A stretch of DNA of 64,000 nucleotides from Terriglobia bacterium. Lineage in GTDB: Bacteria > Acidobacteriota > Terriglobia > JAJPHL01 > JAPKYU01. Both the position numbers and the translations under genes were made by a program. The stretch spans positions 832,218 through 896,217 of the forward strand of contig CBDBKE010000002.1 in assembly GCA_965206645.1 (NCBI GenBank), in the 5' to 3' direction. Shown here in pieces: positions 1-64,000 of the stretch (position 1 is the stretch's first letter; every line of letters begins with the position of its first letter). The notes below the pieces were generated by a model that searched no databases, had not been told where the DNA came from, and worked only from the letters and a program-made list of their open reading frames with translations.

Positions 1-1
1 A

Positions 2-658
2 TGGGACCAAGTGCAGAATGCTGTGCGCCGCACCTGCAAATCGCTCGCCGCTAATGAAGCACCACGGGTGGTGCTGATCGATTCGATTGCGGCCGAGCGC
101 GCACCGACCGCAGGGCGGCCCGCTGAAGCGAGGCGCCTGAAGGGCGCAGAGCTGAGTTCTTTCCAAGACCGTCTGCGCAGCGCCGCCAAGATCGGCGCGG
201 AAGAATTCGGCTTAACCGTTTCGCTACACGCCCACGCCGCCGGGTTTGTCGAATTCGCGGACGAGTTGGAGCGGATGCTCGATGCGATCGACGCTTCGCT
301 CTTGAAAATCTGTCTCGACACCGGCCACTGTATTTACGCCGGATTTGATCCGATCGCATTCTACACACGCTACAGCGCGCGTGTTGAATATCTGCATTTC
401 AAGGACATCGACCCCGCGGTTCGGGCGCATGTCGTGGCCAACCAGATCGGCTTTTATGACGCCTGCGGTCAGGGCCTGTTCTGCATACTGGGCAAGGGCG
501 AGGTTGATTTCACAGCGTTCAAGGCCGCGCTGATCCAAGCCGGCTTCTCAGGCTGGGGCACGGTCGAGCAGGATTGCGATCCGGCAGGAGCCACGCTTCC
601 GAGCGACGACGCTCGTGTCAATCTCGAGCATTTGCGATCCGTTGGACTCGCCAGTTGA
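2..658 (+). CDS. Sugar-phosphate isomerase/epimerase TIM-barrel protein (IolE/xylose-isomerase-like), 5' partial
   Basis: Motifs SLHAH, ICLDTGH, YLHFKD, LGKGEVDF and TVEQD. The frame is open to the window edge. Confidence 0.8.
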   Translation, partial: WDQVQNAVRRTCKSLAANEAPRVVLIDSIAAERAPTAGRPAEARRLKGAELSSFQDRLRSAAKIGAEEFGLTVSLHAHAAGFVEFADELERMLDAIDASLLKICLDTGHCIYAGFDPIAFYTRYSARVEYLHFKDIDPAVRAHVVANQIGFYDACGQGLFCILGKGEVDFTAFKAALIQAGFSGWGTVEQDCDPAGATLPSDDARVNLEHLRSVGLAS

Positions 659-761
659 GGGCTTTTCGATGAAACGTTTAAACCGGGTAGCGCGGCAAGT
701 CGGAAGACTATTGGGCGCGGCCCGGGCCTGGGTCGATAGCTCAGAAGCGTTTAGGCCAGAC

Positions 762-873
762 TGGCCAGGCCGAGATTTTGTACCAAGTGATGTGAGACAT
801 ATTACATTACCATTTGAAGCTCTGGGCTCGGGTTCCAGGGTGGTGTATAGGCCCCCGGCGCCGGGGGCCTATA
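762..873 (-). mobile_element. Right-end remnant of an IS3-family element (variant of the 4559 element)
   Basis: TGGCCAGGCCGAGATTTTGTACCAA resembles the IR TGACCAGACCGATTTTTTGTACCAA. The minus strand reads YRPPAPGAYTPPWNPSPELQMVM*, like the OrfB C-terminus. Confidence 0.75.
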
Positions 874-889
874 GAGTCTGTGTGAAAAC
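874..889. mobile_element. Isolated IS1182-like terminal inverted repeat
   Basis: GAGTCTGTGTGAAAAC matches the ends at 19498-19512 (reverse complement GAGACTGTGTGAAAA) and at 62389 (GAGCCTGTGTGGAAAC). Both of those ends are attached to IS1182 transposase C-termini. Confidence 0.7.
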
Positions 890-954
890 GGTACTGTCAA
901 GTTGAGCAGAATCCTTCCACAAAACGGGCGGATTCTGCTCAACTTGACAGTACC
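890..954. mobile_element. 65-bp MITE, IS6-like ends (copy 1)
   Basis: Perfect 25-bp inverted arms GGTACTGTCAAGTTGAGCAGAATCC around a 15-nt loop. The same termini occur at 2623 and 24352. Confidence 0.75.
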
Positions 955-1151
955 ATCGGCGCAGCATCGACCGGCAGGCACCCAGCGAGTGCTTCGTTCA
1001 GACTGGATGTGGGGGGATAGCCCCTGGAGAAGCCTCGTGGCTACCTGAAGGATCCGCGACTAATATAGCTATCGTCATTCATCAGGATAGGATATTGAAG
1101 GGCTGGTACACCTACGAGATCCCGATAGTCTCGTGAGTCGATGAGGCGGTC

Positions 1152-2612
1152 GTGACGCACGGGACGAATATTCTCTTCGACAACACCTACGCCCGGCTGC
1201 CGGAACGTTTCTTCGCCAGACAGGCGCCTGCCCCAGTGCCCGCACCGACGCTCGTCCGCATCAATCGTGAACTTGCGGCCACGCTGTCGGTCGACAGCGA
1301 CTGGTTCGCATCAGCTGACGGCATCGCGATGCTCGCAGGAAGCGCGCCGCCGGAGGGTTCTGAGCCGATCGCACAGGCGTACGCGGGCCATCAGTTCGGT
1401 GGATTCGTGCCCCAACTTGGCGATGGCCGCGCGATCCTGCTCGGCGAAGCCATCGACACCTCGGGCGCGCGCCGCGACCTGCAGCTGAAGGGTTCAGGCC
1501 GCACGCCGTTTTCCCGCGGCGGCGATGGCAGGGCGGCGCTCGGCCCCGTGCTCCGCGAATACGTCATCAGCGAAGCGATGTCCGCGCTGGGGGTGCCCAC
1601 GACCCGGGCGCTCGCTGCCGTGACCACCGGCGAAATCGTCATGCGGCAAGAAGGCCCGCTCGCAGGCGGGGTATTTACCCGCGTGGCCGCCAGTCATATT
1701 CGGGTCGGGACGTTTCAGTATTTTCTCGTGCGCAATGATATCGATGCGCTGCGACTGCTCTCCGATCATGCCATCGCCAGGCACTACCCGCAGGCCGCCT
1801 GCGCGGCGAACCCGTATCTCGCACTGTTGGAGTCGGTCGTCGCGGCGCAGGCGGATCTGATTGCCCAGTGGATGTCTCTGGGCTTCATCCATGGCGTGAT
1901 GAACACGGACAATATGACGATCTCCGGGGAAACGATCGACTACGGCCCATGTGCGTTCATGGACGTGTTTCACCCGCAATGCGTCTTCAGTTCGATCGAT
2001 CGCGGTGCGCGCTATGCCTATGGCAAGCAGCCAGACATCGGACTCTGGAACCTCACCCGATTCGCCGAAACGCTGTTGCCGCTCTTGGCAGAGGACTCTG
2101 ACAAGGCAAAGGAGAATGCTGAAACCGTGCTGTCCGGATATCCGGAACGATTCAGCGTCCAGTGCAGCGCCCGGTTCCGCGCCAAGTTGGGCCTTCCTGC
2201 TGAGGCGCCGGCCGAGCTGATTCAAGAGTGCCTCGATCTACTGGCCGCGGAAGAGGTAGATTTCACGCTCTTCTTTCGTCACCTCACGCGTGTCGCCGGC
2301 GGAGAAACCCCCGAACGGATCACGGCGATGTGTGGCGGCAGTGAGGCTCTCTCCACGTGGCTCGACACATGGCGTCGCGAGGCTGACCCCGCCACGCACC
2401 TCGCCGACATGCACGCCGCCAATCCGATCCTGATCCCACGCAATCACCGCGTCGAGCACGCTATCCAGCGTGCCTATGGTGGCGACTTCGCCCCGTTCCA
2501 CCGGCTCGTCGACGCGCTGGCTGCTCCCTATGCGGAGCAGACCGAATACGCTGATCTCGAAGCGCCGCCCCAGGCCGATGAGATTGTTCACGAAACGTTC
2601 TGCGGCACGTGA
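1152..2612 (+). CDS. selO: Protein adenylyltransferase SelO/YdiU
   Basis: AQAYAGHQFG..QLGDGRA, QLKGSGRTPFSRGGDGRA, GFIHGVMNTDN, TIDYGP, C-terminal TFCGT. Confidence 0.95.
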   Translation: MTHGTNILFDNTYARLPERFFARQAPAPVPAPTLVRINRELAATLSVDSDWFASADGIAMLAGSAPPEGSEPIAQAYAGHQFGGFVPQLGDGRAILLGEAIDTSGARRDLQLKGSGRTPFSRGGDGRAALGPVLREYVISEAMSALGVPTTRALAAVTTGEIVMRQEGPLAGGVFTRVAASHIRVGTFQYFLVRNDIDALRLLSDHAIARHYPQAACAANPYLALLESVVAAQADLIAQWMSLGFIHGVMNTDNMTISGETIDYGPCAFMDVFHPQCVFSSIDRGARYAYGKQPDIGLWNLTRFAETLLPLLAEDSDKAKENAETVLSGYPERFSVQCSARFRAKLGLPAEAPAELIQECLDLLAAEEVDFTLFFRHLTRVAGGETPERITAMCGGSEALSTWLDTWRREADPATHLADMHAANPILIPRNHRVEHAIQRAYGGDFAPFHRLVDALAAPYAEQTEYADLEAPPQADEIVHETFCGT

Positions 2613-2622
2613 GTGGACCGCG

Positions 2623-2753
2623 GGCACTGTCAAGTTAAGCAGTTTGGCGGCATTCTCGCCGCCCGCCGCCACCGCTAAGTCATTGATTCTCAGTCTCTGA
2701 TCCAGCAGAATCCTTCCGCAAAACGGGCGGATTCTGCTCAACTTGACAGTGCC
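2623..2753. mobile_element. 131-bp MITE, IS6-like ends (copy 2)
   Basis: Termini GGCACTGTCAAGTTAAGCAG and CTGCTCAACTTGACAGTGCC. Its 3' half is nearly identical to copy 1. It contains an IHF consensus at 2676-2688. Confidence 0.75.
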
Positions 2754-2960
2754 AACGGGGATGGCGTACCCCAGGACTACGTCCAAGCCCACAAGTGGGT
2801 TAACTTGGCGGCCTCACGGACTACTACAAGGAAAGCAGAGGATTACCGAGTAGCGAGGGACAAACTGGCAGAGAAGATGACTGCTTCACAAGTCGCCGAG
2901 GCCCAGCGATTGGCGCGGGAATGGCGACCGAAGACCTGGGAGCAACTGAAGGGCAAGTAG
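2754..2960 (+). pseudogene. Sel1-like repeat protein, C-terminal remnant
   Basis: Translates NGDGVPQDYVQAHKWVNLAAS...KMTASQVAEAQRLAREW...*. It starts flush with the MITE end. Confidence 0.75.
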
Positions 2961-3003
2961 GTCTCGCCGTGGCTCAGCGCGTTTCTCTGAGAAGATTCCA
3001 ATT

Positions 3004-3477
3004 ATGAAAATTGCTTTGTTTGCTTTGCTGGCCCTGCCGTGCGTGGTGTCTGCCAGTGCCGATACTCTGACCGGTGCAGCTCGCATCATCGACGCCGACA
3101 CCGTGGAGATTGCCGGTGAAAAGTTGCGCCTGGAGGGGATTGACGCGCCGGAATCAAGGCAGACGTGCAAGCGTGACGGGAAGCGCTACGATTGCGGAAA
3201 GGAGGCGACTTCGGCACTGCGTGTGAAGATCGGTAAGGCATCCATCACGTGCAAGGGTGACACGAGGGACCAGTACGACCGTTTGATTGCCGTCTACTAC
3301 CTGGACGACCTGGACTTGAACGGATGGCTCGTCCGTCAAGGCCATGCACTCGCTTATCGGCGCTACTCGAAACGGTACGTTGCCGCTGAAGATGAGGCCT
3401 GGAAAGCCAAGCGTGGTATCTGGCAAGGACAATTCATCAAGCCGTGGCAATGGCGCCAAGGCGCCCGGTTGGACTGA
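3004..3477 (+). CDS. Secreted thermonuclease (SNase) family protein
   Basis: Signal peptide; IIDADT, LRLEGIDAPE, DQYDRLIA, LVRQGHA, KRGIW. Confidence 0.9.
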   Translation: MKIALFALLALPCVVSASADTLTGAARIIDADTVEIAGEKLRLEGIDAPESRQTCKRDGKRYDCGKEATSALRVKIGKASITCKGDTRDQYDRLIAVYYLDDLDLNGWLVRQGHALAYRRYSKRYVAAEDEAWKAKRGIWQGQFIKPWQWRQGARLD

Positions 3478-3749
3478 CCCCACGGGGCGGCGGGAGCTGG
3501 GGCATTGTCGCCTCCGCCTCCGGTCGGATAGCCGAGGCTACAGCAGCCGGGAACATTAGTTGCCGGAGTGGTGCTGGTTTTAGTGATCGCCATGAACACG
3601 GATGCTCAAGAGGATGCGCCCGGAGTCACGGTATTTGTACAAGGCTCAGTAGTGTCGAGTTTTAGCGGGACAAGTGGCACGACAGAGCCTCAGACTATCG
3701 AGGTGATGAAGCAGTTGCGCCGATTCTGTCCGAACGTCCGCATTACCGC

Positions 3750-4286
3750 TGACCTGCCCCCGGTTGTTGGTCCACTTTTTATGTTAGTCCATAAGCCGTT
3801 GCAGCCGGGTGGAGCGGAGCGGAACCCGGCGGTAACGGCAAGATCGCTTCCGGGGCTGGCGGCCGGTAGCCCAACGCGCTGTGCGGGCGAACTTTGTTAT
3901 ACTCCCGTCGCCATCCCTCAATCAACACCTTCGCTTCCCGCAAGGTGTGGAAGATCTCTCCATTGAGAAACTCGTCTCGAAACTTCCCGTTCAATGATTC
4001 TACATGCCCGTTTTCCCATGGGCTCCCCGGCTCGATGAACAAAGTTTTTACCTCTACCCGCTCCAGCCAGTTCCGAACCAACCGTGCTGTGAACTCGGAC
4101 CCATTGTCCGAGCGAATGTAATCGGGAACTCCTCGCTCCACAAACAAGGCTGCCAGCCGTTCCAAGACACTCATCGAATCAGCTCGCCGTCCTACGTCGA
4201 TCGCCAAACATTCTCGCGTGTACTCATCCACCACCGTCAACATCTTCAGGGGACGACCGTCCCGGGTTCGATCTGCCACAAAATCG
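3750..4286 (-). mobile_element. IS3-family element, 3' part of orfB plus right IR (truncated by IS5)
   Basis: IR TGACCTGCCCCCGG; DEYTREC, RSDNGSEF, PWENGHVES, RPHSALGYRPP. Confidence 0.9.
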
Positions 4287-4558
4287 GGCGTTGTTGCAGA
4301 AATCTGACTCCATCCCCAACGCTCTCCCTCCTGATAGGCTAGGGGATGGGCAAAAGCGACTACACCTTCCGATATAAGGTTCGCAACTGGCCGGAGTACA
4401 ACCGGGCTCTGGTGAAACGTGGGCAGCTGACACTGTGGTTCGACACGGAGGCAGTCGCTGCCTGGCGTCATCCAGGACCCTTCGAAGGGCGAGGCCGGCC
4501 CAAGGTCTACGCAGATGCGGCGATCCAATGTGCGCTGGTCCTGAATTCGGTGTTTCAC

Positions 4559-5808
4559 TGACCTGACCGGCACTTTTTGTACCAAGTGGAAAGAGAGAGA
4601 ATCCACTTGAGGAGGAAGTGAGGTCATGCCGACAAGGAGTTACAAGCCGGAGCAGATTGTAGCGGTGCTACGGCAGATAGAAGTGCAGATGGGGAACGGG
4701 AAGACTGCGCCCCAAGCCTGCAAAGAAGCTGGAATCCACACCCAAACCTACTACCGGTGGCGGAAGGAATACGGCGGGCTGAAGGTGGTGCAGGCAAAAC
4801 GGCTAAAGGAGTTGGAGAAGGAAAACACGCGGCTGAAGCGGTTGGTAGCGGAGCTTTCTCTGGAGAAGCAGGTGCTGCGGGATGTGGCACAGGGAAACTT
4901 CTGAGCCCTGAGCGGCGGCGTTGTGCGGTGGAGCGTGCGTGGGAGCAACACGGGTTGTCGGAACGGCATGCCTGCCGGCTGCTGGGGCAATGGCGAGGGA
5001 CACAACGATACGAGCCGATTCATCGGGTGGACGAGGATGCTCTGACCCGAGTGATCATTGCCCTGGGAGCGAAGTACGGGCGATATGGCTACCGGAGGAT
5101 CACAGCGTTGCTGCGGAGTGCGGGCTGGGAAGTGGGCAAGGACCGGGTGCAGCGGATTTGGCGGCGGGAAGGGCTGAAAGTGCCGCAAAAACAAAGGCCG
5201 CGAGGACGGCTGTGGCTGAACGACGGTTCCTGTGTACGACTGAGGCCGGAGCGACCGAACCACGTGTGGAGCTACGACTTCATGAGTGCCAGAACGCACG
5301 AGGGGAGAACGCTGCGGCTGCTGACCTTGCTGGATGAGTACACGCGGGAATGCCTGGCGATCCGGGTGGAGCGGAGGATGGGCAGCCAACAAATCATTGA
5401 GGCGTTGTCGGACGTGATGTTGTGGCGAGGGATACCGGAACAGATTCGATCCGACAATGGTCCCGAGTTCATCGCCAAACAACTGCGCCAGTGGTTGGCA
5501 AATCTAGGGACCGGGACACTGTACATCGAACCGGGCAGTCCCTGGGAGAACGGGTACTGCGAGAGTTTCAATGGGAAGCTGCGGGACGAATGCCTGAATG
5601 GAGAGATCTTCTACTCGTTGAAGGAGGCACAGGTGGTGATTGAACAGTGGAGAGTGCAATACAACACGGTGCGGCCGCACTCGGCGCTCGGCTATAGGCC
5701 CCCGGCGCCGGGGGCCTATAGCCCTCCCCTGCCACTGAAACCAGTTTCACAGCCCCAGGCTGCGATGTAAACTCTCACTACGGTTGGTACAAAAAATCGG
5801 TCTGGTCA
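4559..5808 (+). mobile_element. Complete IS3-family element (orfA 4626-4904; orfB to 5770, -1 frameshift)
   Basis: TGACC...GGTCA IRs, 4-bp TSD TCAC, slippery GGGAAAC at 4892-4898, DDE motifs. Confidence 0.95.
5690..5723. repeat. Perfect 34-bp palindrome within IS3 orfB
   Basis: GGCTATAGGCCCCCGGC|GCCGGGGGCCTATAGCC. Also present at 11191-11224, and as a 28-bp core at 846-873. Confidence 0.95.
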
Positions 5809-6121
5809 TCACCTCAACCTACGGACCACTCAAGGGTTCCTTCAATCCATCGTGGCGCTCATGGCTCTCGACCTCCCAGTGCCCAACTACAGCACGGTGA
5901 GCCAAAGGCAAAGCGCCGTCGACGTCCGACTGAGTGTACGGCCCACGGATCGACCACGACATGTCGCCATCGATTCGACGGGCCTGAAGATCTACGGAGC
6001 CGGTGAGTGGCACATCAGAAAACACCGAACCCTCCGCCGTAGGACATGGCGAAAGCTCCACCTAGGCGTCGATGAGACGACGAAAGAGATCGTTGCGATA
6101 GACCTGACTGCGAGCAACGTC

Positions 6122-6817
6122 GCTTAGATCGTCAAAATCGAGCAGGATGAGATGCTTCGAAGCGTATTGATTCACCCGACTATTAAGTCCGAGCACGTAG
6201 TCATTTGCCTCGGGGACTCTCAACGCCTTGAGGGTCCGACGATTTGAGTTCAGGAGTTTACGTAACCACGTATCAGTCATGCGGCCCTTCGGACACCATG
6301 CCGTGAAACGTGTGTGGTGAAAGTACAACTTCGGGCAATAGATATCGAAGGAAAAGTCTCTAATGCTTGAGTTTTCATGCACAAGAACAGAGAGTATGTT
6401 GTCTATTGAAATCGGCGGAATCTCTTTCTGCGCGCGGAGGATGAAGGCCTTGACTGTGGCGTCGTATTTATCGAGGTCTTTCAGCGTGGTCGGAACGTAC
6501 TCGCCATAGTCCGCCTTTTCTCGGTCCCCGTAGAGCGTTCTTAAAACCTTCCCGTAGCGCGCCGGGAAACCCCGCCGCACGACCCATTCCTTCCCAAACG
6601 TCGAGATGATTCCCACATGCTTCTTCGAGTTATTACCAATGAGTCGGAGCAGCGCAACGGCAGTATGGTGGGCGCTGTAGTAGAGACGATTGTACGCACC
6701 CAGGCGGGTCCTCCCGCTCGGGATTAAGGCGTGCGCTTCTGCTAACGCGTCAAAAGCCTTCGCAATCCAGCGGTGTGCCTGTTCAACTGACTTTCCCGTG
6801 TAGCTGGGTTTCGGCAT
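6122..6817 (-). CDS. HEPN-domain protein with a C-terminal primase(AEP)-like segment, 3'-truncated at IS5
   Basis: HEPN signature YNRLYYSAHH, KHVGIISTF, REKADY. C-terminal VLGLNSRV...HLILLDFDD. RBS AGGAG upstream. Confidence 0.65.
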
Positions 6818-6847
6818 ATCTCGTTGTTCTCCTGTTCAAGCTGCCAA

Positions 6848-7201
6848 TCAGGCATCTTTGGGCCGTGGCGGCAGGTCGAACAGTGCCAGGTCCTGGTCGC
6901 GCTCGAGGAACTCATCGAGGCCCTTCCTGAGCCGTGTAATGGACACCGGGTCGGCCTGGCTGACGCTGTCGATGTAGGAGCCGATCAGGATCAAGCGGCG
7001 GGTGCGGCGCTTGCGGTCGGCGGCGGAGAGGCGGGCCTGGGCGCGGCGGATCTGGCGGGTGAGGGTGGTACGCTGGCGGCGTTGGGCCTCCTGCAGCGCT
7101 TTTTTCTTCGCCGCGAGTTCCTGCTTGAGGGCTGCTTGCCGCTCAAGTAGTTGCTGCAGTTCGTCTTGTGGATCCATCTTGGTAGACGGCAGCATCGCCA
7201 C
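6848..7201 (-). CDS. Mobilization accessory protein (MobC/MobS-like)
   Basis: Coiled coil followed by DRKRRTRRLILIG. Divergent from the relaxase across oriT. Confidence 0.7.
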   Translation of the reverse strand: MAMLPSTKMDPQDELQQLLERQAALKQELAAKKKALQEAQRRQRTTLTRQIRRAQARLSAADRKRRTRRLILIGSYIDSVSQADPVSITRLRKGLDEFLERDQDLALFDLPPRPKDA

Positions 7202-7260
7202 AGTCTATTATTCAAATACGGCATCTATGATGCACGGCCAAAAGAACCAGAACGATAGTA

Positions 7261-7297
7261 AGGGCGCGTACTATTCCCGTTTCTCTGCGAGAAATGG
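7261..7297 (-). other. MOBQ-type origin of transfer (oriT-like)
   Basis: AGGGCGCGTACTATTCCCGTTTCTCTGCGAGAAATGG: a GCGCCCT nic-like motif plus a TTTCTC/GAGAAA hairpin, resembling the RSF1010 oriT. It lies between the mobC-like and mobA genes. Confidence 0.7.
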
Positions 7298-7328
7298 CGT
7301 GCGTCCGAACGACGACGGACGTGACGGC

Positions 7329-8159
7329 GTGGCGGTCTATCACCTCAAGGTCGGTTTCGGTTCCCGCGCCGGTGGGCAGTCCGCCCGCGCCAAGAATGAG
7401 TACATCGAGCGCGAGGGGCGCTATGCCGCGTACGGCGAGGAACGCGAGCATGTAGAGCACGGCCACATGCCCGCGTGGGCGCAGGACGACCCGCACGCCT
7501 ACTGGCAGGCGGCGGACGCGCATGAGCGCGCCAACGGGCGGCTCTACAGCGAAGTCCAGTTCGCCCTACCGCGCGAACTGGACGCGAGTGGGCGGCGCGA
7601 GCTCGCGGGCGCGTTCGCCGAGCGGGTATGCGGCGGGGAGCGGCTGCAGGAGACCTATGACCGAGTTCGAAGAGCGGTTGACGCACGAGTACAGCAAGCT
7701 GGCCGAGCAATACGCGCAGGAGCAGAAAGAGCTGTCCGCGCAGGTCGAGAGCTTGGGCAAGCAGGTGCGGCAGTGGGCCGAGCAGTACGCACGGGAGCAG
7801 ACGCGGCTTGGCGATCAGGTCGCGAGCTTGGGAGCGCACGTGCGGCGGTTAGCCGATCAATCCGCACAAGAGCGGAAAGCGCACACCGAGTGGGCGAGTA
7901 CGCTCGTGGAGCAACAACAACAAATGGGCGCACATGTCACGACCTTGACCACCGAATACGAAGGGCTGTTGCAGAACGTCAACAGAATGATCGACGCCTC
8001 CAACAGTGTTGCGAGCGAGTTGGAAACACTTATTCGATGATCCACCCCGAGGCTGTGCAGAAGCGGAAGGACGGGGACCGGCCGGACCGCGTGGAGGGTC
8101 TCATTGAGAGCCGTATCCAAAACAGAATGCGCAGCCGCAGCTATGATTTCGACCGGTAG
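7329..8159 (+). pseudogene. mobA: MobA/MobL (MOBQ) relaxase with internal deletion
   Basis: GTG start; AVYHLKV..SRAGGQSA...YIEREGRY; WQAADAHERANGRLYSEVQFALPREL. The His-triad motif is absent. The tail is RSRSYDFDR. Confidence 0.8.
7657..8040 (+). CDS. MbeD/MobD-like coiled-coil protein overlapping mobA
   Basis: GGAG RBS; MTEFEERLTHEYSKLAEQY. Nested in an alternate frame of the relaxase C-terminus, as in small mobilizable plasmids. Confidence 0.55.
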   Translation: MTEFEERLTHEYSKLAEQYAQEQKELSAQVESLGKQVRQWAEQYAREQTRLGDQVASLGAHVRRLADQSAQERKAHTEWASTLVEQQQQMGAHVTTLTTEYEGLLQNVNRMIDASNSVASELETLIR

Positions 8160-8326
8160 TTCTCACGCCGATCGCGCATCACCGGAAGCCATGCTCGCCC
8201 ATTTCGAGACGCTGAGCACGCCGGCGCCACTCAGCCAGGGGACCATGCAATGCGGGTGACCAGCTGGAACTGCTCGCGCGGCGCCGACGTGTCACGCCGT
8301 GGGCGCCAAGGACCTATCATCCGCAT

Positions 8327-10321
8327 ATGAGTAACGGCGACCTGCACTGGATCGCGAACTATATCTGGGGGATCGCCGACGACGTCCTCCGAGACCTCTA
8401 CGTCCGCGGCAAGTACCGGGACGTCATCCTGCCGATGACGGTGCTGCGCCGGCTGGACGCGGTGCTGGTGGATAGCAAGCCGAACGTGCTCGAGATGAAG
8501 GCGGTGCTCGACCAAACCGGCGTCGTCGAGCAGGACGCGGCCCTCCGGCAGGCGGCGGGACAGGCCTTCTCCAACACCTCGAAGTTCACCCTGCACGACC
8601 TCCGGGCGCGCGCTAGCCGGCAGCAGCTCAGGGCCGACTTCGAGGCCTACCTCGACGGCTTCTCGCCCAACGTACAGGACATTCTCGAGAACTTCGAGTT
8701 CCGTAACCAGATCCCGCGGCTCTCGAAGGCCGACGCCTTGGGTACGCTCATCGAGAAGCTCACCTCGCCGGACATCAACCTCAGCCCCGCCCCGGCAAGG
8801 CACGCTGACGGCTCGGTCCGGTCTCCCGGCCTCGACAACCACGGGATGGGCTCGATCTTCGAGGAGTTGGTCCGCCGCTTCAACGAAGAGAACAACGAGG
8901 AGGCGGGCGAGCACTGGACGCCGCGCGACGCCGTACGGCTGATGGCGAAGCTCGTCTTCCTCCCCGTCGTCGACGAGCTCAAGTCTGGCACCTACCTGCT
9001 CTATGACGGCGCCTGCGGCACCGGCGGCATGCTCACGGTGGCCGAGGAAACGCTGCGGCAGCTTTCGGCCGAGCACGGCAAGGACGTCTCGACGCATCTG
9101 TTCGGCCAGGAGATCAACGCCGAGACCTACGCCATCTGCACGGCCGACCTGCTGCTCAAGGGCGAGGGCGAGGCGGCCGACAACATCGTCGGCGGCCCGG
9201 AGCACTCCACCCTCGCCAACGACGCCTTCCCGTCCCGCGAGTTCGACTTCATGCTCTCCAACCCGCCCTACGGCAAGAGCTGGAAGACCGACCTGGAGCG
9301 CATGGGCGGCAAGAAGGATATGCGCGACCCGCGCTTCGTCATCGAGCACGCCGGCGATCCCGAGTACTCCCTGGTCACCCGCTCCAGCGACAGTCAGATG
9401 CTTTTCCTCGCCAACAAGCTCTCGAAGATGAAGCAGGACACGCCGCTCGGCAGCCGCATCGCCGAGGAGCACAACGGTAGCTCGCTGTTCACCGGCGATG
9501 CCGGCCAGGGTGAGAGCAACATCCGCCGCTGGATCATCGAGAACGACTGGCTGGAGGCGATCGTCGCCCTGCCGCTCAACATGTTCTACAACACCGGCAT
9601 CGCCACCTACCTCTGGGTGCTCACCAACCGGAAGCCCGAGCACCGCCGGGGCAAGGTGCAGTTGATCGACGCCACGACGTGGTACCGGCCGCTCCGCAAG
9701 AACTTGGGCAAGAAGAACTGCGAACTGGCCGAGGACGACATCGCCCGCATCTGCAACGTTTTCCTCGCCTTCGAGGAAACCGAGGAGAGCCGCATCTTCG
9801 ACAACGCCGCGTTCGGCTACTGGAAGGTGACCGTCGAACGGCCGTTGCGCATCGAGGCCGCCGACCCGAACCGCGTCTACAAGGCGGTCGAGATCAAGGC
9901 GCTGAAGGAGACCGGCAAACGCAGCGATGCGGCGCCGGTCCTCCGGAAGATCCACAAGCGCGGCACGGAGGCCGACCCGCTGCGCGGCCTGTTCGCGGCC
10001 AACGTCAACGGCCGGCCGGCTGTCGTGGAGTACGAGCCGGATACCGACCTGCGCGACACCGAGGAGATCCCGCTGCAGGAAGACGGCGGCATCGAGGCGT
10101 TCCTGCGGCGCGAGGTCCTGCCGTACGCGGCCGACGCCTGGTACCAGGCGGACAGTGTGAAGGTCGGCTACGAGATCAGCTTCACGCGCTACTTCTACGC
10201 GCCGAAGCCGATGCGGACGCTGGCAGAGATTCGGGCGGATATTCTGGCGCTGGAGCAGGAGACGGAGGGGCTGCTGGCCGAGATCCTCGGCGGCGACGAA
10301 CAGCGGGAGACGACTGCATGA
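8327..10321 (+). CDS. hsdM: Type I restriction-modification N6-adenine methyltransferase subunit
   Basis: IWGIADDVLRD, VILPMTVLRRLD, AGEHWTPRD, YDGACGTGGML, NPPY, FYNTGIATY, GYEISFTRYFY. Confidence 0.95.
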   Translation: MSNGDLHWIANYIWGIADDVLRDLYVRGKYRDVILPMTVLRRLDAVLVDSKPNVLEMKAVLDQTGVVEQDAALRQAAGQAFSNTSKFTLHDLRARASRQQLRADFEAYLDGFSPNVQDILENFEFRNQIPRLSKADALGTLIEKLTSPDINLSPAPARHADGSVRSPGLDNHGMGSIFEELVRRFNEENNEEAGEHWTPRDAVRLMAKLVFLPVVDELKSGTYLLYDGACGTGGMLTVAEETLRQLSAEHGKDVSTHLFGQEINAETYAICTADLLLKGEGEAADNIVGGPEHSTLANDAFPSREFDFMLSNPPYGKSWKTDLERMGGKKDMRDPRFVIEHAGDPEYSLVTRSSDSQMLFLANKLSKMKQDTPLGSRIAEEHNGSSLFTGDAGQGESNIRRWIIENDWLEAIVALPLNMFYNTGIATYLWVLTNRKPEHRRGKVQLIDATTWYRPLRKNLGKKNCELAEDDIARICNVFLAFEETEESRIFDNAAFGYWKVTVERPLRIEAADPNRVYKAVEIKALKETGKRSDAAPVLRKIHKRGTEADPLRGLFAANVNGRPAVVEYEPDTDLRDTEEIPLQEDGGIEAFLRREVLPYAADAWYQADSVKVGYEISFTRYFYAPKPMRTLAEIRADILALEQETEGLLAEILGGDEQRETTA

Positions 10322-10530
10322 CTGAGATCATCTTCGAAATCACCGAAGACGAAATGGACGGCGGGTACTCGGCAAACGCCCTCGGGTACGGCATTCACAC
10401 CCAGGGCGAGTCTGTCGAGGAGATCCGCAGCAACGTCAAGGAGGCCGTCGACTGCTACTTCGACGACACCATGCCGCGACCGAAGTTGATCCGGTTGCAC
10501 TTCGTGCGGGACGAGGTTCTCGTGGCATGA
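10318..10530 (+). CDS. hicB: HicB-like antitoxin (no DNA-binding domain)
   Basis: MTEIIFEITED..GGYSA...IHTQGES.EE.RSNVKEAV. ATGA overlaps with hsdM and hicA. Confidence 0.8.
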   Translation: MTEIIFEITEDEMDGGYSANALGYGIHTQGESVEEIRSNVKEAVDCYFDDTMPRPKLIRLHFVRDEVLVA

Positions 10531-10769
10531 AGTTGCCCCGCAACGTGAGCGGCGCGACGCTGCAAGCGGCGCTTCGACGCCTGGGGTACGACACCGTGCG
10601 ACAGCGAGGCTCCCACGTGCGGATCACGACGCGGATCAACGGTGAACATCATGAGGTGATCCCGCTGCACACTCCGATCAGGACGAAGACGCTGTCGAGC
10701 ATCCTGAAGAGCGTTGCCAGGCACCACGAAATAACCGTCGAAGAGCTTCTCCGTGAACTCGACCTGTGA
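10527..10769 (+). CDS. hicA: HicA mRNA interferase toxin
   Basis: LRRLGY..VRQRGSHVR...IPLH..I..TLSSIL. Confidence 0.9.
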   Translation: MKLPRNVSGATLQAALRRLGYDTVRQRGSHVRITTRINGEHHEVIPLHTPIRTKTLSSILKSVARHHEITVEELLRELDL

Positions 10770-10785
10770 ACTCGGGGAGCGAGCG

Positions 10786-11105
10786 ATGAAGGACGCGCCG
10801 AAGGTCTATCTCGCCAGGGCTGGTCGACATGGCGACGACGAGGATTACGCACTTGAGCATAACCTCGCCGTGATCGGCTTCCTGGAGGTGCCGTCTCTGG
10901 CAGGCGCACAAGACTACGACGCGATGGTCCAGCTCGTGCAAGACGCGTTGCCCGATGGGAAGCCTCGCGCCCTCGGGAACTTTGCCAGACAACTGTGGGC
11001 TTTCGCGGAGGCAATGCAGGAGGGCGACCTCGTCGTCTTGCCACGCAAGATCACGTCGCAGATCGCTATTGGCCTGGTCACGGGGCCGTATCGATACGCC
11101 GAGGT
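10786..11105 (+). pseudogene. Mrr-like restriction protein, N-terminal part, truncated by IS3
   Basis: VYLARAGRHG, AVIGF, QLWAF..MQEGDLVVLP, IAIGLVTGPYRY. The nuclease domain is missing. Confidence 0.65.
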
Positions 11106-12355
11106 TAACCAGACCGATTTTTTGTACCAACCGTAGTGAGAGTTTACATCGCAGCCTGGGGCTGTGAAACTGGTTTCAGTGGCAGGGGAGGGCTATAGGC
11201 CCCCGGCGCCGGGGGCCTATAGCCGAGCGCCGAGTGCGGCCGCACCGTGTTGTATTGCACCCTCCACTGTTCAATCACCACCTGTGCCTCCTTCAACGAG
11301 TAGAAGATCTCTCCATTCAGGCATTCGTCCCGCAGCTTCCCATTGAAACTCTCGCAGTACCCGTTCTCCCAGGGACTGCCCGGTTCGATGTACAGTGTCC
11401 CGGTCCCTAGATTTGCCAACCACTGGCGCAGTTGTTTGGCGATGAACTCGGGACCATTGTCGGATCGAATCTGTTCCGGTATCCCTCGCCACAACATCAC
11501 GTCCGACAACGCCTCAATGATTTGTTGGCTGCCCATCCTCCGCTCCACCCGGATCGCCAGGCATTCCCGCGTGTACTCATCCAGCAAGGTCAGCAGCCGC
11601 AGCGTTCTCCCCTCGTGCGTTCTGGCACTCATGAAGTCGTAGCTCCACACGTGGTTCGGTCGCTCCGGCCTCAGTCGTACACAGGAACCGTCGTTCAGCC
11701 ACAGCCGTCCTCGCGGCCTTTGTTTTTGCGGCACTTTTAGCCCTTCCCGCCGCCAAATCCGCTGCGCCCGGTCCTTGCCCACTTCCCAGCCCGCACTCCG
11801 CAGCAACGCTGTGATCCTCCGGTAGCCATATCGCCCGTGCTTCGCTCCCAGGGCAATGATCGCTCGGGTCAGAGCATCCTCGTCCACCCGATGAATCGGC
11901 TCGTATCGTTGTGTCCCTCGCCATTGCCCCAGCAGCCGGCAGGCATGCCGTTCCGACAACCCGTGTTGCTCCCACGCACGCTCCACCGCACAACGCCGCC
12001 GCTCAGGGCTCAGAAGTTTCCCTGTGCCACATCCCGCAGCACCTGCTTCTCCAGAGAAAGCTCCGCTACCAACCGCTTCAGCCGCGTGTTTTCCTTCTCC
12101 AACTCCTTTAGCCGTTTTGCCTGCACCACCTTCAGCCCGCCGTATTCCTTCCGCCACCGGTAGTAGGTTTGGGTGTGGATTCCAGCTTCTTTGCAGGCTT
12201 GGGGCGCAGTCTTCCCGTTCCCCATCTGCACTTCTATCTGCCGTAGCACCGCTACAATCTGCTCCGGCTTGTAACTCCTTGTCGGCATGACCTCACTTCC
12301 TCCTCAAGTGGATTCTCTCTCTTTCCACTTGGTACAAAAAGTGCCGGTCAGGTCA
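11106..12355 (-). mobile_element. IS3-family element, second copy of the 4559 element
   Basis: Near-identical 1250 bp. No TSD, and it truncates genes on both sides. Confidence 0.95.
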
Positions 12356-12977
12356 TCACCGATAGGCTACCCCACTTTTTGAGCAGGCCAGGAGTCACGC
12401 GGTAGGCTCCATCGCGCCATTCGCCAATTGGAACGCACCTGGTCAGGCGCCCGGATACAGACAGCTTCGCACGGACAACAATGTCACGAGCAGCGATCTT
12501 GAGCCTTCGCGTATGGGCGTTGCTCTTGTACTGATCAGGAAGAACCGACCTGGCAGGCAGCACGTTATCAACCACGTACAGTCCGACCAACCCGTAGACT
12601 AGTTTTCGGCTTGCTCGAACCGACCGAAGGCCAGCATAGAAAACCAGCAGGTCACCCTCAGATAGATGCTTGATTCCGGCCCCGCGCTTGTCACCGTTGT
12701 CGCCATAGGTCAGCCAATCAAAGTCGGGGTCTAGGTGCATTGCGCGACGAAGCAAACTTCGCGGGAGTCCCAAACTGCTTTCAAGGTCAAGCTCGAACCT
12801 TAAAGCAAACCGCTGAAGAGCTGGAAGTACCTCACGGTACGATCGCTCCAGACCAGGCCGGAAGGCACGCTTTTCGGGAATTGGTACGTAGACGAAGTGA
12901 CCGGATTCTGGATCAACCGGAGCGTTCCATTGCCCGTACGTTTGGTCCACACCCACTCGAATTAGAATCGCTTCCAT
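12356..12977 (-). CDS. Nmad3-like nucleotide-modification-associated protein, C-terminus clipped by IS3
   Basis: ILIRVGVD, FVYVPIPE, HLDPDF..LTYGD, GDLLVFYAGL, NAH. Confidence 0.7.
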
Positions 12978-12992
12978 CTCTGGTAAAGGTTA

Positions 12993-13433
12993 CTACTCGA
13001 CCTCAAAGCCGCCGCTCCTAGCACAGAAGTCAGCGAATTCCCGAATCACTCGACGCGCGCCGGAGTCCAGTTTGAATGGGATCGATTCACTCTTGGAGAA
13101 ATAGCGGGCCGTGCTTTTCTCCTCGGCATTGCCCAATTGCTCAAAGATCTCAAGATAGGCTCTATTCGCCGCCTTCGCAGCTTCATTGTGTTCGGCGAGG
13201 TCGACTATCAGATTTCTGCCTTTCAGCCATGTTCCGAGGCTTTCGGCGATTTGTTTGGATTGTAACGGTGTTATCAAATGCGCGTCGTTTCCCGCGAATT
13301 TCTTATAGACGAGAGTTTCCTTTACTTCCGCCATCATCATTGAAGTTCGCAGTAAGGTCATCTGGTAGACATTGGCTCGAAAATAGCCTTTCTCGCCGAG
13401 GTCCCTGTCTTTAGCAACCAGATCGAATCCCAT
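12993..13433 (-). CDS. Uncharacterised 146-aa protein with a phage-hypothetical-like pattern
   Basis: MGFDL...YFRANV...ND..LIT..QSKQIA...IREFADFCARSGGFEV. It ends 15 bp before the Nmad3 start. Confidence 0.6.
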   Translation of the reverse strand: MGFDLVAKDRDLGEKGYFRANVYQMTLLRTSMMMAEVKETLVYKKFAGNDAHLITPLQSKQIAESLGTWLKGRNLIVDLAEHNEAAKAANRAYLEIFEQLGNAEEKSTARYFSKSESIPFKLDSGARRVIREFADFCARSGGFEVE

Positions 13434-13616
13434 TGTAGAAACGTCCCTATCCTACGAAAAATGAACCGGTTCCCGCAAATGTGTGTTTTTGCGCGCGCGA
13501 CGCGCACGTGCGAAGGGCTCTGTCCCCAGGGGCCTTCCTGGAAGCGTCACGAAAGCCTGGAGGCACTCTTGATGCGTTCGTCCACTCCCTCTCTGAAATT
13601 CAGGCAAGATACGTAT

Positions 13617-14223
13617 TCAATTCGACCCTCGAAGCCCCCCCCCCTTCCTCCTGTGCAAGAACAGCTTGCCGCCCTCATCGTGAATATGAACGTGCCAATA
13701 CATCTTCCCGTCATCGCGTCTCGTTTCGTACATCTCTGAGACCCAAGGATCGAAGTCCTTATAAGGAATCAACACTAGCTTGCTCGCCGAGCCACATCCG
13801 AAGGCGACATAGCCCATCTTTGCGTTGAGAAGCATCTCTCGCTGATGAGAATGAAAGGCAAACCAATACTTCTTCCCTGTCGGCATCTCGTACTCTTTCG
13901 ACACGGCACAAACGAAGGCAACTTCTTCATCACTCGTCGTGAATGTCGCTCTTGATTGCCTCACTAGCGTGTGCCCTAGCTTTTCACTGATTCTTTGGAT
14001 ACAGGCACCGTGGAAACTGACCGGTGTAAATGCTTTCTCAGTGCCGGCCGATTTGTCGTCATCCGCGTCCTCAGGCTGGACTTCCTCCTGAATGTCTTCC
14101 TTCGCAGAAAACAATAGGTCTACTCTGCCGTCGACTCTTGTGAATTCCTGCGGATTTAAGATTGCGCGAATTCGAACCGCAGTCTGTGGGTCTTCTACGC
14201 CCTCTTTAATGCCAAGCAGCTTG
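13617..14223 (-). pseudogene. Uncharacterised protein, 5'-truncated by IS3
   Basis: Lower-GC protein-like ORF (VCAVSKEY, YWFAFHSHQ, YWHVHI) running into the IS IR. A G10 tract lies near the 3' end. Confidence 0.6.
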
Positions 14224-15503
14224 TGACCTGCCGGCTTTCTTCGGACCACCGATTACTGGAGAACAGCGCCAGTCGGCATGGTTAAGTCGCTCTCGTGTTC
14301 TTCTTGGTCAGCGTGAGCCGGCATCGCCGGCGAGCGCCCACCGTCATCCGAGCCAGCACGGAGCTGCGCTTTGAACTCGGCTGGCGTCAGATAGCCAAGG
14401 CTCGAGTGCGGTCGCACGTCGTTGTAGTGCCGTCGCCATTGCTCGATCCCCACCTTCGCGTCCACGCGGTTCCGAAACCACTGCAGGCTCAGATACTCGT
14501 CGCGGAACTTCCCGTTGAACGATTCGTCGGTCGCATTCTGCCACGGCTTCCCCGGCTTGATGAGCGCGGTTTCGATCTGCGCCTGGAGCAGCCACCGGAG
14601 AATCGCACCCGCGACAAACTCGGGGCCGTTGTCGGACCGGAGGTAACGTGGGGCTCCGTGGAGGCTCACGAGCTGCGTGAGCACCTCGATAACGCGCCCG
14701 GACCGAATGCCGCCGGCCACGTCGATCGCGAGTGACTCGCGGGTCCATTCGTCGACGACGGTGAGGCACTTGAGCGTCTGCCCATTCGCGCAGGTGTCGA
14801 ACACGAAGTCGTACGCCCAGACGTGATTGACCGCAGTGGCGGGCACCGGGCGGGGCCGGCTCAGGGCGACCCGGCGCCGCGGCCGCCGCCGAGGCACCTG
14901 CAACCCCGCCTGGCGCCAGAGGCGATGGGTCCGGTCCGTGCTCATCGTGTGCCCTTCGCGTTTTAGGAAAATCCGAATCCGGCGATAGCCGTACCGCGGA
15001 TACTGCGCCGCCAGACGACGCATCGCGGCCAGCGCCGGGGCATCCCGGTCGACCAGCCGCGACTGGTAGCCCAGCGTGGACCGTGCGACGGAGAGCAAGG
15101 CGCACGCGCGGCGACCCGACAGACCGCGTGCACGTGCATACGCGACCTGCGGCCGGCGCACGCGTGCGCCTACCATTTTTTTCGGGTGATCTCCTTGAGC
15201 ACGTCGATCTCCAGATCTCGATCGGCCACCATCTTTTTCAGCCGGCCGTTCTCCTGCTCGAGCTGCCGCAGCCGCTTCACATCGGCGGGCTCCAACGTGC
15301 CGAAGTGTTTCCGCCAGGCGTAGAGCGTCTGGGCGCTGACGCCGTTCTTTTTGGCCACCTCCGGAACGGGCCGCTGATCGGCCTCGCGGAGGATCGTCAC
15401 CATCTGCTCTTCGGTAAACCGGGTCTTCTTCATGGCTCCCTCGTTTCTCCGAGGGCGCCATTCTCTCAGGCTTCGGCTGGTCCGGAAATCGCCAGGCAGG
15501 TCA
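14224..15503 (-). mobile_element. IS3-family element, distinct type (orfA 15170-15433; orfB to 14253)
   Basis: TGACCTGCC IRs, A7 slippery site, DDE motifs. A second copy is at 49898. No TSD here. Confidence 0.95.
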
Positions 15504-16628
15504 CCCCCAATCGATCCAGTTTAGGGAATTAACCGAGAAGCCTTGATGCCAGACGCGCGTCTTGGTGGACTCTAAAAACGGAATACTCTTGAGCGCATGG
15601 TGCTCCGAATCAGCCAGGGTGACTAGTTGAATGGGCACCCGCCGGTGCCCAAAGTATGTCTTATCGCCGCCCCTTTGATAGCGGGCGATAAGCCCACCCA
15701 GCGCCTCGTATGCATAGCTGTCATACGAAGGGAATGAGTATCCAATTATGACTATGGACGAAAAGGCACCCAGCGTCCGGTGAAGATTCTCCCAGAGGTC
15801 TAGGATGGCATCGTATCCAAGCAGCTTGTCATAGGCCGGAGGGAGGACGAAGGGGACCACATTTGTCGCCCCGGGACCGCCCCCTATGGGGAAGTATTCT
15901 GTGTGATTGGGGACACGAAAGACTCGTGGCAGGATGTGACTCCCGAACGCCTCCGTCGGGCCTCGTGAAAGAGGCTCTGATGGAACTGACGGAGATGGGC
16001 CGAAGATCGGATCCCGGTTCGGCACATCGTGACCTTCTTCTGTGTGCCAGCGCATTGCGTCGTCATGGTAGTAACGATCGTACCAGTCAATCGACCCGTG
16101 GAGTTTAAGTAGGTCAACGAACTTTGGTTCAAATCCACCTGGGTCCGTTTTGAGCCACCACTCAGGAGTCAGGGTGTACGGCTTGCCGATGTCGTCGAGG
16201 GCTTGCTCTAAGAGAGTGTCGTAGTTGAAGGTCAGCACAACGTCATTCGGGCATAGCCGCTCAGCGAAATCCCGATACAGAGTTGGAGTGTCGCTTGGCG
16301 TTGCTTGAATGAGTATCCGTTGGATCGCTGTTCGTGCAGCGGCTATTGATCGGCTGCCATGCTCGAAGTACTCGTCGGAACCCAATAGGCGCAGGTAGTG
16401 CTTCCGATGACTATATGCCAGTACGCGTTCCAGATCGATCGACTGACCTGGATACAGCGAGGCCCACTCTCCGATCTCTTGTTCCAGAGAGCCTTCCCAA
16501 CCAAAGTCACGAAAGTTGCCTCGGACGTCCTCTCGGACGCGTTCAAGGAGGCTTTTGGCAAGTGGTAGGCCAGCAGGTGCTGAAAAGCCAGCCCCGAGTA
16601 TGAATAGACGGCAAAAGGGGAGGTCCAT
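15501..16628 (-). CDS. SIR2-like (SIR2_2) putative NADase
   Basis: FILGAGFS..AGLP, TFNYDTLLE, LLKLHGSIDW, IIGYSF. The stop codon is supplied by the IS end. Confidence 0.85.
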   Translation of the reverse strand: MDLPFCRLFILGAGFSAPAGLPLAKSLLERVREDVRGNFRDFGWEGSLEQEIGEWASLYPGQSIDLERVLAYSHRKHYLRLLGSDEYFEHGSRSIAAARTAIQRILIQATPSDTPTLYRDFAERLCPNDVVLTFNYDTLLEQALDDIGKPYTLTPEWWLKTDPGGFEPKFVDLLKLHGSIDWYDRYYHDDAMRWHTEEGHDVPNRDPIFGPSPSVPSEPLSRGPTEAFGSHILPRVFRVPNHTEYFPIGGGPGATNVVPFVLPPAYDKLLGYDAILDLWENLHRTLGAFSSIVIIGYSFPSYDSYAYEALGGLIARYQRGGDKTYFGHRRVPIQLVTLADSEHHALKSIPFLESTKTRVWHQGFSVNSLNWIDWG

Positions 16629-16828
16629 GTTCTTAATGTCTAGTTCTCAAGTTCTCAATGTTTAGTGGTGGAGCCGACACGTCCGCCGAGCATGAGGAAC
16701 GCTCGCTCAGGCACTAGTCTCAAACAGCCTTCCTTCCAGCTAGCGGACTTCCCGCGTTTCGGCCTCAATCTAACCCCCGACATTTCGGGTCTATGCATAC
16801 TAGGCAAGACGAACTGACAAAAGTCTCA

Positions 16829-17791
16829 TCACCTTCCCGCTCCTTTCGATTTGCCTTTTGCCCGCCGCCGTTTCGGTTTCGCCTTCATCACGGCTGCCAG
16901 CGGCGCTCGCATTTTCTCATAGAGCATGAACAGATGTTCGACGCGTTCCCGCTCGGACGCGAAGCCTTTCGCGCGGTAGAGCCGATCCACGGCACGGTCC
17001 AGGGCTTGGTGCGAGCGGCGCAGGTTGGGCGGCATCAGGTCGGGATCGTAGAGGTCGGCCAGCGTTGCGCCCGGATGGGCGGCGCGGGCGTCAAGCACGG
17101 ATTGCGCGAGCGACTCCAGTTTCGACAGGTCCGAGCTTTCATTCCCGAAGCCGGGCGGCGTCGGAAACGTGTTGTAGACGAGACCACTAGAGTAGCGGTA
17201 ATCGCTTTTCAGGCGCCCTCCGACATGGCGCAGCCAGGCCATGTGCATGGCGGAGGTGAGTAGCGCGAAGAGATGCAATGTCGTGTTTTGAATGATCAAT
17301 AGCTGATTGCTGGGAATAACGGGAGGCTCCAAATATCCGATTGGAACGTATTCCCGTCGTTCGGAACTCACTTCGGGCACGACCAGGAATTCGGCGCTGG
17401 GAACAACGGTTACGTGAAACTCTGTCGGCCGATTCGCAAGCGATCTTGCCAACTTACCCGCGTAATTTGTTCTAAACTCCCTGACGGCCTGGACCCGTTT
17501 CAGCACACTCGGCATGGATCGTAGTAAGGATGGCAGAGCACCTGATGTCAGGAGTATCCATCGCTCCAGGCCGTTGATATGTTCGCGACCGCCGATAAAG
17601 GGCCTGAGCAGGCGGGTAGCCTCCGGCTCCCGTGTCAGGAGTTCCTCTCTTTCCTCCCTGTCCAGGATATAGTGGCCGCCATCGACAGGCTTGGTGCCGA
17701 CACCGATTTTGCGAAGGTTGGATATGGCGTTTCGACGTCTATCAACTACGAGATGAGAATTGCCCAAGTGGCTCGCGTCTACGAGATAGGG
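16829..17791 (-). pseudogene. MmeI-like type IIG/IIL restriction-modification enzyme, C-terminal part, truncated by IS5
   Basis: VSSERREYVPIGY, SAMHMAWLRHVGGRLKSDYRYS..LVYNTFP, TLADLYDPDLMP, LDRAVDRLY. Confidence 0.9.
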
Positions 17792-18853
17792 GGCGTTGTT
17801 GCAGAAATCTGCCTCCATCCCCAACGCTCTCCCCCCTGATAGGCTAGGGGATGGGCAAAAGCGACTACACCTTCCGATATAAGGTTCGCAACTGGCCGGA
17901 GTACAACCGGGCTCTGGTGAAACGTGGGCAGCTGACACTGTGGTTCGACACGGAGGCAGTCGCTGCCTGGCGTCATCCAGGACCCTTCGAAGGGCGAGGC
18001 CGGCCCAAGGTCTACGCAGATGCGGCGATCCAATGTGCGCTGGTCCTGAATTCGGTGTTTCACCTCAACCTACGGACCACTCAAGGGTTCCTTCAATCCA
18101 TCGTGGCGCTCATGGCTCTCGACCTCCCAGTGCCCAACTACAGCACGGTGAGCCGAAGGCAAAGCGCCGTCGACGTCCGACTGAGTGTAGGGCCCACGGA
18201 TCGACCACGACATGTCGTCATCGATTCGACGGGCCTGAAGATCTACGGAGCCGGTGAGTGGCACATCAGAAAACACCGAACCCTCCGCCGTAGGACATGG
18301 CGAAAGCTCCACCTAGGCGTCGATGAGACGACGAAAGAGATCGTTGCGATGGACCTGACTGCGAGCAACGTCCACGACGCCCGAAGGCTCTCTTCGTTGC
18401 TGTCTAAGACTCCTGGTTCGATCGGGCAAGTCTCCGCAGACCGGGCCTACGACACGGGTTCCTGCTACGAGGCCGTACTCCAGCACGACGCTATCGTGAC
18501 GATCTTGCCGCGACGCAATGCACGATGCAGCCGAGACTCTCATCCGCCTCCGTGGCGTGCGATGCGTGATACCCATCTCCGGCGTATTAGGACACAGGGC
18601 CGTTATGAGTGGCGGAAGTCGAGTGGCTGCACTCGCCAGAGCGTGGCGGAGAATGCGGTCTCACGGTACAAGGCGATACTCGGGGTAAGCCTCTCGGCCC
18701 GCACGGTCAAGAACCAAAAAGTCGAAGCCGCGATCAAGTGCGCTGTGCTGAACCGGATGGCGGAGCTTGGAATGCCACGATCGGAGCGCGTGTACTGAGG
18801 CGGATGAGCTTCTCGGCCCGGTTCGCCGCGAGCGCGAATTACGCAACAACGCC
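17792..18853 (+). mobile_element. Complete IS5-family (IS903-like) element, transposase 17851-18798
   Basis: IRs GGCGTTGTTGC / GCAACAACGCC; NWPEYNRALVKRG, IDSTGLK, WRKLHLGVD, ADRAYD. No TSD seen. Confidence 0.95.
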
Positions 18854-18959
18854 GTAGGTGCATAGTCAGGTTTCCGATCTCGGGCTGTTGGCCGAGACGG
18901 GGCGCCCGCGGCGCGCACGAGCCTCGGCGTCGAGCGGATCGATGCTGTGGCTGACATAG

Positions 18960-19512
18960 GGATACTTCAAGGTCGAGGACATCGCCGGGTGCGAGGCCGG
19001 CACGACGTTGATGCACTACGCCAATCGCGGGGCTTGCCGGGGCTGCGCTTTGAAGGTGCAGTGCACGAGTAACAGCTACCGGCGCATTGGACGGTACGCG
19101 GATGAGGCGGTGCTGGACCGCATGGCAGAGCGCCTCGCCGACCGGCCCGGAGTGCTGCACCGCCGCCGGGAGTCCGCCGAGCACCCCTTCGGCTCGATCA
19201 AGCACTGGATGGGCCACGGCGGGTTTCTGATGCGCAGGCTTGAGAACGTTCGGGGTGAGTTCAGCTTGACCGCTCTGGCCTATAACATCCGCCGTGCGAC
19301 AACCTTGGCCGGGATTCCGGAACTGATCGCCGCGGTCCGTCCGTGATCGCCCGCGTGGGGCGTTCAAACCAGCTGGAATCGCCCCCCCAAGGGCCTGTTG
19401 CAACGCATCAGGGCGCATGGCATCAGCGAATCGACGACAACCCACTCACGGCCCAAATCCCAGGCCTCTCACAGCGCAAAATTCGACTCGGTCCTACTTT
19501 TCACACAGTCTC
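18960..19512 (+). mobile_element. IS1182-family 3' fragment
   Basis: CRGCALKVQCT, RRESAEHPFGSIK, EFSLTALAYNIRR; terminal TTTTCACACAGTCTC. Confidence 0.85.
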
Positions 19513-19922
19513 GTTCCTTTACGCAATCCCATCTATCGATATTCTTCAGATCATCTTCCAGCGGTCGGCATGGCTCATGGGATTGTACAATTGCCTTGCC
19601 CGGCAATCGTTTCTCCGAAGAGCTGTCGCCCTTGCCCTTAGTGTCGGATTGCCGCAATCTAAACAGGCGGGAGATCCTTGGCTTTCCATTAGACATAAAG
19701 GCCATGGATGCCAGCTTGCGTGGGGCCCTCGACAGGCTAGCTAAGACGCTGCTGAAGAGCACTCACGGATTCTCAGGATGAGTTACTCGAAGTGGGGGGC
19801 GATGGATATTCAGTGCATCTACCCGAAGGCGAGCAAATCCATTAACTCTGATTAACGTTCGGTATGATCCATTCGATGGCCGGTGCGGTTGCGGGATCGG
19901 GTAGGGCAGGCCGCATGATGTA

Positions 19923-22900
19923 TCACGGTAAATGATCAGCCTGGAAATATTTGGGTCGCAACTGGCACAGATTACAAACCCGAAGAACGAAGCGATCCAC
20001 GACTGGATGCCTCAATGGCCGGTCTTCGGGTAGGGCAGCAGGTAGAGCGCCAAGCTGGGTCGTCAGGGATCGAAGCCACGCGTCGACGGCAGGGTTGCCA
20101 AAGCCGGGGGCCAACTGGTCTTTCTTTTGTCGAAGGACGGCGGCAATTTGATCCTTGACGAATAGCTGCTTCAATTCGGCGCTTCTTCCGGCTCTGCTTG
20201 CAAAACTTCTTGTCCGCAACATTCTCATGTCTCGCCCTTTCGCCATCCGTGCCCTTGTTGCCTGGTCTCCAGCCCAGCGTTTCACCCACACATCGGTCTG
20301 AGCCTCTTGGATCGCCTTCAGGTGGCCGATCAACTCATCGTACAGCGCTTCGAGTTCCGCGATCTGCTCGGCAACCTCTTGGCGCACCCGTTCCGGATCG
20401 CGTTGGGGCGCCGCTTGAGTCTGAGACGATCTATGCACCGCTGGGCGGCCCACGCCCCAGCGATAGTTGAGCCGCACGTAGATGTTAGTGCCGTTGAACC
20501 CGAAGGGCGAGAACTGGCCGTAGTAATTGCCGACCGTCCGGATGCCAAACTCGTTCACGTCGGGGTAAGTATTCAGCAAGTTCTCCCCGCCGATGGCCAG
20601 AGCAACGTTTTTCCCGAGCGGGATCCCGAGCTCGACATCGAGCAGCGCCTTGCCGCCATAGGACGGGTACAGCCACGACTCGGACACGACACCCAAGTCA
20701 GCCGCGTTCCGCCCGTCCTCGCTGTCCCAGAACTGACCGAAGTAGTTCAAGCGGCCCATGAGATTCCATCGGCCGGCGTCGTGATTGACGTTGAAGCTCC
20801 ACCGCGTGTTCGGCAGCCCCCGTTCCAGCGTAGTGATGCGGAACTGGTCGATCACGGAAGATTCGATGTTCTTGACCTCTGTATCCGTGTAGTTGTAGAT
20901 CGCACTGAACGTCGTGCGCCCCTTCACCAGCGTCGAGATCAGGTCGACGCCCTGGGTCGTCGTCGAAAAGTCGTTCAAGAAGAACCGGAACACGGGGAAA
21001 TTCCGTGCTTCTGGAATCCCCTCCGCCAGCAACGTCTCGATCTCGTCATCCGACAATTTGATTTCCTGGGCCAGGGCGACGCGGTCGTCGATGTCGACCC
21101 GGAAATAGTCCGCGGTGAAGGTGAACGGGCCCTTCTCGAGGACGACGCCCGCGCTGTAGTTGCGCGATGTCTCCGGTTGGAGCTGGCCTCCGCCCCGCGC
21201 CATGGCCACGGCTGAGGTAGCCGGAACCACACCTTGGTTGGTCAGTTGCCCGCCGATAAAGGCGGTCGTCACGTTGAACGCGTTCTGTTGCCCCGGCGTC
21301 GGCGCCCGAAACCCGGTGCTGACGGCGCCGCGCAGCGCGGCCATGCCGGTCAGCTTAAGGCGCCCGGAGACCTTGTAGTTGACCGTCTTGCCGAAGTCGT
21401 CGAAGTTCTCGAACCGGACGGCCGTGCCGAGCGTCCACCGGCCCGGGTCGCTGAACTCAACGTCGCCATAGACGGCGATGTTGCTACGGCTCCAGGTTCC
21501 CGCCGTCGTGTCGGCCCGGTAGCCGTTGAAGCCGTTCGAACCGGAACTGAAGCCCTGCGCGGCATACGGACCGATCTCCCACGACGGCTGATCGCCGGCG
21601 CCAATCGTGAACTCCTCCCTCCTCCACTCCGCGCCGGCGGCCAAGTGCACGAGATCGTTGAGGGGGTAGGAAACGTCGAAGTTGAGATTGGTTTCCTTCT
21701 GCCGATAGACGCCGGGCCGGAACGATGTCGGCGTGTCGAAACCGAGCGACGCATTGACCGTATCGAAAATGAACTGATCGATCTCGCTGGTGCCGATGCT
21801 GGCGCTCGCGTCCCAGGTGAAGCCGTTGCTGGCGAACCCGCGCAGACCGCCGACCAGCGAGTAGTCGATCAGATCCCCGCCGAACTGCGGAGTGAATCCT
21901 CCAGGAAACCGGTTGTGGAGAGTGAAGCAGTTCGGGTCGGCCTCGACTGCGGAGAGAGCGCCTGCGTCGGGGACGTTGTCGACGATCGGGATGATGGGGC
22001 AGCCGCCGGCGCCCGGCTCGCGTCCGGGAGGAGGAACCTTGCTGGTGGGCGCGGTATCGGCCCAGACCCGGTCGCCGACGAGCAGCGTACGGTTTCCGTC
22101 GACCACGGGACCGCGAAAAACCCCGCCCCGCGTGTGTGGATTCCGGAAGTAAAAGCCCCCGGTCACCTTGCGGGACGCGTAGTTGCCGTGACCGTAGAGT
22201 TGATAACGATCGTCGAACAGATGGCCGAAGTTTGCGAACAGCTTGAAGTCGTGGTTGATTCTCGGCGATCCCCAAACCTGCGCCGTGTCGCGCAGATTCG
22301 TATTGCCCGCGTTGATGATGTCCGACGCGTCCTGGCGCTGGATGGCACGGTTGGTCGGCTCGGCGGTGCCGTACTCCATGCTGATGTTGCCGAAACCGTT
22401 CGCTCCCAGCGGCACCCCGACGTTGCCGGCTACGGAAAACGTCCGGCCGCGTCCGCCGATTCCGTTACACGAGTGCTTGATGTCACCGATGATGCCCGAC
22501 CCGCACGTCTCCGGGTTCCCCGAATTGGCATCGAAGAAGCCCCCGGTTTGGACTTCCAGGCTGCCTCCCGAGGGATCGTTCTTCAGTTGAAAGTTCATGA
22601 CTCCGGCGATGGCGTCCGAGCCGTATTGCGCCGCCGCGCCGTCGCGCAGCACCTCAACCTGCCGAATGGCAATCGATGGAATGATGGAGAGGTCCGGTCC
22701 CTGCGAGCCGTCGGCGATGCCATTTCCCAGCCAAGTGATGACCGCCGAGCGGTGGCGGCGCTTTCCGTTGACTAGGACCAGCGTGTGGTCGGGCGCTAGG
22801 TTGCGCAAGTTAGCCGGACGGACGACGGTCCCCGCATCGCTGATCGGCTGAGTGCTGATGTTGAAGGAGGGGATGACAGTCCGCAACTGGGATACCAAAT

Positions 22901-23348
22901 CCCTGCTACCCTGTCTAGCGAGGTCCTCGGCACGGATGACGTCCACGGGCACGGTGGACGCGGTCACCGACCGTGGCTCGGCGCGGCTACCGACGACCAC
23001 GACGGACTGGGCGACGGCGGCCAATTCGAGCGTAAAGTTTCGCAGGACCGATTGGCCGGCAATCAGTTCGACGTCATCGGCGATGCCAGTCTCGAAGCCG
23101 GGATTCTCAGCCGTAATCGTGTAGACCCCGGGCTCTAGAGTCAATTCGTATGCGCCGTCGGCATCCGTCGAACCGGTCACCTCGGCTCCGGTGGCGTTGT
23201 TGGTCGCCGTTATTTCCGCGCCTGTGATGACTGAGCCGGAATCATCGGTTACCTCTCCGCGCAAGGTAGCCGTTTGCTGAGCGTACGCGACTCCGGAAAC
23301 CCCAACCAGGAGCAACATGATTATGACAACAAGACTTCTTTGGAACAT
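19923..23348 (-). CDS. TonB-dependent receptor with N-terminal carboxypeptidase-regulatory-like domain and an abnormal C-terminal extension
   Basis: Signal peptide; VVVVGSR TonB box; LVLVNGKR, VEVLRDGAAAQYGSDAIAGVMN, TGFRAPT, ENLLNTYP, YVRLNYRW. Confidence 0.9.
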   Translation of the reverse strand: MFQRSLVVIIMLLLVGVSGVAYAQQTATLRGEVTDDSGSVITGAEITATNNATGAEVTGSTDADGAYELTLEPGVYTITAENPGFETGIADDVELIAGQSVLRNFTLELAAVAQSVVVVGSRAEPRSVTASTVPVDVIRAEDLARQGSRDLVSQLRTVIPSFNISTQPISDAGTVVRPANLRNLAPDHTLVLVNGKRRHRSAVITWLGNGIADGSQGPDLSIIPSIAIRQVEVLRDGAAAQYGSDAIAGVMNFQLKNDPSGGSLEVQTGGFFDANSGNPETCGSGIIGDIKHSCNGIGGRGRTFSVAGNVGVPLGANGFGNISMEYGTAEPTNRAIQRQDASDIINAGNTNLRDTAQVWGSPRINHDFKLFANFGHLFDDRYQLYGHGNYASRKVTGGFYFRNPHTRGGVFRGPVVDGNRTLLVGDRVWADTAPTSKVPPPGREPGAGGCPIIPIVDNVPDAGALSAVEADPNCFTLHNRFPGGFTPQFGGDLIDYSLVGGLRGFASNGFTWDASASIGTSEIDQFIFDTVNASLGFDTPTSFRPGVYRQKETNLNFDVSYPLNDLVHLAAGAEWRREEFTIGAGDQPSWEIGPYAAQGFSSGSNGFNGYRADTTAGTWSRSNIAVYGDVEFSDPGRWTLGTAVRFENFDDFGKTVNYKVSGRLKLTGMAALRGAVSTGFRAPTPGQQNAFNVTTAFIGGQLTNQGVVPATSAVAMARGGGQLQPETSRNYSAGVVLEKGPFTFTADYFRVDIDDRVALAQEIKLSDDEIETLLAEGIPEARNFPVFRFFLNDFSTTTQGVDLISTLVKGRTTFSAIYNYTDTEVKNIESSVIDQFRITTLERGLPNTRWSFNVNHDAGRWNLMGRLNYFGQFWDSEDGRNAADLGVVSESWLYPSYGGKALLDVELGIPLGKNVALAIGGENLLNTYPDVNEFGIRTVGNYYGQFSPFGFNGTNIYVRLNYRWGVGRPAVHRSSQTQAAPQRDPERVRQEVAEQIAELEALYDELIGHLKAIQEAQTDVWVKRWAGDQATRARMAKGRDMRMLRTRSFASRAGRSAELKQLFVKDQIAAVLRQKKDQLAPGFGNPAVDAWLRSLTTQLGALPAALPEDRPLRHPVVDRFVLRVCNLCQLRPKYFQADHLP

Positions 23349-23405
23349 GGTCAACTCCCAAACATAGAGATAATGAACAGCTCACGTATTGCAATACATA
23401 AGTAT

Positions 23406-23436
23406 TGTACTCATCCAGTAGGTGTACTCGTCCAGT
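23406..23436. promoter_or_regulatory. 14-bp direct repeat upstream of the TonB receptor, candidate operator
   Basis: TGTACTCATCCAGT and TGTACTCGTCCAGT, 17-bp period, about 60 bp upstream of the start codon. Confidence 0.4.
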
Positions 23437-23736
23437 GGATTAGTGACACTTTGGCTCCTTGGAAAGGGATTGGTTTTGGGTGAGGAACTCAAGCCAGGAT
23501 TTCCATTTTGTCCCTAACACGGCGACAATTATACACCCGCGCTGCCCCGAATACCACCTCTCTTCGCGCTGAACCCTGCACATCACCTCCGCCGGTAGGC
23601 GCCAGGGCTCGTCCGTCCGCTCACAGACGTTGCTTGAGCGGGCTGAACGGTGCTCCGGCCGACAATGCTCCCTGCGAAACCTTTTTGGAGCCAAAAACTG
23701 TTGATCCTCACCCGGTCAACGCTACCCACCCGGCAC

Positions 23737-24351
23737 AGACCTGCCCCCGGTTATTGGTCCACCTTCCATGGTAGTCCATACGCCGTTGCAGCCGGGTGGA
23801 GCGGAGCGGAACCCGGCGGTAACGGCAGGATCACTTCCGGGGCTGGCGGCCGGTAGCCCAACGCGCTGTGCGGGCGAACTCTATTATACTCCCGCCGCCA
23901 TCCCTCAATCAACACCTTCGCTTCCCGCAAGGTGTAAAAGATCTCTCCATTCAGAAACTCGTCTCGAAACTTCCCGTTAAACGATTCTACATACCCGTTT
24001 TCCCAGGGGCTCGCAGGCTCGATGAACAGGGTTTTCACCCCGACCCGTTCCAGCCAGTCCCGTACCAACCGAGCGGTGAACTCGGACCCATTATCCGAGC
24101 GAAGGTAATCGGGAACTCCCCGCTCCACAAACAAGGCTGCTAGCCGTTCCAAAACACTCATCGAATCGGCTCGCCGTTCTACGTCGATCGCCAAACACTC
24201 TCGCGTGTATTCATCCACCACCGTCAAGATCTTCAGTGGACGACCATCGTGGGTTCGATCTGCCACAAAATCGTACGCCCAGACATGATCCTGCCAGCAC
24301 GGTCTTAACCGAAGGCACGACCCATCGTTCAACCACAGCCGGCCTCTGCGG
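23737..24351 (-). mobile_element. IS3-family 3' fragment (relative of the 3750 element), truncated at MITE
   Basis: GACCTGCCCCCGG end; HVWAYDF, RSDNGSEF, PWENGYVESFN. Confidence 0.9.
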
Positions 24352-24470
24352 GGCATTGTCAAGTTGACGAAAAGCTCGTCGATCGACCCCCAAGATATTG
24401 GGCTCCAGCCCGTCTCGAACCCACCATGCTGAGCATCAAAAACAGCCGTCAGCCTCAACTTGACAATACC
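24352..24470. mobile_element. 119-bp MITE, IS6-like ends (copy 3)
   Basis: GGCATTGTCAAGTTGA ... TCAACTTGACAATACC, with a different interior from copies 1 and 2. Confidence 0.7.
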
Positions 24471-27172
24471 ACCTCGGGGGCAGTTTGTCCGACTTTGGCA
24501 AAGGCATCGCCCTAGACGCCTCCGGCAACGCCTACGTGACGGGGGATACGACTTCGACTGACTTCCCCACGGCCAGTCCCATCCAGGCCGTTTTCGGTGG
24601 CACAAACGACGCCTTTGTGACGAAACTGAATGCCGCCGGGAGCGCTCTGGTTTACTCCACCTTCCTCGGCGGCAGCGGCAGCGACATCGAAGTCAGCATC
24701 GCTGTGGACAGCTTCGGGAACGCCTACGTGACGGGCTACACGGATTCGACTGACTTTCCTACAGTAAGCCCCTTTCAGTCAACTATCGCCGTAGCCGAGG
24801 ACGTTTTCATCGCCAAAATCAGCGATGCTATAACGCCGCCACCACCACCACCACCGGTGGTTTGTACCTACTCCATTTCCCCGACCACTGCATCGTTCCC
24901 AGCCAGTGGGGGAACCGGTAGCGTGCTCGTGTCAACCCGCTGTGGCTGGAACGCCAAGAGCGACGTGAGCTGGATCACCATCACCTCGGGCAGCAGCGGC
25001 GGCGGTACTGGCCGGGTGGAGTACTCGGTAGAGGCCAATCCCGACACCGGTTCGCGCATGGGGACGCTGACCATCACCGGTGCGCAGATCCTGACGGTGA
25101 CCCAGGCAGGAACGGTTGAGGTTCTTCCGGCCTTGACCGTGGGCCCCCGGATTCTGGGCTTTTCCGCGACTGTGGGAGACCCGCCTGCGCGCCAGGGCTT
25201 TCAAATCGGCAGCGACGGCGGGACGGTGAACTGGACCGCCACGGTGAAGCTGCTGAACGGAAGCGGTTGGCTCACCATCTCTCCCAGCTCGGGCGCGGCC
25301 AGCCTGACGCAGCCAGCGGTTGTGATCGCGACGGTCAACTACGGCGCGCTGGGCGGCGCCGGAGTGTTCCAGGCCGAGATTACGGTGACCGATACGGCGA
25401 CGGGCTCTTCGGTCACAGTTCAGGTGACGGTGGTCTTGAGCGCTCCCGTAGCCCGGCTGTCGTTGAGCCAGACAACATTCGTGTTCCAGGGCGTGTCCGG
25501 CTGGCCTGCACCTCCGCAGAGCCTTACGGTATTCAACCAAGGAACGGGGACGTTGAACTGGTCGCTTTCGGGGCTTCCTCCGTGGCTCACGGCTTCCCCG
25601 CCGTCGGGAGCGGCAGGGGCGGGCTCGTCCTCCCTGGTCACCTTGACGCCGAATCTGAGTCTGGTTTCCAGCATAAACCAGGCGCTAGTGACCGTATCGG
25701 CCCCGGGAGCAAGCAACGCTCCGCAATTGTTCGCCGCGACGCTGAACGTCGTGCCAACAAGCACAGCCGCTTCGGCAGACCTAAGCCCGAATGGGCTGTG
25801 GTTCGTCGCCGAGCCGGGCGTCACTCTACAGCAGTCGGGCACTGTGCCGGGGGCGCAAGACCTGACGGTGAACAACACCGGGGGAGGAACCCTCACGGCT
25901 GATTTTGTGACTGCGACCAGTTCCGGCGGGGAGTGGCTGATGGTAAGCCCGTCGAGCGGGACCGCGTCGGGGGGACCGTTCCCGACGCAGGTGTCGGTGA
26001 ATCCTGTGGGGCTGGCGCCGGGCGTTTGCCGGGGCACTGTTGACGGCAGCTTCTCCTCCAGCGGCCCACAGGAGGTGGAAGTGTTGCTAATTGTGACGCC
26101 GCCGGGCACGTCGCTGCAGACGCAGTCGGGTCTGCCGGGTGCGACCCAGTGCGCTCCATCGGGGCTGCAGTTGCTGTCCACGACCATCGGAAGTGGACTG
26201 AGCCTGCCAGTTTCCTTTCCGCGAGTGCTGACAGCGCTGGTGGTGGACGACTGCGGCAGCAGGGTGGACAATGCTACGTTGGTGGCCAGCGTGGAAGGCT
26301 TGAACATCCCGTTGCGAGGGCTGGGGACCGGCTTGTACAGCGGCACCTGGGTGCCGCAGAGCGCGGCGGCCGAGGTGACGGTCACCTTTGCCGCGCTGCA
26401 TCCCGACTTTGCTCAGGTGCAGCGGTCCTTCACGGTGGAGACGGCCGCGGCGCCGGGGGCGATCAGTTTGCCAGCGTTGTTTGCCGACGGGGTGGTGGAA
26501 GGGGCCGGCTTCACCAAGCGGCGGCCGCTGTCTCCCGGCGGCATCGTTTCCCTGTTTGGCGAGCGCTTCGCCACGGAGAACAATTTCGCTACCCAGCTAC
26601 CGCTGGAGCGGGAACTGGCCGAGGTGAGCGTGCGCATTGGCGGCCAGGACGCGCCGCTGTATTTCGTCAGCCCGGGGCAGATCAACGCGCAGGTACCGTT
26701 CGAGGTCAGCACGGGCGATAGCGTTCCGGTGGCCATCAGTGTGGGTGGCCTGCTGACGGCGCCGCAGAACTACTTGATTGCACCTGCGCAGCCGGGCATC
26801 TTCATTGCGGGTGACAGCGCCGCCATCCTGGACTCCTCGTTCCAACTGGTGACGGCGCAGAACCCGGTGCGCGCCGGCGATACCATTCAGATTTTCGCCA
26901 CCGGCCTGGGCGAAACGGACCCGGAAGTGGGTAGTGGGGAGCCAGCGCCACCCTTTAGCACGGTTAGCAACCCGGTGACGGTGACCATCGGGGGGATTGA
27001 AGCCGCGGTAGCCTTCCAGGGGCTAGCGCCCGGCTTTGTGGGGCTCTACCAAGTGAACGTGGTGGTGCCCTCGGGTGTCGCGCCGGGCGATGCGGTCCCG
27101 CTGGTCCTCACGCAGAACGGCATTGTCGCCAACCCGGATCTGCGCGTGACCATTCCCGTGCAGGCGCCCTGA
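24471..27172 (+). CDS. Surface protein with SBBP repeats, Pro linker, BACON/Ig-like domains and a TIGR03437-like C-terminal domain; 5'-truncated
   Basis: IALDASGNAYVTG.T.STDFPT repeats; W.A.SDVSWITI; YFVSPGQINAQVP, GLAPGFVGLYQVNV. No signal peptide. Confidence 0.8.
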
Positions 27173-27593
27173 TGGCGCCGGCAATGCAATTCTTTGGTAA
27201 GGCATGCTGACGCGGGCTGGGCTTCTATTGCCAACCGAATCAGCGATTTCCCATCTTGAGAATAACGCCCTCGTCCTGAAGGCTGGCCTAAATACCTTCC
27301 TCCTGAAAGCTGTCGTAAACAATGGAGGAGCGAGCTTGCCCTGGCCCGCGGAAACACTGGGCAGGCGATAGCATTGTTGGAAGAGGCCATTGCGTCCAGT
27401 GTCGTCGACAGGGTGTGGGGATCGGAACCGCTTGCGCGCGCCTGAGAACGGCCAGGCAATTTCCAGAGAGCAATTGGGGTCTTGGAAGAGGTTTCCTGGA
27501 ACGGAATACCTCATTTAATGTTTAATGTTCACAACTCTCAAAAACTGTGCACATCCACATTTGGCGATCCGCTCAGATTAATTGCTTTCCGGC

Positions 27594-27622
27594 TTGACAT
27601 TCGCTTTTCATTCGCCCAGCAT
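27594..27622 (+). promoter_or_regulatory. lexA promoter with overlapping candidate SOS box
   Basis: TTGACA-17-CAGCAT. A direct repeat ATTCGC-N5-ATTCGC (ATTC-N7-ATTC) lies at 27599-27615. Confidence 0.55.
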
Positions 27623-27631
27623 GTACTTGAG

Positions 27632-28273
27632 ATGGCCTTGACCCGCAGGCAGTGGCAAGTTCTGGAGTTTATCGCCAGCTTCCTCCGCGAGCGCGGCTAC
27701 TGCCCCAGCTACGGAGAAATCTGCGAAGGCTTGGGGGTCTCCTCATTGGCTACCGTGCACAAGCACGTCTCCACGCTCGAGCAGAAGGGCTTCTTGGTGC
27801 GCGGGCCACACCAGAGCCGTTCGATCGAATTTGGCCCGCGCTACTACCAGGAAGCGCGCAAGCGCGCTCGCGAGCGGCGCAGCGCGGCCGCTGTCTCGGG
27901 CACGCTCCCCCTTTTGGGCCGCATCGCTGCCGGCCGGCCTCTGGAAGCAGTCGAGAATCCGGAGACCATCTCGCTGACCGATTTTGCCGGCAAGAAAGAA
28001 GTTTTCGTGCTTCAGGTCAAGGGCGACTCGATGATCGAAGAGCACATCCTGGACGGGGACTATATTCTGGTGGAGCGCACTCAGGCCGCCCACAACGGCG
28101 ACGTGGTCGTGGCTTTGGTGGAGGGCGCAGAAGCCACTCTGAAGCGTTTCTTCCGTGAGTCCGACGGGCGGGTGCGTTTGCAACCAGGCAACCCGGAAAT
28201 GGCCCCCCTAATCCTGCCGGCCGACGCCATCCAGATCCAGGGTCGCCTGATCGGCGTGCTGCGCCGCTACTGA
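27632..28273 (+). CDS. lexA: SOS repressor LexA
   Basis: LTRRQWQVLEFI, PSYGEI, GRIAAGRP cleavage site, VKGDSM, ATLKRF. Confidence 0.97.
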   Translation: MALTRRQWQVLEFIASFLRERGYCPSYGEICEGLGVSSLATVHKHVSTLEQKGFLVRGPHQSRSIEFGPRYYQEARKRARERRSAAAVSGTLPLLGRIAAGRPLEAVENPETISLTDFAGKKEVFVLQVKGDSMIEEHILDGDYILVERTQAAHNGDVVVALVEGAEATLKRFFRESDGRVRLQPGNPEMAPLILPADAIQIQGRLIGVLRRY

Positions 28274-28438
28274 ATCCGCCCGATCCCCGTCACGCTTCCC
28301 TTCCGCACTTGCCCCTGCTCGGGCGCGCTCGCCGGAAAAGGGTGTAACTCATACTGAACGAATCAGCGTCGCCGTTCGGAGACAGCGCAGGCGACGGGGT
28401 AGAATACGCGTGCGCACTAGAGAACAAAGGAGGCCAAG

Positions 28439-30469
28439 ATGCGACGGAAAGGCAAGCGCCAAGTCATCTCGATTGCTGCGGTGTTGTTGCTGGCCACGCC
28501 GTGCCTGGCTGAGATTAAGCTGATTCCCACGCCGCGCCAGCTAGAGGAGCGCCCCGGCCGATTTGTGCTTCGGGCCCCGTTGACCATTGCGCTGCCTCCG
28601 CAGGCTAGCGACGACGATCGCTTTGCGGCCCAGTTGCTCCAGCAGGAGATCGCCGCCGTGTCGCGAGTCAAGGCCAAGGTAGAGTCCGGGCCCCAGGCCC
28701 AGATCGTTCTCACCCTCGTGGGCGCACCGGTAGTGGTTGGCGAGGAGGGCTACCTGCTCCGGGTCAGCCCGCGACGGGTCACGATTTCGGCGCGCACTTC
28801 GGCGGGTTTGTTTTACGGCGTGCAAACGCTGCGGCAGCTGATCTCCCGCAAGGGGATTCCGGCCGTGCGGATCACCGACTGGCCAGCGATGCGCTGGCGC
28901 GGCCTGCACGACGACCTGAGCCGCGGCCCCATCCCCACCATCGACTACATCAAGCGGCAACTGCGCACCTGTGCTGAATACAAGATCAACCTCTTCTCGT
29001 TTTACATCGAGCACACCTTCGCCTACCGCCGCCACCCGCTGATCGGCCCGCCCGGCGGCTCCTTAACCGCCTCGGAGGTGAAACAGCTGGTCGCCTACGC
29101 ACGCAAATACCACATCGAGCTTGTTCCACAGCAGCAGACCTTCGGCCACATGCACCACGTGCTGAAGTGGGAGAAATATTCCTCGCTGGCCGAGGTGCCG
29201 CACGGGCACGTGCTCGCCCCCGCCAACCCGAGGACCTACAGCCTTGTGAAGTCCCTGTATGACGAACTGGTGCCGCTATTTCCCGGGCGGTTTCTGCACA
29301 TCGGCGCGGACGAGACCTTCGAGCTGGGACGGGGCAAGTCGCATGGGCTGGTGCAGCAGGAGGGTCTGGGGCAGGTCTATTTCAACCACATCCGGCGCGT
29401 GACTGAGATTCTCGCTCCCTACAAGAAGCGGCTGATGTTCTGGGGCGACATCGCTCTGCATTACCCCGAGCTGTTGCCGAAGCTGCCCAAAGACATGATC
29501 GTGATGAGCTGGAATTACTCGCCTCGCGAAAACTTCGACCGCTACCTGAAGCCGTTCCGCGATGCGGGGCTGGATGTGTTTGTCTGCCCGGGGGTGAACA
29601 ACTGGAGCCGTATCTTCCCCAACCTGGACCGAGCGCTACCCAACATCCGCAATTTCATCCGCGACGGCCAGGAGTTTGGCGCCCTGGGTGTGCTGAATAC
29701 TACCTGGGATGACGACGGCGAGGCTCTGTTCGGCATGACCTGGTACCCGGTCCTGTACGGGGCGGCGGCCTCCTGGCAGTTAGGCACGGCCGACCCCGAG
29801 CAATTCCGCAACGGCTTCGACTGGGCCTTCTTCCGCAATTCCAGGGGGAGCCCGTTTGCCGAGGTTATCGAGCGACTCAACCGAGTGCATGGGCTGCTCA
29901 ACCTGGCGGGCGTAAGCGATGCTCGCAACTGGCTGTTCTGGCTCAACCCCTTCCATCCGGAACACCGCCAGGTGCTCGAAAAGATTCATCCGGTGGCGCG
30001 CGAGATCCGGCTGGCGGCAGAAAGGGCGCTGGAGGTTGTCGAGCGGAATGCCTGGCGAGCTCGTCGCAACCGGGACCAGCTCGACTACCTGAGACTGGCG
30101 GCGCGGCGACTGGACTATCTCGGCTTCAAGGCCCTCTACGCCCGGCAGATTGCAGACCTCTACCAAGAGGCTTACGACAACCAACAGGACCGAAGCCTGG
30201 TGCGCCGGGCGCTGAGCCGCATCGATAACATGAACGGCCTGCTCCAGGATGGCCGCGATTTCTCCACAGCGCTTCGGGAGGACTATCGCGCGGCCTGGCT
30301 GGCCGAGAATCGGCCCTACTGGTTGGCCAACGTTCTGGCTCTCTACGACCGCGAAACGCGCATGTGGATAGACAAGATCAGCGAATTTCAGCTGCTCCGG
30401 TATAACTACCGCCGGCAGAAGAAACTTCCTCCGCCAGAAACTCTAGGTCTTGCCGCGCCGGAGGAATAG
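28439..30469 (+). CDS. Secreted GH20 beta-N-acetylhexosaminidase-like glycoside hydrolase
   Basis: LIPTP, EEGYLL, GLFYGVQTLRQL, DWP..RGLHDDLSRG, HIGADE. Confidence 0.88.
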   Translation: MRRKGKRQVISIAAVLLLATPCLAEIKLIPTPRQLEERPGRFVLRAPLTIALPPQASDDDRFAAQLLQQEIAAVSRVKAKVESGPQAQIVLTLVGAPVVVGEEGYLLRVSPRRVTISARTSAGLFYGVQTLRQLISRKGIPAVRITDWPAMRWRGLHDDLSRGPIPTIDYIKRQLRTCAEYKINLFSFYIEHTFAYRRHPLIGPPGGSLTASEVKQLVAYARKYHIELVPQQQTFGHMHHVLKWEKYSSLAEVPHGHVLAPANPRTYSLVKSLYDELVPLFPGRFLHIGADETFELGRGKSHGLVQQEGLGQVYFNHIRRVTEILAPYKKRLMFWGDIALHYPELLPKLPKDMIVMSWNYSPRENFDRYLKPFRDAGLDVFVCPGVNNWSRIFPNLDRALPNIRNFIRDGQEFGALGVLNTTWDDDGEALFGMTWYPVLYGAAASWQLGTADPEQFRNGFDWAFFRNSRGSPFAEVIERLNRVHGLLNLAGVSDARNWLFWLNPFHPEHRQVLEKIHPVAREIRLAAERALEVVERNAWRARRNRDQLDYLRLAARRLDYLGFKALYARQIADLYQEAYDNQQDRSLVRRALSRIDNMNGLLQDGRDFSTALREDYRAAWLAENRPYWLANVLALYDRETRMWIDKISEFQLLRYNYRRQKKLPPPETLGLAAPEE

Positions 30470-30545
30470 CGGTGTTGCGAGATGGGGAGTAAGCTCGGAG
30501 GAAGCCGCTTCTTACTACAAAAGGGCTACAAAAGGGATCGGAATC

Positions 30546-30971
30546 ATGACTGAGGAAGCTGTCCAGGCGAGACTGAAACAAGCCCGGGTCGCCCGGCTGG
30601 CTACCGGAGACGAACAAGGCCGTCCCCACATGGTCCCGATCTGTTACGCCTACGATGGCCGGTGCTTCTATACCGCCCTGGATCAAAAGCCCAAGCAGGT
30701 GCCTCCTGAGAGGCTTGCCAGGGTGCGCCACATCCAGGCGAACCCGAACGTAGCCCTACTGGTTGACGAGTACGGCGAGGATTGGGAAAAGCTTTGGTAC
30801 ATCCTGGTTCGAGGCAAGGCAGAGATCCTCTCGGAAGGAGAGAAGAACGATAAGGCACTCCGCCTTCTCAAGGAGAAGTATCCGCAGTATGCGTCTGGCA
30901 CGCTGCTGCCCCAACGGGCCCCTGTGATCCAAATCGTGCCGACTCAGATCATTGGCTGGGGCAGAGTCTGA
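30546..30971 (+). CDS. PPOX-class probable F420-dependent oxidoreductase (Rv0121-like)
   Basis: ARVARLAT...PHMVPIC, YTALDQKPK, NPNVALLVDEY.EDW.KLWY, LKEKYPQY. Confidence 0.85.
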   Translation: MTEEAVQARLKQARVARLATGDEQGRPHMVPICYAYDGRCFYTALDQKPKQVPPERLARVRHIQANPNVALLVDEYGEDWEKLWYILVRGKAEILSEGEKNDKALRLLKEKYPQYASGTLLPQRAPVIQIVPTQIIGWGRV

Positions 30972-31149
30972 ACCGCAACGGCGGGGGCGGCCTGGGAGAG
31001 CCCCGGGGGAGCCCCTGAGAGGGCCAATGCTGTCGTGCTCCGGTGTGTCGGGCGGACGACGTAGTTGCGTAACGATTTTTCATTGAATCTTTGTACAGCC
31101 TATGGCAGGGTAGCGGAGCCTATCAAGTTCACCGAAAAGGAAGAGCGCA

Positions 31150-32062
31150 ATGAAAGTAGGATTTGGCCTCCCGCAGATGGGACCGGCTGCCAGCCCGGAT
31201 GCCGTCGTCAAGGCCGCCCAGCGTGCGGAGGAGCTAGGCTATGACAGCGTGTGGGTGATCGAGCGGTTCCTCTACCCGTTGAAGCCCCAGACGCCGTACC
31301 CGGCGACGCCCGACGGGTCCCTTCCCGATGTCTACAAGCGGGTTCTCGATCCGCTGGCGACCTTAACCTTACTTAGCAGCCAAGACGTCGCGCGTCGGCT
31401 TAGGAACCAGCGTTCTGGATATGCCTTATTACAACCCGGTGATGCTGGCACGCCAGCTTACGACCCTGGATGTGCTTTCGCAAGGGCGCCTGGGCCTGGG
31501 GCTGGGCTGGTCCAAGGACGAGTACGATGCGGTCGGGGCGACATTCAAAGGACGCGGGGCCAGGGCGGATGAGTTTATCCAGGTGCTCAAGGCCATCTGG
31601 ACCACCGATCCGGTGGAGTTCCACGGCAAGTTTTACCACATCCCCAAATCCATCATCCAGCCCAAGCCCGTGCAAAAACCGCACCCGCCCATCTACTTGG
31701 CTTCCTTTAGCGAAGCCGCCCTGAAGCGGGTGGCGAGACTTGCCGATGGCTGGAACCCAGTCGGGATACCGGTAGACGGAATGGGGCAGATGTTCCAGGG
31801 GGTGAAGGAAATGGCAAAGGCTGAGGGGCGTGATCCCTCCAGCTTGCGACTCCTTGTGAGGGCCCACCCGGAGATCACCGAAAAGCCACTGGGCAAGGAC
31901 CGTTGGGCCTTCGCTGGCACCCTGGAGCAGATCAAGGAGGATATAAGCCGCTGTCGGGACTTAGCGGTGGAGGAGCTCTTCTTCGATCCAATCTTTTCTC
32001 CGGATGGGCAGTCATTGGATGGGTTCCTCAGCCGCATGGAGCAGATGCGCGGGCTGGTCTAG
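31150..32062 (+). pseudogene. LLM-class probable F420-dependent oxidoreductase, +1 frameshift near 31369
   Basis: AEELGYDSVWV..DPLATL in one frame, continuing YLAAKTSRV.LGTSVL..LARQLTTLDVLSQGR, PKPVQKPHPPI, ADGW in the next. Confidence 0.85.
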
Positions 32063-32112
32063 GCGCCCTGCGGGTCGGTCCTCTTGACGGCAGCTTTCGA
32101 CAGGGTACCCGG

Positions 32113-33303
32113 ATGCCTCCGCACTTGACGGCGATTCTTGAGACCCTCCGTACCGGCCGACGACCCACACGAGACGAAGCGGTTGCGCTGGAAGGTGCGG
32201 CTGGCGAGGAATTCGCCGAACTGATGGCTCTGGCGGCCGTGCGGCGCAAGGCCGCTTGGGGAACCACTGTCACCTACTCTAGAAAAGTCTTCATCCCTCT
32301 AACGAATCTGTGCCGGGACACCTGTGGGTATTGCACCTTTGCCCAGCCCCCCTCCTTCCCTTCGGCGCACTGGATGACTCCCGACGAGGTGCTGGAGGTG
32401 GCCGAGGCGGGCCGTCGCCTGGGGTGTAAGGAGGCTCTGTTCAGCCTCGGCGAGAAGCCCGAACTGCGCTACCCAGAAGCCAGGCAGGCTCTGGCCGCCC
32501 TAGGCTATACCCGCCTGATTGCTTATCTTCGCGATATGTGTGAACGAGTGCTCCGGAAAACCGGGCTGCTACCCCATGCTAATCCCGGCACCCTCTCCAC
32601 AGAGGAGATGGCTTTGCTCCGCCCCGTGACCGGAAGTATGGGCGTAATGCTAGAAAACGTCAGCCGGAGGCTTATGGGGAAAGGAGCCGCCCATGAAAGC
32701 TGCCCGGACAAGCACCCGGAGGTGCGCTTGCAGACCTTGGTGAACGCTGGCCGGCTGGGCGTGCCTTTTACCACCGGGATTCTCATCGGCATCGGCGAGA
32801 CATGGGCCGAGCGCGTGGATTCGTTGCTGGCGATCCAGACCGTTTCCGAGCGCTACGGAAACATTCAGGAAGTGATTATTCAGAATTTCCGGGCCAAACC
32901 CGACATTCGTATGCGCCACTGGCCCGAGCCTGGGTTGGAAGACATGCTGCGGACTCTGGCGGTCGCGCGGTTGCTGCTGGATGGAAAGGTAAGCCTCCAG
33001 GCACCGCCCAACCTGAGTCCCGGGGGGCCTGGGCAGTACGCGGAATACCTGGACGCCGGCTTGAACGACTGGGGCGGAGTCTCGCCCGTGACGATGGATC
33101 ACATCAATCCCGAAGCGGCCTGGCCGCGGATTGCTGAGCTCCGGCGCAGTACCGAGTCGCGGGGCTGCCGGTTGCGCGAACGCCTCACGATCTACCCGCG
33201 ATACCTGGCAGAGCCGGAGCGGTTCGTCGACCCCAAAATGTTGTCTTACCTGGCGGCCCTGGCCGGCGGTGACGGTCTGGCTGCCGAGCAGCACCTGAAT
33301 TGA
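32113..33303 (+). CDS. cofG: FO synthase subunit CofG (radical SAM)
   Basis: VTYSRKVFIPLTNLCRDTCGYCTF, EALFSLGEKPE, PFTTGILIGIGE, QAPPNL, NDWGGVSPVT.DHINPE. Confidence 0.93.
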   Translation: MPPHLTAILETLRTGRRPTRDEAVALEGAAGEEFAELMALAAVRRKAAWGTTVTYSRKVFIPLTNLCRDTCGYCTFAQPPSFPSAHWMTPDEVLEVAEAGRRLGCKEALFSLGEKPELRYPEARQALAALGYTRLIAYLRDMCERVLRKTGLLPHANPGTLSTEEMALLRPVTGSMGVMLENVSRRLMGKGAAHESCPDKHPEVRLQTLVNAGRLGVPFTTGILIGIGETWAERVDSLLAIQTVSERYGNIQEVIIQNFRAKPDIRMRHWPEPGLEDMLRTLAVARLLLDGKVSLQAPPNLSPGGPGQYAEYLDAGLNDWGGVSPVTMDHINPEAAWPRIAELRRSTESRGCRLRERLTIYPRYLAEPERFVDPKMLSYLAALAGGDGLAAEQHLN

Positions 33304-33332
33304 AGGCCTGAATTGAAGGCCCGAATTGAAGG
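33294..33332. repeat. 3 x 13-bp tandem repeat across the cofG stop
   Basis: CCTGAATTGAAGG CCTGAATTGAAGG CCCGAATTGAAGG. Confidence 0.9.
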
Positions 33333-33342
33333 GAAGTTAGTC

Positions 33343-34563
33343 ATGGCGGCATCGATTGCGGGCGCGACCACATCCGTCGAAAAGCTTCTCAGTGACATTG
33401 ACCCGGCGGTGAGCCGAATTCTGGACAAGGCCCTGGCCGACGTGGAGATCACGCCCGAGGAGGGCCTCGCGCTGTTCCGCGCCCAAGGGCGAGAGCTGCA
33501 GGCCCTGCTGCTCGCCGCTGACACGATCCGCCGAGCCAAGGTAGGCGAGCAGGTGACCTTCGTAGTGGTGCGCAATATCAACTTCACCAATATCTGCTAC
33601 ACGGGCTGTCGCTTTTGTGCCTTTGGCAAGCACCGGGACGACCCGGAGGCTGAATTCCTCTCTCTGGAGGAGGTTGCTGCTCGGGCCGAGGAGGCCTGGG
33701 GGAGGGGCGCCACCGAAGTCTGCATCCAGGGCGGTCTGCATCCGGAGATTGACGGGTCCTACTACCGGGACATTCTGGTGGCTATTAAGTCGCGCGTCCC
33801 CAAAATCCACATCCATGCCTTTTCCCCGTTCGAGATTAAGTACGGCTCCGAACGGAGCGGGCTCAGCGTGGAGGACTTTCTGCGCATGCTGCGGGAGCAC
33901 GGACTGGGCTCCACTCCCGGAACGGCGGCCGAGATTCTGGACGTTGATATAAGACGGAAACTCACCCGCAACAAACTTTCCGCCGAGGAATGGGTGAGCG
34001 TCATCAAGACCGCGCATCGCCTGGGTATTCCCACCACATCGACCATCATGTATGGGCACATTGACGGGCCCGAGCACTGGGTGGCTCACCTGGCGCTGTT
34101 GCGCGACATCCAGAAGGAAACGGGAGGGTTCACCGAGCTGGTGCCTTTAGGCTTTGTGCACTGGGAGGCGCCCATTTACCTGGCCGGAGAGGCACGTCCC
34201 GGATCCACCGGCCTTGAGGATCTGCGCATGCACGCGGTGGCGCGAATTCTGCTGAACAACTGGATTCACAACATCCAGGTCTCCTGGGTCAAGTTGGGTC
34301 CCAAGTTTGCCCAGCACCTGCTCACCACAGGGGCCAACGACTTTGGCGGAACGCTGATGAACGAAACTATTTCCCGAGCCGCTGGTGCTCCCCATGGTCA
34401 GGAGCTGACGCCCACCGAGATGTGCCGCATGATTCGAGAACTGGGGCGCATTCCGGCGCAGCGCAACACCCTCTACGAGATTCTGGAAGTCTTCGACGAC
34501 CACGACCCGCCCGACGTGAGCCCGCTCGTTCCTCGCACCGGACTTCAGCAGCTTCCTTCTTAG
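33343..34563 (+). CDS. cofH: FO synthase subunit CofH (radical SAM)
   Basis: RNINFTNICYTGCRFCAF, TEVCIQGG, PGTAAEILD, STIMYGH, NIQVSWVKLG, GANDFGGTLMNE. Adjacent to cofG. Confidence 0.92.
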   Translation: MAASIAGATTSVEKLLSDIDPAVSRILDKALADVEITPEEGLALFRAQGRELQALLLAADTIRRAKVGEQVTFVVVRNINFTNICYTGCRFCAFGKHRDDPEAEFLSLEEVAARAEEAWGRGATEVCIQGGLHPEIDGSYYRDILVAIKSRVPKIHIHAFSPFEIKYGSERSGLSVEDFLRMLREHGLGSTPGTAAEILDVDIRRKLTRNKLSAEEWVSVIKTAHRLGIPTTSTIMYGHIDGPEHWVAHLALLRDIQKETGGFTELVPLGFVHWEAPIYLAGEARPGSTGLEDLRMHAVARILLNNWIHNIQVSWVKLGPKFAQHLLTTGANDFGGTLMNETISRAAGAPHGQELTPTEMCRMIRELGRIPAQRNTLYEILEVFDDHDPPDVSPLVPRTGLQQLPS

Positions 34564-34628
34564 GGCTTGCTATCTCCCTTCGAACTCCTGGGTCTGCGAC
34601 CGTTTCGTGATAGAGTTCTTGTATAGGG

Positions 34629-36489
34629 ATGATCCACAGGTCGGCCTGCCTCCTGCTGTTCCTCCTGTTTCTACTCGGCCCCGAGTTGCTTGGCGCCCAG
34701 GCGCGCCGGGAAGCGATCCTGGTGCTGGCCGAGCCGCCGGTGATTGAGCAATTCCTGGCCATCTACCCCGGGCGACCACTGCACCGCCACCGCCTCCACT
34801 CGCCCGAATGCACCGTGCGGATGGATCGGCTGCGGGCGCTGAAGGCCCGGCTCGCCGGCGCAGTCCGTGCCGCGGGCGCCGAGGTTGTGGGAACTACCGA
34901 GGTGGTGCTGAACACGCTGCTGGTGCGGGCTACCGTCGAACAACTGGCCGTTTTACGGAACCTGCCTGGGGTGGATTCCGCAGAATTTGCCCGCCAGTAC
35001 ACACTCTCACTCGATGGCGCGGCTCCCTTGCTGCAGCTTGCCGAGGCGTGGACCCATCCGGCGATCGGCGGGGAGGAGAACGCCGGTCGAGGCATCAAGA
35101 TCGCCATCGTAGATAGCGGTATTGACCACACCCACCCGATGTTCCAGGATGCGCAGCTCAGCCCGCCGGCTGGATTTCCCAAGGGGAACACGGCCTTGAC
35201 CAACAACAAGGTGATTGTGGCGCGAAACTTTTCCACTGAATTCAGCGCGGCCGACACCGTGGGACATGGCACATTCGCTGCCGGGATTGCTGCCGGGCGT
35301 CGCGCGCAGGCACCGCAGGCTTCCATCAGCGGGGTAGCTCCGAAGGCCTTTCTCGGCAACTGCCGCGCCACCGACGACGAAGGATCGGCCACCGGATCCC
35401 GTGTTCTGGCGGCCATTGAGGCGGCCGTGCTGGACGGCATGGACATTATCAACCTGAGCCTGGGCACCCGTGGAGCCCTACCGCCCAGCGCAGATCCCTT
35501 TTTTGAAAGCATCAGCAACGCCACCGCGGCGGGTATCCTGGTGGTGGCGGCGGCGGGCAATGACGGCCCGGGAGTGCGCACGGTTACCTCGCCCGCCACC
35601 CTCCCCCAGGTACTGGCCGTCGGCTCAACTACGAACTCACGCGCTTTCTTTGCCACCGTGAAGGTCACTGCGGCAGAGCCCGTGCCCCCCTCGTTGGACG
35701 AAATCCGGGCCTTGCCTGGTAACGTCCCGGAGCAGACCGGACCCTTCGGGCCGGCCCCGCTAGCCGATGTGGCCACGCTGGATCCCAGCGGGCTAGCCTG
35801 CCCACCCAGCGCCGAAGTTCCTTCCGGAATCAACCTGCCACCCAACAGCCTCCAGGGGAAGGTGGCGCTCGTCCGGCGGGGCATCTGTTTTTTCCGAGAT
35901 AAAGTACAGAACGTGGCGGCCGCCGGCGCCGTCGGCGCCGTCATTTACAACCACCTTTCTGATGCCGGGCCATTGCAAATGGACACGTCCGGAAACCAAA
36001 TTCCCTCCATGAGCATCGGGAATGAAGACGGTCTGGCGCTGCGTGACTTCCTGCCCGGCAGCGGGCAGGTGCAAGTCTCCTTTGACCCGCAATTGGCGGC
36101 ATGGCCAATCGAACCTCCCCCAACCAGAGTGCCGAGGTGACCGTAACCATGTTCAATACCGGATTGGTCCAGACTGGTGACGGCGGACAACGCGGCGCAA
36201 GCCGGGCAAACGGTGATGCTGTTTGGCACCGGGTTAGGCAACGGTAACGAACTCGCCGGACACCGGCCAGCCCGCCTCTGCCAATCCGCTTTCAACCACC
36301 ATTACCACCCCGATGGTGACGATTGAGGGAAGGGAAGCGCCGGTCGACTTCTCGGGGCTGGCTCCGGGGTTTGTTGGCCTCTACCAGGTGAATGTCGTGG
36401 TCCCTTCCGGCTTGCCGCCAGGAGAGCATCCTGTGGTGCTTACCATAGGATGCGTTTCCAGCAACACGGTGACGGTCCCCCTCCGCTAA
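34629..36489 (+). pseudogene. S8 subtilase with PA domain and TIGR03437-like tail, internally deleted and frameshifted
   Basis: IVDSGID, GHGTFAAG and AAGNDG are present, but there is no GTSM catalytic Ser. An out-of-frame GLAPGFVGLYQVNVVVP tail ends at 36489. Confidence 0.8.
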
Positions 36490-36601
36490 TCCGGGAAATC
36501 CAAGGTCCGAACCCCAACGTCAAGAGTCGGGGGCAACGCGAATTGGCTCTTGGGTCTGGCCCGAGACTTTGGGCCCGGGACTTGGGACGAATGGCCCTGG
36601 A

Positions 36602-36721
36602 CTAGCCGATCCCCAGTTCGTCCGTGCGTTCCAGGGGCGAGCCGCACTGGCTGCAGATCATTGCGTGGCAGTCGCCGCATTCGAGCGGACGCGCCGGGGC
36701 GTCGCACCGCGGGCAGTACAT
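36602..36721 (-). CDS. 39-aa Cys-rich putative zinc-finger protein
   Basis: MYCPRCDAPARPLECGDCHAMICSQCGSPLERTDELGIG with three CxxC motifs and a GGAGG RBS. Confidence 0.65.
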   Translation of the reverse strand: MYCPRCDAPARPLECGDCHAMICSQCGSPLERTDELGIG

Positions 36722-36811
36722 CGTTTCGGGCGCCTCCCGTTGCTCGGCCACGTCCTGTATTATAGCCGCGCAGTGGAAACGGTGGGGCTTGGCCACTCGG
36801 AGAGGAAAGCG

Positions 36812-37909
36812 ATGAGCGACAAGGTGAAAACCATTGGCGTATGCACGGGTGGAGGTGACTGTCCCGGGTTGAATGCTGTCATCCGCGGGCTGGTCAAGTC
36901 GGCTATCGGGGCGCACGGCTGGCGTGTGGTGGGCATCGAAGACGGTTTTGACGGCCTGATCTGGCCGGACAAGAGCCGCGAATTGACGCGCGCGAACATC
37001 AGTGGCATCCTGCCTCGCGGCGGCACCATCCTGGGGACAACCAACCGTGGCAACCCGTTCGCCTACAAGCTGGAGGAAGGGGGACAGACGGTGGTCAAGG
37101 ATTATTCCGGCCGGGTGATCGACAACGCCCGGGCGATGGGCGTAGATGCCGTGGTGGTGATCGGCGGCGATGGCACGCAGAAAATTGCGCTGGAGCTGTT
37201 CCGCAAGGGGCTGTCGGTTGTCGGTGTGCCCAAGACGATTGACAACGACCTCTCGGCCACCGACCAGACCTTCGGCTTTGATACCGCCGTCCAAACCGCC
37301 AGCGAGGCAATTGACCGGCTGCACACCACCGCGGAGAGCCATCACCGCATCATGATCCTGGAAGTGATGGGGCGCGATGCCGGTTGGATCGCGCTCCATG
37401 CTGGCATCGCCGGCGGCGCCCACGTCATCCTGATTCCGGAAATTCCCTTCCATCTGAAGAACATCCAGCGCAGCGTCCAGCATCGGGAGCTGGAAGGAAG
37501 TAAATACAGCCTGGTGGTGGTGGCCGAAGGCGTCACCCACGTTGACGGCCGGCCCATTACCGAGGTGGCCGAGGAGCGCAGGCAGACCCTTCGCGGTGGG
37601 TCAGTCTCCAGCATCCTGAGCGAATGCATTGCCTCGGCTTGCCGTCGCGAAACGCGAGTGACCGTGCTGGGGCACATCCAGCGTGGAGGCTCACCCTCCG
37701 CCTTCGATCGCGTGCTCAGCTCCCGCTTCGGCGTTGCGGCCGTGGGCCTGGTTGCTCGGGGTGAGTTCGGGCGCATGGTCTGCCTGCGCGGCAGCCGCAT
37801 CGCAAGCACCACCCTGGAGGAGGCGATCGGCGCCATAAAGGCGGTGAACCCGAACGACGAACTGGTGCACACCGCCAAAGCTCTGGGGATTAGTTTCGGA
37901 GACTCCTAG
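36812..37909 (+). CDS. pfkA: 6-phosphofructokinase
   Basis: TGGGDCPGLNAVIR, GGTILGT, IGGDGT, PKTIDND, EVMGR, LGHIQRGG. Confidence 0.95.
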   Translation: MSDKVKTIGVCTGGGDCPGLNAVIRGLVKSAIGAHGWRVVGIEDGFDGLIWPDKSRELTRANISGILPRGGTILGTTNRGNPFAYKLEEGGQTVVKDYSGRVIDNARAMGVDAVVVIGGDGTQKIALELFRKGLSVVGVPKTIDNDLSATDQTFGFDTAVQTASEAIDRLHTTAESHHRIMILEVMGRDAGWIALHAGIAGGAHVILIPEIPFHLKNIQRSVQHRELEGSKYSLVVVAEGVTHVDGRPITEVAEERRQTLRGGSVSSILSECIASACRRETRVTVLGHIQRGGSPSAFDRVLSSRFGVAAVGLVARGEFGRMVCLRGSRIASTTLEEAIGAIKAVNPNDELVHTAKALGISFGDS

Positions 37910-37955
37910 CGCTCTGAAGTTTGTGGCCCTGAACTTTGTGGTATGATCTGCGCCG

Positions 37956-38324
37956 ATGCCGAGTAACTATATCCCCATCGTCATCTTTGTTCTGCTGGCC
38001 TTTGCCTTTCCCACGGTGACGCTGCTAGCCGCCAAGCTGATTCGGCCCGAAGCGCCCTATAAGGAGAAGTTGACTCCTTACGAATGTGGGGTTGAGCCGG
38101 TCTCCAATTCCCGAGGCCGGTATGCCGTGCGCTTCTACATCATCGCCATCCTGTTCGTCATCTTCGGGGTGGAGACCATTTTCCTTTTCCCCTGGGCCGT
38201 CCAATACACCGGCTGGATTCCCAAATTCAAGTTCTTCGGCATGATGGAGATGGGAGTCTTCCTCGGAATCCTGCTCGTCGGCTACATCTGGATTTACAAG
38301 AAGGGCGCGCTGGAGTGGATCTAG
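37956..38324 (+). CDS. nuoA: NADH-quinone oxidoreductase subunit A (orphan)
   Basis: K.TPYECG, VRFYIIAILFVIF.VE..FLFPWA, KKGALEW. An extended -10 TGGTATGAT lies at 37939-37947. Confidence 0.9.
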   Translation: MPSNYIPIVIFVLLAFAFPTVTLLAAKLIRPEAPYKEKLTPYECGVEPVSNSRGRYAVRFYIIAILFVIFGVETIFLFPWAVQYTGWIPKFKFFGMMEMGVFLGILLVGYIWIYKKGALEWI

Positions 38325-38398
38325 CAGGGCGCTGAACGGCCGGCGGGCTTTAGCCTGGCCACTGCGTGCCACTGTCATCCGTCAAGCCTGGGCGACAT

Positions 38399-40582
38399 TC
38401 ACCTGGCAGTGCGTACTTTCTCGATGGCCTCGAGCATCTGTCCAGTCCATTTCTCCCCGCTGGGGCCGAATCCGCGCTGCATCACCTGCAGCACTCCGTT
38501 GGTGTCAATGATCCAGTTCTGGGGGATGCCGAGCGACGGGAACACGGCGTCCACCAAGGCCTTCGCTGGCAGTACCGGGAAGCTGTAGCTGCCCTTCTTG
38601 AGGAAGGGTTCAATCAGACCGATGTTGTCGTCAATGTTGAAAGTCAGCACCAGGACGTCTTTGCGATCCTCGAATTTCTCATAGAGTTTCTCGACGTGAG
38701 GCATCTCCACCCGGCAGGGCTCGCACCAGGTGGCCCACACGTTGGCGAAAGTCACCTTGCCCTTCAGGTCGTCTAGGGTCCACTTGTTGCCGCCGAGGTC
38801 GGTCAACTCAAACTCCGGCAGTGGCTTCTTGAGTCTGGTCCAGAGGGCTAGCAGGTCAGGCGCCCCCACCGCAGAGGCGTCTAGCTGCTTGCGGCTCAGC
38901 CACGCCTGCCAGCCCTCGTTGGTGCCGCCGTACTGCTTCCACAGTGCCCGGGCCTTTTCGGCCAGTTCATCTTTGGGCCGCCGCGGCATACCTTTCCTGG
39001 GCTGGGGGCGGACCACCAGGGCGTTCTGATAGAAGACCAGCGCGTCCAGCCCGCGTCCTTCCAGCTCGGCCAGGCTTCCCAATCGCTCCCAGTAAGCTGT
39101 CTGGCGCACGGTATGCTGGTACTGCTGGCGCGCCGCGCTCGCGTCCTTGGCGTCTGCCTCCCCGCTCGGTTCCAGCTTTCGCATGAGGGTGTTCATTCGC
39201 TGGACCGCATCGCGCGCGGTGCAGGCGTCCTCCAGTTTGAGGGCCACATCGGCTGCTATCCTCCAGCCAACCCACTCCAGCTGGAGATGCCTGGTTTCCG
39301 AGTCCAGGAAGCCCGGTGGCGGAACCGAGAGGTCCGTCGGGGAAGGGATGCGCATTCCCTGTTCCAACTCCGCGATGCCCTCCGCCAACAATTCCGCTGC
39401 CCGCTCGGGACGGACACCCTTCATGGCGTATAGCTCGGCGACCTGCAGCTCCAGGGGCAAGATGTCGAATGTTCCGCTCTTGTCCGTGGCCTTCAGCAAA
39501 CCTTCGGCGGCATCCTCAACCACGGCGGCCGACACCTCCTCGGCCCGCAGCACGGCGGTGAAACGATAGTGCCGGCCCATAAAGCTCTCAGGCCACTTCC
39601 GCACCCATTCTCCGGTGGCTTTGACCAGCGCCTGCTGGTGAGCCTTGTGCTTTGCGGGTGGGTCGCCGGGTTTGGGGTACGGGTTTTTCTTCGTCCATTC
39701 CCCACGAGCGTTAGAGGGGCCGGCGCTGTTGGGCATGAAGTTGGTCCGCAACTGTTCTCTGACCCATTCCACATTCTGGGTGTCGCCCACCAGCCGGTAG
39801 CCTTCGCTCAGGGGCAACAGGTAGTCCGGGCTGTTACCCGGGTCGGCGGCCCGCAACCGCTTGAGGTCGTCGGCTACCTGCCGGCGCAGCGCCTCGTGCT
39901 CGCCCGAAGGCCGCAACCGGAATTCCAGCGCCCACAAGGCGCTGTAAGCGCGCGCCGCTTCCGGCTCAGTGGCGTCCCGAAGCAGCAGCCGCAATCTCTC
40001 AGCGGCCCCTCGCGTGAAATCCGATGGTTCCATCGAACGCAGGAAACCGTACCCCTCCAGCGACGCCGGGCACGCCTCAAGGAAGGCCTCCAGGTGCCGG
40101 CTCGCCTTGTTGGGGTCGCGGAAGGCTGGCGCCTGGTAGATTTTGACCAGGGCCAGGTGCGGCCAGGGGAAATGCGGCCACCGGCTGAGCTGCTTCTCCA
40201 GCTGCGTGATGGCTTCTTTCGTTTGCACGCCGATCAGGGCCCGGGCAGCCAGGTAAGCGTAGAGCGTGTCACCCGGATGCTGCTCGGCCAGTTTGCGATA
40301 GCGGCCGATGGACCGCTCGAAATCTTTGGATCCCGGGAACCCGGTGGCATCCTGGTAGGCGCGGTGCACAAACAGGTCGCCGGGGAACCGGTCAAGCAGC
40401 GTCTCAAGCATGGAGCCCCGCTCGGGCGAAGGAAGTGGCAACTCCCGCAGCGCCTGCTTCACAGGCGGTGACGGCTCGCAGGGGACGCTCCCGATTTCTG
40501 CCCTCCCAGCGGTCGCCAGCAGGAGCGTGAATCCCAATCCGGCAACAACTGCCGGCTTGAACTTAGAGGAGTGGTGTTCCAT
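38399..40582 (-). CDS. Secreted TlpA-like thiol-disulfide oxidoreductase with helical-repeat N-terminus
   Basis: Signal peptide; LPEFELTDL, NVWATWCEPCRVEMP, GIP..WIID. Confidence 0.8.
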   Translation of the reverse strand: MEHHSSKFKPAVVAGLGFTLLLATAGRAEIGSVPCEPSPPVKQALRELPLPSPERGSMLETLLDRFPGDLFVHRAYQDATGFPGSKDFERSIGRYRKLAEQHPGDTLYAYLAARALIGVQTKEAITQLEKQLSRWPHFPWPHLALVKIYQAPAFRDPNKASRHLEAFLEACPASLEGYGFLRSMEPSDFTRGAAERLRLLLRDATEPEAARAYSALWALEFRLRPSGEHEALRRQVADDLKRLRAADPGNSPDYLLPLSEGYRLVGDTQNVEWVREQLRTNFMPNSAGPSNARGEWTKKNPYPKPGDPPAKHKAHQQALVKATGEWVRKWPESFMGRHYRFTAVLRAEEVSAAVVEDAAEGLLKATDKSGTFDILPLELQVAELYAMKGVRPERAAELLAEGIAELEQGMRIPSPTDLSVPPPGFLDSETRHLQLEWVGWRIAADVALKLEDACTARDAVQRMNTLMRKLEPSGEADAKDASAARQQYQHTVRQTAYWERLGSLAELEGRGLDALVFYQNALVVRPQPRKGMPRRPKDELAEKARALWKQYGGTNEGWQAWLSRKQLDASAVGAPDLLALWTRLKKPLPEFELTDLGGNKWTLDDLKGKVTFANVWATWCEPCRVEMPHVEKLYEKFEDRKDVLVLTFNIDDNIGLIEPFLKKGSYSFPVLPAKALVDAVFPSLGIPQNWIIDTNGVLQVMQRGFGPSGEKWTGQMLEAIEKVRTAR

Positions 40583-40634
40583 AGCCTGCTCCCTCCGAGG
40601 AAACTGGCCCTAATTATGCCACCTCCCAGTCCCG

Positions 40635-41123
40635 CTAGGGCGAGTTCCGGAAGTGGGGCAGGAGGCGGCGATAGGTGGTGGGCAGGTCTTCTGGCAGAAC
40701 GCGGGTTTCGCCCACAACGGTCATGAAGTTCGAATCGGCAAACCAACGGGGCAGCAGGTGGAGGTGGAGATGGCCGGCGATGCCGGCTCCGGCACACTGG
40801 CCGATGTTGATGCCGACGTTAAAACCGTCCGGGCGGTACTCGGCGCGCAGGGCGCGCTCGGCCACCTGCGCCAGCCGCATCATTTCGGCTAGCGTTTCCG
40901 GCGCCATCCCCGACAAGTCCGGCACGTGGTCGTAGGGCACGATCATCAAGTGCCCGGTGCTGTAGGGGTAGAGGTTGAGCAGGACGTAGTTCCAACGCCC
41001 ACGGTGGAGGATGTAGCTCTCCCGGTCTTGCGAGTTCTGCAGGTGCGCGCAGAAGATACAATCGGAAGGCTCCGGGCCCTGGCTCACATACTGGTAGCGC
41101 CAGGGGCTCCAGAGGTAGTCCAT
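40635..41123 (-). CDS. HIT-family nucleotide hydrolase (Ap4A phosphorylase-like)
   Basis: WSPWR..Y, CIFC, LNLYPYSTGHLMIVP, HLHLHLLPR. Confidence 0.9.
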   Translation of the reverse strand: MDYLWSPWRYQYVSQGPEPSDCIFCAHLQNSQDRESYILHRGRWNYVLLNLYPYSTGHLMIVPYDHVPDLSGMAPETLAEMMRLAQVAERALRAEYRPDGFNVGINIGQCAGAGIAGHLHLHLLPRWFADSNFMTVVGETRVLPEDLPTTYRRLLPHFRNSP

Positions 41124-41132
41124 AGTGGACGG

Positions 41133-41480
41133 TCAGCTGGAGGCTGCCGAAGTGGGCTGCGGCGGCTGCGCTGGTTCCGGCGACGTTTGGGCTCCCGCTC
41201 CGGCGTTGGCATTGATCAGATCCTTCAGTTCCTTGCTGGGCTTAAAGAAGGGAATCTTCTTGGCCGGCACTTCCACCTTCTCGCCGGTCTTCGGGTTGCG
41301 GCCGGTGCGCGGTTTGCGCTGCCGCGTGCGGAAGCTGCCAAAGCCGCGAATCTCAATCTTTTCATCGCGTCGCAGCGCCCGGACCACGCTGTCAAAAACG
41401 GTTTCCACAATGGACTCGGAGTCCTTGCGGGTCATTTCCACTGCTCGGGAGACTTCATCGATCAGATCCGCTTTGGTCAT
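41133..41480 (-). CDS. ihfB: Integration host factor beta / HU-family protein
   Basis: MTKADLI, IEIRGFGSF, GRNPKTG, PFFKPSKELK. Downstream of rpsA. Confidence 0.85.
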   Translation of the reverse strand: MTKADLIDEVSRAVEMTRKDSESIVETVFDSVVRALRRDEKIEIRGFGSFRTRQRKPRTGRNPKTGEKVEVPAKKIPFFKPSKELKDLINANAGAGAQTSPEPAQPPQPTSAASS

Positions 41481-41608
41481 AACAGTATTCCCCAGCGCCT
41501 TTCGCAAGAAAGCCCTTATTTACTAGGAAAACAGTCGCCGATGCAACCCCTGTTTAGGGAGTAGGAGGGGTGCGCCGCGGCACGCCCCGCCCCCTGCGCA
41601 AATCACTG

Positions 41609-43369
41609 TCAACTTTCCGTTTGCGAGCCACCCCGTTCCTTCAAGCCGACCATCTCTTCCAGAGTGGACGTGGCGCCGGGGCCCTGCTGTTGCAGGTATT
41701 CCTCGATATCGCGGCGCTCGGCCTCCGTAGCAACTGCGCGCAGGCTCAACCCGATCTTCTTTTCTGCCGGGTTCAGCTTGATGATCTTGAAGTCGTATTC
41801 CCGCTCGAGTTCCAACAGGTCAGCGGCCTGCGGACGATTTTGAGGCGTGCCCGAAGGCAGTTCCGAAATGTGACAGAGCCCTTCGACTCCCTCGGCCAGT
41901 TCGACAAATGCGCCAAAGGAAGCCAACCGCGTCACACGCCCCCGCACCACGTCCCCCAATTGGTACTGGGCGAAGAACGATTCCCACGTGTCCGGTTGCA
42001 GTTGCTTGATGCCCAGCGAGAGGCGCCGGTTTTCGGCGTCAATGTGGAGGATGACGGCTTCCACTTTGTCCCCTTTGCGGAGCGCCTCCGAGGGGTTCTT
42101 GATGCGCTTGTTCCGCGAGATGTCGCTGACGTGGACTAGGCCGTCAATGCCCTCTTCCACCTCGATGAAGGCGCCAAAATCCGTCAGGTTGCGGACGCGG
42201 CCCTTGACGCGGTCACCTACCTGATATCGCTCGGCCAGCGTGTCCCAGGGGTTGGGCTCGGTCTGCCGGAGGCTGAGGGAGATGCGCCGCTCAGCGGGGT
42301 GGACATCCAGGATGTCGGCTTCCACCATGCCGCCAATCGAGACAATCTTGGACGGGTGCTTCAGCCGCTTGCTCCAAGTCATCTCGGAAATGTGGATCAG
42401 GCCTTCCATACCCGGTTCCAGCTCCACGAACGCGCCGTAATCAGCAACGCTGACCACTTTACCCCGCACACGATAGCCCACCGGGTATTTCTCCGCGGCG
42501 TTGGTCCACGGGTCCTGGTAAAGCTGCTTGAGGCCGAGCGAGACCCGCTCTTTGTCCCGGTCGAGTTTGAGCACCACCACATCCACTTCGTCATTCACCT
42601 GCAGGATTTCCGATGGGTGGTTCACCCGCCCCCAGGACAAATCGGTGACGTGCAACAGACCGTCGATGCCACCCAGATCAATGAATACACCGTAATCGGT
42701 GATGTTCTTCACCGCGCCGCGGACCACCGCCCCTTCGAACAGCGCGTTGAGCGTGCGCTCCTTGCGGAGCGCGCTTTCCTCCTCCAGGAGGAGTTTGCGC
42801 GACACGACGATATTGCCGCGTTTCCGGTTCAGTTTGATCACTCTCACCTGGATCTGCTGGCCTCGGAGGGCATCCAAGTGACGTACCGGCTTCGTGTCCA
42901 CCTGCGAGCCGGGTAGAAAGGCGCGGACCCCGACATCCACCGACAGCCCGCCCTTGATTCGGTCAATCACTCGCCCGCTCAACGCTGTCTGTTGCTGGTA
43001 GGCGCGCTCGATCTCCTCCCAGACCTTAATGCGCGCCGCTTTCTCCCGCGAAAGCCGGATGTAGCCTTCGTGCTCTGCGGGATTTTCCAGGATGACATCT
43101 ACTTGGTCGCCGACCTGGACGGTGATGTTCCCCTCCTGGTCGCGGAATTGCCGGACTGGGATCAGCCCCTCGCACTTGTACCCAACGTCCACAATGACCT
43201 CGTTCTCTGTGATTTTGAGAATCCGGCCCGGCAAAAGGTCGCCTTGCTGAATGGAGGCGGAAGCAGAGTAGGAATCCAGCAATTTCTGGTAGTCTTCGGC
43301 GGTGCTGTTGGCGGAAGTTGCGCTGTGCTCCGTTTGCGTGCGCTTCAGCAACTCCTGTTCGCCTGCCAC
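41609..43369 (-). CDS. rpsA: 30S ribosomal protein S1
   Basis: Six S1 repeats (DYGVFIDLGGIDGLLHVTDLSW etc.). GTG start after AGGAGG. Confidence 0.95.
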   Translation of the reverse strand: MAGEQELLKRTQTEHSATSANSTAEDYQKLLDSYSASASIQQGDLLPGRILKITENEVIVDVGYKCEGLIPVRQFRDQEGNITVQVGDQVDVILENPAEHEGYIRLSREKAARIKVWEEIERAYQQQTALSGRVIDRIKGGLSVDVGVRAFLPGSQVDTKPVRHLDALRGQQIQVRVIKLNRKRGNIVVSRKLLLEEESALRKERTLNALFEGAVVRGAVKNITDYGVFIDLGGIDGLLHVTDLSWGRVNHPSEILQVNDEVDVVVLKLDRDKERVSLGLKQLYQDPWTNAAEKYPVGYRVRGKVVSVADYGAFVELEPGMEGLIHISEMTWSKRLKHPSKIVSIGGMVEADILDVHPAERRISLSLRQTEPNPWDTLAERYQVGDRVKGRVRNLTDFGAFIEVEEGIDGLVHVSDISRNKRIKNPSEALRKGDKVEAVILHIDAENRRLSLGIKQLQPDTWESFFAQYQLGDVVRGRVTRLASFGAFVELAEGVEGLCHISELPSGTPQNRPQAADLLELEREYDFKIIKLNPAEKKIGLSLRAVATEAERRDIEEYLQQQGPGATSTLEEMVGLKERGGSQTES

Positions 43370-43734
43370 TGTGGCTTGCCTCCTAAAAAGACCTGTCTTC
43401 TTGTCTGCCTTACGGAGATCTGGTAGCCGCCGCCGCACCCTCAGGCCTGGGTAGCGGTGCTCGCGGGCTGGCCTGTTGCCAAATCATTGGCCCGGAAGTC
43501 AAATACTCTCCCTCGAACTAACGGAATCTGTGTCCTGCCAATTCATGGGTACATTGCATGGATACGTGGCGTAAAGCCACTATATCGAATTCACCCAGCG
43601 GTGTCAACGAACGGTCCGACTACCGCCGTCGCCCGCAGGCAAGCCAAAAGAGGTGCCTCGGCCCCCAGCCACGTTCTTACAAACTCTCGTCGAAGTCAAC
43701 GGCCGAGTCGGCTGGATTCGCGGTCCAGGAAGAG

Positions 43735-44139
43735 TTACAGGAGAGCGGGGTCCAACGCGCCGGCTTCCTCCATAGGAGCGGCGGAGGGTGCTGCCGGAGC
43801 CGAGGTCCCGGAGCCCGGCAGATGCGCCAGCAACAGCTCGCGCGACCCCCCGAAATAATGTTCCAGCAGTCGCGCCAGAGCTGCTTCGCGGGCTGCGGCC
43901 TGCGTGTACACGGCGTCATAGACGTGGGCGCGGCCCGACTTGCGGCGGCTCACGATGCCTTTCCGCGCCAGCCGGTCGAGCACGGTCAGAACGGTCGTGT
44001 ACGCCAGCGCGCGGCGCGGCAGCAGTCCCTCGCGAATGTCGCGCACCGTCAACGAGCCGTTGTCCCACAGCACGTTCATGCATTCCAGTTCCAGTTCGGG
44101 CAGGTCCCTTCGACGGCCGGTTCCAGGCTTACGGGACAT
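43735..44139 (-). CDS. BlaI/MecI/CopY-family transcriptional regulator
   Basis: ELECMNVLW, TVRDI, LAYTTVLTVLDRLARKG, RAHVY, FGGS. Confidence 0.88.
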   Translation of the reverse strand: MSRKPGTGRRRDLPELELECMNVLWDNGSLTVRDIREGLLPRRALAYTTVLTVLDRLARKGIVSRRKSGRAHVYDAVYTQAAAREAALARLLEHYFGGSRELLLAHLPGSGTSAPAAPSAAPMEEAGALDPALL

Positions 44140-44265
44140 CGCTATTCCTCCGAGTTCTGGGCCGGGGCGCAAGAGGCAGCCGGGAAGGAGTGGAGGAAGC
44201 TGGGGCAGCAGGTGGCAAACCAGAACGGATTTCACGCAACTTCCACAGCCCGCTCAGACTCCGCG

Positions 44266-45378
44266 CTACTCTTCCTTTGGCTTTTTTCGCCGCCAGGGAG
44301 GAAGCCAGGAGCGCTTTCCACGCCTGTCCTTGGGCGCAATCAGCTCATCCTCGCTGATGTCCCTCGGGGTCAGCCGGGCGTAGTCCGGGTTGGCGGGAGC
44401 TCCGGTGTCAACATAGCCGGCTTTCACCTCGATATAGGCTTGCTCGCGGAGCTTGGTCAGGAACTTCCGCAGCCCCGGCTGCATCTCCTGCATGTATAGC
44501 ATCTCTCGAATCTGTGGCTCGGCCGCGGCCAGCGGCGGGATGCCGCCCTCGTGTTTCGCTTCGACTTTAATCACCAGCCATCCATACTTGGTCCGGATCA
44601 GGTCGCTGGTCTCCCCTCTGTTCAGGCGAAACGCGACATCTTCGATTTCTTTGGCCAGCTGGCCTCGGCGGAAGAAGCCGATGTCGCCGCCGCGGGTCTT
44701 GGCGGTGACGCCGTCGGAGTACTCCTCGGCCAGTTCGACAAAGTCGCGGTCCGTACGGACCTTCTCCAGGACCTCACCGGCGCGCTTCTCAGCAGCTTCC
44801 AACTCGGCGCCTTCCTTTCCCTCGGTGGAGATCAGGATTTCTCGGATGCGCACCTGCTCCGGCTGGTCAAACTTGTTCTTGTTTTCCTCGTAATATTTCG
44901 CGATCTCCTCTTGCCGGATCTTGATATTCGAGCCGACTTCCTGCCCGATGATCTGCTGGGTCATCAATTGGGTCTTGATGCCGGACTTGAAGTCCTCGTA
45001 ACTCAGCCCCTGCGCCGTGACTGCCTGCTCCAGATCCTCCACGGTTTTCAGACCTGCGTCTTTACGGATTTGGTCCAGGCGTTTGATCACCTCGATGTCC
45101 ACGTTCACGTTCATTTGCTTGGCGCGTTGCTCGAGCAGCAACTGGTCGATCAAATTGCGCAGTACCTCCCTTTCCCGCTCGGCAAAGGCAGCTTCCAATT
45201 TCACGGTCTGCCCGGGAAACTGCCGCTGCAATTCCTGGCGCAGAGATCCCCGGCTGTTTTCTAGGTCGGACTTGGTGACGATTTCATCGTTCACCTTAGC
45301 GACAATTTCCTCGACGATCTCGCCGGCGGCAGCCGGCCCGCTCCAGGCCAACCATAAACAGAGCAGCAACCAGTACAC
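44266..45378 (-). CDS. SurA/PpiC-type peptidyl-prolyl isomerase
   Basis: IVAKVNDEIVT, REILIS, F.ELAEEYSD, GGDIG, IRTKYGW. Confidence 0.9.
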   Translation of the reverse strand: MYWLLLCLWLAWSGPAAAGEIVEEIVAKVNDEIVTKSDLENSRGSLRQELQRQFPGQTVKLEAAFAEREREVLRNLIDQLLLEQRAKQMNVNVDIEVIKRLDQIRKDAGLKTVEDLEQAVTAQGLSYEDFKSGIKTQLMTQQIIGQEVGSNIKIRQEEIAKYYEENKNKFDQPEQVRIREILISTEGKEGAELEAAEKRAGEVLEKVRTDRDFVELAEEYSDGVTAKTRGGDIGFFRRGQLAKEIEDVAFRLNRGETSDLIRTKYGWLVIKVEAKHEGGIPPLAAAEPQIREMLYMQEMQPGLRKFLTKLREQAYIEVKAGYVDTGAPANPDYARLTPRDISEDELIAPKDRRGKRSWLPPWRRKKPKEE

Positions 45379-45521
45379 GGCACACCTCTCAACGGGCTTC
45401 TGTCCCTACTTTACCCGCACCGGCGCGATGGCGGCAAGGTCCAAGTCGCAGGCGCCCGCTCCTGGCGGGCAAACGGCTGGAAATGTTTAGGATCAGCATA
45501 CCGGCAGGGGTGCGGCACCTT

Positions 45522-48500
45522 TCACAGGTGCGCAGGAGAAGGATCGGGAGTTGCCCGCTGCAACTGCTCGAGCAGCCGCTGGACTTCCTCCAGGGCTCTG
45601 GTGCGATTCGGGCCGATCGGGATGCGCAGAATGCCGGCCGGGGTGAACTGCGCTCCCGGACGCGAGGCCACCAGTTTCATCAATCGTTCCAGATCCACCG
45701 GTGAGTTTTCGCCGAAGCGGATGCTCAGGAAGTCTCGCTTGCGATCGATGGAATGAATCTGAAGTTGCCCGGCAAGGAGCTTCAGTCCGGCATATTCCAG
45801 CAGGTTCCGAACCGGCCCCGGTGGTGGCCCATAACGATCCGCCAGTTCTCGTTCCAGGGCAGTGCGCTCCTCCAGGCTGGCCACGCTGGCCAGCCGCCGA
45901 TACATGCGGAGACGCTGCCCTTCCTCGGGGACGTACCCCGGCGGGATGCGGATATCGAGACCCAGGTGAATGGAAGTTTCCACCTCTGCGGGCAGCAGCT
46001 CCTCGCCCTTCAGCTCGCGGACCGCACGCTCCATCATCTGGCAGTAGAGGTCGAACCCCACGGCGTTGACGTGGCCGTGCTGCTGGGAGCCCAGCAAGTT
46101 GCCGGCGCCGCGCAGTTCCAGGTCCAGTGCCGCGATCTTGAACCCGGAACCCAGGTCACTAAACTCTCGCAACGCGCCCAGACGCTTGCGAGCCAGAGGA
46201 GTCAGGTCCCGCCCCTCTGGCACCAGCAGGTAGGCGTAGGCGCGGCGGTTGGAACGGCCCACCCGGCCGCGCAATTGGTAGAGCTCCGAGAGGCCATAGC
46301 GATCCGCCCGGTTCACCAGGATCGTGTTGCAGCGGGGAATATCCAGGCCGTTCTCGATGATGGTAGTGGAGACCAGCACGTCCAACTCGTGGCGCACAAA
46401 GCGCAGCATCACCCGTTCCAGCTCACGCTCCTTCATCTGTCCGTGAGCCACCCCGGTCCGCGCCCGGGGAACCAATTTCCGAACTAAGGCGGCGATGGAG
46501 GGGATGGTGTCCACCCGGTTGTGCACGAAGTAGACCTGCCCGTTGCGGGCCAGCTCCTGCTCGATGGCGCTCCGGATCACACCTTCCTGGAAGGGGGTCA
46601 CGACAGTCTGGATGCTGAGGCGATCCTTTGGCGGGGTTTCGATGACGGAAGTATCCCGCAGGCCCACCAGCGACATGTGCAAGGTGCGGGGAATCGGCGT
46701 GGCCGACATGGTCAACACATCCACCTGCTGGCGCATCTGCTTGACGCGCTCCTTGTGGCGAACCCCAAACCGTTGCTCTTCGTCAACAACCAGAAGGCCC
46801 AGGTCGCGGAACACAACGTCGGTGGAAAGCAGCCGGTGGGTCCCGATGACAATGTCCACCTTGCCCAGCTCCAGCTCTTTTAGAATCTGGTTCTGTTCCC
46901 GGGCGTTTCGGAGCCGGCTCAGCATCTCGACGCGAACGGGAAAGGGAGCAAAGCGCTGGCGGAAAGTCTCCATATGCTGGAACACCAGGACGGTGGTCGG
47001 CGCCAGCACGGCCACCTGCCGGTTGTCCTGCACCACCTTGAAGGCCGCGCGCACGGCGACTTCTGTTTTTCCATATCCCACATCCCCGCACAGCAATCGG
47101 TCCATCGGTTCCGGCTTCTCCAAATCGCGCTTGACGTCGGCGATGGCGCTTAGCTGATCGGGGGTTTCGCCGAACTCGAAGGCGTCTTCAAACTCGCGCT
47201 GCCAGTGGGTGTCAGCGCTGGATGCGATTCCGCTGACCAACTTGCGCTGGGCGTAGAGCTTCAGCAGCTCTTCGGCCATGTCGCGGAGGGATTTTCGGAC
47301 GCGCGCCTTGGTGCGCTCCCAACTAATGCCACCCAATTTGTCCAGTTGTGGCCGGGCGCCTTCCAGGCCGCGATACTTCTGCACCAGATCCAAGCGCTCC
47401 AGCGGGAGGTAGAGCCGGGCCTGGTCGGCGTATTCCAGGAGCATGAATTCGCCCTGCGAGCCGTTCTCTCCTACCTGGATCTCTTTCAGGCCCTGGTAGC
47501 GTCCTACGCCGTGGTCCCGGTGCACCACGTAGTCGCCCACCTGCAGGTCACGGAGATCGGAAAGCAAAGCGGACAGCCGCGAGGGACCAGGCGCCACCCG
47601 CGGCCGCCTGGCCACCAGGTCCCAGGTCTCGAACAGGTCCTGGGTGCCGAATATCGCCAGTCGGTTGTTGGGCAACAGGACGCCGCGCGGCACCGCACCC
47701 TTTAGAATGACCATCGAGGTCACGGGCGTGGCAATGTAGGCTTTTTCTTCCAGGTAACCATCGGTGCCCGGGGGCACCTGACGCACCCCAACTTGGTAGG
47801 CAAGTCCGTACTCGGAAAAAATGTCGGACAGGCGTTCCACATCGCCGGTGGTACCGGCAAAGAACACGATGCGGTACCCCTGCGTAACCAGTCGGCGAAG
47901 CTCCTCCGTGCACTGTTTCACGTTGCCATGGAAGCGGGGAGCCGGCTGGCTGGCCAGAGCGAATTCCTGCAGTGTGGCGTCGGGCTCCGGTGGGGTCAGC
48001 CCCAGTTCTTCCAGGTAAACCCGCCGGGTTGCCGCCAAACGGGCCTTCATTTCCTCGCTGCTCAGATAAAGCTGCTCGGGGCGAACCTGCGCGTGCCGGC
48101 CGGCTTGCTGGAATTCTGCCTCCAGGCGCCCGGCCAGCCGTTCCAGTTCGGCGAAGGCACTCTGGGGCTCTTCCGCGATGACCAGGGGATCGGCAGTCAG
48201 GTCGAAGACCGTGCCTGTGAGGGGTCTGACCAGAGGCACCAGGAACTCCCAGCCGGGGAATGGCTCCCCTGGCGCGTAGCGGGCCTCTTCATGCCGGTAG
48301 AACTTCTCCGCCAGCGACGCTACAAGGTCGTGGTGCAAGGGAAAATCGGTGAGAGGAAGCAGCGTGACTTCTTCGCGTGGGCCGGTCGAGCGCTGGCTGG
48401 CTACGTCAAATTCGCGGATGGATTCCAGCTCGTCGCCGAAAAACTCCAGCCGGACCGGACGCGGGCACTCGGGGGAGAAGACGTCCACGATCCCGCCCCG

Positions 48501-49055
48501 TACCGAAAACTGCCCTACCATCTCCACCGGTTCCCGGCGGAGATAACCCACCGCTTCCAGGTGGGCGACCAGCGCTTCCAGCGGGAGCGCATCGCCCCGA
48601 CGCACGACCTGGGCCAACTCTGCGTAGAACTCTGGCGGCTGCAGCCGCATGGCCGCGGCCGCCAGCGGAGCCACCACCAGTCGGGCCTGTCCCCGGGCCA
48701 GCTTCCACAGCGCAATCGCTCGCTTCTCGCAGATATCCGGGTGGGGTGAGAGTCCCTCGTAGGGCAGCGTGTCATGAGCAGGCAGCAGCACCACGTCACC
48801 GCGGCCCGCTGCGGGGTTCAGTAGCTTGTAAAAGGTTTCCAGAACGTCAAAGGCGGCCTCGGCCTGTTTGTTGTCAGCGGTGAACAACAGCGCCGGGCGA
48901 GCTGCGGCGCGGGCCAGTAGTGATGCGTAGAGCCACCGAGCAGTGTCGGTGAGCCCGGTCAGGCGCAGCGTTCCGTGCGTTGGTCTTAGCCCTGTCCGAA
49001 ACACTTCGACCTTTTCCAGTTCCAGGAAAAGGTCTCGGACGAACGGCAGAAGCAT
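45522..49055 (-). CDS. mfd: Transcription-repair coupling factor
   Basis: RGGIVDVF, CarD domain, MDRLLCGDVGYGKTE, DEEQRFG, QLRGRVGR, DLELRGAGNLLG. Confidence 0.98.
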   Translation of the reverse strand: MLLPFVRDLFLELEKVEVFRTGLRPTHGTLRLTGLTDTARWLYASLLARAAARPALLFTADNKQAEAAFDVLETFYKLLNPAAGRGDVVLLPAHDTLPYEGLSPHPDICEKRAIALWKLARGQARLVVAPLAAAAMRLQPPEFYAELAQVVRRGDALPLEALVAHLEAVGYLRREPVEMVGQFSVRGGIVDVFSPECPRPVRLEFFGDELESIREFDVASQRSTGPREEVTLLPLTDFPLHHDLVASLAEKFYRHEEARYAPGEPFPGWEFLVPLVRPLTGTVFDLTADPLVIAEEPQSAFAELERLAGRLEAEFQQAGRHAQVRPEQLYLSSEEMKARLAATRRVYLEELGLTPPEPDATLQEFALASQPAPRFHGNVKQCTEELRRLVTQGYRIVFFAGTTGDVERLSDIFSEYGLAYQVGVRQVPPGTDGYLEEKAYIATPVTSMVILKGAVPRGVLLPNNRLAIFGTQDLFETWDLVARRPRVAPGPSRLSALLSDLRDLQVGDYVVHRDHGVGRYQGLKEIQVGENGSQGEFMLLEYADQARLYLPLERLDLVQKYRGLEGARPQLDKLGGISWERTKARVRKSLRDMAEELLKLYAQRKLVSGIASSADTHWQREFEDAFEFGETPDQLSAIADVKRDLEKPEPMDRLLCGDVGYGKTEVAVRAAFKVVQDNRQVAVLAPTTVLVFQHMETFRQRFAPFPVRVEMLSRLRNAREQNQILKELELGKVDIVIGTHRLLSTDVVFRDLGLLVVDEEQRFGVRHKERVKQMRQQVDVLTMSATPIPRTLHMSLVGLRDTSVIETPPKDRLSIQTVVTPFQEGVIRSAIEQELARNGQVYFVHNRVDTIPSIAALVRKLVPRARTGVAHGQMKERELERVMLRFVRHELDVLVSTTIIENGLDIPRCNTILVNRADRYGLSELYQLRGRVGRSNRRAYAYLLVPEGRDLTPLARKRLGALREFSDLGSGFKIAALDLELRGAGNLLGSQQHGHVNAVGFDLYCQMMERAVRELKGEELLPAEVETSIHLGLDIRIPPGYVPEEGQRLRMYRRLASVASLEERTALERELADRYGPPPGPVRNLLEYAGLKLLAGQLQIHSIDRKRDFLSIRFGENSPVDLERLMKLVASRPGAQFTPAGILRIPIGPNRTRALEEVQRLLEQLQRATPDPSPAHL

Positions 49056-49075
49056 GGGGTGGAGAGTCCTTGGTC

Positions 49076-49621
49076 TTACGCGTCAGGTCCGAAGCCGGCG
49101 TCTCTTTCAGAGGGCCTCGGGCCTCGAACTTTGGACCCCGGCCGATTCGCAAAGCGCTCGCGCACGGTCTGGATGAGGCAGGAGGTGGACCATCCCGGCT
49201 CGAGTTCGGCCGAGACGACGCGCCCGCCACCGGCTTCGACCTCCTCGCGACCCACAATGGCATCGGGACCCCAATCCGCGCCCTTGACCAGCACGTGCGG
49301 CAGTAGTGCAGCGATCAACTCCCGGGGGGTGGGTTCGTCAAAGATGGTAACGAAGTCCACGGCAGCTAGCCCAGCCAGCACCTCAGCCCGCTCCTGTTCA
49401 GGAACCAGCGGGCGGTGCGGGCCTTTCACTAAGCGAACACTGCGGTCGCTGTTGAGACCCACCACTAGTACGTTGCCCAGCGAGCGGCCGTGCTCCAACA
49501 GTGCCACGTGGCCGGGATGAAGCAGGTCGAAGCAGCCGTTGGTGAACGCAACGCGGCGGTTCGCCTTTTTCAGTAAGAGCACGCGCTCCAGTAATTGTTC
49601 CCGGCTTAAGGTTTGTCCCAT
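49076..49621 (-). CDS. rfaE2: D-glycero-beta-D-manno-heptose 1-phosphate adenylyltransferase
   Basis: [34 protein letters not shown]. Confidence 0.9.
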
Positions 49622-49897
49622 GACTGTTGTAGCCGCGACGTTGTAGCCACGCCGTTGTAGAAAGACGCCAGCGAAAGTCCGACTGTACCATTCTAGTCGG
49701 ATTGCCTGGAAACAGATGTTTTTTACACTGGCAAAGGTTTCGGGACGCATCCTGTGAAGGAGAGGCCTCGTTGGGACCACGGGCCAGACGGCAGAGCTAG
49801 ACGCCAGAGTAAGGCTACGCCACCGGGGAATGTAGGTGGTGGCCGGGCGAGTCCCCCTGCCTATCGGTCGAACAGCCAGGGGAGTCATTTACAGGTG

Positions 49898-51177
49898 TGA
49901 CCTGCCGGCTTTCTTCGGACCACCGATTACTGGAGAACAGCGCCAGTCGGCATGGTTAAGTCGCTCTCGTGTTCTTCTTGGTCAGCGTGAGCCGGCATCG
50001 CCGGCGAGCGCCCACCGTCATCCGAGCCAGCACGGAGCTGCGCTTTGAACTCGGCTGGCGTCAGATAGCCAAGGCTCGAGTGCGGTCGCACGTCGTTGTA
50101 GTGCCGTCGCCATTGCTCGATCCCCACCTTCGCGTCCACGCGGTTCCGAAACCACTGCAGGCTCAGATACTCGTCGCGGAACTTCCCGTTGAACGATTCG
50201 TCGGTCGCATTCTGCCACGGCTTCCCCGGCTCGATGAGCGCGGTTTCGATCTGCGCCTGGAGCAGCCACCGGAGAATCGCACCCGCGACAAACTCGGGGC
50301 CGTTGTCGGACCGGAGGTAACGTGGGGCTCCGTGGACGCTCACGAGCTGCGTGAGCACCTCGATAACGCGCCCGGACCGAATGCCGCCGGCCACGTCGAT
50401 CGCGAGTGACTCGCGGGTCCATTCGTCGACGACGGTGAGGCACTTGAGCGTCTGCCCATTCGCGCAGGTGTCGAACACGAAGTCGTACGCCCAGACGTGA
50501 TTGACCGCAGTGGCGGGCACCGGGCGGGGCCGGCTCAGGGCGACCCGGCGCCGCGGCCGCCGCCGAGGCACCTGCAACCCCGCCTGGCGCCAGAGGCGAT
50601 GGGTCCGGTCCGTGCTCATCGTGTGCCCTTCGCGTTTCAGGAAAATCCGAATCCGGCGATAGCCGTACCGCGGATACTGCGCCGCCAGACGACGCATCGC
50701 GGCCAGCGCCGGGGCATCCCGGTCGACCAGCCGCGACTGGTAGCCCAGCGTGGACCGTGCGACGGAGAGCAAGGCGCACGCGCGGCGACCCGACAGACCG
50801 CGTGCACGTGCATACGCGACCTGCGGCCGGCGCACGCGTGCGCCTACCATTTTTTTCGGGTGATCTCCTTGAGCACGTCGATCTCCAGATCTCGATCGGC
50901 CACCATCTTTTTCAGCCGGCCGTTCTCCTGCTCGAGCTGCCGCAGCCGCTTCACATCGGCGGGCTCCAACGTGCCGAAGTGTTTCCGCCAGGCGTAGAGC
51001 GTCTGGGCGCTGACGCCGTTCTTTTTGGCCACCTCCGGAACGGGCCGCTGATCGGCCTCGCGGAGGATCGTCACCATCTGCTCTTCGGTAAACCGGGTCT
51101 TCTTCATGGCTCCCTCGTTTCTCCGAGGGCGCCATTCTCTCAGGCTTCAGCTGGTCCGGAAATCGCCAGGCAGGTCA
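49898..51177 (-). mobile_element. Complete IS3-family element (copy of the 14224 element)
   Basis: IRs intact, TSD GGTG, near-identical sequence. Confidence 0.95.
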
Positions 51178-51563
51178 GGTGTGCAGAGTGCCAACTGGTA
51201 GTTGGCTAAGGAATTCCCAGGTGCCACAGAATAACTCCTCCCGCGAACATACCAACCATCGCCAAACTCCAATGCGTGATCTTGCTCTTCACTTCACTGC
51301 CGAGTATGGTGTATAGGGTCGCGGCAACAGCGGTTGCCGCAACTCCTACCAGCAGACTGTAATGCTCGCGGAGACACAGCGACCAAGCGTATGCCCCGCA
51401 TATCAGTAGAGCCAGCCGAATGATTGTCACCAGCGAAGCCTCAACATTGGAGTCAGGTTCCGAACAGCGCAGCCATGGCTTGAGTTGTCACTCTGCCTCT
51501 CCTGCAAAGGGCTTCACGCCGTTCTTTCCAAAACTGTTTTCTCGGGAGGATTTTCGAACTGAA

Positions 51564-52181
51564 CTAGCCTGTGGCAGCGCGGTTGGCGTCGAGGATTTCG
51601 CGCACCAGGGCAGCGAACTGCAGCACCTTGATGGGCTTGTGTACGTAGGGGCAGCCCGTGCTTTCCAGGAACTTGCGGGTCTCCGAGCCGGTGTCTCCGG
51701 TGATGAACATAATCTGGCGCTTGCTACCGAGGGCCTGCGCGTCAAAGAAGCGGAACAGCTGCTTGCCGTCCAGGCCGGGCATGTGGATGTCAGAAATCAC
51801 CAGAGAGTACTGCTGCTCCACCAGCTTTTGCAGGCCTTCCTTGCCATCGTTGCCTATTCCCAAAATGCAGTTCTCGTCTTCCAGAACCTTGCCGAGCAAA
51901 ATCGTGGTGAGGTCATCGTCGTCAATCACCAGGATCCGGTCCGGAGGATGCCCTTCAGCAGTGGACGTTCCAGAAGTATCGGATTTCACTCCGGCCTGGG
52001 CAACGGATGGCGGATTACCCTTCCAGTCCAGTAATTCCCATTCGGTCAAGCCCGCGCAATACTCGCAAGGGCGCTTAAGTGGCTTTTTCTGCTGCAAGGC
52101 CACCACTTCGTCCGCGCGAAGCTTGTGGAACATACGGGTGCCGCAGTAGGTGCACCGCATTGAAGCTTCGTAGAGAATCAT
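51564..52181 (-). CDS. Response-regulator receiver protein with N-terminal Zn-ribbon
   Basis: CTYC...CEYC, then ILVIDDD, LVISDIHMPGLDG, FITG, HKP. Confidence 0.8.
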   Translation of the reverse strand: MILYEASMRCTYCGTRMFHKLRADEVVALQQKKPLKRPCEYCAGLTEWELLDWKGNPPSVAQAGVKSDTSGTSTAEGHPPDRILVIDDDDLTTILLGKVLEDENCILGIGNDGKEGLQKLVEQQYSLVISDIHMPGLDGKQLFRFFDAQALGSKRQIMFITGDTGSETRKFLESTGCPYVHKPIKVLQFAALVREILDANRAATG

Positions 52182-52348
52182 AGCCGTACACCTAGGAATC
52201 CACGGTCAAGGTTTCAGGAAAACGCTCAATAGCTTGACCGCGACGCCTTCTTTCAGCGAGTCTTGGATCTCCTCGACCCGCACCACTTCCGCCTGCTGCG
52301 GCCGTTCGAACGATGACTTTGCGGGTTCGTAAGGGAACACGACCTCCA

Positions 52349-54006
52349 CCGGAATTTCCATTTCGAGCTTCCTCTTCACCCGAAAAGCTATGCCTCGCAC
52401 CCTGTCGTGTCAACCGCAAACAGCTCTGGCCTCTTTGAGGTGGTAGTGCGGCACATTTTGGCTGTTCTTCGGAGTCGCTGTGCGGGGTTCGCCTGCCCAG
52501 CCTGCCGCGCCGCTGACACTTATCCGGCCCGACCACTTCTGAGCACCTAAAATTACCCTCTCTCCCGGTTCGCTAGCCGTCTGGCAGCGGCAGTGCCGAG
52601 ATCGTTCGCAGCATGCTGCTGAACAGCCTCCGGCTCAAGTGCCCTTCGGCCAGCAAAAGCCAGTAATATCGCGCATGTTTCACCAGCCGTCCTCCCGTTT
52701 TCACCAACCGCTGTTGCAAGCTCGTCAGGGACCAGTTCCCGATTCTCTGTGGCAGCACCAGTCGCCGCCACAGGTTGCCGAGATTATAGGCAATGATGGT
52801 GAGCCACAGCCGGACCTCGTTCGACCGGAACCGGTGACAACTGAGCCGCGTCATCTTCACTGCTTGCTCTCCTTCTTTGATCCACTGCTCCGCTGTCCCC
52901 CGCTTGTTGTAAAACCGCATCACCGCCCGACTTGGCAGAGTCAAGTTCGTAACGATAAACCCTACTCGCGGGAACAGCTCCCCTGGATGATGCTCCACCT
53001 TGGCCACCACCCTGCGGGCTGTCTTCCAACTGGCCGCTTGGTATAGAAAGCCCTTGAACTCCACCAACGGCTTCTTGCTGGGTCTCCCCACCGGCCGAGT
53101 CAGCAACTCCTCAATGTCCCGCTGTAGGCTGTCGTTAGCCGGGATGCGGATGGCGTACTTTACCTCCCGCTCCTCCAGAGCCTCGTAAATCTCCGGCTTG
53201 GCAAAGGCCGCGTCGGCACGAAACACCACTTCCTTGCCCAGCTGCTGCTGCCGCTCGATCTCCGGCAGGAGAAGTTCTTTCCAGTCCTCGGCGCTGTGCA
53301 CGTTGCCCGGTCGCAGCTTGGCCGCCAGACAGTCACCCTCGCGATTGAACAGCAACAACGGGTGATAGCAGCTCGACTCGAAATGCCCGTTGTAGGCACT
53401 CTGCTCCTGCTGGCCGTAGACCGGAATCTCGGTCGAGTCCATGTCCAGCACCACCCGTTGCGGGGAATCCATAGCTTCCGCCCTGGCGATTAAATCCCGG
53501 TTGATCGCTGCCAAACCAGCCAGGTTCTCATCTTGCGTCAGTAGTTCTGTCTCGAACGATTGCAGCCGGGAAGTCAACGCGGCTCCTCGCTCCCAGATCT
53601 TTTCTGAACCGATCAGCCGGAACGTCGGATCTTGAGAGAGCCGTTCCGCGTCATTCATATCTTCGTAACCCGCCAAGCGGCTGTACACGGACTGGCGCAG
53701 GAGGTCAGCAAAGGGCAACCGTGTGTTCTTTCTCCGAGGATCGGCCAAGTGCTGTTTGATGAGTTCTCCGAATCCCAAATGTTCGTCTGATTCGCGCACG
53801 AGGATCAGGCCGCCGTCGGAAGTAACCCGCGACCCCTGGAAATCGACCTTCAATGCAGCATTGAAAGAGAACTGAAAGGGCTGATTTTGCCTCTCACCCA
53901 CTCGGTTTCTACCTCCGGAAGCTGTATTGACGCTGGAACCGGCATAAATATTGGCGTCGGAGGTCAGTATAAGGTTAGCTTTGGAGTTTTAAAACGGAAA
54001 TCCGGG
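52349..54006 (-). mobile_element. IS1380-family element, transposase 52573-53901
   Basis: Ends CCCGGATTTCC / CCGGAATTTCC, as in the 57229 element; TSDGGL, LDMDST, RADAAF, YNKRGTAEQWIKE. No TSD. Confidence 0.9.
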
Positions 54007-54401
54007 GGAATCTGGTTGCCGGCGAGGCAAAGAAACTGACGATCATGACCGAGCAGGAAGAAGGTTTCGGCGGTGAAGTCGTCTTCAGCATTCAGGGCTT
54101 GCCGCCCGGGGTGCAGGCGCTGCCGGGCGCCGACGTCGAACCAGACACAGAGCCCCCTTTGCCCGAGATTCACAAGGAGCGGTTCATTCCGAAAAGCAAG
54201 AAAACAACAATCTTGTTGGTGGCGGACGCCGATGCTCCAACACCAGGAATCCCAAAATTGGCTCGCATCATCGCCCACCCTGTGGTCGGAGGGGAAATAG
54301 GCGCCCCTTTGAAGGTTGGAGATGTTCCTGTCATGGTCCTCAGGCCCAGTCCAGAGTCAGCAGTTCGTGACGCTTCAACGGGGAGGCGGCAGAAAAGATG
54401 A
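54007..54401 (+). pseudogene. C-terminal remnant of the (pre-peptidase/PPC-type) gene preceding the DUF1549/1553 gene
   Basis: EEGFGGEVVFSIQGLPPGV Ig-like motif. ATGA overlap with the next gene. Cut by IS1380. Confidence 0.55.
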
Positions 54402-56950
54402 CAGTCCGAAATCGTCGGCAAAGCTGTTGGTTCGCCTTGGTCGTTGCGTCGGTGTTGGTTTCTTCAACTGCTTTGCTTGCCGAAAGCCCGCCGGCTGAGC
54501 TCCTTTCGCTGCGGCTGGCGCCCGAGAATCCCACGCTTTGGGGCGCCAACGCTTCGCAGCGATTTCTGGTCCTTGGGAAATATAATGACGGGTTGGAGCG
54601 GGACATCACCCGGGAAAGTCGTTTTTCAGTTTCGGATGCCAAAGTGGTGAAGGTTGATCAGACCGGTCGCGTCGTTGCTCTGGCCAACGGAGACTCTCTG
54701 CTGAGGGCCGAATTTGAAGGGCAATCCGCCAAAACACAGGTTCGCGTATCCGGGTCGGAAGTAAGGCGTCCATTCAGTTTTGTACGCGATATCGGCGGTA
54801 TTTTCACAAAACGAGGTTGCAACGACAGCTCTTGCCACGGCGGCGTCAAGGGCCAAGGCGGGTTTAAGCTCTCCTTGAACGCCCTCTATCCGAAAGACGA
54901 CTATCAATGGATCGTCGAAGGGGGCACCTATCACGTGCTGACGACCGACGTGGGAGCCAAGATCCCCCGGGTAGACTTGAAAGAACCGGATAAGAGCCTC
55001 CTGTTGCTCAAAGCAACCATGCAAATGCCGCACGGCGGCGGGCAGCGACTACGCCCGGGATCGGTCGATTACCAGACGATTCTTGACTGGGTGCGAAGAG
55101 GAACGCCTTACGGGGAAGAAGACCAAAAAGAGAGCGTCGCAATCGTGCGTGTGGAGGTCTATCCCACTCAGGTTGTCCTGGATGCGCAGGGGAAGCAGCA
55201 GTTGTTGGTGACTGCCCATCTGTCGAACGGACAGCGCGAAGACATCAGCGACGAAGTATTCTACGTTTCGAACAACCCGGAAGTACTCAAAGTGAGTTCC
55301 AGTGGCGAGATAGAGGCGGTCAACACCGGTGAGACCGCTGTGATGATTCGGGTGTCTGGGACTGCAGTGAGCGCCCGCGTCGGCGGGATCTCCAAGCCAA
55401 TCCCGAACTACCCGAACGTCGAGTCAAGGAACTTCATCGACAAGCTCGTCTTCGCCAAACTGCGGCGGTTCAACATCGCCCCTTCCAAGCCGTCACAGGA
55501 CTCGGAGTTTCTACGGCGGGTGAGCCTGGATCTAGCCGGGACCTTGCCACCACCGCGGCGAACCAGGCAATTTCTGGTGAGCAAGGATCCGCGAAAAAGA
55601 GACAAGCTTATCGAGACTCTCTTAAACACTCCTGAGTACGTGGATTACTGGACATTCCGATTCGCCGACTTGTTCCGGACAGCATGTTTCCAGAACGGGA
55701 TTAGGGAAAAATGGTCTGAAGCATATTGGGAATGGGTGCGACGAAACGTTAGGGTGAACAGACCCTACGACCAAGTTGCGCACGAGCGCATAGCAGCCGT
55801 CGGCTCAAGCCCTTCCGCCTGGCACTTCCTGCCCAACGCGGAGATTCGCCACCCCCAGAACAAAATGGCTGAGCAAGTTCGGGTCTTCCTGGGCCGCCGC
55901 CTCGATTGTGCGCAGTGCCACAATCATCCCTTCGAAGCGTGGAGCCAGGATCAGTTCTGGGGACTGGCAGCTTTCTTTGGACGGATGAGCGTGATCAACG
56001 GTCGGGGAGAAGAGCCGGCAACAGTCATCTACGAGGACCCGACCGGTCAGGAAGTTGATCTGTTCGAGAAGGGCAAGAGCCGTAAGGTACTTCACCCGCG
56101 AACGGGAGAGGAAGTCCATCCGGCGTTCCTCGACGGCACGGTATTGCCGGAAGAGAAGCGAGCTGATCTGAGGGTGTACCTGGCGGATTGGGCGGTTTCC
56201 CATCCCTACTTCGCCGAAGCTACTGTGAACCGGATGTGGAGCTATTTTTTCGGAAGAGGCTTCGTGAATCCGGTCGACGATTTTCGGTCTACGAATCCGT
56301 CCACGCATCCGGAGCTACTCAAGGCACTGGCGCGGGACTTTGAGCAGAGTGGCTATGATCTCAAGCATTTGATGCGGACCATTGTGAGCTCGAAGACGTA
56401 TCAGTTGAGCAGCCAACCCAATGAAACGAATCAGCACGATCGGATCAACTACTCTCACGCAATACCCCGTCTGCTCGACGCGGAACTGCTGTTTGATGCG
56501 ATTTCCTACGTCACGGACGTACCACTTATCTTCGAACAGGACAGGTTCAGAGGCGGGAGGCTGCCGACGGGCTCTCGGGCAATCCATGTGGTCATGCCCG
56601 ATCTATTCCGATCGCGGATTCTGGAAATTTACGGCCGCACTATGCGGACGATGGTCCCGGAACGACGGCCCAGGCCGAACCTGGGCCAAGCCCTGCACAG
56701 ACTCGTAGGAGCTACGTTTACGGACAAAATTTCCCAAGACGGAGGGCGCATCCACCAACTCATGGAAAGCGGTGCCTCCGACCCGGAGATTATCGAGGAG
56801 CTCTACTTGCTGAGTCTTACACGCTTTCCGACGAGTGAGGAAAAGTCGGAGTTGGTCACGATGATCTCCGAGCGCTCGTCGCGGCGACCGGCTCTCGAGA
56901 ATCTGCTGTGGGCACTGCTGAGTTCGCAAGAGTTTTCCAACAATCACTGA
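54398..56950 (+). CDS. DUF1549/DUF1553 planctomycete-type cytochrome c protein with Ig-like domains
   Basis: Signal peptide; GCNDSSCHG, FLRRVSLDLAGTLP, CAQCHNHPF, VNRMW..FFGRG.V.PVDD, THPELL. Confidence 0.88.
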   Translation: MTVRNRRQSCWFALVVASVLVSSTALLAESPPAELLSLRLAPENPTLWGANASQRFLVLGKYNDGLERDITRESRFSVSDAKVVKVDQTGRVVALANGDSLLRAEFEGQSAKTQVRVSGSEVRRPFSFVRDIGGIFTKRGCNDSSCHGGVKGQGGFKLSLNALYPKDDYQWIVEGGTYHVLTTDVGAKIPRVDLKEPDKSLLLLKATMQMPHGGGQRLRPGSVDYQTILDWVRRGTPYGEEDQKESVAIVRVEVYPTQVVLDAQGKQQLLVTAHLSNGQREDISDEVFYVSNNPEVLKVSSSGEIEAVNTGETAVMIRVSGTAVSARVGGISKPIPNYPNVESRNFIDKLVFAKLRRFNIAPSKPSQDSEFLRRVSLDLAGTLPPPRRTRQFLVSKDPRKRDKLIETLLNTPEYVDYWTFRFADLFRTACFQNGIREKWSEAYWEWVRRNVRVNRPYDQVAHERIAAVGSSPSAWHFLPNAEIRHPQNKMAEQVRVFLGRRLDCAQCHNHPFEAWSQDQFWGLAAFFGRMSVINGRGEEPATVIYEDPTGQEVDLFEKGKSRKVLHPRTGEEVHPAFLDGTVLPEEKRADLRVYLADWAVSHPYFAEATVNRMWSYFFGRGFVNPVDDFRSTNPSTHPELLKALARDFEQSGYDLKHLMRTIVSSKTYQLSSQPNETNQHDRINYSHAIPRLLDAELLFDAISYVTDVPLIFEQDRFRGGRLPTGSRAIHVVMPDLFRSRILEIYGRTMRTMVPERRPRPNLGQALHRLVGATFTDKISQDGGRIHQLMESGASDPEIIEELYLLSLTRFPTSEEKSELVTMISERSSRRPALENLLWALLSSQEFSNNH

Positions 56951-56980
56951 ATTCGACTTCGCCAAAGAGGACCAAAGGCC

Positions 56981-59980
56981 ATGAGGGAAATCGGGTGCCT
57001 AGATGCCAATGACCCCGTCTTAAAGCGCCGCCACTTCCTGAAAGTGGGGTCGTTAAGCCTTCTCGGCATCAGTATGAGTCAGTTTCTGCGGGTCGAAAGC
57101 CTGATGGCGGCTGTGCAAGGAAACGGCGGCGCGAAGAAAGGGAAAGCGCAGTCCTGCATCCTGCTCTGGCTGGAAGGAGGCCCCAGCCAGGTCGACACGT
57201 GGGACCCCAAACCGAACAGCTCCTTTAACCCGGATTTCCTTTTTGAAAACGCAGCGGCAACCTTCAGCTAACCTCCAACGTCAATATTGATACTGGTTGC
57301 AGCATCAATCGGAGCGTTCGGAGGCGTAAACCCAATGGGTGAGAGCGGAAAACAGGGATTTCAGCTGTCGTTCAACCGATTTCTGCGAGTCGGATTTCAG
57401 GGATCACGGGTGACTTCCAATGGTGGACTGATTCTGGTCCGGGAGTTGGATGAGCGTCTGGGATTCAGCGAACTCATTGACGAGCACCTGACCGATTCGC
57501 GGGCAAACAATGCTCGGTTTTCTTTCGCGGACTTGCTGCGGCAGTCGGTCTACAGTCGCCTAGCTGGATACGAGGATGTAAATGATGCCGAGCGGCTGTC
57601 GCAAGACCCGACCTTTCGGCTGATTGGTTCAGAGAAGACTTGGGAACGAGGCGCGGCGCTGACCTCCAGGTTGCAAACTTTCGAGACGGAGATGCTGGCG
57701 AAGGTGGAGAACTTCGTCGGGTTAGCCCGGATCAACCGGGAACTGATCGGAAAGGTCGAAGCCTTCCAGTGGCACTACCGAGCGGTGCTGGATATGGACT
57801 CAACCGAGATTCCGGTCTGCGGGGAGCAGGAACAGAGCGCCTACAACGGACACTTCGAGTCCACTTGCTATCACCCGCTGCTTTTGTTCAATCGAGACGG
57901 CGACTGTCTGGCGGCCCAGGTCCGTCCGGGCAACGTGCACAGTGCCGAGGGTTGGGAGAAACTCCTGTTACCCGAGATTGAGCGCCAGCAAAGAATGGGA
58001 AAAGAGATTGCGTTTCGGGCGGACGCGGCCTTTGCCAAGCCGGAGGTGTACGAGGCATTGGAGGAACGGGGTGTGAAGTACGCAATTCGCATCCCGGCCA
58101 ACGATATTCTGCAGCGAGACATCGAAGAGCTACTGAAACGCCCCGTGGGAAGGCCCACCAAGAAACCGCTGGTCGAGTACAAGGGGTTCTTGTACCAGGC
58201 AGCCGGTTGGAAGACGGCTCGAAGGGTGGTGGCGAAAGTAGAGCATCATTCCGGGGAGTTGTTCCCGCGAGTGGGGTTCATTGTAACGAATCTGACGCTG
58301 CCGAATCGGGCGGTGGTGCGGTTCTATAACAAGCGCGGCACCGCAGAACAGTGGATCAAGGAAGGCAAGCAGGCGGTGAAGATGACGCGGCTCAGTTGCC
58401 ACAAGTTCCGATCTAACGAGGTACGGCTTTGGCTGACGATCATCGCCTACAACCTGGGCAACCTATGGCGACGGCTAGTGCTGCCACAGAGAATCGAGAA
58501 ATGGTCCTTGACGAGCCTCCAGCAGCGGCTGGTGAAAACCGGAGGACGGCTCCTAAAACACGCACGGTACTACTGGCTCCTGCTGGCCGAGGGCCATTTG
58601 ACCCGACGGCTGTTTGCCAGCATGCTGGGGCGGATCGATGGATTGGCACTCCCGTCGGGATAGCCTGGGCTACGGCACACAAGAAAACGATGCCGCTATC
58701 CCTCAGGTATGGAGAGTTGTCTGAAAAAGCTGGGTTTGGATGCTGATTGGACGGTTTTAGGGGACCCCGAAAGGGACGCTCGGAGCCGATGGTCCTCGCG
58801 GAGAAAACATTGTACTCGCTGGGACGCAGATGCGTGTATATTTTCAATCGCCGGAAGGCCAAAAAGGAAATTCCGGTTTAAGCCCATTCTAACGAACGTG
58901 GCGGGGATTCAGATTTCGGAACTCTTGCCTCGGGTTGCCAAGCGTATGGACAAGCTAGCGATCATTCGCTCCCTGCACAGCCTCGAGAACAATCATCCGC
59001 AGGCCACTCATTACGCGGCGACCGGCCACCAAGTGAACCCCGCGATGCGGTTTCCCTGTCTGGGATCCGTGATTGCCAAAGAAATGGGCTCGCGAAACAA
59101 CATGCCGGCCTATGTCCTGCATCCTGACACGGACAACGATCACCACTTCACTGAGAATTTCTCCGCCGCCTTCATCGGTGGCGAGTACGACGCGATGATG
59201 CTGCCCGACCCCAGCCGTGCGGATTTCGAGGTGCCCGATCCGAGTCTGCCGAAATCGATCACCGCAGAGCGCATCGCGGACCGGCGATCTTTCCTCCGAG
59301 TGGTCGATCGCCTTTACCGCAACAGGGCCGAGACCGCAGAATCCGCACAGATGGACGCCTTTACCGAGCAAGCTCTGAAAATGGTTTTGGCCCCATCGGT
59401 CAAGGATGCTTTTGACCTTTCAAAAGAATCCGAGAAGACAAAGGATGCCTACCGCCGCGACAGCTTTGGTCAGAGCGTCCTGTTGGCGAGGCGGCTCGTG
59501 GAGGCAGGCACCCGTTTTGTGACGGCCGCCGGCTACAAGAATAACCAGTGGGATACGCACGGCGACAACGACAAACTTCATCGGGACGAGTTAGTCCCTA
59601 CGTTTGATGAGACTTTTTCGGCGCTGCTGGATGATCTGGAGCAGCGGGGTTTGCTGGAATCCACGGTGGTGATTGCCATGGGCGAGTTTGGGCGCACCCC
59701 AACCATCAACCCCAAGCTGGGCCGTGACCATTGGCCGCAATGCTGGTCCATCGCCCTGGCAGGCGGGGGCATTCAGGGAGGGCAGGTTGTCGGCGCAAGC
59801 GATGAACAGGGCGGCTACGTTGCGGACCGGATGGTAACGATAGGAGACGTGTTTGCCACTGTTTACAAAGCCTTTGGAATCGATTGGGAAAAGACCTACA
59901 TGACACCCGTCGGCCGGCCGATCAAAATCGCCAACTCGATCGGCGACGCAACAGGCGTTCCCATCAAAGAGTTGATATAA
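56981..59980 (+). pseudogene. DUF1501 protein split by IS1380 (56981-57228 + 58882-59980)
   Basis: RRHFLKVG Tat-like motif, WLEGGPSQVDTWDPKP | FKPI.TNV.G..ISE.LP, WDTH, GEFGRTP, GRDHWP. Confidence 0.9.
57229..58876 (+). mobile_element. Complete IS1380-family element, transposase 57335-58663
   Basis: IRs CCCGGATTTCC / GGAAATTCCGG. TSD TTTAA restores the DUF1501 reading frame. Confidence 0.95.
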
Positions 59981-60234
59981 CGACCAGGATCTTTGGCGAA
60001 ACTGCGTCAGACCTGCCCGCTTTCCGATTTTCTCCTGTTGCAAAGATGGCCGAGGAGCTTTGTATTCACCTTTGAAAGTTGGCCTACCGATTTGAGGACA
60101 GGCGCTCGCTCCTCCGGCGCCCCCGAATCAAGAGGATGATCGGGTCTGGCTGTAGCCCGACCAGCACGCCCCCAGGGCACGCAGCGTCACTTTAATAGCT
60201 GAAAGCAGATAGGTCTCGCCTTGTCGGCTAGGGT

Positions 60235-60808
<574 letters not shown>

Positions 60809-61343
60809 CTAGTTGTGAATATACACGGTCTCGCGCCGGTGGCGATTTGGCCCTTCGGGCGCCAGACGGACGGGAGCGCGCACCCCTCGGACGATGCCGC
60901 GCGCTCCAATGGGACAACGCCGCGCCTGGCTCAGCTTGCCAATCAGCAGCCAAGGCTAGGGGTCTTGGGGCATACAGCCAATCTGGCGAATCTGGGGCGA
61001 TCCTGGTAAAACATTTTCCTCATAAAATGGTTTTCTTCCAGGCCGACTTTAGCTATCCTGTTCCCAGGGCGGATTCCTGACTCCAGCGGAAAGGAGAAGG
61101 AACTTGCAGATAAAACGGCGGAGAGTTCATCGGAGCAGCGGCCCAGGCCGGCGCCGGGAACAGCGGCCCGCATCCGCATTGGGATTTCTTGACCGGCGTA
61201 GGTTCCTGGACTGGGATCGGCGCACCAGGGAGGACCTTACCCTAAAAGGCCAGGCGATCCACTCAAGTGAGTCAAGGTGAACCGGACTTGGGGTAGCGTC
61301 GCTGAGGCCACACCCGACCATTGCGCGAAGGGGGTCCAGCAAG

Positions 61344-62177
61344 ATGAGAGCAAGAACTGCTTGGTTGCTGCTGATGGCAGTATTGTTTGTGGCCTCCTGC
61401 AGCGTGTTGCGAGCCATGCGCTGGGATAAGTACGCACGCGCCGGATATGAAACATACCAGGAGGGCCAGTACGCCGAGGCCGAGCCGCTCTTCCGGCCGG
61501 CACCGGCCATCGATGAGAAAGCCCTTGGCCCGAACCACGCAGAGGTTGCAACGGACCTCAGCAACGTGGCATTGCTCTACGACGACCAGGGCCAGTACGC
61601 CGAAGCTGAGCCGCTCTTCCGGCGGGCGATGGCCATTGATGAGAAAACCCTTGGCCCGGACCACGCAGAGGTTGCAACGGACCTTAACAACTTGGCGGCG
61701 CTCTACGGCACCCAGGGCAAGTATGCCGAGGCCGAGCCGCTTCACCAGCGGGCGCTGGCCATCCGGGAGAAGGCCCTGGGACCGCAACATCCCGCCGTTG
61801 CCCAAAGCCTCAACAACTTGGCGGAACTCTACCGCACCCAGGGCAAGTATGCCGAGGCCGAGCCGCTCTTCCGGCGGGCGCTGGCCATCTGGGAGAAGGC
61901 CCTGGGACCGCAACATCCCGCCGTTGCCCAAAGCCTCAACAACTTGGCGGAACTCTACCACACCCAGGGCAAGTATGCCGAGGCCGAGCCGCTTTTGCGG
62001 CGGGTGCTGGCGATCTGGGAGAGGGCCCTGGGACCGGACCACCCCAATGTGGCCGTGACCCTAGAGAACTATGCGGTCTCGGTGCGCAAGATGAATCGGA
62101 AGACCGAGGCAGCAAAAATGGAGGCCCGCGCCAAGGCCGTCCGCGCCAAGCACGCACAAAAGAACCCGAAGAAGTGA
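61344..62177 (+). CDS. Secreted/lipoprotein TPR protein with 42-aa (126-bp) tandem repeats
   Basis: Repeated SLNNLAELY..QGKYAEAEPL..RALAI.EKALGP.HP; hydrophobic N-terminus ending VASC. Confidence 0.9.
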   Translation: MRARTAWLLLMAVLFVASCSVLRAMRWDKYARAGYETYQEGQYAEAEPLFRPAPAIDEKALGPNHAEVATDLSNVALLYDDQGQYAEAEPLFRRAMAIDEKTLGPDHAEVATDLNNLAALYGTQGKYAEAEPLHQRALAIREKALGPQHPAVAQSLNNLAELYRTQGKYAEAEPLFRRALAIWEKALGPQHPAVAQSLNNLAELYHTQGKYAEAEPLLRRVLAIWERALGPDHPNVAVTLENYAVSVRKMNRKTEAAKMEARAKAVRAKHAQKNPKK

Positions 62178-62296
62178 CCTACCTCCTTGTCCCCAACAAT
62201 CCCGGATAGGTCCCCACTAATGGGCTAGTGTTTACCAATCCTGGTTTCAGTCGGCCGTATAGTCGGCTTACCGGACAAGTGACCCTCTACGCCCGC

Positions 62297-62388
62297 TGAC
62301 CAGACCGATTTTTTGTACCAACCGTAGTGAGAGTTTACATCGCAGCCTGGGGCTGTGAAACTGGTTTCAGTGGCAGGGGAGGGCTATA
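62297..62388 (-). mobile_element. Right-end remnant of the 4559-type IS3
   Basis: Matches 11106-11197 (terminal TG here versus TA there) and stops at the palindrome's TATA. Confidence 0.9.
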
Positions 62389-62641
62389 GAGCCTGTGTGG
62401 AAACTCGGTTTAGCTGGCTGGAAATCAAAAGGGATCATGATTCGCTCCAGAATTCTGGTGTTTCGATCTTCGCCGAGTCGCCGGTCCGGGAGTCTGCTGA
62501 ACTAGCCTTCCTGATTTAGCTTCGGTTTGTTGCGCCACAGGCGGGTGAGGTTGAAGGCCGTTGCGGCCAGCGCGAACTCCACCGCGACCTTCTCCAGGCC
62601 CCGCCGCCGGAACTGCCGCATTCCACGCTGTTCTTTCAAAA
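62389..62641 (-). mobile_element. IS1182-family 3' fragment
   Basis: IR GAGCCTGTGTGGAAAC; LKEQRGMRQFRRRGLEKVAVEFALAATAFNLTRL. Confidence 0.8.
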
Positions 62642-63657
62642 GGGGATTATATACGAAAGTGGCGAAACCTCTTGACAGCGACGCCACTTTGCGGTAAGAT
62701 GCAGTCATGGCTAAGGCACCTGGCAAGGCGTACCGGAACGGCATCACCCTTAAGCAGATCATGCGGATGTTTCCCGACGACGAAACGGCCGAGCGGTGGT
62801 TCATCAAGCAGCGGTGGCCGAGCGGCGTATGCTGCCCGATCTGCGGATCGCTCAATGTGCAGTCGGGCTGCAAGCACAAAACCATGCCCTACCGCTGCCG
62901 CGAGAAGGAATGCGCGCGGAAGTTCAGCGTGAAGACTGGCACCGTGATGGAGTGCGCCAAGGTCAGCTACCAGGATTGGCTTCTCGCTGCCTTCCTGCTC
63001 ATGACCAGCCTCAAGAGCGTATCGAGCATGAAGCTCCACCGCGACCTCGGCCTGACACAGAAATCCGCGTGGTTTCTAGCGCAGCGCCTCCGGGCTGCCC
63101 TGTCACAGTACGGGAAGAAGCTATTTGCTGGCCCGGTCGAAGTGGACGAAACCTACTTCGGCGGTCGCCGTCGGAACATGAGCAACACCAAGCGGAAGGA
63201 GCTGGCCGATACCGGCCGCGGTCCTATCGGGAAAACGGCGGTGGTCGGCGTCAAAGACCGTGCAACCAAGCGCGTCGCGGCCACAGTGGTCACGGCCACG
63301 GACGCGGCCACGCTGCAAGGGTTCGTAGGCGAGCATGCCGCGCCGGGTGCGACGGTCTACAGCGACGATGCTGTCGCCTATGACGCGCTGCCCTTCAATC
63401 ACGCCACGGTCAAGCACTCGCTCTCCGAGTACGTCAAAGGCGACATTCACACCAATGGCATAGAATCCCTATGGTCGATGCTTAAACGCGCCCACATGGG
63501 CACGTTCCACAAGATTTCACCCAAGCATCTGGATCGCTACGTCCAAGAGTTCGCCGGTCGCCACAACCTGCGCGAGCAGGACACCATCGACCAGCTTGCC
63601 GCCATGAGAGACGGCATGGAAGGTAAGCGTCTCCGCTACTCAGACCTGGTGGCTTGA
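62642..63657 (+). mobile_element. IS1595-family element left end and transposase (62707-63657)
   Basis: GGGGATTAT end; CPICGS/YRC..C Zn finger, VEVDETYFGG, YSDD, HTNGIESLW, YVQEF. Promoter TTGACA-17-TAAGAT at 62672-62700. Confidence 0.9.
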
Positions 63658-63686
63658 ACGCCGATTCGCTACGGAAGGCGGTCCTT

Positions 63687-64000
63687 TCAACACGCCACGG
63701 CAAGCAGCAAAAAGAATACAAGGCTGCCAACCACAAGGTAAGATATTACCTTCTCGTCCGAAAGACCGGTTTCACTGCTGGTGGAAGTTGCACCCGTGGA
63801 AGTTACATCCGTTGCACTTAATACGATTTGAATGTTCACTCCGAGCGTTGGTTTCTGTGGCGATCCGCCCGTGATATCCAGAATGACGGCGAAGGCTTCC
63901 CCGCCGCTGTTCAAGCAACCTGCTACCTGCTCGGCAATTTCACGGTTTAGGAAACCGATCTGCCCTGCACTATCGTGGTGCACCTCAATCGCGTTTGAAT
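63687..64000 (-). CDS. HIRAN-like domain protein with C-terminal TM segment, 5' partial
   Basis: SNAIEV....GQIGFLNREIAEQVA, ITGG...GVNI; hydrophobic C-terminus. Confidence 0.6.
   Translation of the reverse strand, partial: SNAIEVHHDSAGQIGFLNREIAEQVAGCLNSGGEAFAVILDITGGSPQKPTLGVNIQIVLSATDVTSTGATSTSSETGLSDEKVISYLVVGSLVFFLLLAVAC

What the first reader, a model, noticed from the sequence alone, without database searches (positions are those of the whole stretch)
762..889. IS1182 ends sit at the TATA feet of a palindrome conserved inside IS3 transposase genes (IS-on-IS targeting)
Seen: IS3 orfB carries a perfect palindrome GGCTATAGGCCCCCGGCGCCGGGGGCCTATAGCC (5690-5723, 11191-11224). Two separate IS3 remnants end exactly at one of its TATA tetramers, each followed immediately by an IS1182 IR. 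At 873/874 it is the TATA distal to the IS3 right end (IR GAGTCTGTGTGAAAAC). At 62388/62389 it is the proximal TATA (IR GAGCCTGTGTGGAAAC). The IS3 variants and IS1182 variants differ between the two events, and symmetric positions are used. Inference: these IS1182 elements recognise the hairpin/cruciform and use another IS as a landing site, which also inactivates it.
Basis: partly seen in the sequence, partly recalled or inferred. Interest (0 to 1): 0.75.

Follow-up and report, generated by a model that had tools for sequence, protein, structure and literature searches.

The report
IS1182-type element lands in IS3 palindrome
A small jumping gene of the IS1182 family repeatedly inserts at one exact spot, a TATA flanked by short GC-rich mirror-image arms, near the end of another jumping gene (IS3); the pattern is real and striking, but it fits this family's known habit of landing in palindromes.

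Summary
The sequence observation holds. Both IS3 remnants in the window stop exactly at a TATA of the orfB 3' palindrome and are followed at once by an IS1182-type terminal repeat.

One reading is wrong. The two "IS1182 variants" are the left and right ends of one 1394-bp IS, here called ISx.

- **Genome-wide:** 32 of 36 ISx ends abut TATA, and at least 30 of 36 abut IS3 sequence. 13 of 14 full copies carry TATA on both sides. Both orientations, both TATAs and several IS3 variants are used.
- **Junction reality:** contigs from two other studies bridge 873/874.
- **Mechanism:** In 47 of 62 related elements from other Acidobacteriota genomes, the IS sits at the 4-nt centre of a short palindrome, and 38 of the 62 carry the same 4 nt on both sides. 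ISx's non-IS3 sites look the same. TATA is therefore probably the centre of GGGC(C)-TATA-GCCC, not the foot of the 34-bp hairpin.
- **Known or new:** palindrome and hairpin targeting is already published for the IS1182 family (IS1272/TnSha1). Inactivation of IS3 is not shown.

Verdict: new member of a known kind, moderate interest.

The parts
762..873 (-). Right-end remnant of a diverged IS3-family variant ('v3'). Terminal IR starts at 762. Last orfB codons. TATA 846-849, 20-bp GC core 850-869, TATA 870-873. Cut at the TATA distal to the IS3 end.
   Evidence: Read. Positions 1-84 of this remnant are unique in the genome. A v3-like intact palindrome with matching flanks exists in another genome (L108).
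874..889 (+). First 16 bp (IRL) of the 1394-bp IS1182-family element ISx. The rest is lost.
   Evidence: 16/16 identical to the IRL of the full copies. Contigs from two other studies bridge 873/874.
890..954 (.). Internally deleted copy (65 bp, perfect 25-bp stem) of a ~131-bp MITE-like repeat with ends GGTACTGTCAAGTT..AACTTGACAGTACC. It marks where ISx was truncated.
   Evidence: 37 blastn hits in the genome for the 133-bp copy at 2624-2756. Flanks are unique at each of 12 copies inspected.
4559..5808 (+). Full IS3-family copy A (main variant v1), nested in an IS5-family element. Unoccupied palindrome at 5690-5723, with TATA-1 at 5693-5696 and TATA-2 at 5717-5720.
   Evidence: NCBIfam IS3 236.4 bits against cut-off 160. 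Pfam HTH_Tnp_1, HTH_21, rve, rve_3.
11106..12355 (-). Full IS3 v1 copy B. Unoccupied palindrome at 11191-11224.
62297..62388 (-). Right-end remnant of IS3 v1, cut at the TATA proximal to the IS3 end (TATA-2, 62385-62388).
   Evidence: Same 40-nt flank as six other ISx IRR junctions in the genome.
62389..62641 (-). Right-end 253 bp of ISx (IRR 62389-62404 and the transposase C-terminus). Truncated where an IS1595-type element follows.
   Evidence: blastn 100% to ISx positions 1142-1394. Read.
19008..19512 (+). Remnant of a different IS1182-family element. End GAGACTGTGTGAAAAG at 19497-19512. Its outer flank is GTTCC, with no TATA and no palindrome seen. Only one end is available.

Best explanation
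**What it is.** One active IS1182-family insertion sequence, ISx. It is 1394 bp long, has 16-bp imperfect IRs (GAGTCTGTGTGAAAAC and GAGCCTGTGTGGAAAC) and encodes a 406-aa DDE transposase.

**How it inserts.** It inserts at the centre of short GC-armed palindromes. It makes a 4-bp staggered cut that duplicates the central tetramer, here TATA. Because the IS ends are GAG..CTC and the target is C-TATA-G, a 6-bp CTATAG duplication cannot be excluded.

**Why IS3 is hit.** The IS3 lineage in this genome encodes G-Y-R-P-P-A-P-G-A-Y-S with codons that create two sites of the type GGG(C/T)(C)-TATA-G(G)CCC. About 50 uninterrupted IS3 copies carry them. These are almost the only good matches in the genome, so ISx is found almost only inside IS3.

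**Shown.**
- The site, the duplication, both orientations, recurrence, and the clade-wide rule of insertion at a palindrome centre.

**Inferred.**
- That the recognised unit is the small palindrome centred on TATA rather than the 34-bp one.
- That recognition rests on two-fold symmetry or structure rather than on a fixed sequence. The arms differ between relatives but always stay complementary.
- That the IS3 bias is a by-product of site supply, plus tolerance of insertions there, rather than an evolved anti-IS3 function.
For: **Identity.** NCBIfam IS1182 at 321.3 bits against cut-off 270. Pfam DUF772, DDE_Tnp_1_6 and DDE_Tnp_1. 14 full-length copies, 7 of them 100% identical.

**Site.**
- 13 of 14 full copies have TATA on both sides; 1 of 14 has TATA/TTTA.
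- 32 of 36 real ISx ends abut TATA, against 2736 TATAs in 4.41 Mb.

**IS3 bias.** 28 of 36 ends were auto-classed as IS3. Two more are IS3 by eye and by the hit table, giving 30 of 36.

**Independence.**
- Both orientations occur at TATA-2 of v1.
- TATA-1 and TATA-2 are both used in v2; TATA-1 is used in v3.
- Six composites carry different IS3 SNP haplotypes that are shared with uninterrupted copies.
- In a second genome (G001), elements whose transposases are 88% and 99% identical to that of ISx sit at TATA-2 of v1-like and v2-like IS3.

**Small-palindrome reading.**
- The one clear non-IS3 site in G000 reconstructs to GGGGC-TATA-GCCCG with no large perfect palindrome beside it.
- The three non-IS3 sites in G001 are GGGGC-ATCA-GCCCC, GGCC-TTCA/CGAA-GGCC and GGC-TTTAA-GCC.
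- Among 62 related loci with both ends found, out of 80 fetched, 47 have perfectly complementary arms of at least 4 bp abutting the 4-nt centre. With partners shuffled the mean is 14.8 and the maximum 22 in 1000 shuffles. The 47 use 8 different innermost arm 4-mers. 38 of 62 have equal 4-nt duplications.

**Which TATA is used follows arm quality.**
- v1 TATA-1 has the poor left arm CGGC and carries none of the roughly 20 intact v1 junctions.
- v1 TATA-2 (GGGGGCC/GCCCTCCCC) carries all of them.
- v2 has GGGT/GGCCC and GGGCC/ACCC, and both are used.
- v3 TATA-1 is inferred as GGGG/GGCCC from L108 and is used. Its TATA-2 right arm is CACC.

**Control from the window.** Another IS3-family remnant at about 3779-4300 encodes the same GYRPPAPE motif with other codons. 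It has no TATA, no palindrome and no ISx.
Against: 1. By a strict count the IS3 site is a poor palindrome. Only 1 complementary pair abuts TATA before a 1-nt bulge is needed (L004).
2. G000 has 202 free GGGC-N4-GCCC sites and 13 free GGGCTNNAGCCC sites that ISx has not used. About 11 ISx copies touch v1 IS3 against 48 uninterrupted v1 copies. In G001, 2 of only 3 IS3 palindromes are occupied. The IS3 context therefore offers more than 4-bp arms. This could be the TATA centre or the adjacent 20-bp GC palindrome; I cannot separate the two.
3. The published relatives IS1272/TnSha1 join at the base or in the stem of hairpins.
4. One copy (C2 9726-11119) has TATA-1 on one side and TATA-2 on the other, with the core missing. 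This could be a stem-loop replacement.
5. Copies in the same orientation could have spread by gene conversion between IS3 copies or by movement of the composite. The firm minimum number of independent hits is therefore smaller than the number of copies.
6. No experiment was done.
Confidence: 0.65

Rival explanations
1. The transposase recognises the extruded 34-bp hairpin or cruciform and joins at the AT-rich TATA at its base. The short outer arms are irrelevant.
For: - The palindrome is a strong predicted DNA hairpin, -17.6 to -26.2 kcal/mol in reconstructed empty sites.
- Both feet are used across IS3 variants.
- IS1272/TnSha1 of the same family insert at the base or in the stem of hairpins with little sequence conservation.
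- IS3 palindromes are far more occupied than generic GGGC-N4-GCCC sites.
- One copy lacks the core between its two TATAs.
Against: - ISx also sits in GGGGC-TATA-GCCCG with no large perfect palindrome beside it, and close variants sit in short palindromes with non-TATA centres.
- 47 of 62 relatives sit at the centre of a palindrome, not at its foot.
- In v1 all intact junctions are at one foot only.
- The TATA that is used tracks the quality of the outer arm in v1, v2 and v3.
Confidence: 0.2
2. There is no real target choice. ISx inserts widely, and only insertions in neutral DNA such as other ISs survive. Alternatively, one ancestral IS3::ISx allele spread by IS3 transposition or gene conversion.
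For: - The genome is IS-rich: 48 uninterrupted copies of one IS3 and many nested elements.
- Seven ISx copies are identical.
- SNPs near the insertion are uninformative, so conversion cannot be excluded for copies in the same orientation.
Against: - Selection cannot produce the same nucleotide position, a TATA duplication and palindromic arms at 32 of 36 ends out of 2736 genomic TATAs.
- Both orientations, two TATAs, at least three IS3 variants, non-IS3 sites with the same motif, and an element with an 88%-identical transposase at the same site in another genome all require separate insertions.
- The four same-orientation composites carry four different IS3 haplotypes.
Confidence: 0.07
3. Assembly artefact. 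The junctions are chimeric joins of repeats in a metagenome-derived assembly.
For: The genome is in 4 contigs and full of near-identical repeats. Several odd ISx fragments lie inside IS3 copies.
Against: - Short contigs from two other studies bridge 873/874: X15 record 10 and X16 record 19.
- The same junction type occurs at dozens of ends, with both flanks consistent.
- It also occurs in an independently assembled genome.
Confidence: 0.02

Closest known systems
IS1272 and TnSha1 (IS1182 family, staphylococci)
   Same: Same transposase family. Targets are inverted repeats or hairpins with little primary-sequence conservation. The same hairpin is hit repeatedly and in both orientations (Furi 2016, PMC4923244, passages; Wan 2017, PMC5678879, sections 22 and 29). 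Both papers cite Siguier 2015 for 'some IS1182 members target palindromic sequences'; I did not see Siguier 2015 itself.
   Different: IS1272/TnSha1 delete part or all of the stem-loop and leave no duplication. ISx keeps the target and duplicates its 4-nt centre (13 of 14 copies). This is the 'loop-only duplication' path drawn as a possibility in Wan 2017 Fig 13. The main ISx target lies in the coding 3' end of another IS, not in a terminator.
REP-targeting insertion sequences (IS1397, ISKpn1, ISPsy8 of IS3; IS621, ISPpu9/10 of IS110; members of IS4, IS256, IS5)
   Same: IS elements that choose repeated palindromic sequences. The relatives of ISx sit in recurrent hairpin repeats such as CCCAGCGC-TCAC-GCGCTGGGCTAA. 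Tobes & Pareja 2006 (PMC1525189, passages) list five IS families that do this and note palindromic insertion sites with GC pairs at the ends of the duplication.
   Different: In this genome the repeat that serves as target is itself a mobile element's gene, not an extragenic REP. IS1182 is not named in the passages I saw.
IS4321/IS5075 (IS110/IS1111 group), which insert into the terminal repeats of Tn21-type transposons
   Same: A precedent for one mobile element using a conserved sequence of another as its specific landing site. This is recalled; I saw only a search listing in which 39 papers hold these terms together.
   Different: Different enzyme class (DEDD recombinase, RNA-guided in IS110). 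The target is a transposon end, not a coding palindrome. No TATA duplication.

Membership tests
IS1182 family | Transposase matches the curated family model above its cut-off | tested here: met
   NF033551 at 321.3 bits against cut-off 270, E 1.2e-95. IS5 models are far below their cut-offs.
IS1182 family | Domain make-up: N-terminal DUF772 plus C-terminal DDE_Tnp_1/DDE_Tnp_1_6 | tested here: met
   PF05598 at residues 51-120, PF01609 at 231-393, PF13751 at 330-397.
IS1182 family | Single ORF between terminal inverted repeats; length in the family's range (about 1.3-1.95 kb, recalled from ISfinder) | tested here: met
   1394 bp, one 406-aa ORF, and 16-bp IRs matching at 14 of 16 positions.
IS1182 family, palindrome-targeting members | Insertion into inverted-repeat or palindromic targets | tested here: met
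   47 of 62 relatives have complementary arms of at least 4 bp. ISx sites are GGG(C/T)(C)-TATA-G(G)CCC.
IS1272-type 'stem-loop replacing' transposition | Target stem-loop deleted, no target duplication | tested here: not met
   13 of 14 full copies keep TATA on both sides, with the palindrome intact on one side. One copy (C2 9726) lacks the core and could be such an event or a recombinant.
IS3 family (the target element) | orfA (HTH) and orfB (rve DDE) match the family model; TG..CA ends | tested here: met
   NF033516 at 236.4 bits against cut-off 160. HTH_Tnp_1, HTH_21, rve, rve_3. Ends TGACC..GGTCA.
REP-targeting IS (functional class) | Target is a repeated extragenic palindrome | tested here: inconclusive
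   Relatives sit in recurring hairpin repeats, but I did not count these repeats in their genomes. In this genome the target is intragenic, in IS3 orfB.

The most novel reading that the evidence does not exclude
This IS1182 lineage is a structure-reading 'hyperparasite' of IS3. The 34-bp cruciform-prone palindrome conserved in this IS3 lineage, which is also present unoccupied in IS3 relatives of two other Acidobacteriota genomes, would actively attract the transposase. That would give ISx a safe, self-multiplying landing pad.

Because only the last 16 OrfB residues are lost and both IS3 ends remain, the 2.6-kb composite could still ride on IS3 transposition.

More broadly, a whole Acidobacteriota clade of DDE transposases would recognise DNA hairpins by shape. 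The support is that the target arms covary in 47 of 62 loci with 8 different arm sequences, and that the elements insert precisely in a 4-nt loop.
Probability: 0.2. Interest if true: 0.6.

Novelty: new member of a known kind. Interest (0 to 1): 0.4.

Why it matters
The case gives a clean, many-fold natural data set on how a DDE transposase of the little-studied IS1182 family picks its target. The pattern is insertion at the centre of a short palindrome with a 4-bp duplication. This complements the published IS1272 cases, where the hairpin is deleted.

It also shows that one IS can become the main landing site of another simply because its coding sequence happens to carry the preferred motif in about 50 copies. 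This shapes how IS-rich genomes decay and rearrange. Recombinant flanks and scars are visible here.

For annotation there is a practical point. The palindromic target arms look like extensions of the IS's own inverted repeats and could mislead the calling of IS ends.

Tried and rejected
- **Two IS1182 variants.** Rejected. They are IRL and IRR of one element.
- **Empty-site test for hairpin versus short motif.** I counted free sites in G000. There is no free GGGCTATAGCCC. Of 171 CTATAG sites outside the palindrome, only 9 have arms of at least 3 bp. 202 GGGC-N4-GCCC sites are free. This neither proves nor excludes a role for the big palindrome.
- **A natural IS3 allele without the 20-bp core.** I looked for one to explain copy C2 9726. 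None was found in G000: the 5 matches to GG[CT]TATA[AG]CC all have unrelated flanks.
- **IS3 target duplications.** I tried reading them for composites and intact copies to test whether the composite moves. The flanks printed show no consistent duplication. I dropped this line.
- **Phylum-wide search for the palindrome core.** 19 of 401 genomes matched, including G000 with 80 matches per strand. Of the other 18 genomes, the one match per genome that I inspected had the IS3 TATA-core-TATA context in only 2 (L107, L108). The rest look like chance GC-rich palindromes.
- **Habitat.** Some low-share rows carry environmental labels. I did not lay them, so I draw no conclusion about habitat.
- **Read laying on 400-1400.** No single contig spans the whole stretch. 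X1's contig stops at 874 and X2's bridging piece has only 16 nt on the left side. I counted neither as support.
- **Literature.** Searches found no paper describing an IS1182-family element targeted to an IS3 gene. That is no proof that none exists. Siguier 2015 and ISfinder/TnPedia were not available to me, and supplements were not opened.

Full report
**1. The observation**

The 34-nt palindrome is present exactly at 5690-5723 and 11191-11224. No match appeared in any of 100 shuffles. Both copies lie at the 3' end of orfB in two full IS3-family elements, 4559-5808 (+) and 11106-12355 (-). The IS3 assignment rests on NCBIfam IS3 at 236.4 bits against cut-off 160, and on Pfam HTH_Tnp_1, HTH_21, rve and rve_3. 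The palindrome encodes G-Y-R-P-P-A-P-G-A-Y-S.

At 762-873 lies the right end of a diverged IS3 variant (v3), in reverse orientation. Its first 84 nt are unique in the genome. It has TATA at 846-849, a 20-bp GC core at 850-869 and TATA at 870-873. GAGTCTGTGTGAAAAC follows directly at 874-889.

At 62297-62388 lies the right end of the main variant (v1). It stops at the proximal TATA, and GAGCCTGTGTGGAAAC follows directly.

**2. What the IS1182 sequences are**

A genome-wide search shows that the two IRs are the two ends of one 1394-bp element, ISx. IRL continues ..AAAACCGCTCTTGCG and IRR continues ..GAAACTCGGTTTAGC. ISx has one 406-aa ORF. It scores 321.3 bits on NCBIfam IS1182 (cut-off 270) and carries DUF772 plus DDE_Tnp_1_6.

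blastn gives 29 rows. 14 are full-length copies, 7 of them 100% identical. The rest are truncated copies and short fragments.

In the window only 16 bp of IRL remain at 874-889. They are followed by a 65-bp internally deleted copy of a ~131-bp MITE-like repeat. At the other junction, 253 bp of the IRR side remain at 62389-62641, up to an IS1595-type element.

**3. Where ISx sits in its own genome**

- 13 of 14 full copies have TATA on both sides, and one has TATA/TTTA.
- A search for both IRs with up to 2 mismatches gave 39 matches. Two are spurious and one belongs to a different IS1182-type remnant (window 19497-19512). Of the remaining 36, 32 abut TATA, 2 abut GTTA, 1 CCTA and 1 TAAA.
- 28 of 36 were classed automatically as abutting the palindrome core or the IS3 3' tail. 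Two more are IS3 by eye (C1 312059) or by the IS3 blastn hit table (C2 11119), giving at least 30 of 36.
- For scale, the genome has 2736 TATAs, 310 CTATAGs and 48 uninterrupted v1 IS3 copies.
- About 11 ISx copies touch v1 sequence.

**4. Independence of the events**

- At TATA-2 of v1, ISx occurs in both orientations.
- In variant v2 both TATAs are used. In v3 (the window) TATA-1 is used.
- Six v1 composites carry different IS3 SNP haplotypes, each shared with uninterrupted copies or unique. Gene conversion between IS3 copies could still mimic this for copies in the same orientation. The firm minimum is set by the distinct combinations of variant, TATA and orientation, plus the non-IS3 sites.
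- Some flanks are recombinant: both flanks are IS3 5' parts at C4 48461, and both are 3' tails at C4 1098004.

**5. Are the junctions real?**

Contigs from runs X15 (record 10, 796-982) and X16 (record 19, 792-934), from different studies, bridge 873/874 with more than 31 nt on each side.

**6. Relatives elsewhere**

A scan of species-representative genomes returned 80 loci. All come from MAGs titled as Acidobacteriota groups, with transposases 45-99% identical. Using the conserved terminal motif, I found both ends in 62 of the 80.

- 38 of 62 have the same 4 nt on both sides.
- 47 of 62 have perfectly complementary arms of at least 4 bp directly abutting that 4-nt centre: 18 with 4 bp, 5 with 5, 3 with 6, 1 with 7 and 20 with 8.
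- With right flanks shuffled among loci the mean is 14.8 and the maximum 22 in 1000 shuffles.
- The 47 use eight different innermost arm 4-mers: GGGC 23, GCGC 10, GGAC 4, GCCC 4, GGCC 2, GGCT 2, GTGC 1 and GGGA 1.

The rule in this clade is therefore insertion at the centre of a short palindrome. The arms vary in sequence but stay complementary. In 38 of the 62 the 4-nt centre is the same on both sides, as a simple duplication would give. Because these arms are palindromic, they look like extensions of the IS's own IRs.

**7. A second genome**

G001 (3.6 Mb) holds five ISx-like copies and only three palindrome cores. Two of the three cores are abutted by an ISx-type end. One is a v1-like IS3 and the other a v2-like IS3, both at TATA-2, and their transposases are 88% and 99% identical to that of ISx. 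The other three copies sit in GGGGC-ATCA-GCCCC, GGCC-TTCA/CGAA-GGCC and GGC-TTTAA-GCC, none next to a large hairpin.

**8. Foot of the big hairpin, or centre of a small palindrome?**

For the small palindrome:
- The clade-wide rule in paragraph 6.
- The non-IS3 sites of ISx (GGGGC-TATA-GCCCG in G000) and of its close variants in G001.
- The choice of TATA follows the outer arm.
  - v1 TATA-1 is ctcGGC-TATA-GGCCCC, with a poor left arm. It has no intact junction. One scar lies there, at C2 446642.
  - v1 TATA-2 is GGGGGCC-TATA-GCCCTCCCC and carries all of the roughly 20 v1 junctions.
  - v2 has GGGT-TATA-GGCCC and GGGCC-TATA-ACCC, and both are used.
  - v3's used TATA-1 is inferred as GGGG-TATA-GGCCC from the relative L108. 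Its unused TATA-2 has the right arm CACC.
- Another IS3-family remnant at about 3779-4300 encodes GYRPPAPE with other codons. It has no TATA, no palindrome and no ISx.

For a role of the big palindrome:
- The IS3 site needs a 1-nt bulge to pair. The strict arm length is 1 (L004).
- 202 free GGGC-N4-GCCC sites and 13 free GGGCTNNAGCCC sites are unused, while IS3 sites are heavily used in two genomes.
- IS1272/TnSha1 join at the base or in the stem of hairpins.
- Copy C2 9726 has TATA-1 on one side and TATA-2 on the other, with no core between them.

My estimates are 0.65 for the small palindrome alone and 0.2 for the hairpin-foot reading. A mixed reading, in which the small site is recognised and the big palindrome helps, lies between the two.

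**9. Does it inactivate IS3?**

This is not shown. Insertion at TATA-2 (5717-5720) leaves OrfB residues 1-321 of 337. The Pfam rve_3 match ends at residue 316. Both IS3 ends remain, 1.4 kb further apart. Insertion at TATA-1 leaves residues 1-313.

**10. What is known**

- Furi 2016 (PMC4923244, passages) and Wan 2017 (PMC5678879, sections 22 and 29) show that IS1272/TnSha1 of the IS1182 family target hairpins of varied sequence. The same hairpin is hit repeatedly and in both orientations, the stem-loop is deleted, and no duplication is left.
- Both papers cite Siguier 2015 for palindrome targeting by some family members.
- Wan's Fig 13 draws a 'loop-only duplication' path as a possibility. ISx and its clade look like natural examples of that path.
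- REP-targeting ISs are known in five families (Tobes & Pareja 2006, passages).
- My searches found no report of an IS1182-type element aimed at an IS3 gene. ISfinder and TnPedia were not available to me.

**11. Verdict**

The pattern is real and far beyond chance. Its kind is known: an IS1182-family element that chooses palindromes. Two things are new. First, the target is the coding 3' palindrome of a highly amplified IS3. Second, a whole Acidobacteriota clade inserts at the palindrome centre, mostly with a 4-nt duplication. I rate it a new member of a known kind, with interest 0.4.

Noticed in passing
Genome contigs: C4 1604479-1604540; C4 649186-649230; C2 446642-446931; C1 364305-364370; C3 424183-424211: Short internal pieces of ISx (29-298 bp, without ISx ends) lie inside otherwise near-intact IS3 copies. 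Three are at or next to the palindrome TATAs, and two are elsewhere in IS3 (positions about 1013 and 1190). They look like scars of imprecise excision or deletion, or like templated filler DNA. One (C4 649xxx) also duplicates about 40 bp of IS3.
   Followed up: partly
Genome C2 9726-11119: A full ISx copy whose left flank ends at TATA-1 (..GGGTTATA) and whose right flank starts at TATA-2 (TATAACCC..) of a v2-type IS3. The 20-bp core and one TATA are missing. It is either a recombinant of two insertions or an IS1272-like 'stem-loop replacement'.
   Followed up: partly
window 890-954 and 2624-2756: A ~131-bp MITE-like repeat with ends GGTACTGTCAAGTT..AACTTGACAGTACC gave 37 blastn hits in the genome, with unique flanks at the 12 copies inspected. 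A 65-bp deleted copy and a full copy bracket a SelO-like gene (1152-2612; my reading of its sequence, no family search run). I found no transposase partner.
   Followed up: partly
window about 4300-4558 plus 5809-6120; intact copy about 17790-18850: IS3 copy A is nested in an IS5-type element (named from my reading of its translation; no family search run). An uninterrupted copy of that element lies at about 17.8-18.85 kb, and the comparison gives the empty site TTTCACCTC.
   Followed up: partly
window 3779-4300 (-): Remnant of another IS3-family transposase that encodes the same ..LGYRPPAPE.. motif with different codons (TAC CGG CCG CCA GCC CCG GAA). It has no TATA and no palindrome, so the palindrome is a nucleotide-level trait of one IS3 lineage.
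   Followed up: partly
window 62650-63700: An IS1595-type element (my reading of the translation; no family search run), with a transposase ORF at 62707-63657, truncates the ISx remnant. The contig ends at the window's end.
   Followed up: no
L107 (G241) and L108 (G251): Unoccupied TATA-core-TATA palindromes with IS3-tail-like flanks occur in two other Acidobacteriota genomes of different families. The palindrome is therefore conserved in this IS3 lineage beyond one genome. Its function for IS3, if any, is unknown.
   Followed up: partly
Related loci, e.g. L014, L015, L047, L060: In 24 of 62 relatives the two 4-nt 'duplications' differ, for example TTCA on the left and TAAA on the right, although the arms still pair. 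The cause could be flank exchange by recombination between copies, or a centre that is not simply duplicated.
   Followed up: no
Genome C1 about 264-275 kb and C4 about 3.7-14 kb: These two regions share the same series of ISx and IS3 junctions with identical flanks. This is a large duplication or an unresolved repeat between contigs, and it inflates the copy counts slightly.
   Followed up: no

What the first reader, a model, noticed from the sequence alone, without database searches (positions are those of the whole stretch)
6122..6817. HEPN domain fused to a primase(AEP)-like domain: candidate new conflict/defence protein
Seen: residues ~1-135 have the MNT-HEPN-type signature (NRLYY, KH.GI...F, REKADY). 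A second domain follows and ends VLGLNSRV-x6-HLILLDFDD, exactly where IS5 cuts it. No MNT gene lies upstream. Inference from motif recall: hhhhDFD preceded by L.L.S.V resembles motif I of small archaeo-eukaryotic-primase (AEP1D-like) domains. A HEPN plus nucleotide-polymerase fusion could be a single-chain toxin-antitoxin, an RNA-repair module or an antiphage sensor. It sits directly downstream of a plasmid mob gene within a defence island.
Basis: partly seen in the sequence, partly recalled or inferred. Interest (0 to 1): 0.7.

Follow-up and report, generated by a model that had tools for sequence, protein, structure and literature searches.

The report
Broken HEPN–primase-like fusion gene
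This is the front three quarters of a gene for a rare two-part protein (an RNA-nuclease-type HEPN domain joined to a small primase-like domain) that was cut off by a deletion next to a mobile element, and its intact relatives look like an undescribed single-gene conflict or defence protein.

Summary
Window 6122-6817 (-) encodes residues 1-232 of a ~312-residue protein. Residues 1-135 are a HEPN domain of the AF0298/UPF0332 type. The rest is the start of a small archaeo-eukaryotic-primase (AEP)-like domain related to Pfam PF24387.

Intact homologues exist: 83 protein clusters, the best 93% identical. They carry AEP motif I (DxD, 48/48) and motif II (G..H). The predicted C-terminal fold matches only AEP primases (RepB' Z 10.6, S-2L PrimPol Z 9.5).

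The window copy is a pseudogene. It stops two residues after motif I, at a junction with an IS5-family copy that is itself cut at internal base 581 of 1062. This is a deletion junction, not a plain insertion. The missing 81 codons were not found elsewhere in the genome.

The family is rare, patchy across many phyla and stand-alone (no shared neighbour). About half of its loci have known defence genes next door. It was not found on the plasmids, phages or viral contigs searched.

The same AEP-like domain is also fused to Pol III alpha-like polymerases, which argues for real nucleotide polymerisation.

Function is untested. My best guess is a polymerase-plus-HEPN conflict protein analogous to AbiA. 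The main rival is a mobile-element primase.

The parts
6122..6817 (-). 5' fragment (codons 1-232 of ~312) of the HEPN-AEP-like gene; a pseudogene
   Evidence: 93% identical over 232 aa to the 313-aa P0002. It is the only copy in the genome, and it matches residues 1-234 of the query only.
6413..6817 (-). HEPN domain (residues 1-135), AF0298/UPF0332 type
   Evidence: Pfam PF05168 E 6.1e-08. The model of the homologue matches 2hsb at Z 17.3, rmsd 2.2, 123 aligned. R99 is conserved in 46/48, H67 in 46/48 and Y104 in 45/48.
6122..6412 (-). First 97 residues (136-232) of the AEP-like domain, including the invariant D..S.D..C..HH.R block and the GLNSRVNQY block
   Evidence: Alignment A1. The C-terminal domain of the model matches RepB' primase at Z 10.6.
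6128..6139 (-). AEP motif I (D227-F-D229-D230), the last catalytic motif retained
   Evidence: D227 and D229 are invariant in 48/48. Motifs II and III lie beyond the break.
6062..6121 (-). Foreign 19-codon tail plus stop, read from the antisense of IS DNA
   Evidence: Translation. Identity to the intact IS runs up to base 6121.
5809..6121 (+). IS5-family copy, second piece (IS bases 269-581 of 1062), cut inside the transposase gene
   Evidence: Pfam DDE_Tnp_1_5 and DDE_Tnp_1, positions 4-59 of 200. Comparison with the intact copy.
4559..5808 (+). IS3-family element inserted into the IS5-family copy (TG..CA ends, 4-bp duplication TCAC)
   Evidence: HTH_21, rve, rve_3.
4287..4558 (+). IS5-family copy, first piece (IS bases 1-272, including the terminal inverted repeat)
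6848..7201 (-). MobC-like gene directly upstream, on the same strand
   Evidence: Residues 62-116 are 45% identical to 'mobilization protein C' of small mobilisable plasmids. 144 records matched, 143 of them predicted mobilisable.
7227..7658 (+). N-terminal fragment of a MobA/MobL relaxase, divergent from mobC; the frame breaks after about 144 codons
   Evidence: 43% identical to MobA/MobL of small plasmids, 1604 records. Pfam MobA_MobL gives 23.7 bits, below the cut-off of 26.7, covering profile positions 16-95 of 224 only.

Best explanation
Shown:
- The window holds the first 232 codons of a gene for a two-domain protein. The N-terminal domain is an AF0298/UPF0332-type HEPN four-helix domain. 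The C-terminal domain is a small AEP (primase-polymerase)-like nucleotidyltransferase domain.
- The gene was truncated two codons after catalytic motif I by a deletion. That deletion also removed the right half of an adjacent IS5-family copy. The locus is therefore a non-functional remnant.
- It lies in a decayed, IS-riddled island that carries a MOBQ-type mobC/mobA remnant and defence genes.

Inferred for the intact family:
- It is a stand-alone, horizontally moving conflict protein of the 'polymerase plus HEPN' kind, analogous to AbiA.
- The AEP-like domain, which is predicted to form the homodimer, would use NTPs or dNTPs to start and extend a short nucleic-acid or nucleotidyl product.
- The rigidly attached HEPN domain would act either as the nucleotide- or nucleic-acid-binding helper that such primases need, or as an RNase effector held in check by that product.
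- Which of these two roles HEPN plays is not settled.
For: Anatomy:
- HEPN by Pfam and by fold (2hsb Z 17.3).
- AEP fold: RepB' Z 10.6, rmsd 3.3, 152 aligned; 6zp9 Z 9.5; PriS chains Z 7.2-7.8. Foldseek gives 6zp9 a probability of 0.97.
- PF24387 scores above its cut-off in clade B members and in 4 of 6 Pol III fusion proteins scanned.
- DxD is invariant in 48/48; G252 is in 47/48 and H254 in 45/48.
- The model has pLDDT 91.4 and pTM 0.88, so the two domains are predicted to pack in a fixed way.

Pseudogene:
- One copy in the genome, matching residues 1-234 only.
- The junction falls at IS base 581 of 1062.

A real polymerase role:
- The same domain (E 1e-45 to 1e-57 against the family profile) sits at the C-terminus of PHP + DNA_pol3_alpha + finger + HHH_6 proteins.

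Conflict setting:
- 22 loci in MAGs labelled with many different phyla.
- Full-length-type matches in 2 of 61 related genomes, the window's own included; a third genome had only a weak HEPN-only hit.
- No neighbour family is shared by more than 2 of 22 loci.
- PADLOC hits at E <= 1e-10 lie within three ORFs in 12 of 22 loci: Wadjet JetC/JetD plus AbiU, OLD/GajA-like in two loci, type III R-M, TIR, Fic, and the candidates PDC-S01, S06 and S33. Two of those 12 loci rest wholly or partly on hits that look like housekeeping enzymes (L017, L022).
- The window's own island has HsdM, HicA, Nmad3, SIR2 and an MmeI fragment.

Analogy:
- AbiA is a polymerase with a HEPN domain that is enzymatically inactive yet needed for polymerase activity and for dimer formation (abstract of PMC11077055).

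Dimer:
- The model supports a homodimer. Score 0.50 against a best control of 0.00. The mark was reached by 20 of 30 proteins solved as pairs and 1 of 23 solved as single chains. The runs agree in at least 95% of contacts and the partner's pLDDT is at least 84.
- The interface is in the AEP-like domain (residues 167-199, 217-220, 284-289).
Against: - No experiment exists for any member.
- The defence association has no background control, and 10 of 22 loci show no PADLOC hit.
- The family matches no PADLOC or NCBIfam model.
- The canonical motif III Asp is Ser in 43/48 members of this clade, so catalysis may be altered or lost.
- The HEPN domain lacks the His of Rx4-6H (Y104 stands at R+5).
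- The predicted dimer does not use the HEPN domain, unlike classical HEPN RNases.
- Sister clades carry the same AEP-like domain with a non-HEPN helical N-terminus (P0078, P0081), so HEPN is not essential to the domain's function.
- The window copy keeps an intact HEPN reading frame without its AEP partner. That argues weakly against HEPN being a toxin restrained by the AEP domain.
Confidence: 0.5

Rival explanations
1. Mobile-element replication primase. The AEP-like domain would prime DNA synthesis for a plasmid, integrative mobilisable element or phage. The HEPN four-helix bundle would play the part of the helix-bundle domain that RepB' and pRN1-type primases use to hold the template and the initiating nucleotide.
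For: - The best structural match of the C-terminal domain is the RSF1010 plasmid primase RepB' (Z 10.6 and 10.4).
- A sister clade is fused to Pol III alpha-like replicative polymerases.
- The window copy lies directly after mobC in a MOBQ-type mob cassette.
- The nearest ESM Atlas clusters are PF24387 proteins, some labelled mostly viral.
- A different helical N-terminus can replace HEPN.
- That RepB' needs its helix-bundle domain is recalled knowledge, not from a call.
Against: - No full-length hit in 72,556 plasmid records (9 hits, all to the HEPN part), in 50,697 phage records or in IMG/VR by pattern scan.
- No helicase, Rep or other replication gene is shared among the 22 loci.
- Integrase or recombinase genes lie within three ORFs in only 3 of 22 loci (L018, L024, L029).
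- The motif III Asp is lost in this clade.
- The HEPN site residues R99, H67 and Y104 stay conserved, which a pure scaffold would not need.
Confidence: 0.25
2. Single-chain toxin-antitoxin of the HEPN/MNT (type VII) logic. The AEP-like nucleotidyltransferase would have displaced the MNT antitoxin. It would nucleotidylate the conserved Tyr next to the HEPN site (Y104) to keep an AF0298-type RNase silent until ATP or the enzyme fails.
For: - The nearest stand-alone relatives of this HEPN on plasmids sit next to 'nucleotidyltransferase domain-containing protein' genes (H1-H3).
- No MNT-type gene was found within three ORFs in any of the 22 loci at Pfam E <= 1e-5.
- Y104 is conserved in 45/48, R99 in 46/48 and H67 in 46/48.
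- The closest solved sequences, 9xbd and 9xbc, differ at exactly the aligned Tyr (..sDY.. against ..sDF..), as in a site-directed mutant (my inference).
- Fused MNT-HEPN proteins that AMPylate themselves on a Tyr beside the motif are described (abstract and section titles of PMC13000451).
- AF0298-like HEPN domains are proposed to use an alternative His between helices 2 and 3 (passages of PMC3710099).
Against: - AEP enzymes are not known to modify proteins (recalled).
- The same AEP-like domain works with non-HEPN partners.
- The predicted dimer leaves the HEPN domains unpaired.
- The window's truncated allele, and other truncated alleles (P0070, P0071), keep HEPN without the supposed antidote.
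- I could not measure the distance between Y104 and D227/D229, because model coordinates are not given.
Confidence: 0.15
3. A catalytically dead AEP-like domain serving only as a dimerisation or nucleic-acid-binding scaffold for a HEPN sensor or effector.
For: - The motif III Asp is replaced by Ser in 43/48.
- The predicted dimer interface lies in this domain.
Against: - The DxD pair is invariant in 48/48 and motif II G/H is kept in 45-47 of 48.
- A Glu at position 242 (45/48) appears exactly in those sequences that lack the motif III Asp. This fits a relocated third carboxylate, though it is a single evolutionary event.
Confidence: 0.1

Closest known systems
Pfam PF24387 'AEP-like' (Archaeo-eukaryotic primase 1D-like) small proteins of bacteria and phages
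   Same: The core is homologous. Clade B relatives score 29-37 bits against a cut-off of 27. They share the DxD, SG.G.H-type and h-V-D motifs and the C-terminal RGY.TLR...KP block. The nearest ESM Atlas clusters are of this family (score 0.96-0.97).
   Different: The window's clade scores below the cut-off (12-21 bits). It has an extra invariant N-terminal block (D154, S156, D158, C161, H167, H168, R170), a 6-residue deletion with Ser in place of the motif III Asp, and an N-terminal HEPN domain. I found no paper that explains the family or the name 'AEP1D'.
RepB' primase of plasmid RSF1010 (PDB 3h20, 3h25) and cyanophage S-2L PrimPol AEP domain (6zp9)
   Same: These are the best structural matches of residues 134-313: Z 10.6, 10.4 and 9.5 with 149-152 residues aligned. 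Both are compact AEP catalytic domains. The window copy also sits in a mob context.
   Different: Sequence identity is only 10-13%, and profile search of the PDB gave no sequence-level match. RepB' carries a C-terminal helix bundle, whereas here the helical domain is N-terminal and is a HEPN. No replication partners are nearby.
AbiA (and the AbiK / Abi-P2 polymerases) of abortive-infection systems
   Same: Both are single proteins that combine a nucleic-acid polymerase with a HEPN domain, both form dimers and both are defence-linked. In AbiA the HEPN domain is inactive but required for polymerase activity (abstract of PMC11077055). AbiA's HEPN domain matches the model at Z 8.1.
   Different: The AbiA polymerase is a reverse-transcriptase-like palm domain, not an AEP. 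AbiA dimerises through its HEPN domain (section title), whereas here the predicted interface is in the AEP-like domain. The resemblance is one of working principle, not of family.
HEPN/MNT (HepT/MntA, type VII) toxin-antitoxin pairs and AF0298/UPF0332 HEPN proteins
   Same: The HEPN domain is of this class. It matches 2hsb at Z 17.3 and the AMPylated HEPN toxin 8xdj at Z 11.2, and 9xbd at E 2.2e-08. Stand-alone relatives sit next to NTase genes.
   Different: There is no MNT partner. HEPN is fused to a non-homologous nucleotidyltransferase. The canonical His of Rx4-6H is absent.

Membership tests
AEP (archaeo-eukaryotic primase / primase-polymerase) superfamily | AEP catalytic fold | tested here: met
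   AlphaFold2 model of the 93%-identical intact homologue (pLDDT 91.4). Residues 134-313 match RepB' (Z 10.6, rmsd 3.3, 152 aligned), S-2L PrimPol (Z 9.5) and archaeal and human PriS (Z 7.2-7.8). The listed matches aligned over this domain alone were AEP primases. This is a predicted model, not a solved structure.
AEP (archaeo-eukaryotic primase / primase-polymerase) superfamily | Motif I, hhhhDxD on a beta-strand | tested here: met
   LILLDFDD: D227 and D229 are invariant in 48/48 and lie on strand 225-229. The motif is present in the window at 6128-6139.
AEP (archaeo-eukaryotic primase / primase-polymerase) superfamily | Motif II, sGxGxH-type Gly and His | tested here: met
   Intact homologues have RT.SGFHF, with G252 in 47/48 and H254 in 45/48. 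Clade B and the Pol III fusions have the canonical SGRG(F/Y)H. The motif is missing from the window copy because of the truncation.
AEP (archaeo-eukaryotic primase / primase-polymerase) superfamily | Motif III, hD (third metal-binding Asp) | tested here: not met
   In the window's clade the aligned position is Ser in 43/48 and Asp in only 2/48. The Asp is present in clade B, in the Pol III fusions and in PF24387 proteins. A Glu at position 242 (45/48) may substitute; this is inference.
Pfam PF24387 AEP-like | Score at or above the gathering cut-off (27 bits) | tested here: not met
   Close homologues score 12.5-21.2 bits. The window fragment gave no hit. Distant HEPN-AEP members do pass (29.4, 37.5, 34.0 and 32.5 bits). 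The clade is therefore a diverged sister group rather than a scoring member.
HEPN superfamily (PF05168; AF0298/UPF0332 type) | Pfam score above the cut-off, and a four-helix HEPN fold | tested here: met
   33.3 bits against 22. 2hsb matches at Z 17.3, rmsd 2.2, 123 of 126 residues.
HEPN superfamily (PF05168; AF0298/UPF0332 type) | Rx4-6H RNase motif | tested here: not met
   R99 is present in 46/48, but R+5 is Tyr (45/48) and there is no His at R+5 to R+7. The alternative His described for AF0298-like proteins (PMC3710099, passages) has a candidate in H67 (46/48). Activity is unknown.
HEPN/MNT type VII toxin-antitoxin | Adjacent or fused MNT (minimal nucleotidyltransferase) partner | tested here: not met
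   No nucleotidyltransferase family appeared among the 121 neighbour ORFs (70 aa or longer, three on each side) of the 22 loci at Pfam E <= 1e-5. None lies upstream in the window.
Known anti-phage defence systems (PADLOC-DB 2.0) | Match to a defence-system model | tested here: not met
   0 of 8 family members matched at E <= 0.01. One member had a weak JetA hit at E 0.013 in its non-HEPN N-terminus.

The most novel reading that the evidence does not exclude
HEPN-AEP proteins would be a new class of single-gene anti-phage immunity. In it, a primase-type (AEP) polymerase, rather than a reverse transcriptase or a CD-NTase, makes a short nucleic-acid or nucleotidyl product. That product could possibly be attached to the conserved Tyr104. 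It would gate an AF0298-type HEPN RNase, making this the AEP counterpart of AbiA/AbiK and of self-AMPylating MNT-HEPN fusions.
Probability: 0.2. Interest if true: 0.8.

Novelty: new variant of a known kind. Interest (0 to 1): 0.5.

Why it matters
HEPN domains and AEP primase-polymerases are both recurrent building blocks of conflict systems. I found no description of the two fused in one small protein. Four full-text searches found none, and the 2013 HEPN census mentions 'primase' only in its reference list.

If the intact family protects against phage, it would add a primase-type enzyme to the polymerases known to run abortive-infection-like immunity. At about 312 residues it would also be a compact system for studying how a polymerase and a HEPN domain talk to each other.

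The by-product, Pol III alpha-like polymerases carrying the same primase-like domain, is a lead for replication biology.

The window copy itself is a dead remnant. It matters only as the pointer to the family and as an example of IS-driven decay of a defence and mobilisation island.

Tried and rejected
- **Missing 3' part.** I looked for it elsewhere in the genome and found only the one fragment.
- **Ancestral intact locus.** The metagenome scan with P0002 returned one distant locus only (30% identity). The tool that fetches contigs by exact protein is closed. The 23-kb contig of the 93%-identical intact copy could therefore not be read, and the extent of the deletion is unknown.
- **Related genomes.** The family was found in 2 of 61 genomes (the window's own and one at 74% identity, split over contig ends). 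A third genome had only a weak HEPN-only hit.
- **Plasmids, phages, IMG/VR.** No full-length member was found.
- **Viral structure library (BFVD).** Nothing at E <= 0.001; only weak primase-like rows.
- **Profile search of PDB sequences.** Only HEPN hits appeared; there was no sequence-level AEP hit.
- **PADLOC and NCBIfam.** No family model matched.
- **Conserved partner gene.** An all-against-all comparison of 845 flanking ORFs found none shared by more than 2 of 22 loci.
- **C-terminal-only profile.** My alignment A2 still kept N-terminal columns (294 profile positions). The count of 221 clusters therefore mixes whole-protein and domain-only hits.
- **'IS5 inserted into the gene'.** Rejected, because the IS is cut at an internal base.
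- **Microhomology at the junction.** Not assessable without DNA of a near-identical intact copy.
- **The name 'AEP1D'.** Not found in any biology paper.

Full report
**1. What is in the window**

On the minus strand an ORF runs from 6817 to 6062 (251 aa). Pfam finds a HEPN domain (PF05168) at residues 15-125, with E 6.1e-08 and 33.3 bits against a cut-off of 22.

The region has lower G+C (0.50-0.56) than its flanks (0.60-0.69), as expected for acquired DNA.

**2. The break**

A search of 5.8 billion protein clusters gave 83 relatives. Most are 312-313 aa long. The best is 93% identical over all 232 query residues (P0002, 313 aa, E 4.7e-143). The window gene is therefore a truncated copy that lacks the last 81 codons.

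The genome holds no other piece of it: there is one match, to residues 1-234.

The DNA to the left of base 6122 belongs to an IS5-family element present in at least two dozen copies in this genome. An intact copy is 1062 bp with terminal inverted repeats and one DDE transposase gene, for example window 17792-18853.

The copy next to the gene has this history:
- It starts at 4287.
- It is split after its base 272 by a 1250-bp IS3-family element (4559-5808, 4-bp duplication).
- It resumes at 5809.
- It stops at its base 581, which is window 6121, in the middle of the transposase gene.

So neither an IS end nor a gene end lies at 6121|6122. The junction is a deletion or illegitimate-recombination scar that removed the right half of the IS and the 3' end of the gene. 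The last 19 codons of the ORF are fortuitous antisense IS sequence.

**3. The second domain**

An alignment of 48 family members (A1) shows that the C-terminal ~175 residues are the more conserved part. The following are invariant in 48/48:
- D154, S156, D158, C161, H167, H168, R170
- G210, N212, S213, N216, Q217, Y218
- the DxD pair D227/D229

G252 (47/48) and H254 (45/48) form a motif-II-like '..SGFHF'.

Pfam PF24387 ('AEP-like, Archaeo-eukaryotic primase 1D-like') scores above its cut-off in the more distant members: 29.4, 37.5 and 32.1 bits, and 34.0 and 32.5 bits. It scores below the cut-off (12-21 bits) in the window's own clade.

An AlphaFold2 model of P0002 built on A1 is confident (pLDDT 91.4, pTM 0.88). 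Against 48,161 solved chains:
- The N-terminal domain matches HEPN structures (2hsb Z 17.3).
- Residues 134-313 match RepB' primase of RSF1010 (Z 10.6 and 10.4, about 152 aligned, rmsd 3.3).
- They also match the AEP domain of cyanophage S-2L PrimPol (Z 9.5), and archaeal and human PriS (Z 7.2-7.8).
- The listed matches aligned over the C-terminal domain alone were these AEP primases.

Foldseek alone gave 6zp9 a probability of 0.97.

**4. One defining feature fails in this clade**

I aligned the C-terminal domains of five groups:
- the main HEPN-AEP clade
- a second HEPN-AEP clade
- a clade with a non-HEPN helical N-terminus
- Pol III fusions
- small PF24387 proteins

The canonical motif III 'h-V/I-D' is present in the second clade, the Pol III fusions and PF24387 proteins. 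In the window's clade there is a 6-residue deletion, and Ser stands at the aligned position (43/48).

Exactly those sequences carry a Glu in an 'EPG' turn (position 242, 45/48) that the others lack. This may be a relocated third carboxylate. It is one evolutionary event, and I could not check it on coordinates.

**5. Other architectures**

A profile search of 1.84 billion representatives found only 221 clusters at E <= 0.001 and 29 at E <= 1e-30. The family is small.

Besides HEPN-AEP and helical-AEP proteins, the same domain occurs at the C-terminus of ~1040-1070-aa proteins with PHP, DNA_pol3_alpha, finger and HHH_6 domains. This includes the N-terminal invariant block, and the profile E-values are 1e-45 to 1e-57 (P0095, P0098, P0101, P0104). 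A search restricted to longer proteins found three such clusters and nothing else.

A primase-like domain welded to a C-family polymerase argues that the domain really handles nucleotides and primers.

**6. The HEPN domain**

It belongs to the AF0298/UPF0332 type. R99 (46/48), D103 (44/48), Y104 (45/48) and H67 (46/48) are conserved.

The canonical Rx4-6H His is absent. Anantharaman et al. 2013 (PMC3710099; passages read) note this for AF0298-like HEPN domains. They propose an alternative His from the insert between helices 2 and 3; H67 is the candidate here.

The nearest solved sequences (9xbd and 9xbc, E 2e-08) differ at the Tyr aligned with Y104. An AMPylated HEPN toxin (8xdj) matches at Z 11.2. 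Stand-alone relatives on plasmids sit beside nucleotidyltransferase genes.

So this is the HEPN class that normally pairs with an MNT. Here there is no MNT, but there is a fused, unrelated nucleotidyltransferase.

**7. Context**

In the window, the gene follows a MobC-like gene. That gene is divergent from a truncated MobA/MobL relaxase. The surrounding 20 kb holds an SNase, HsdM, HicA, Nmad3, a SIR2-like gene and an MmeI fragment, interleaved with IS3- and IS5-family copies.

Elsewhere, 22 loci were found among the genomes of 185,579 species. They lie in MAGs labelled Bacteroidota, Acidobacteria, NC10, Polyangia, Verrucomicrobia, Chloroflexi, Planctomycetota, Omnitrophota, Elusimicrobia and others.

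- No neighbour family is shared by more than 2 of 22 loci.
- Pfam shows no MNT.
- PADLOC models hit neighbours (three ORFs on each side, E <= 1e-10) in 12 of 22 loci. The hits include Wadjet plus AbiU, OLD/GajA-like nucleases (two loci), type III R-M, TIR and Fic proteins, and several 'PDC' candidates.
- Two of those 12 loci rest wholly or partly on hits that look like housekeeping enzymes.
- Ten loci have no hit, and I have no background control.
- The family itself matches no PADLOC or NCBIfam model.
- It was not found in PLSDB plasmids, INPHARED phages or IMG/VR.

**8. Quaternary structure**

A homodimer prediction passed its controls:
- Score 0.50 against a best control of 0.00.
- The mark was reached by 20 of 30 proteins solved as pairs and by 1 of 23 solved as single chains.
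- The runs agree in at least 95% of contacts, and the partner's pLDDT is at least 84.

The interface is formed by the AEP-like domain (strand 171-176 pairing with itself, helix 184-199, and residues 217-220 and 284-289), not by HEPN. Several invariant residues (H167-R170, Q217, Y218) lie in it.

**9. Reading**

Shown:
- the architecture
- the AEP fold (on a predicted model) and motifs I and II
- the truncation and its nature
- the stand-alone, patchy distribution

Inferred:
- The intact protein is a conflict-type 'polymerase plus HEPN' module.

The closest working analogy is AbiA. Its HEPN domain is catalytically inactive yet required for polymerase activity (abstract of PMC11077055). Membership in that family is excluded, because the polymerase fold is different.

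The main rival is a mobile-element primase in which HEPN replaces the helix-bundle helper. The RepB' match, the Pol III fusions and the mob neighbourhood favour it. The absence from plasmids and phages and the lack of replication partners count against it.

A single-chain HEPN/MNT-like toxin-antitoxin remains possible and makes a sharp prediction: a nucleotide adduct on Y104.

**10. Novelty and score**

Both domains and the Pfam model exist. The fusion is visible in database annotations only as 'HEPN domain-containing protein' or 'UPF0332'.

I found no paper describing a HEPN-AEP fusion (searches; for the listed papers I saw search listings and abstracts only, apart from the three cited above). 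bioRxiv supplements and subscription journals were not searchable.

I rate it a new variant of a known kind. The window copy is dead, and the interest lies in the family.

Noticed in passing
proteins P0095, P0098, P0101, P0104, P0231, P0232 (not in the window): Pol III alpha-like proteins (PHP + DNA_pol3_alpha + finger + HHH_6, about 900-1070 aa) carry the same AEP-like domain at their C-terminus. This is a polymerase-primase fusion for which I found no description.
   Followed up: partly
window 4287-6121: Nested insertion sequences. An IS5-family copy (1062 bp when intact, at least two dozen copies in the genome) is split by a 1250-bp IS3-family element at 4559-5808 with a 4-bp duplication. 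It is then cut at its internal base 581.
   Followed up: yes
window 3779-4286 (-): An IS3-family integrase-core fragment (rve, rve_3) abuts the left end of the IS5-family copy. It looks like another truncated IS.
   Followed up: no
window 6848-8159: A MOBQ-type mobilisation remnant. A MobC-like gene is divergent from a MobA/MobL relaxase that keeps only about 144 N-terminal codons. A coiled-coil ORF in another frame (7522-8040) has a weak MbeD/MobD-like hit.
   Followed up: partly
window 8327-18853: A decayed defence island: HsdM (8327-10321), HicA toxin (10527-10769) preceded by a small ORF, an IS3-family copy (11147-12157), Nmad3 (12351-12977), another IS3-family transposase (14256-15461), a SIR2-like gene (15504-16628), and the MmeI target-recognition and C-terminal domains (16832-17938), overlapped at the 5' end of the ORF by an intact IS5-family copy (17792-18853).
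   Followed up: no
L012:6868-7959 and L012:8001-8951: In one Bacteroidota MAG the HEPN-AEP gene starts 39 bases after a RelA/SpoT-domain gene that matches the PADLOC candidate PDC-S33 at E 4e-118. A Schlafen-type helicase lies downstream.
   Followed up: no
L029:8990-10831 and L031:8995-10824: In two loci an OLD-family ATPase-TOPRIM nuclease lies directly next to the HEPN-AEP gene. This is one of only five neighbour-ORF links shared between any two of the 22 loci.
   Followed up: no
protein P0072 (not in the window): A 267-aa protein has the first ~95 residues of this family's HEPN domain, then switches to a PD-(D/E)XK nuclease domain (PF12705, E 1.6e-08). It is either a recombinant or an assembly chimera.
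   Followed up: no
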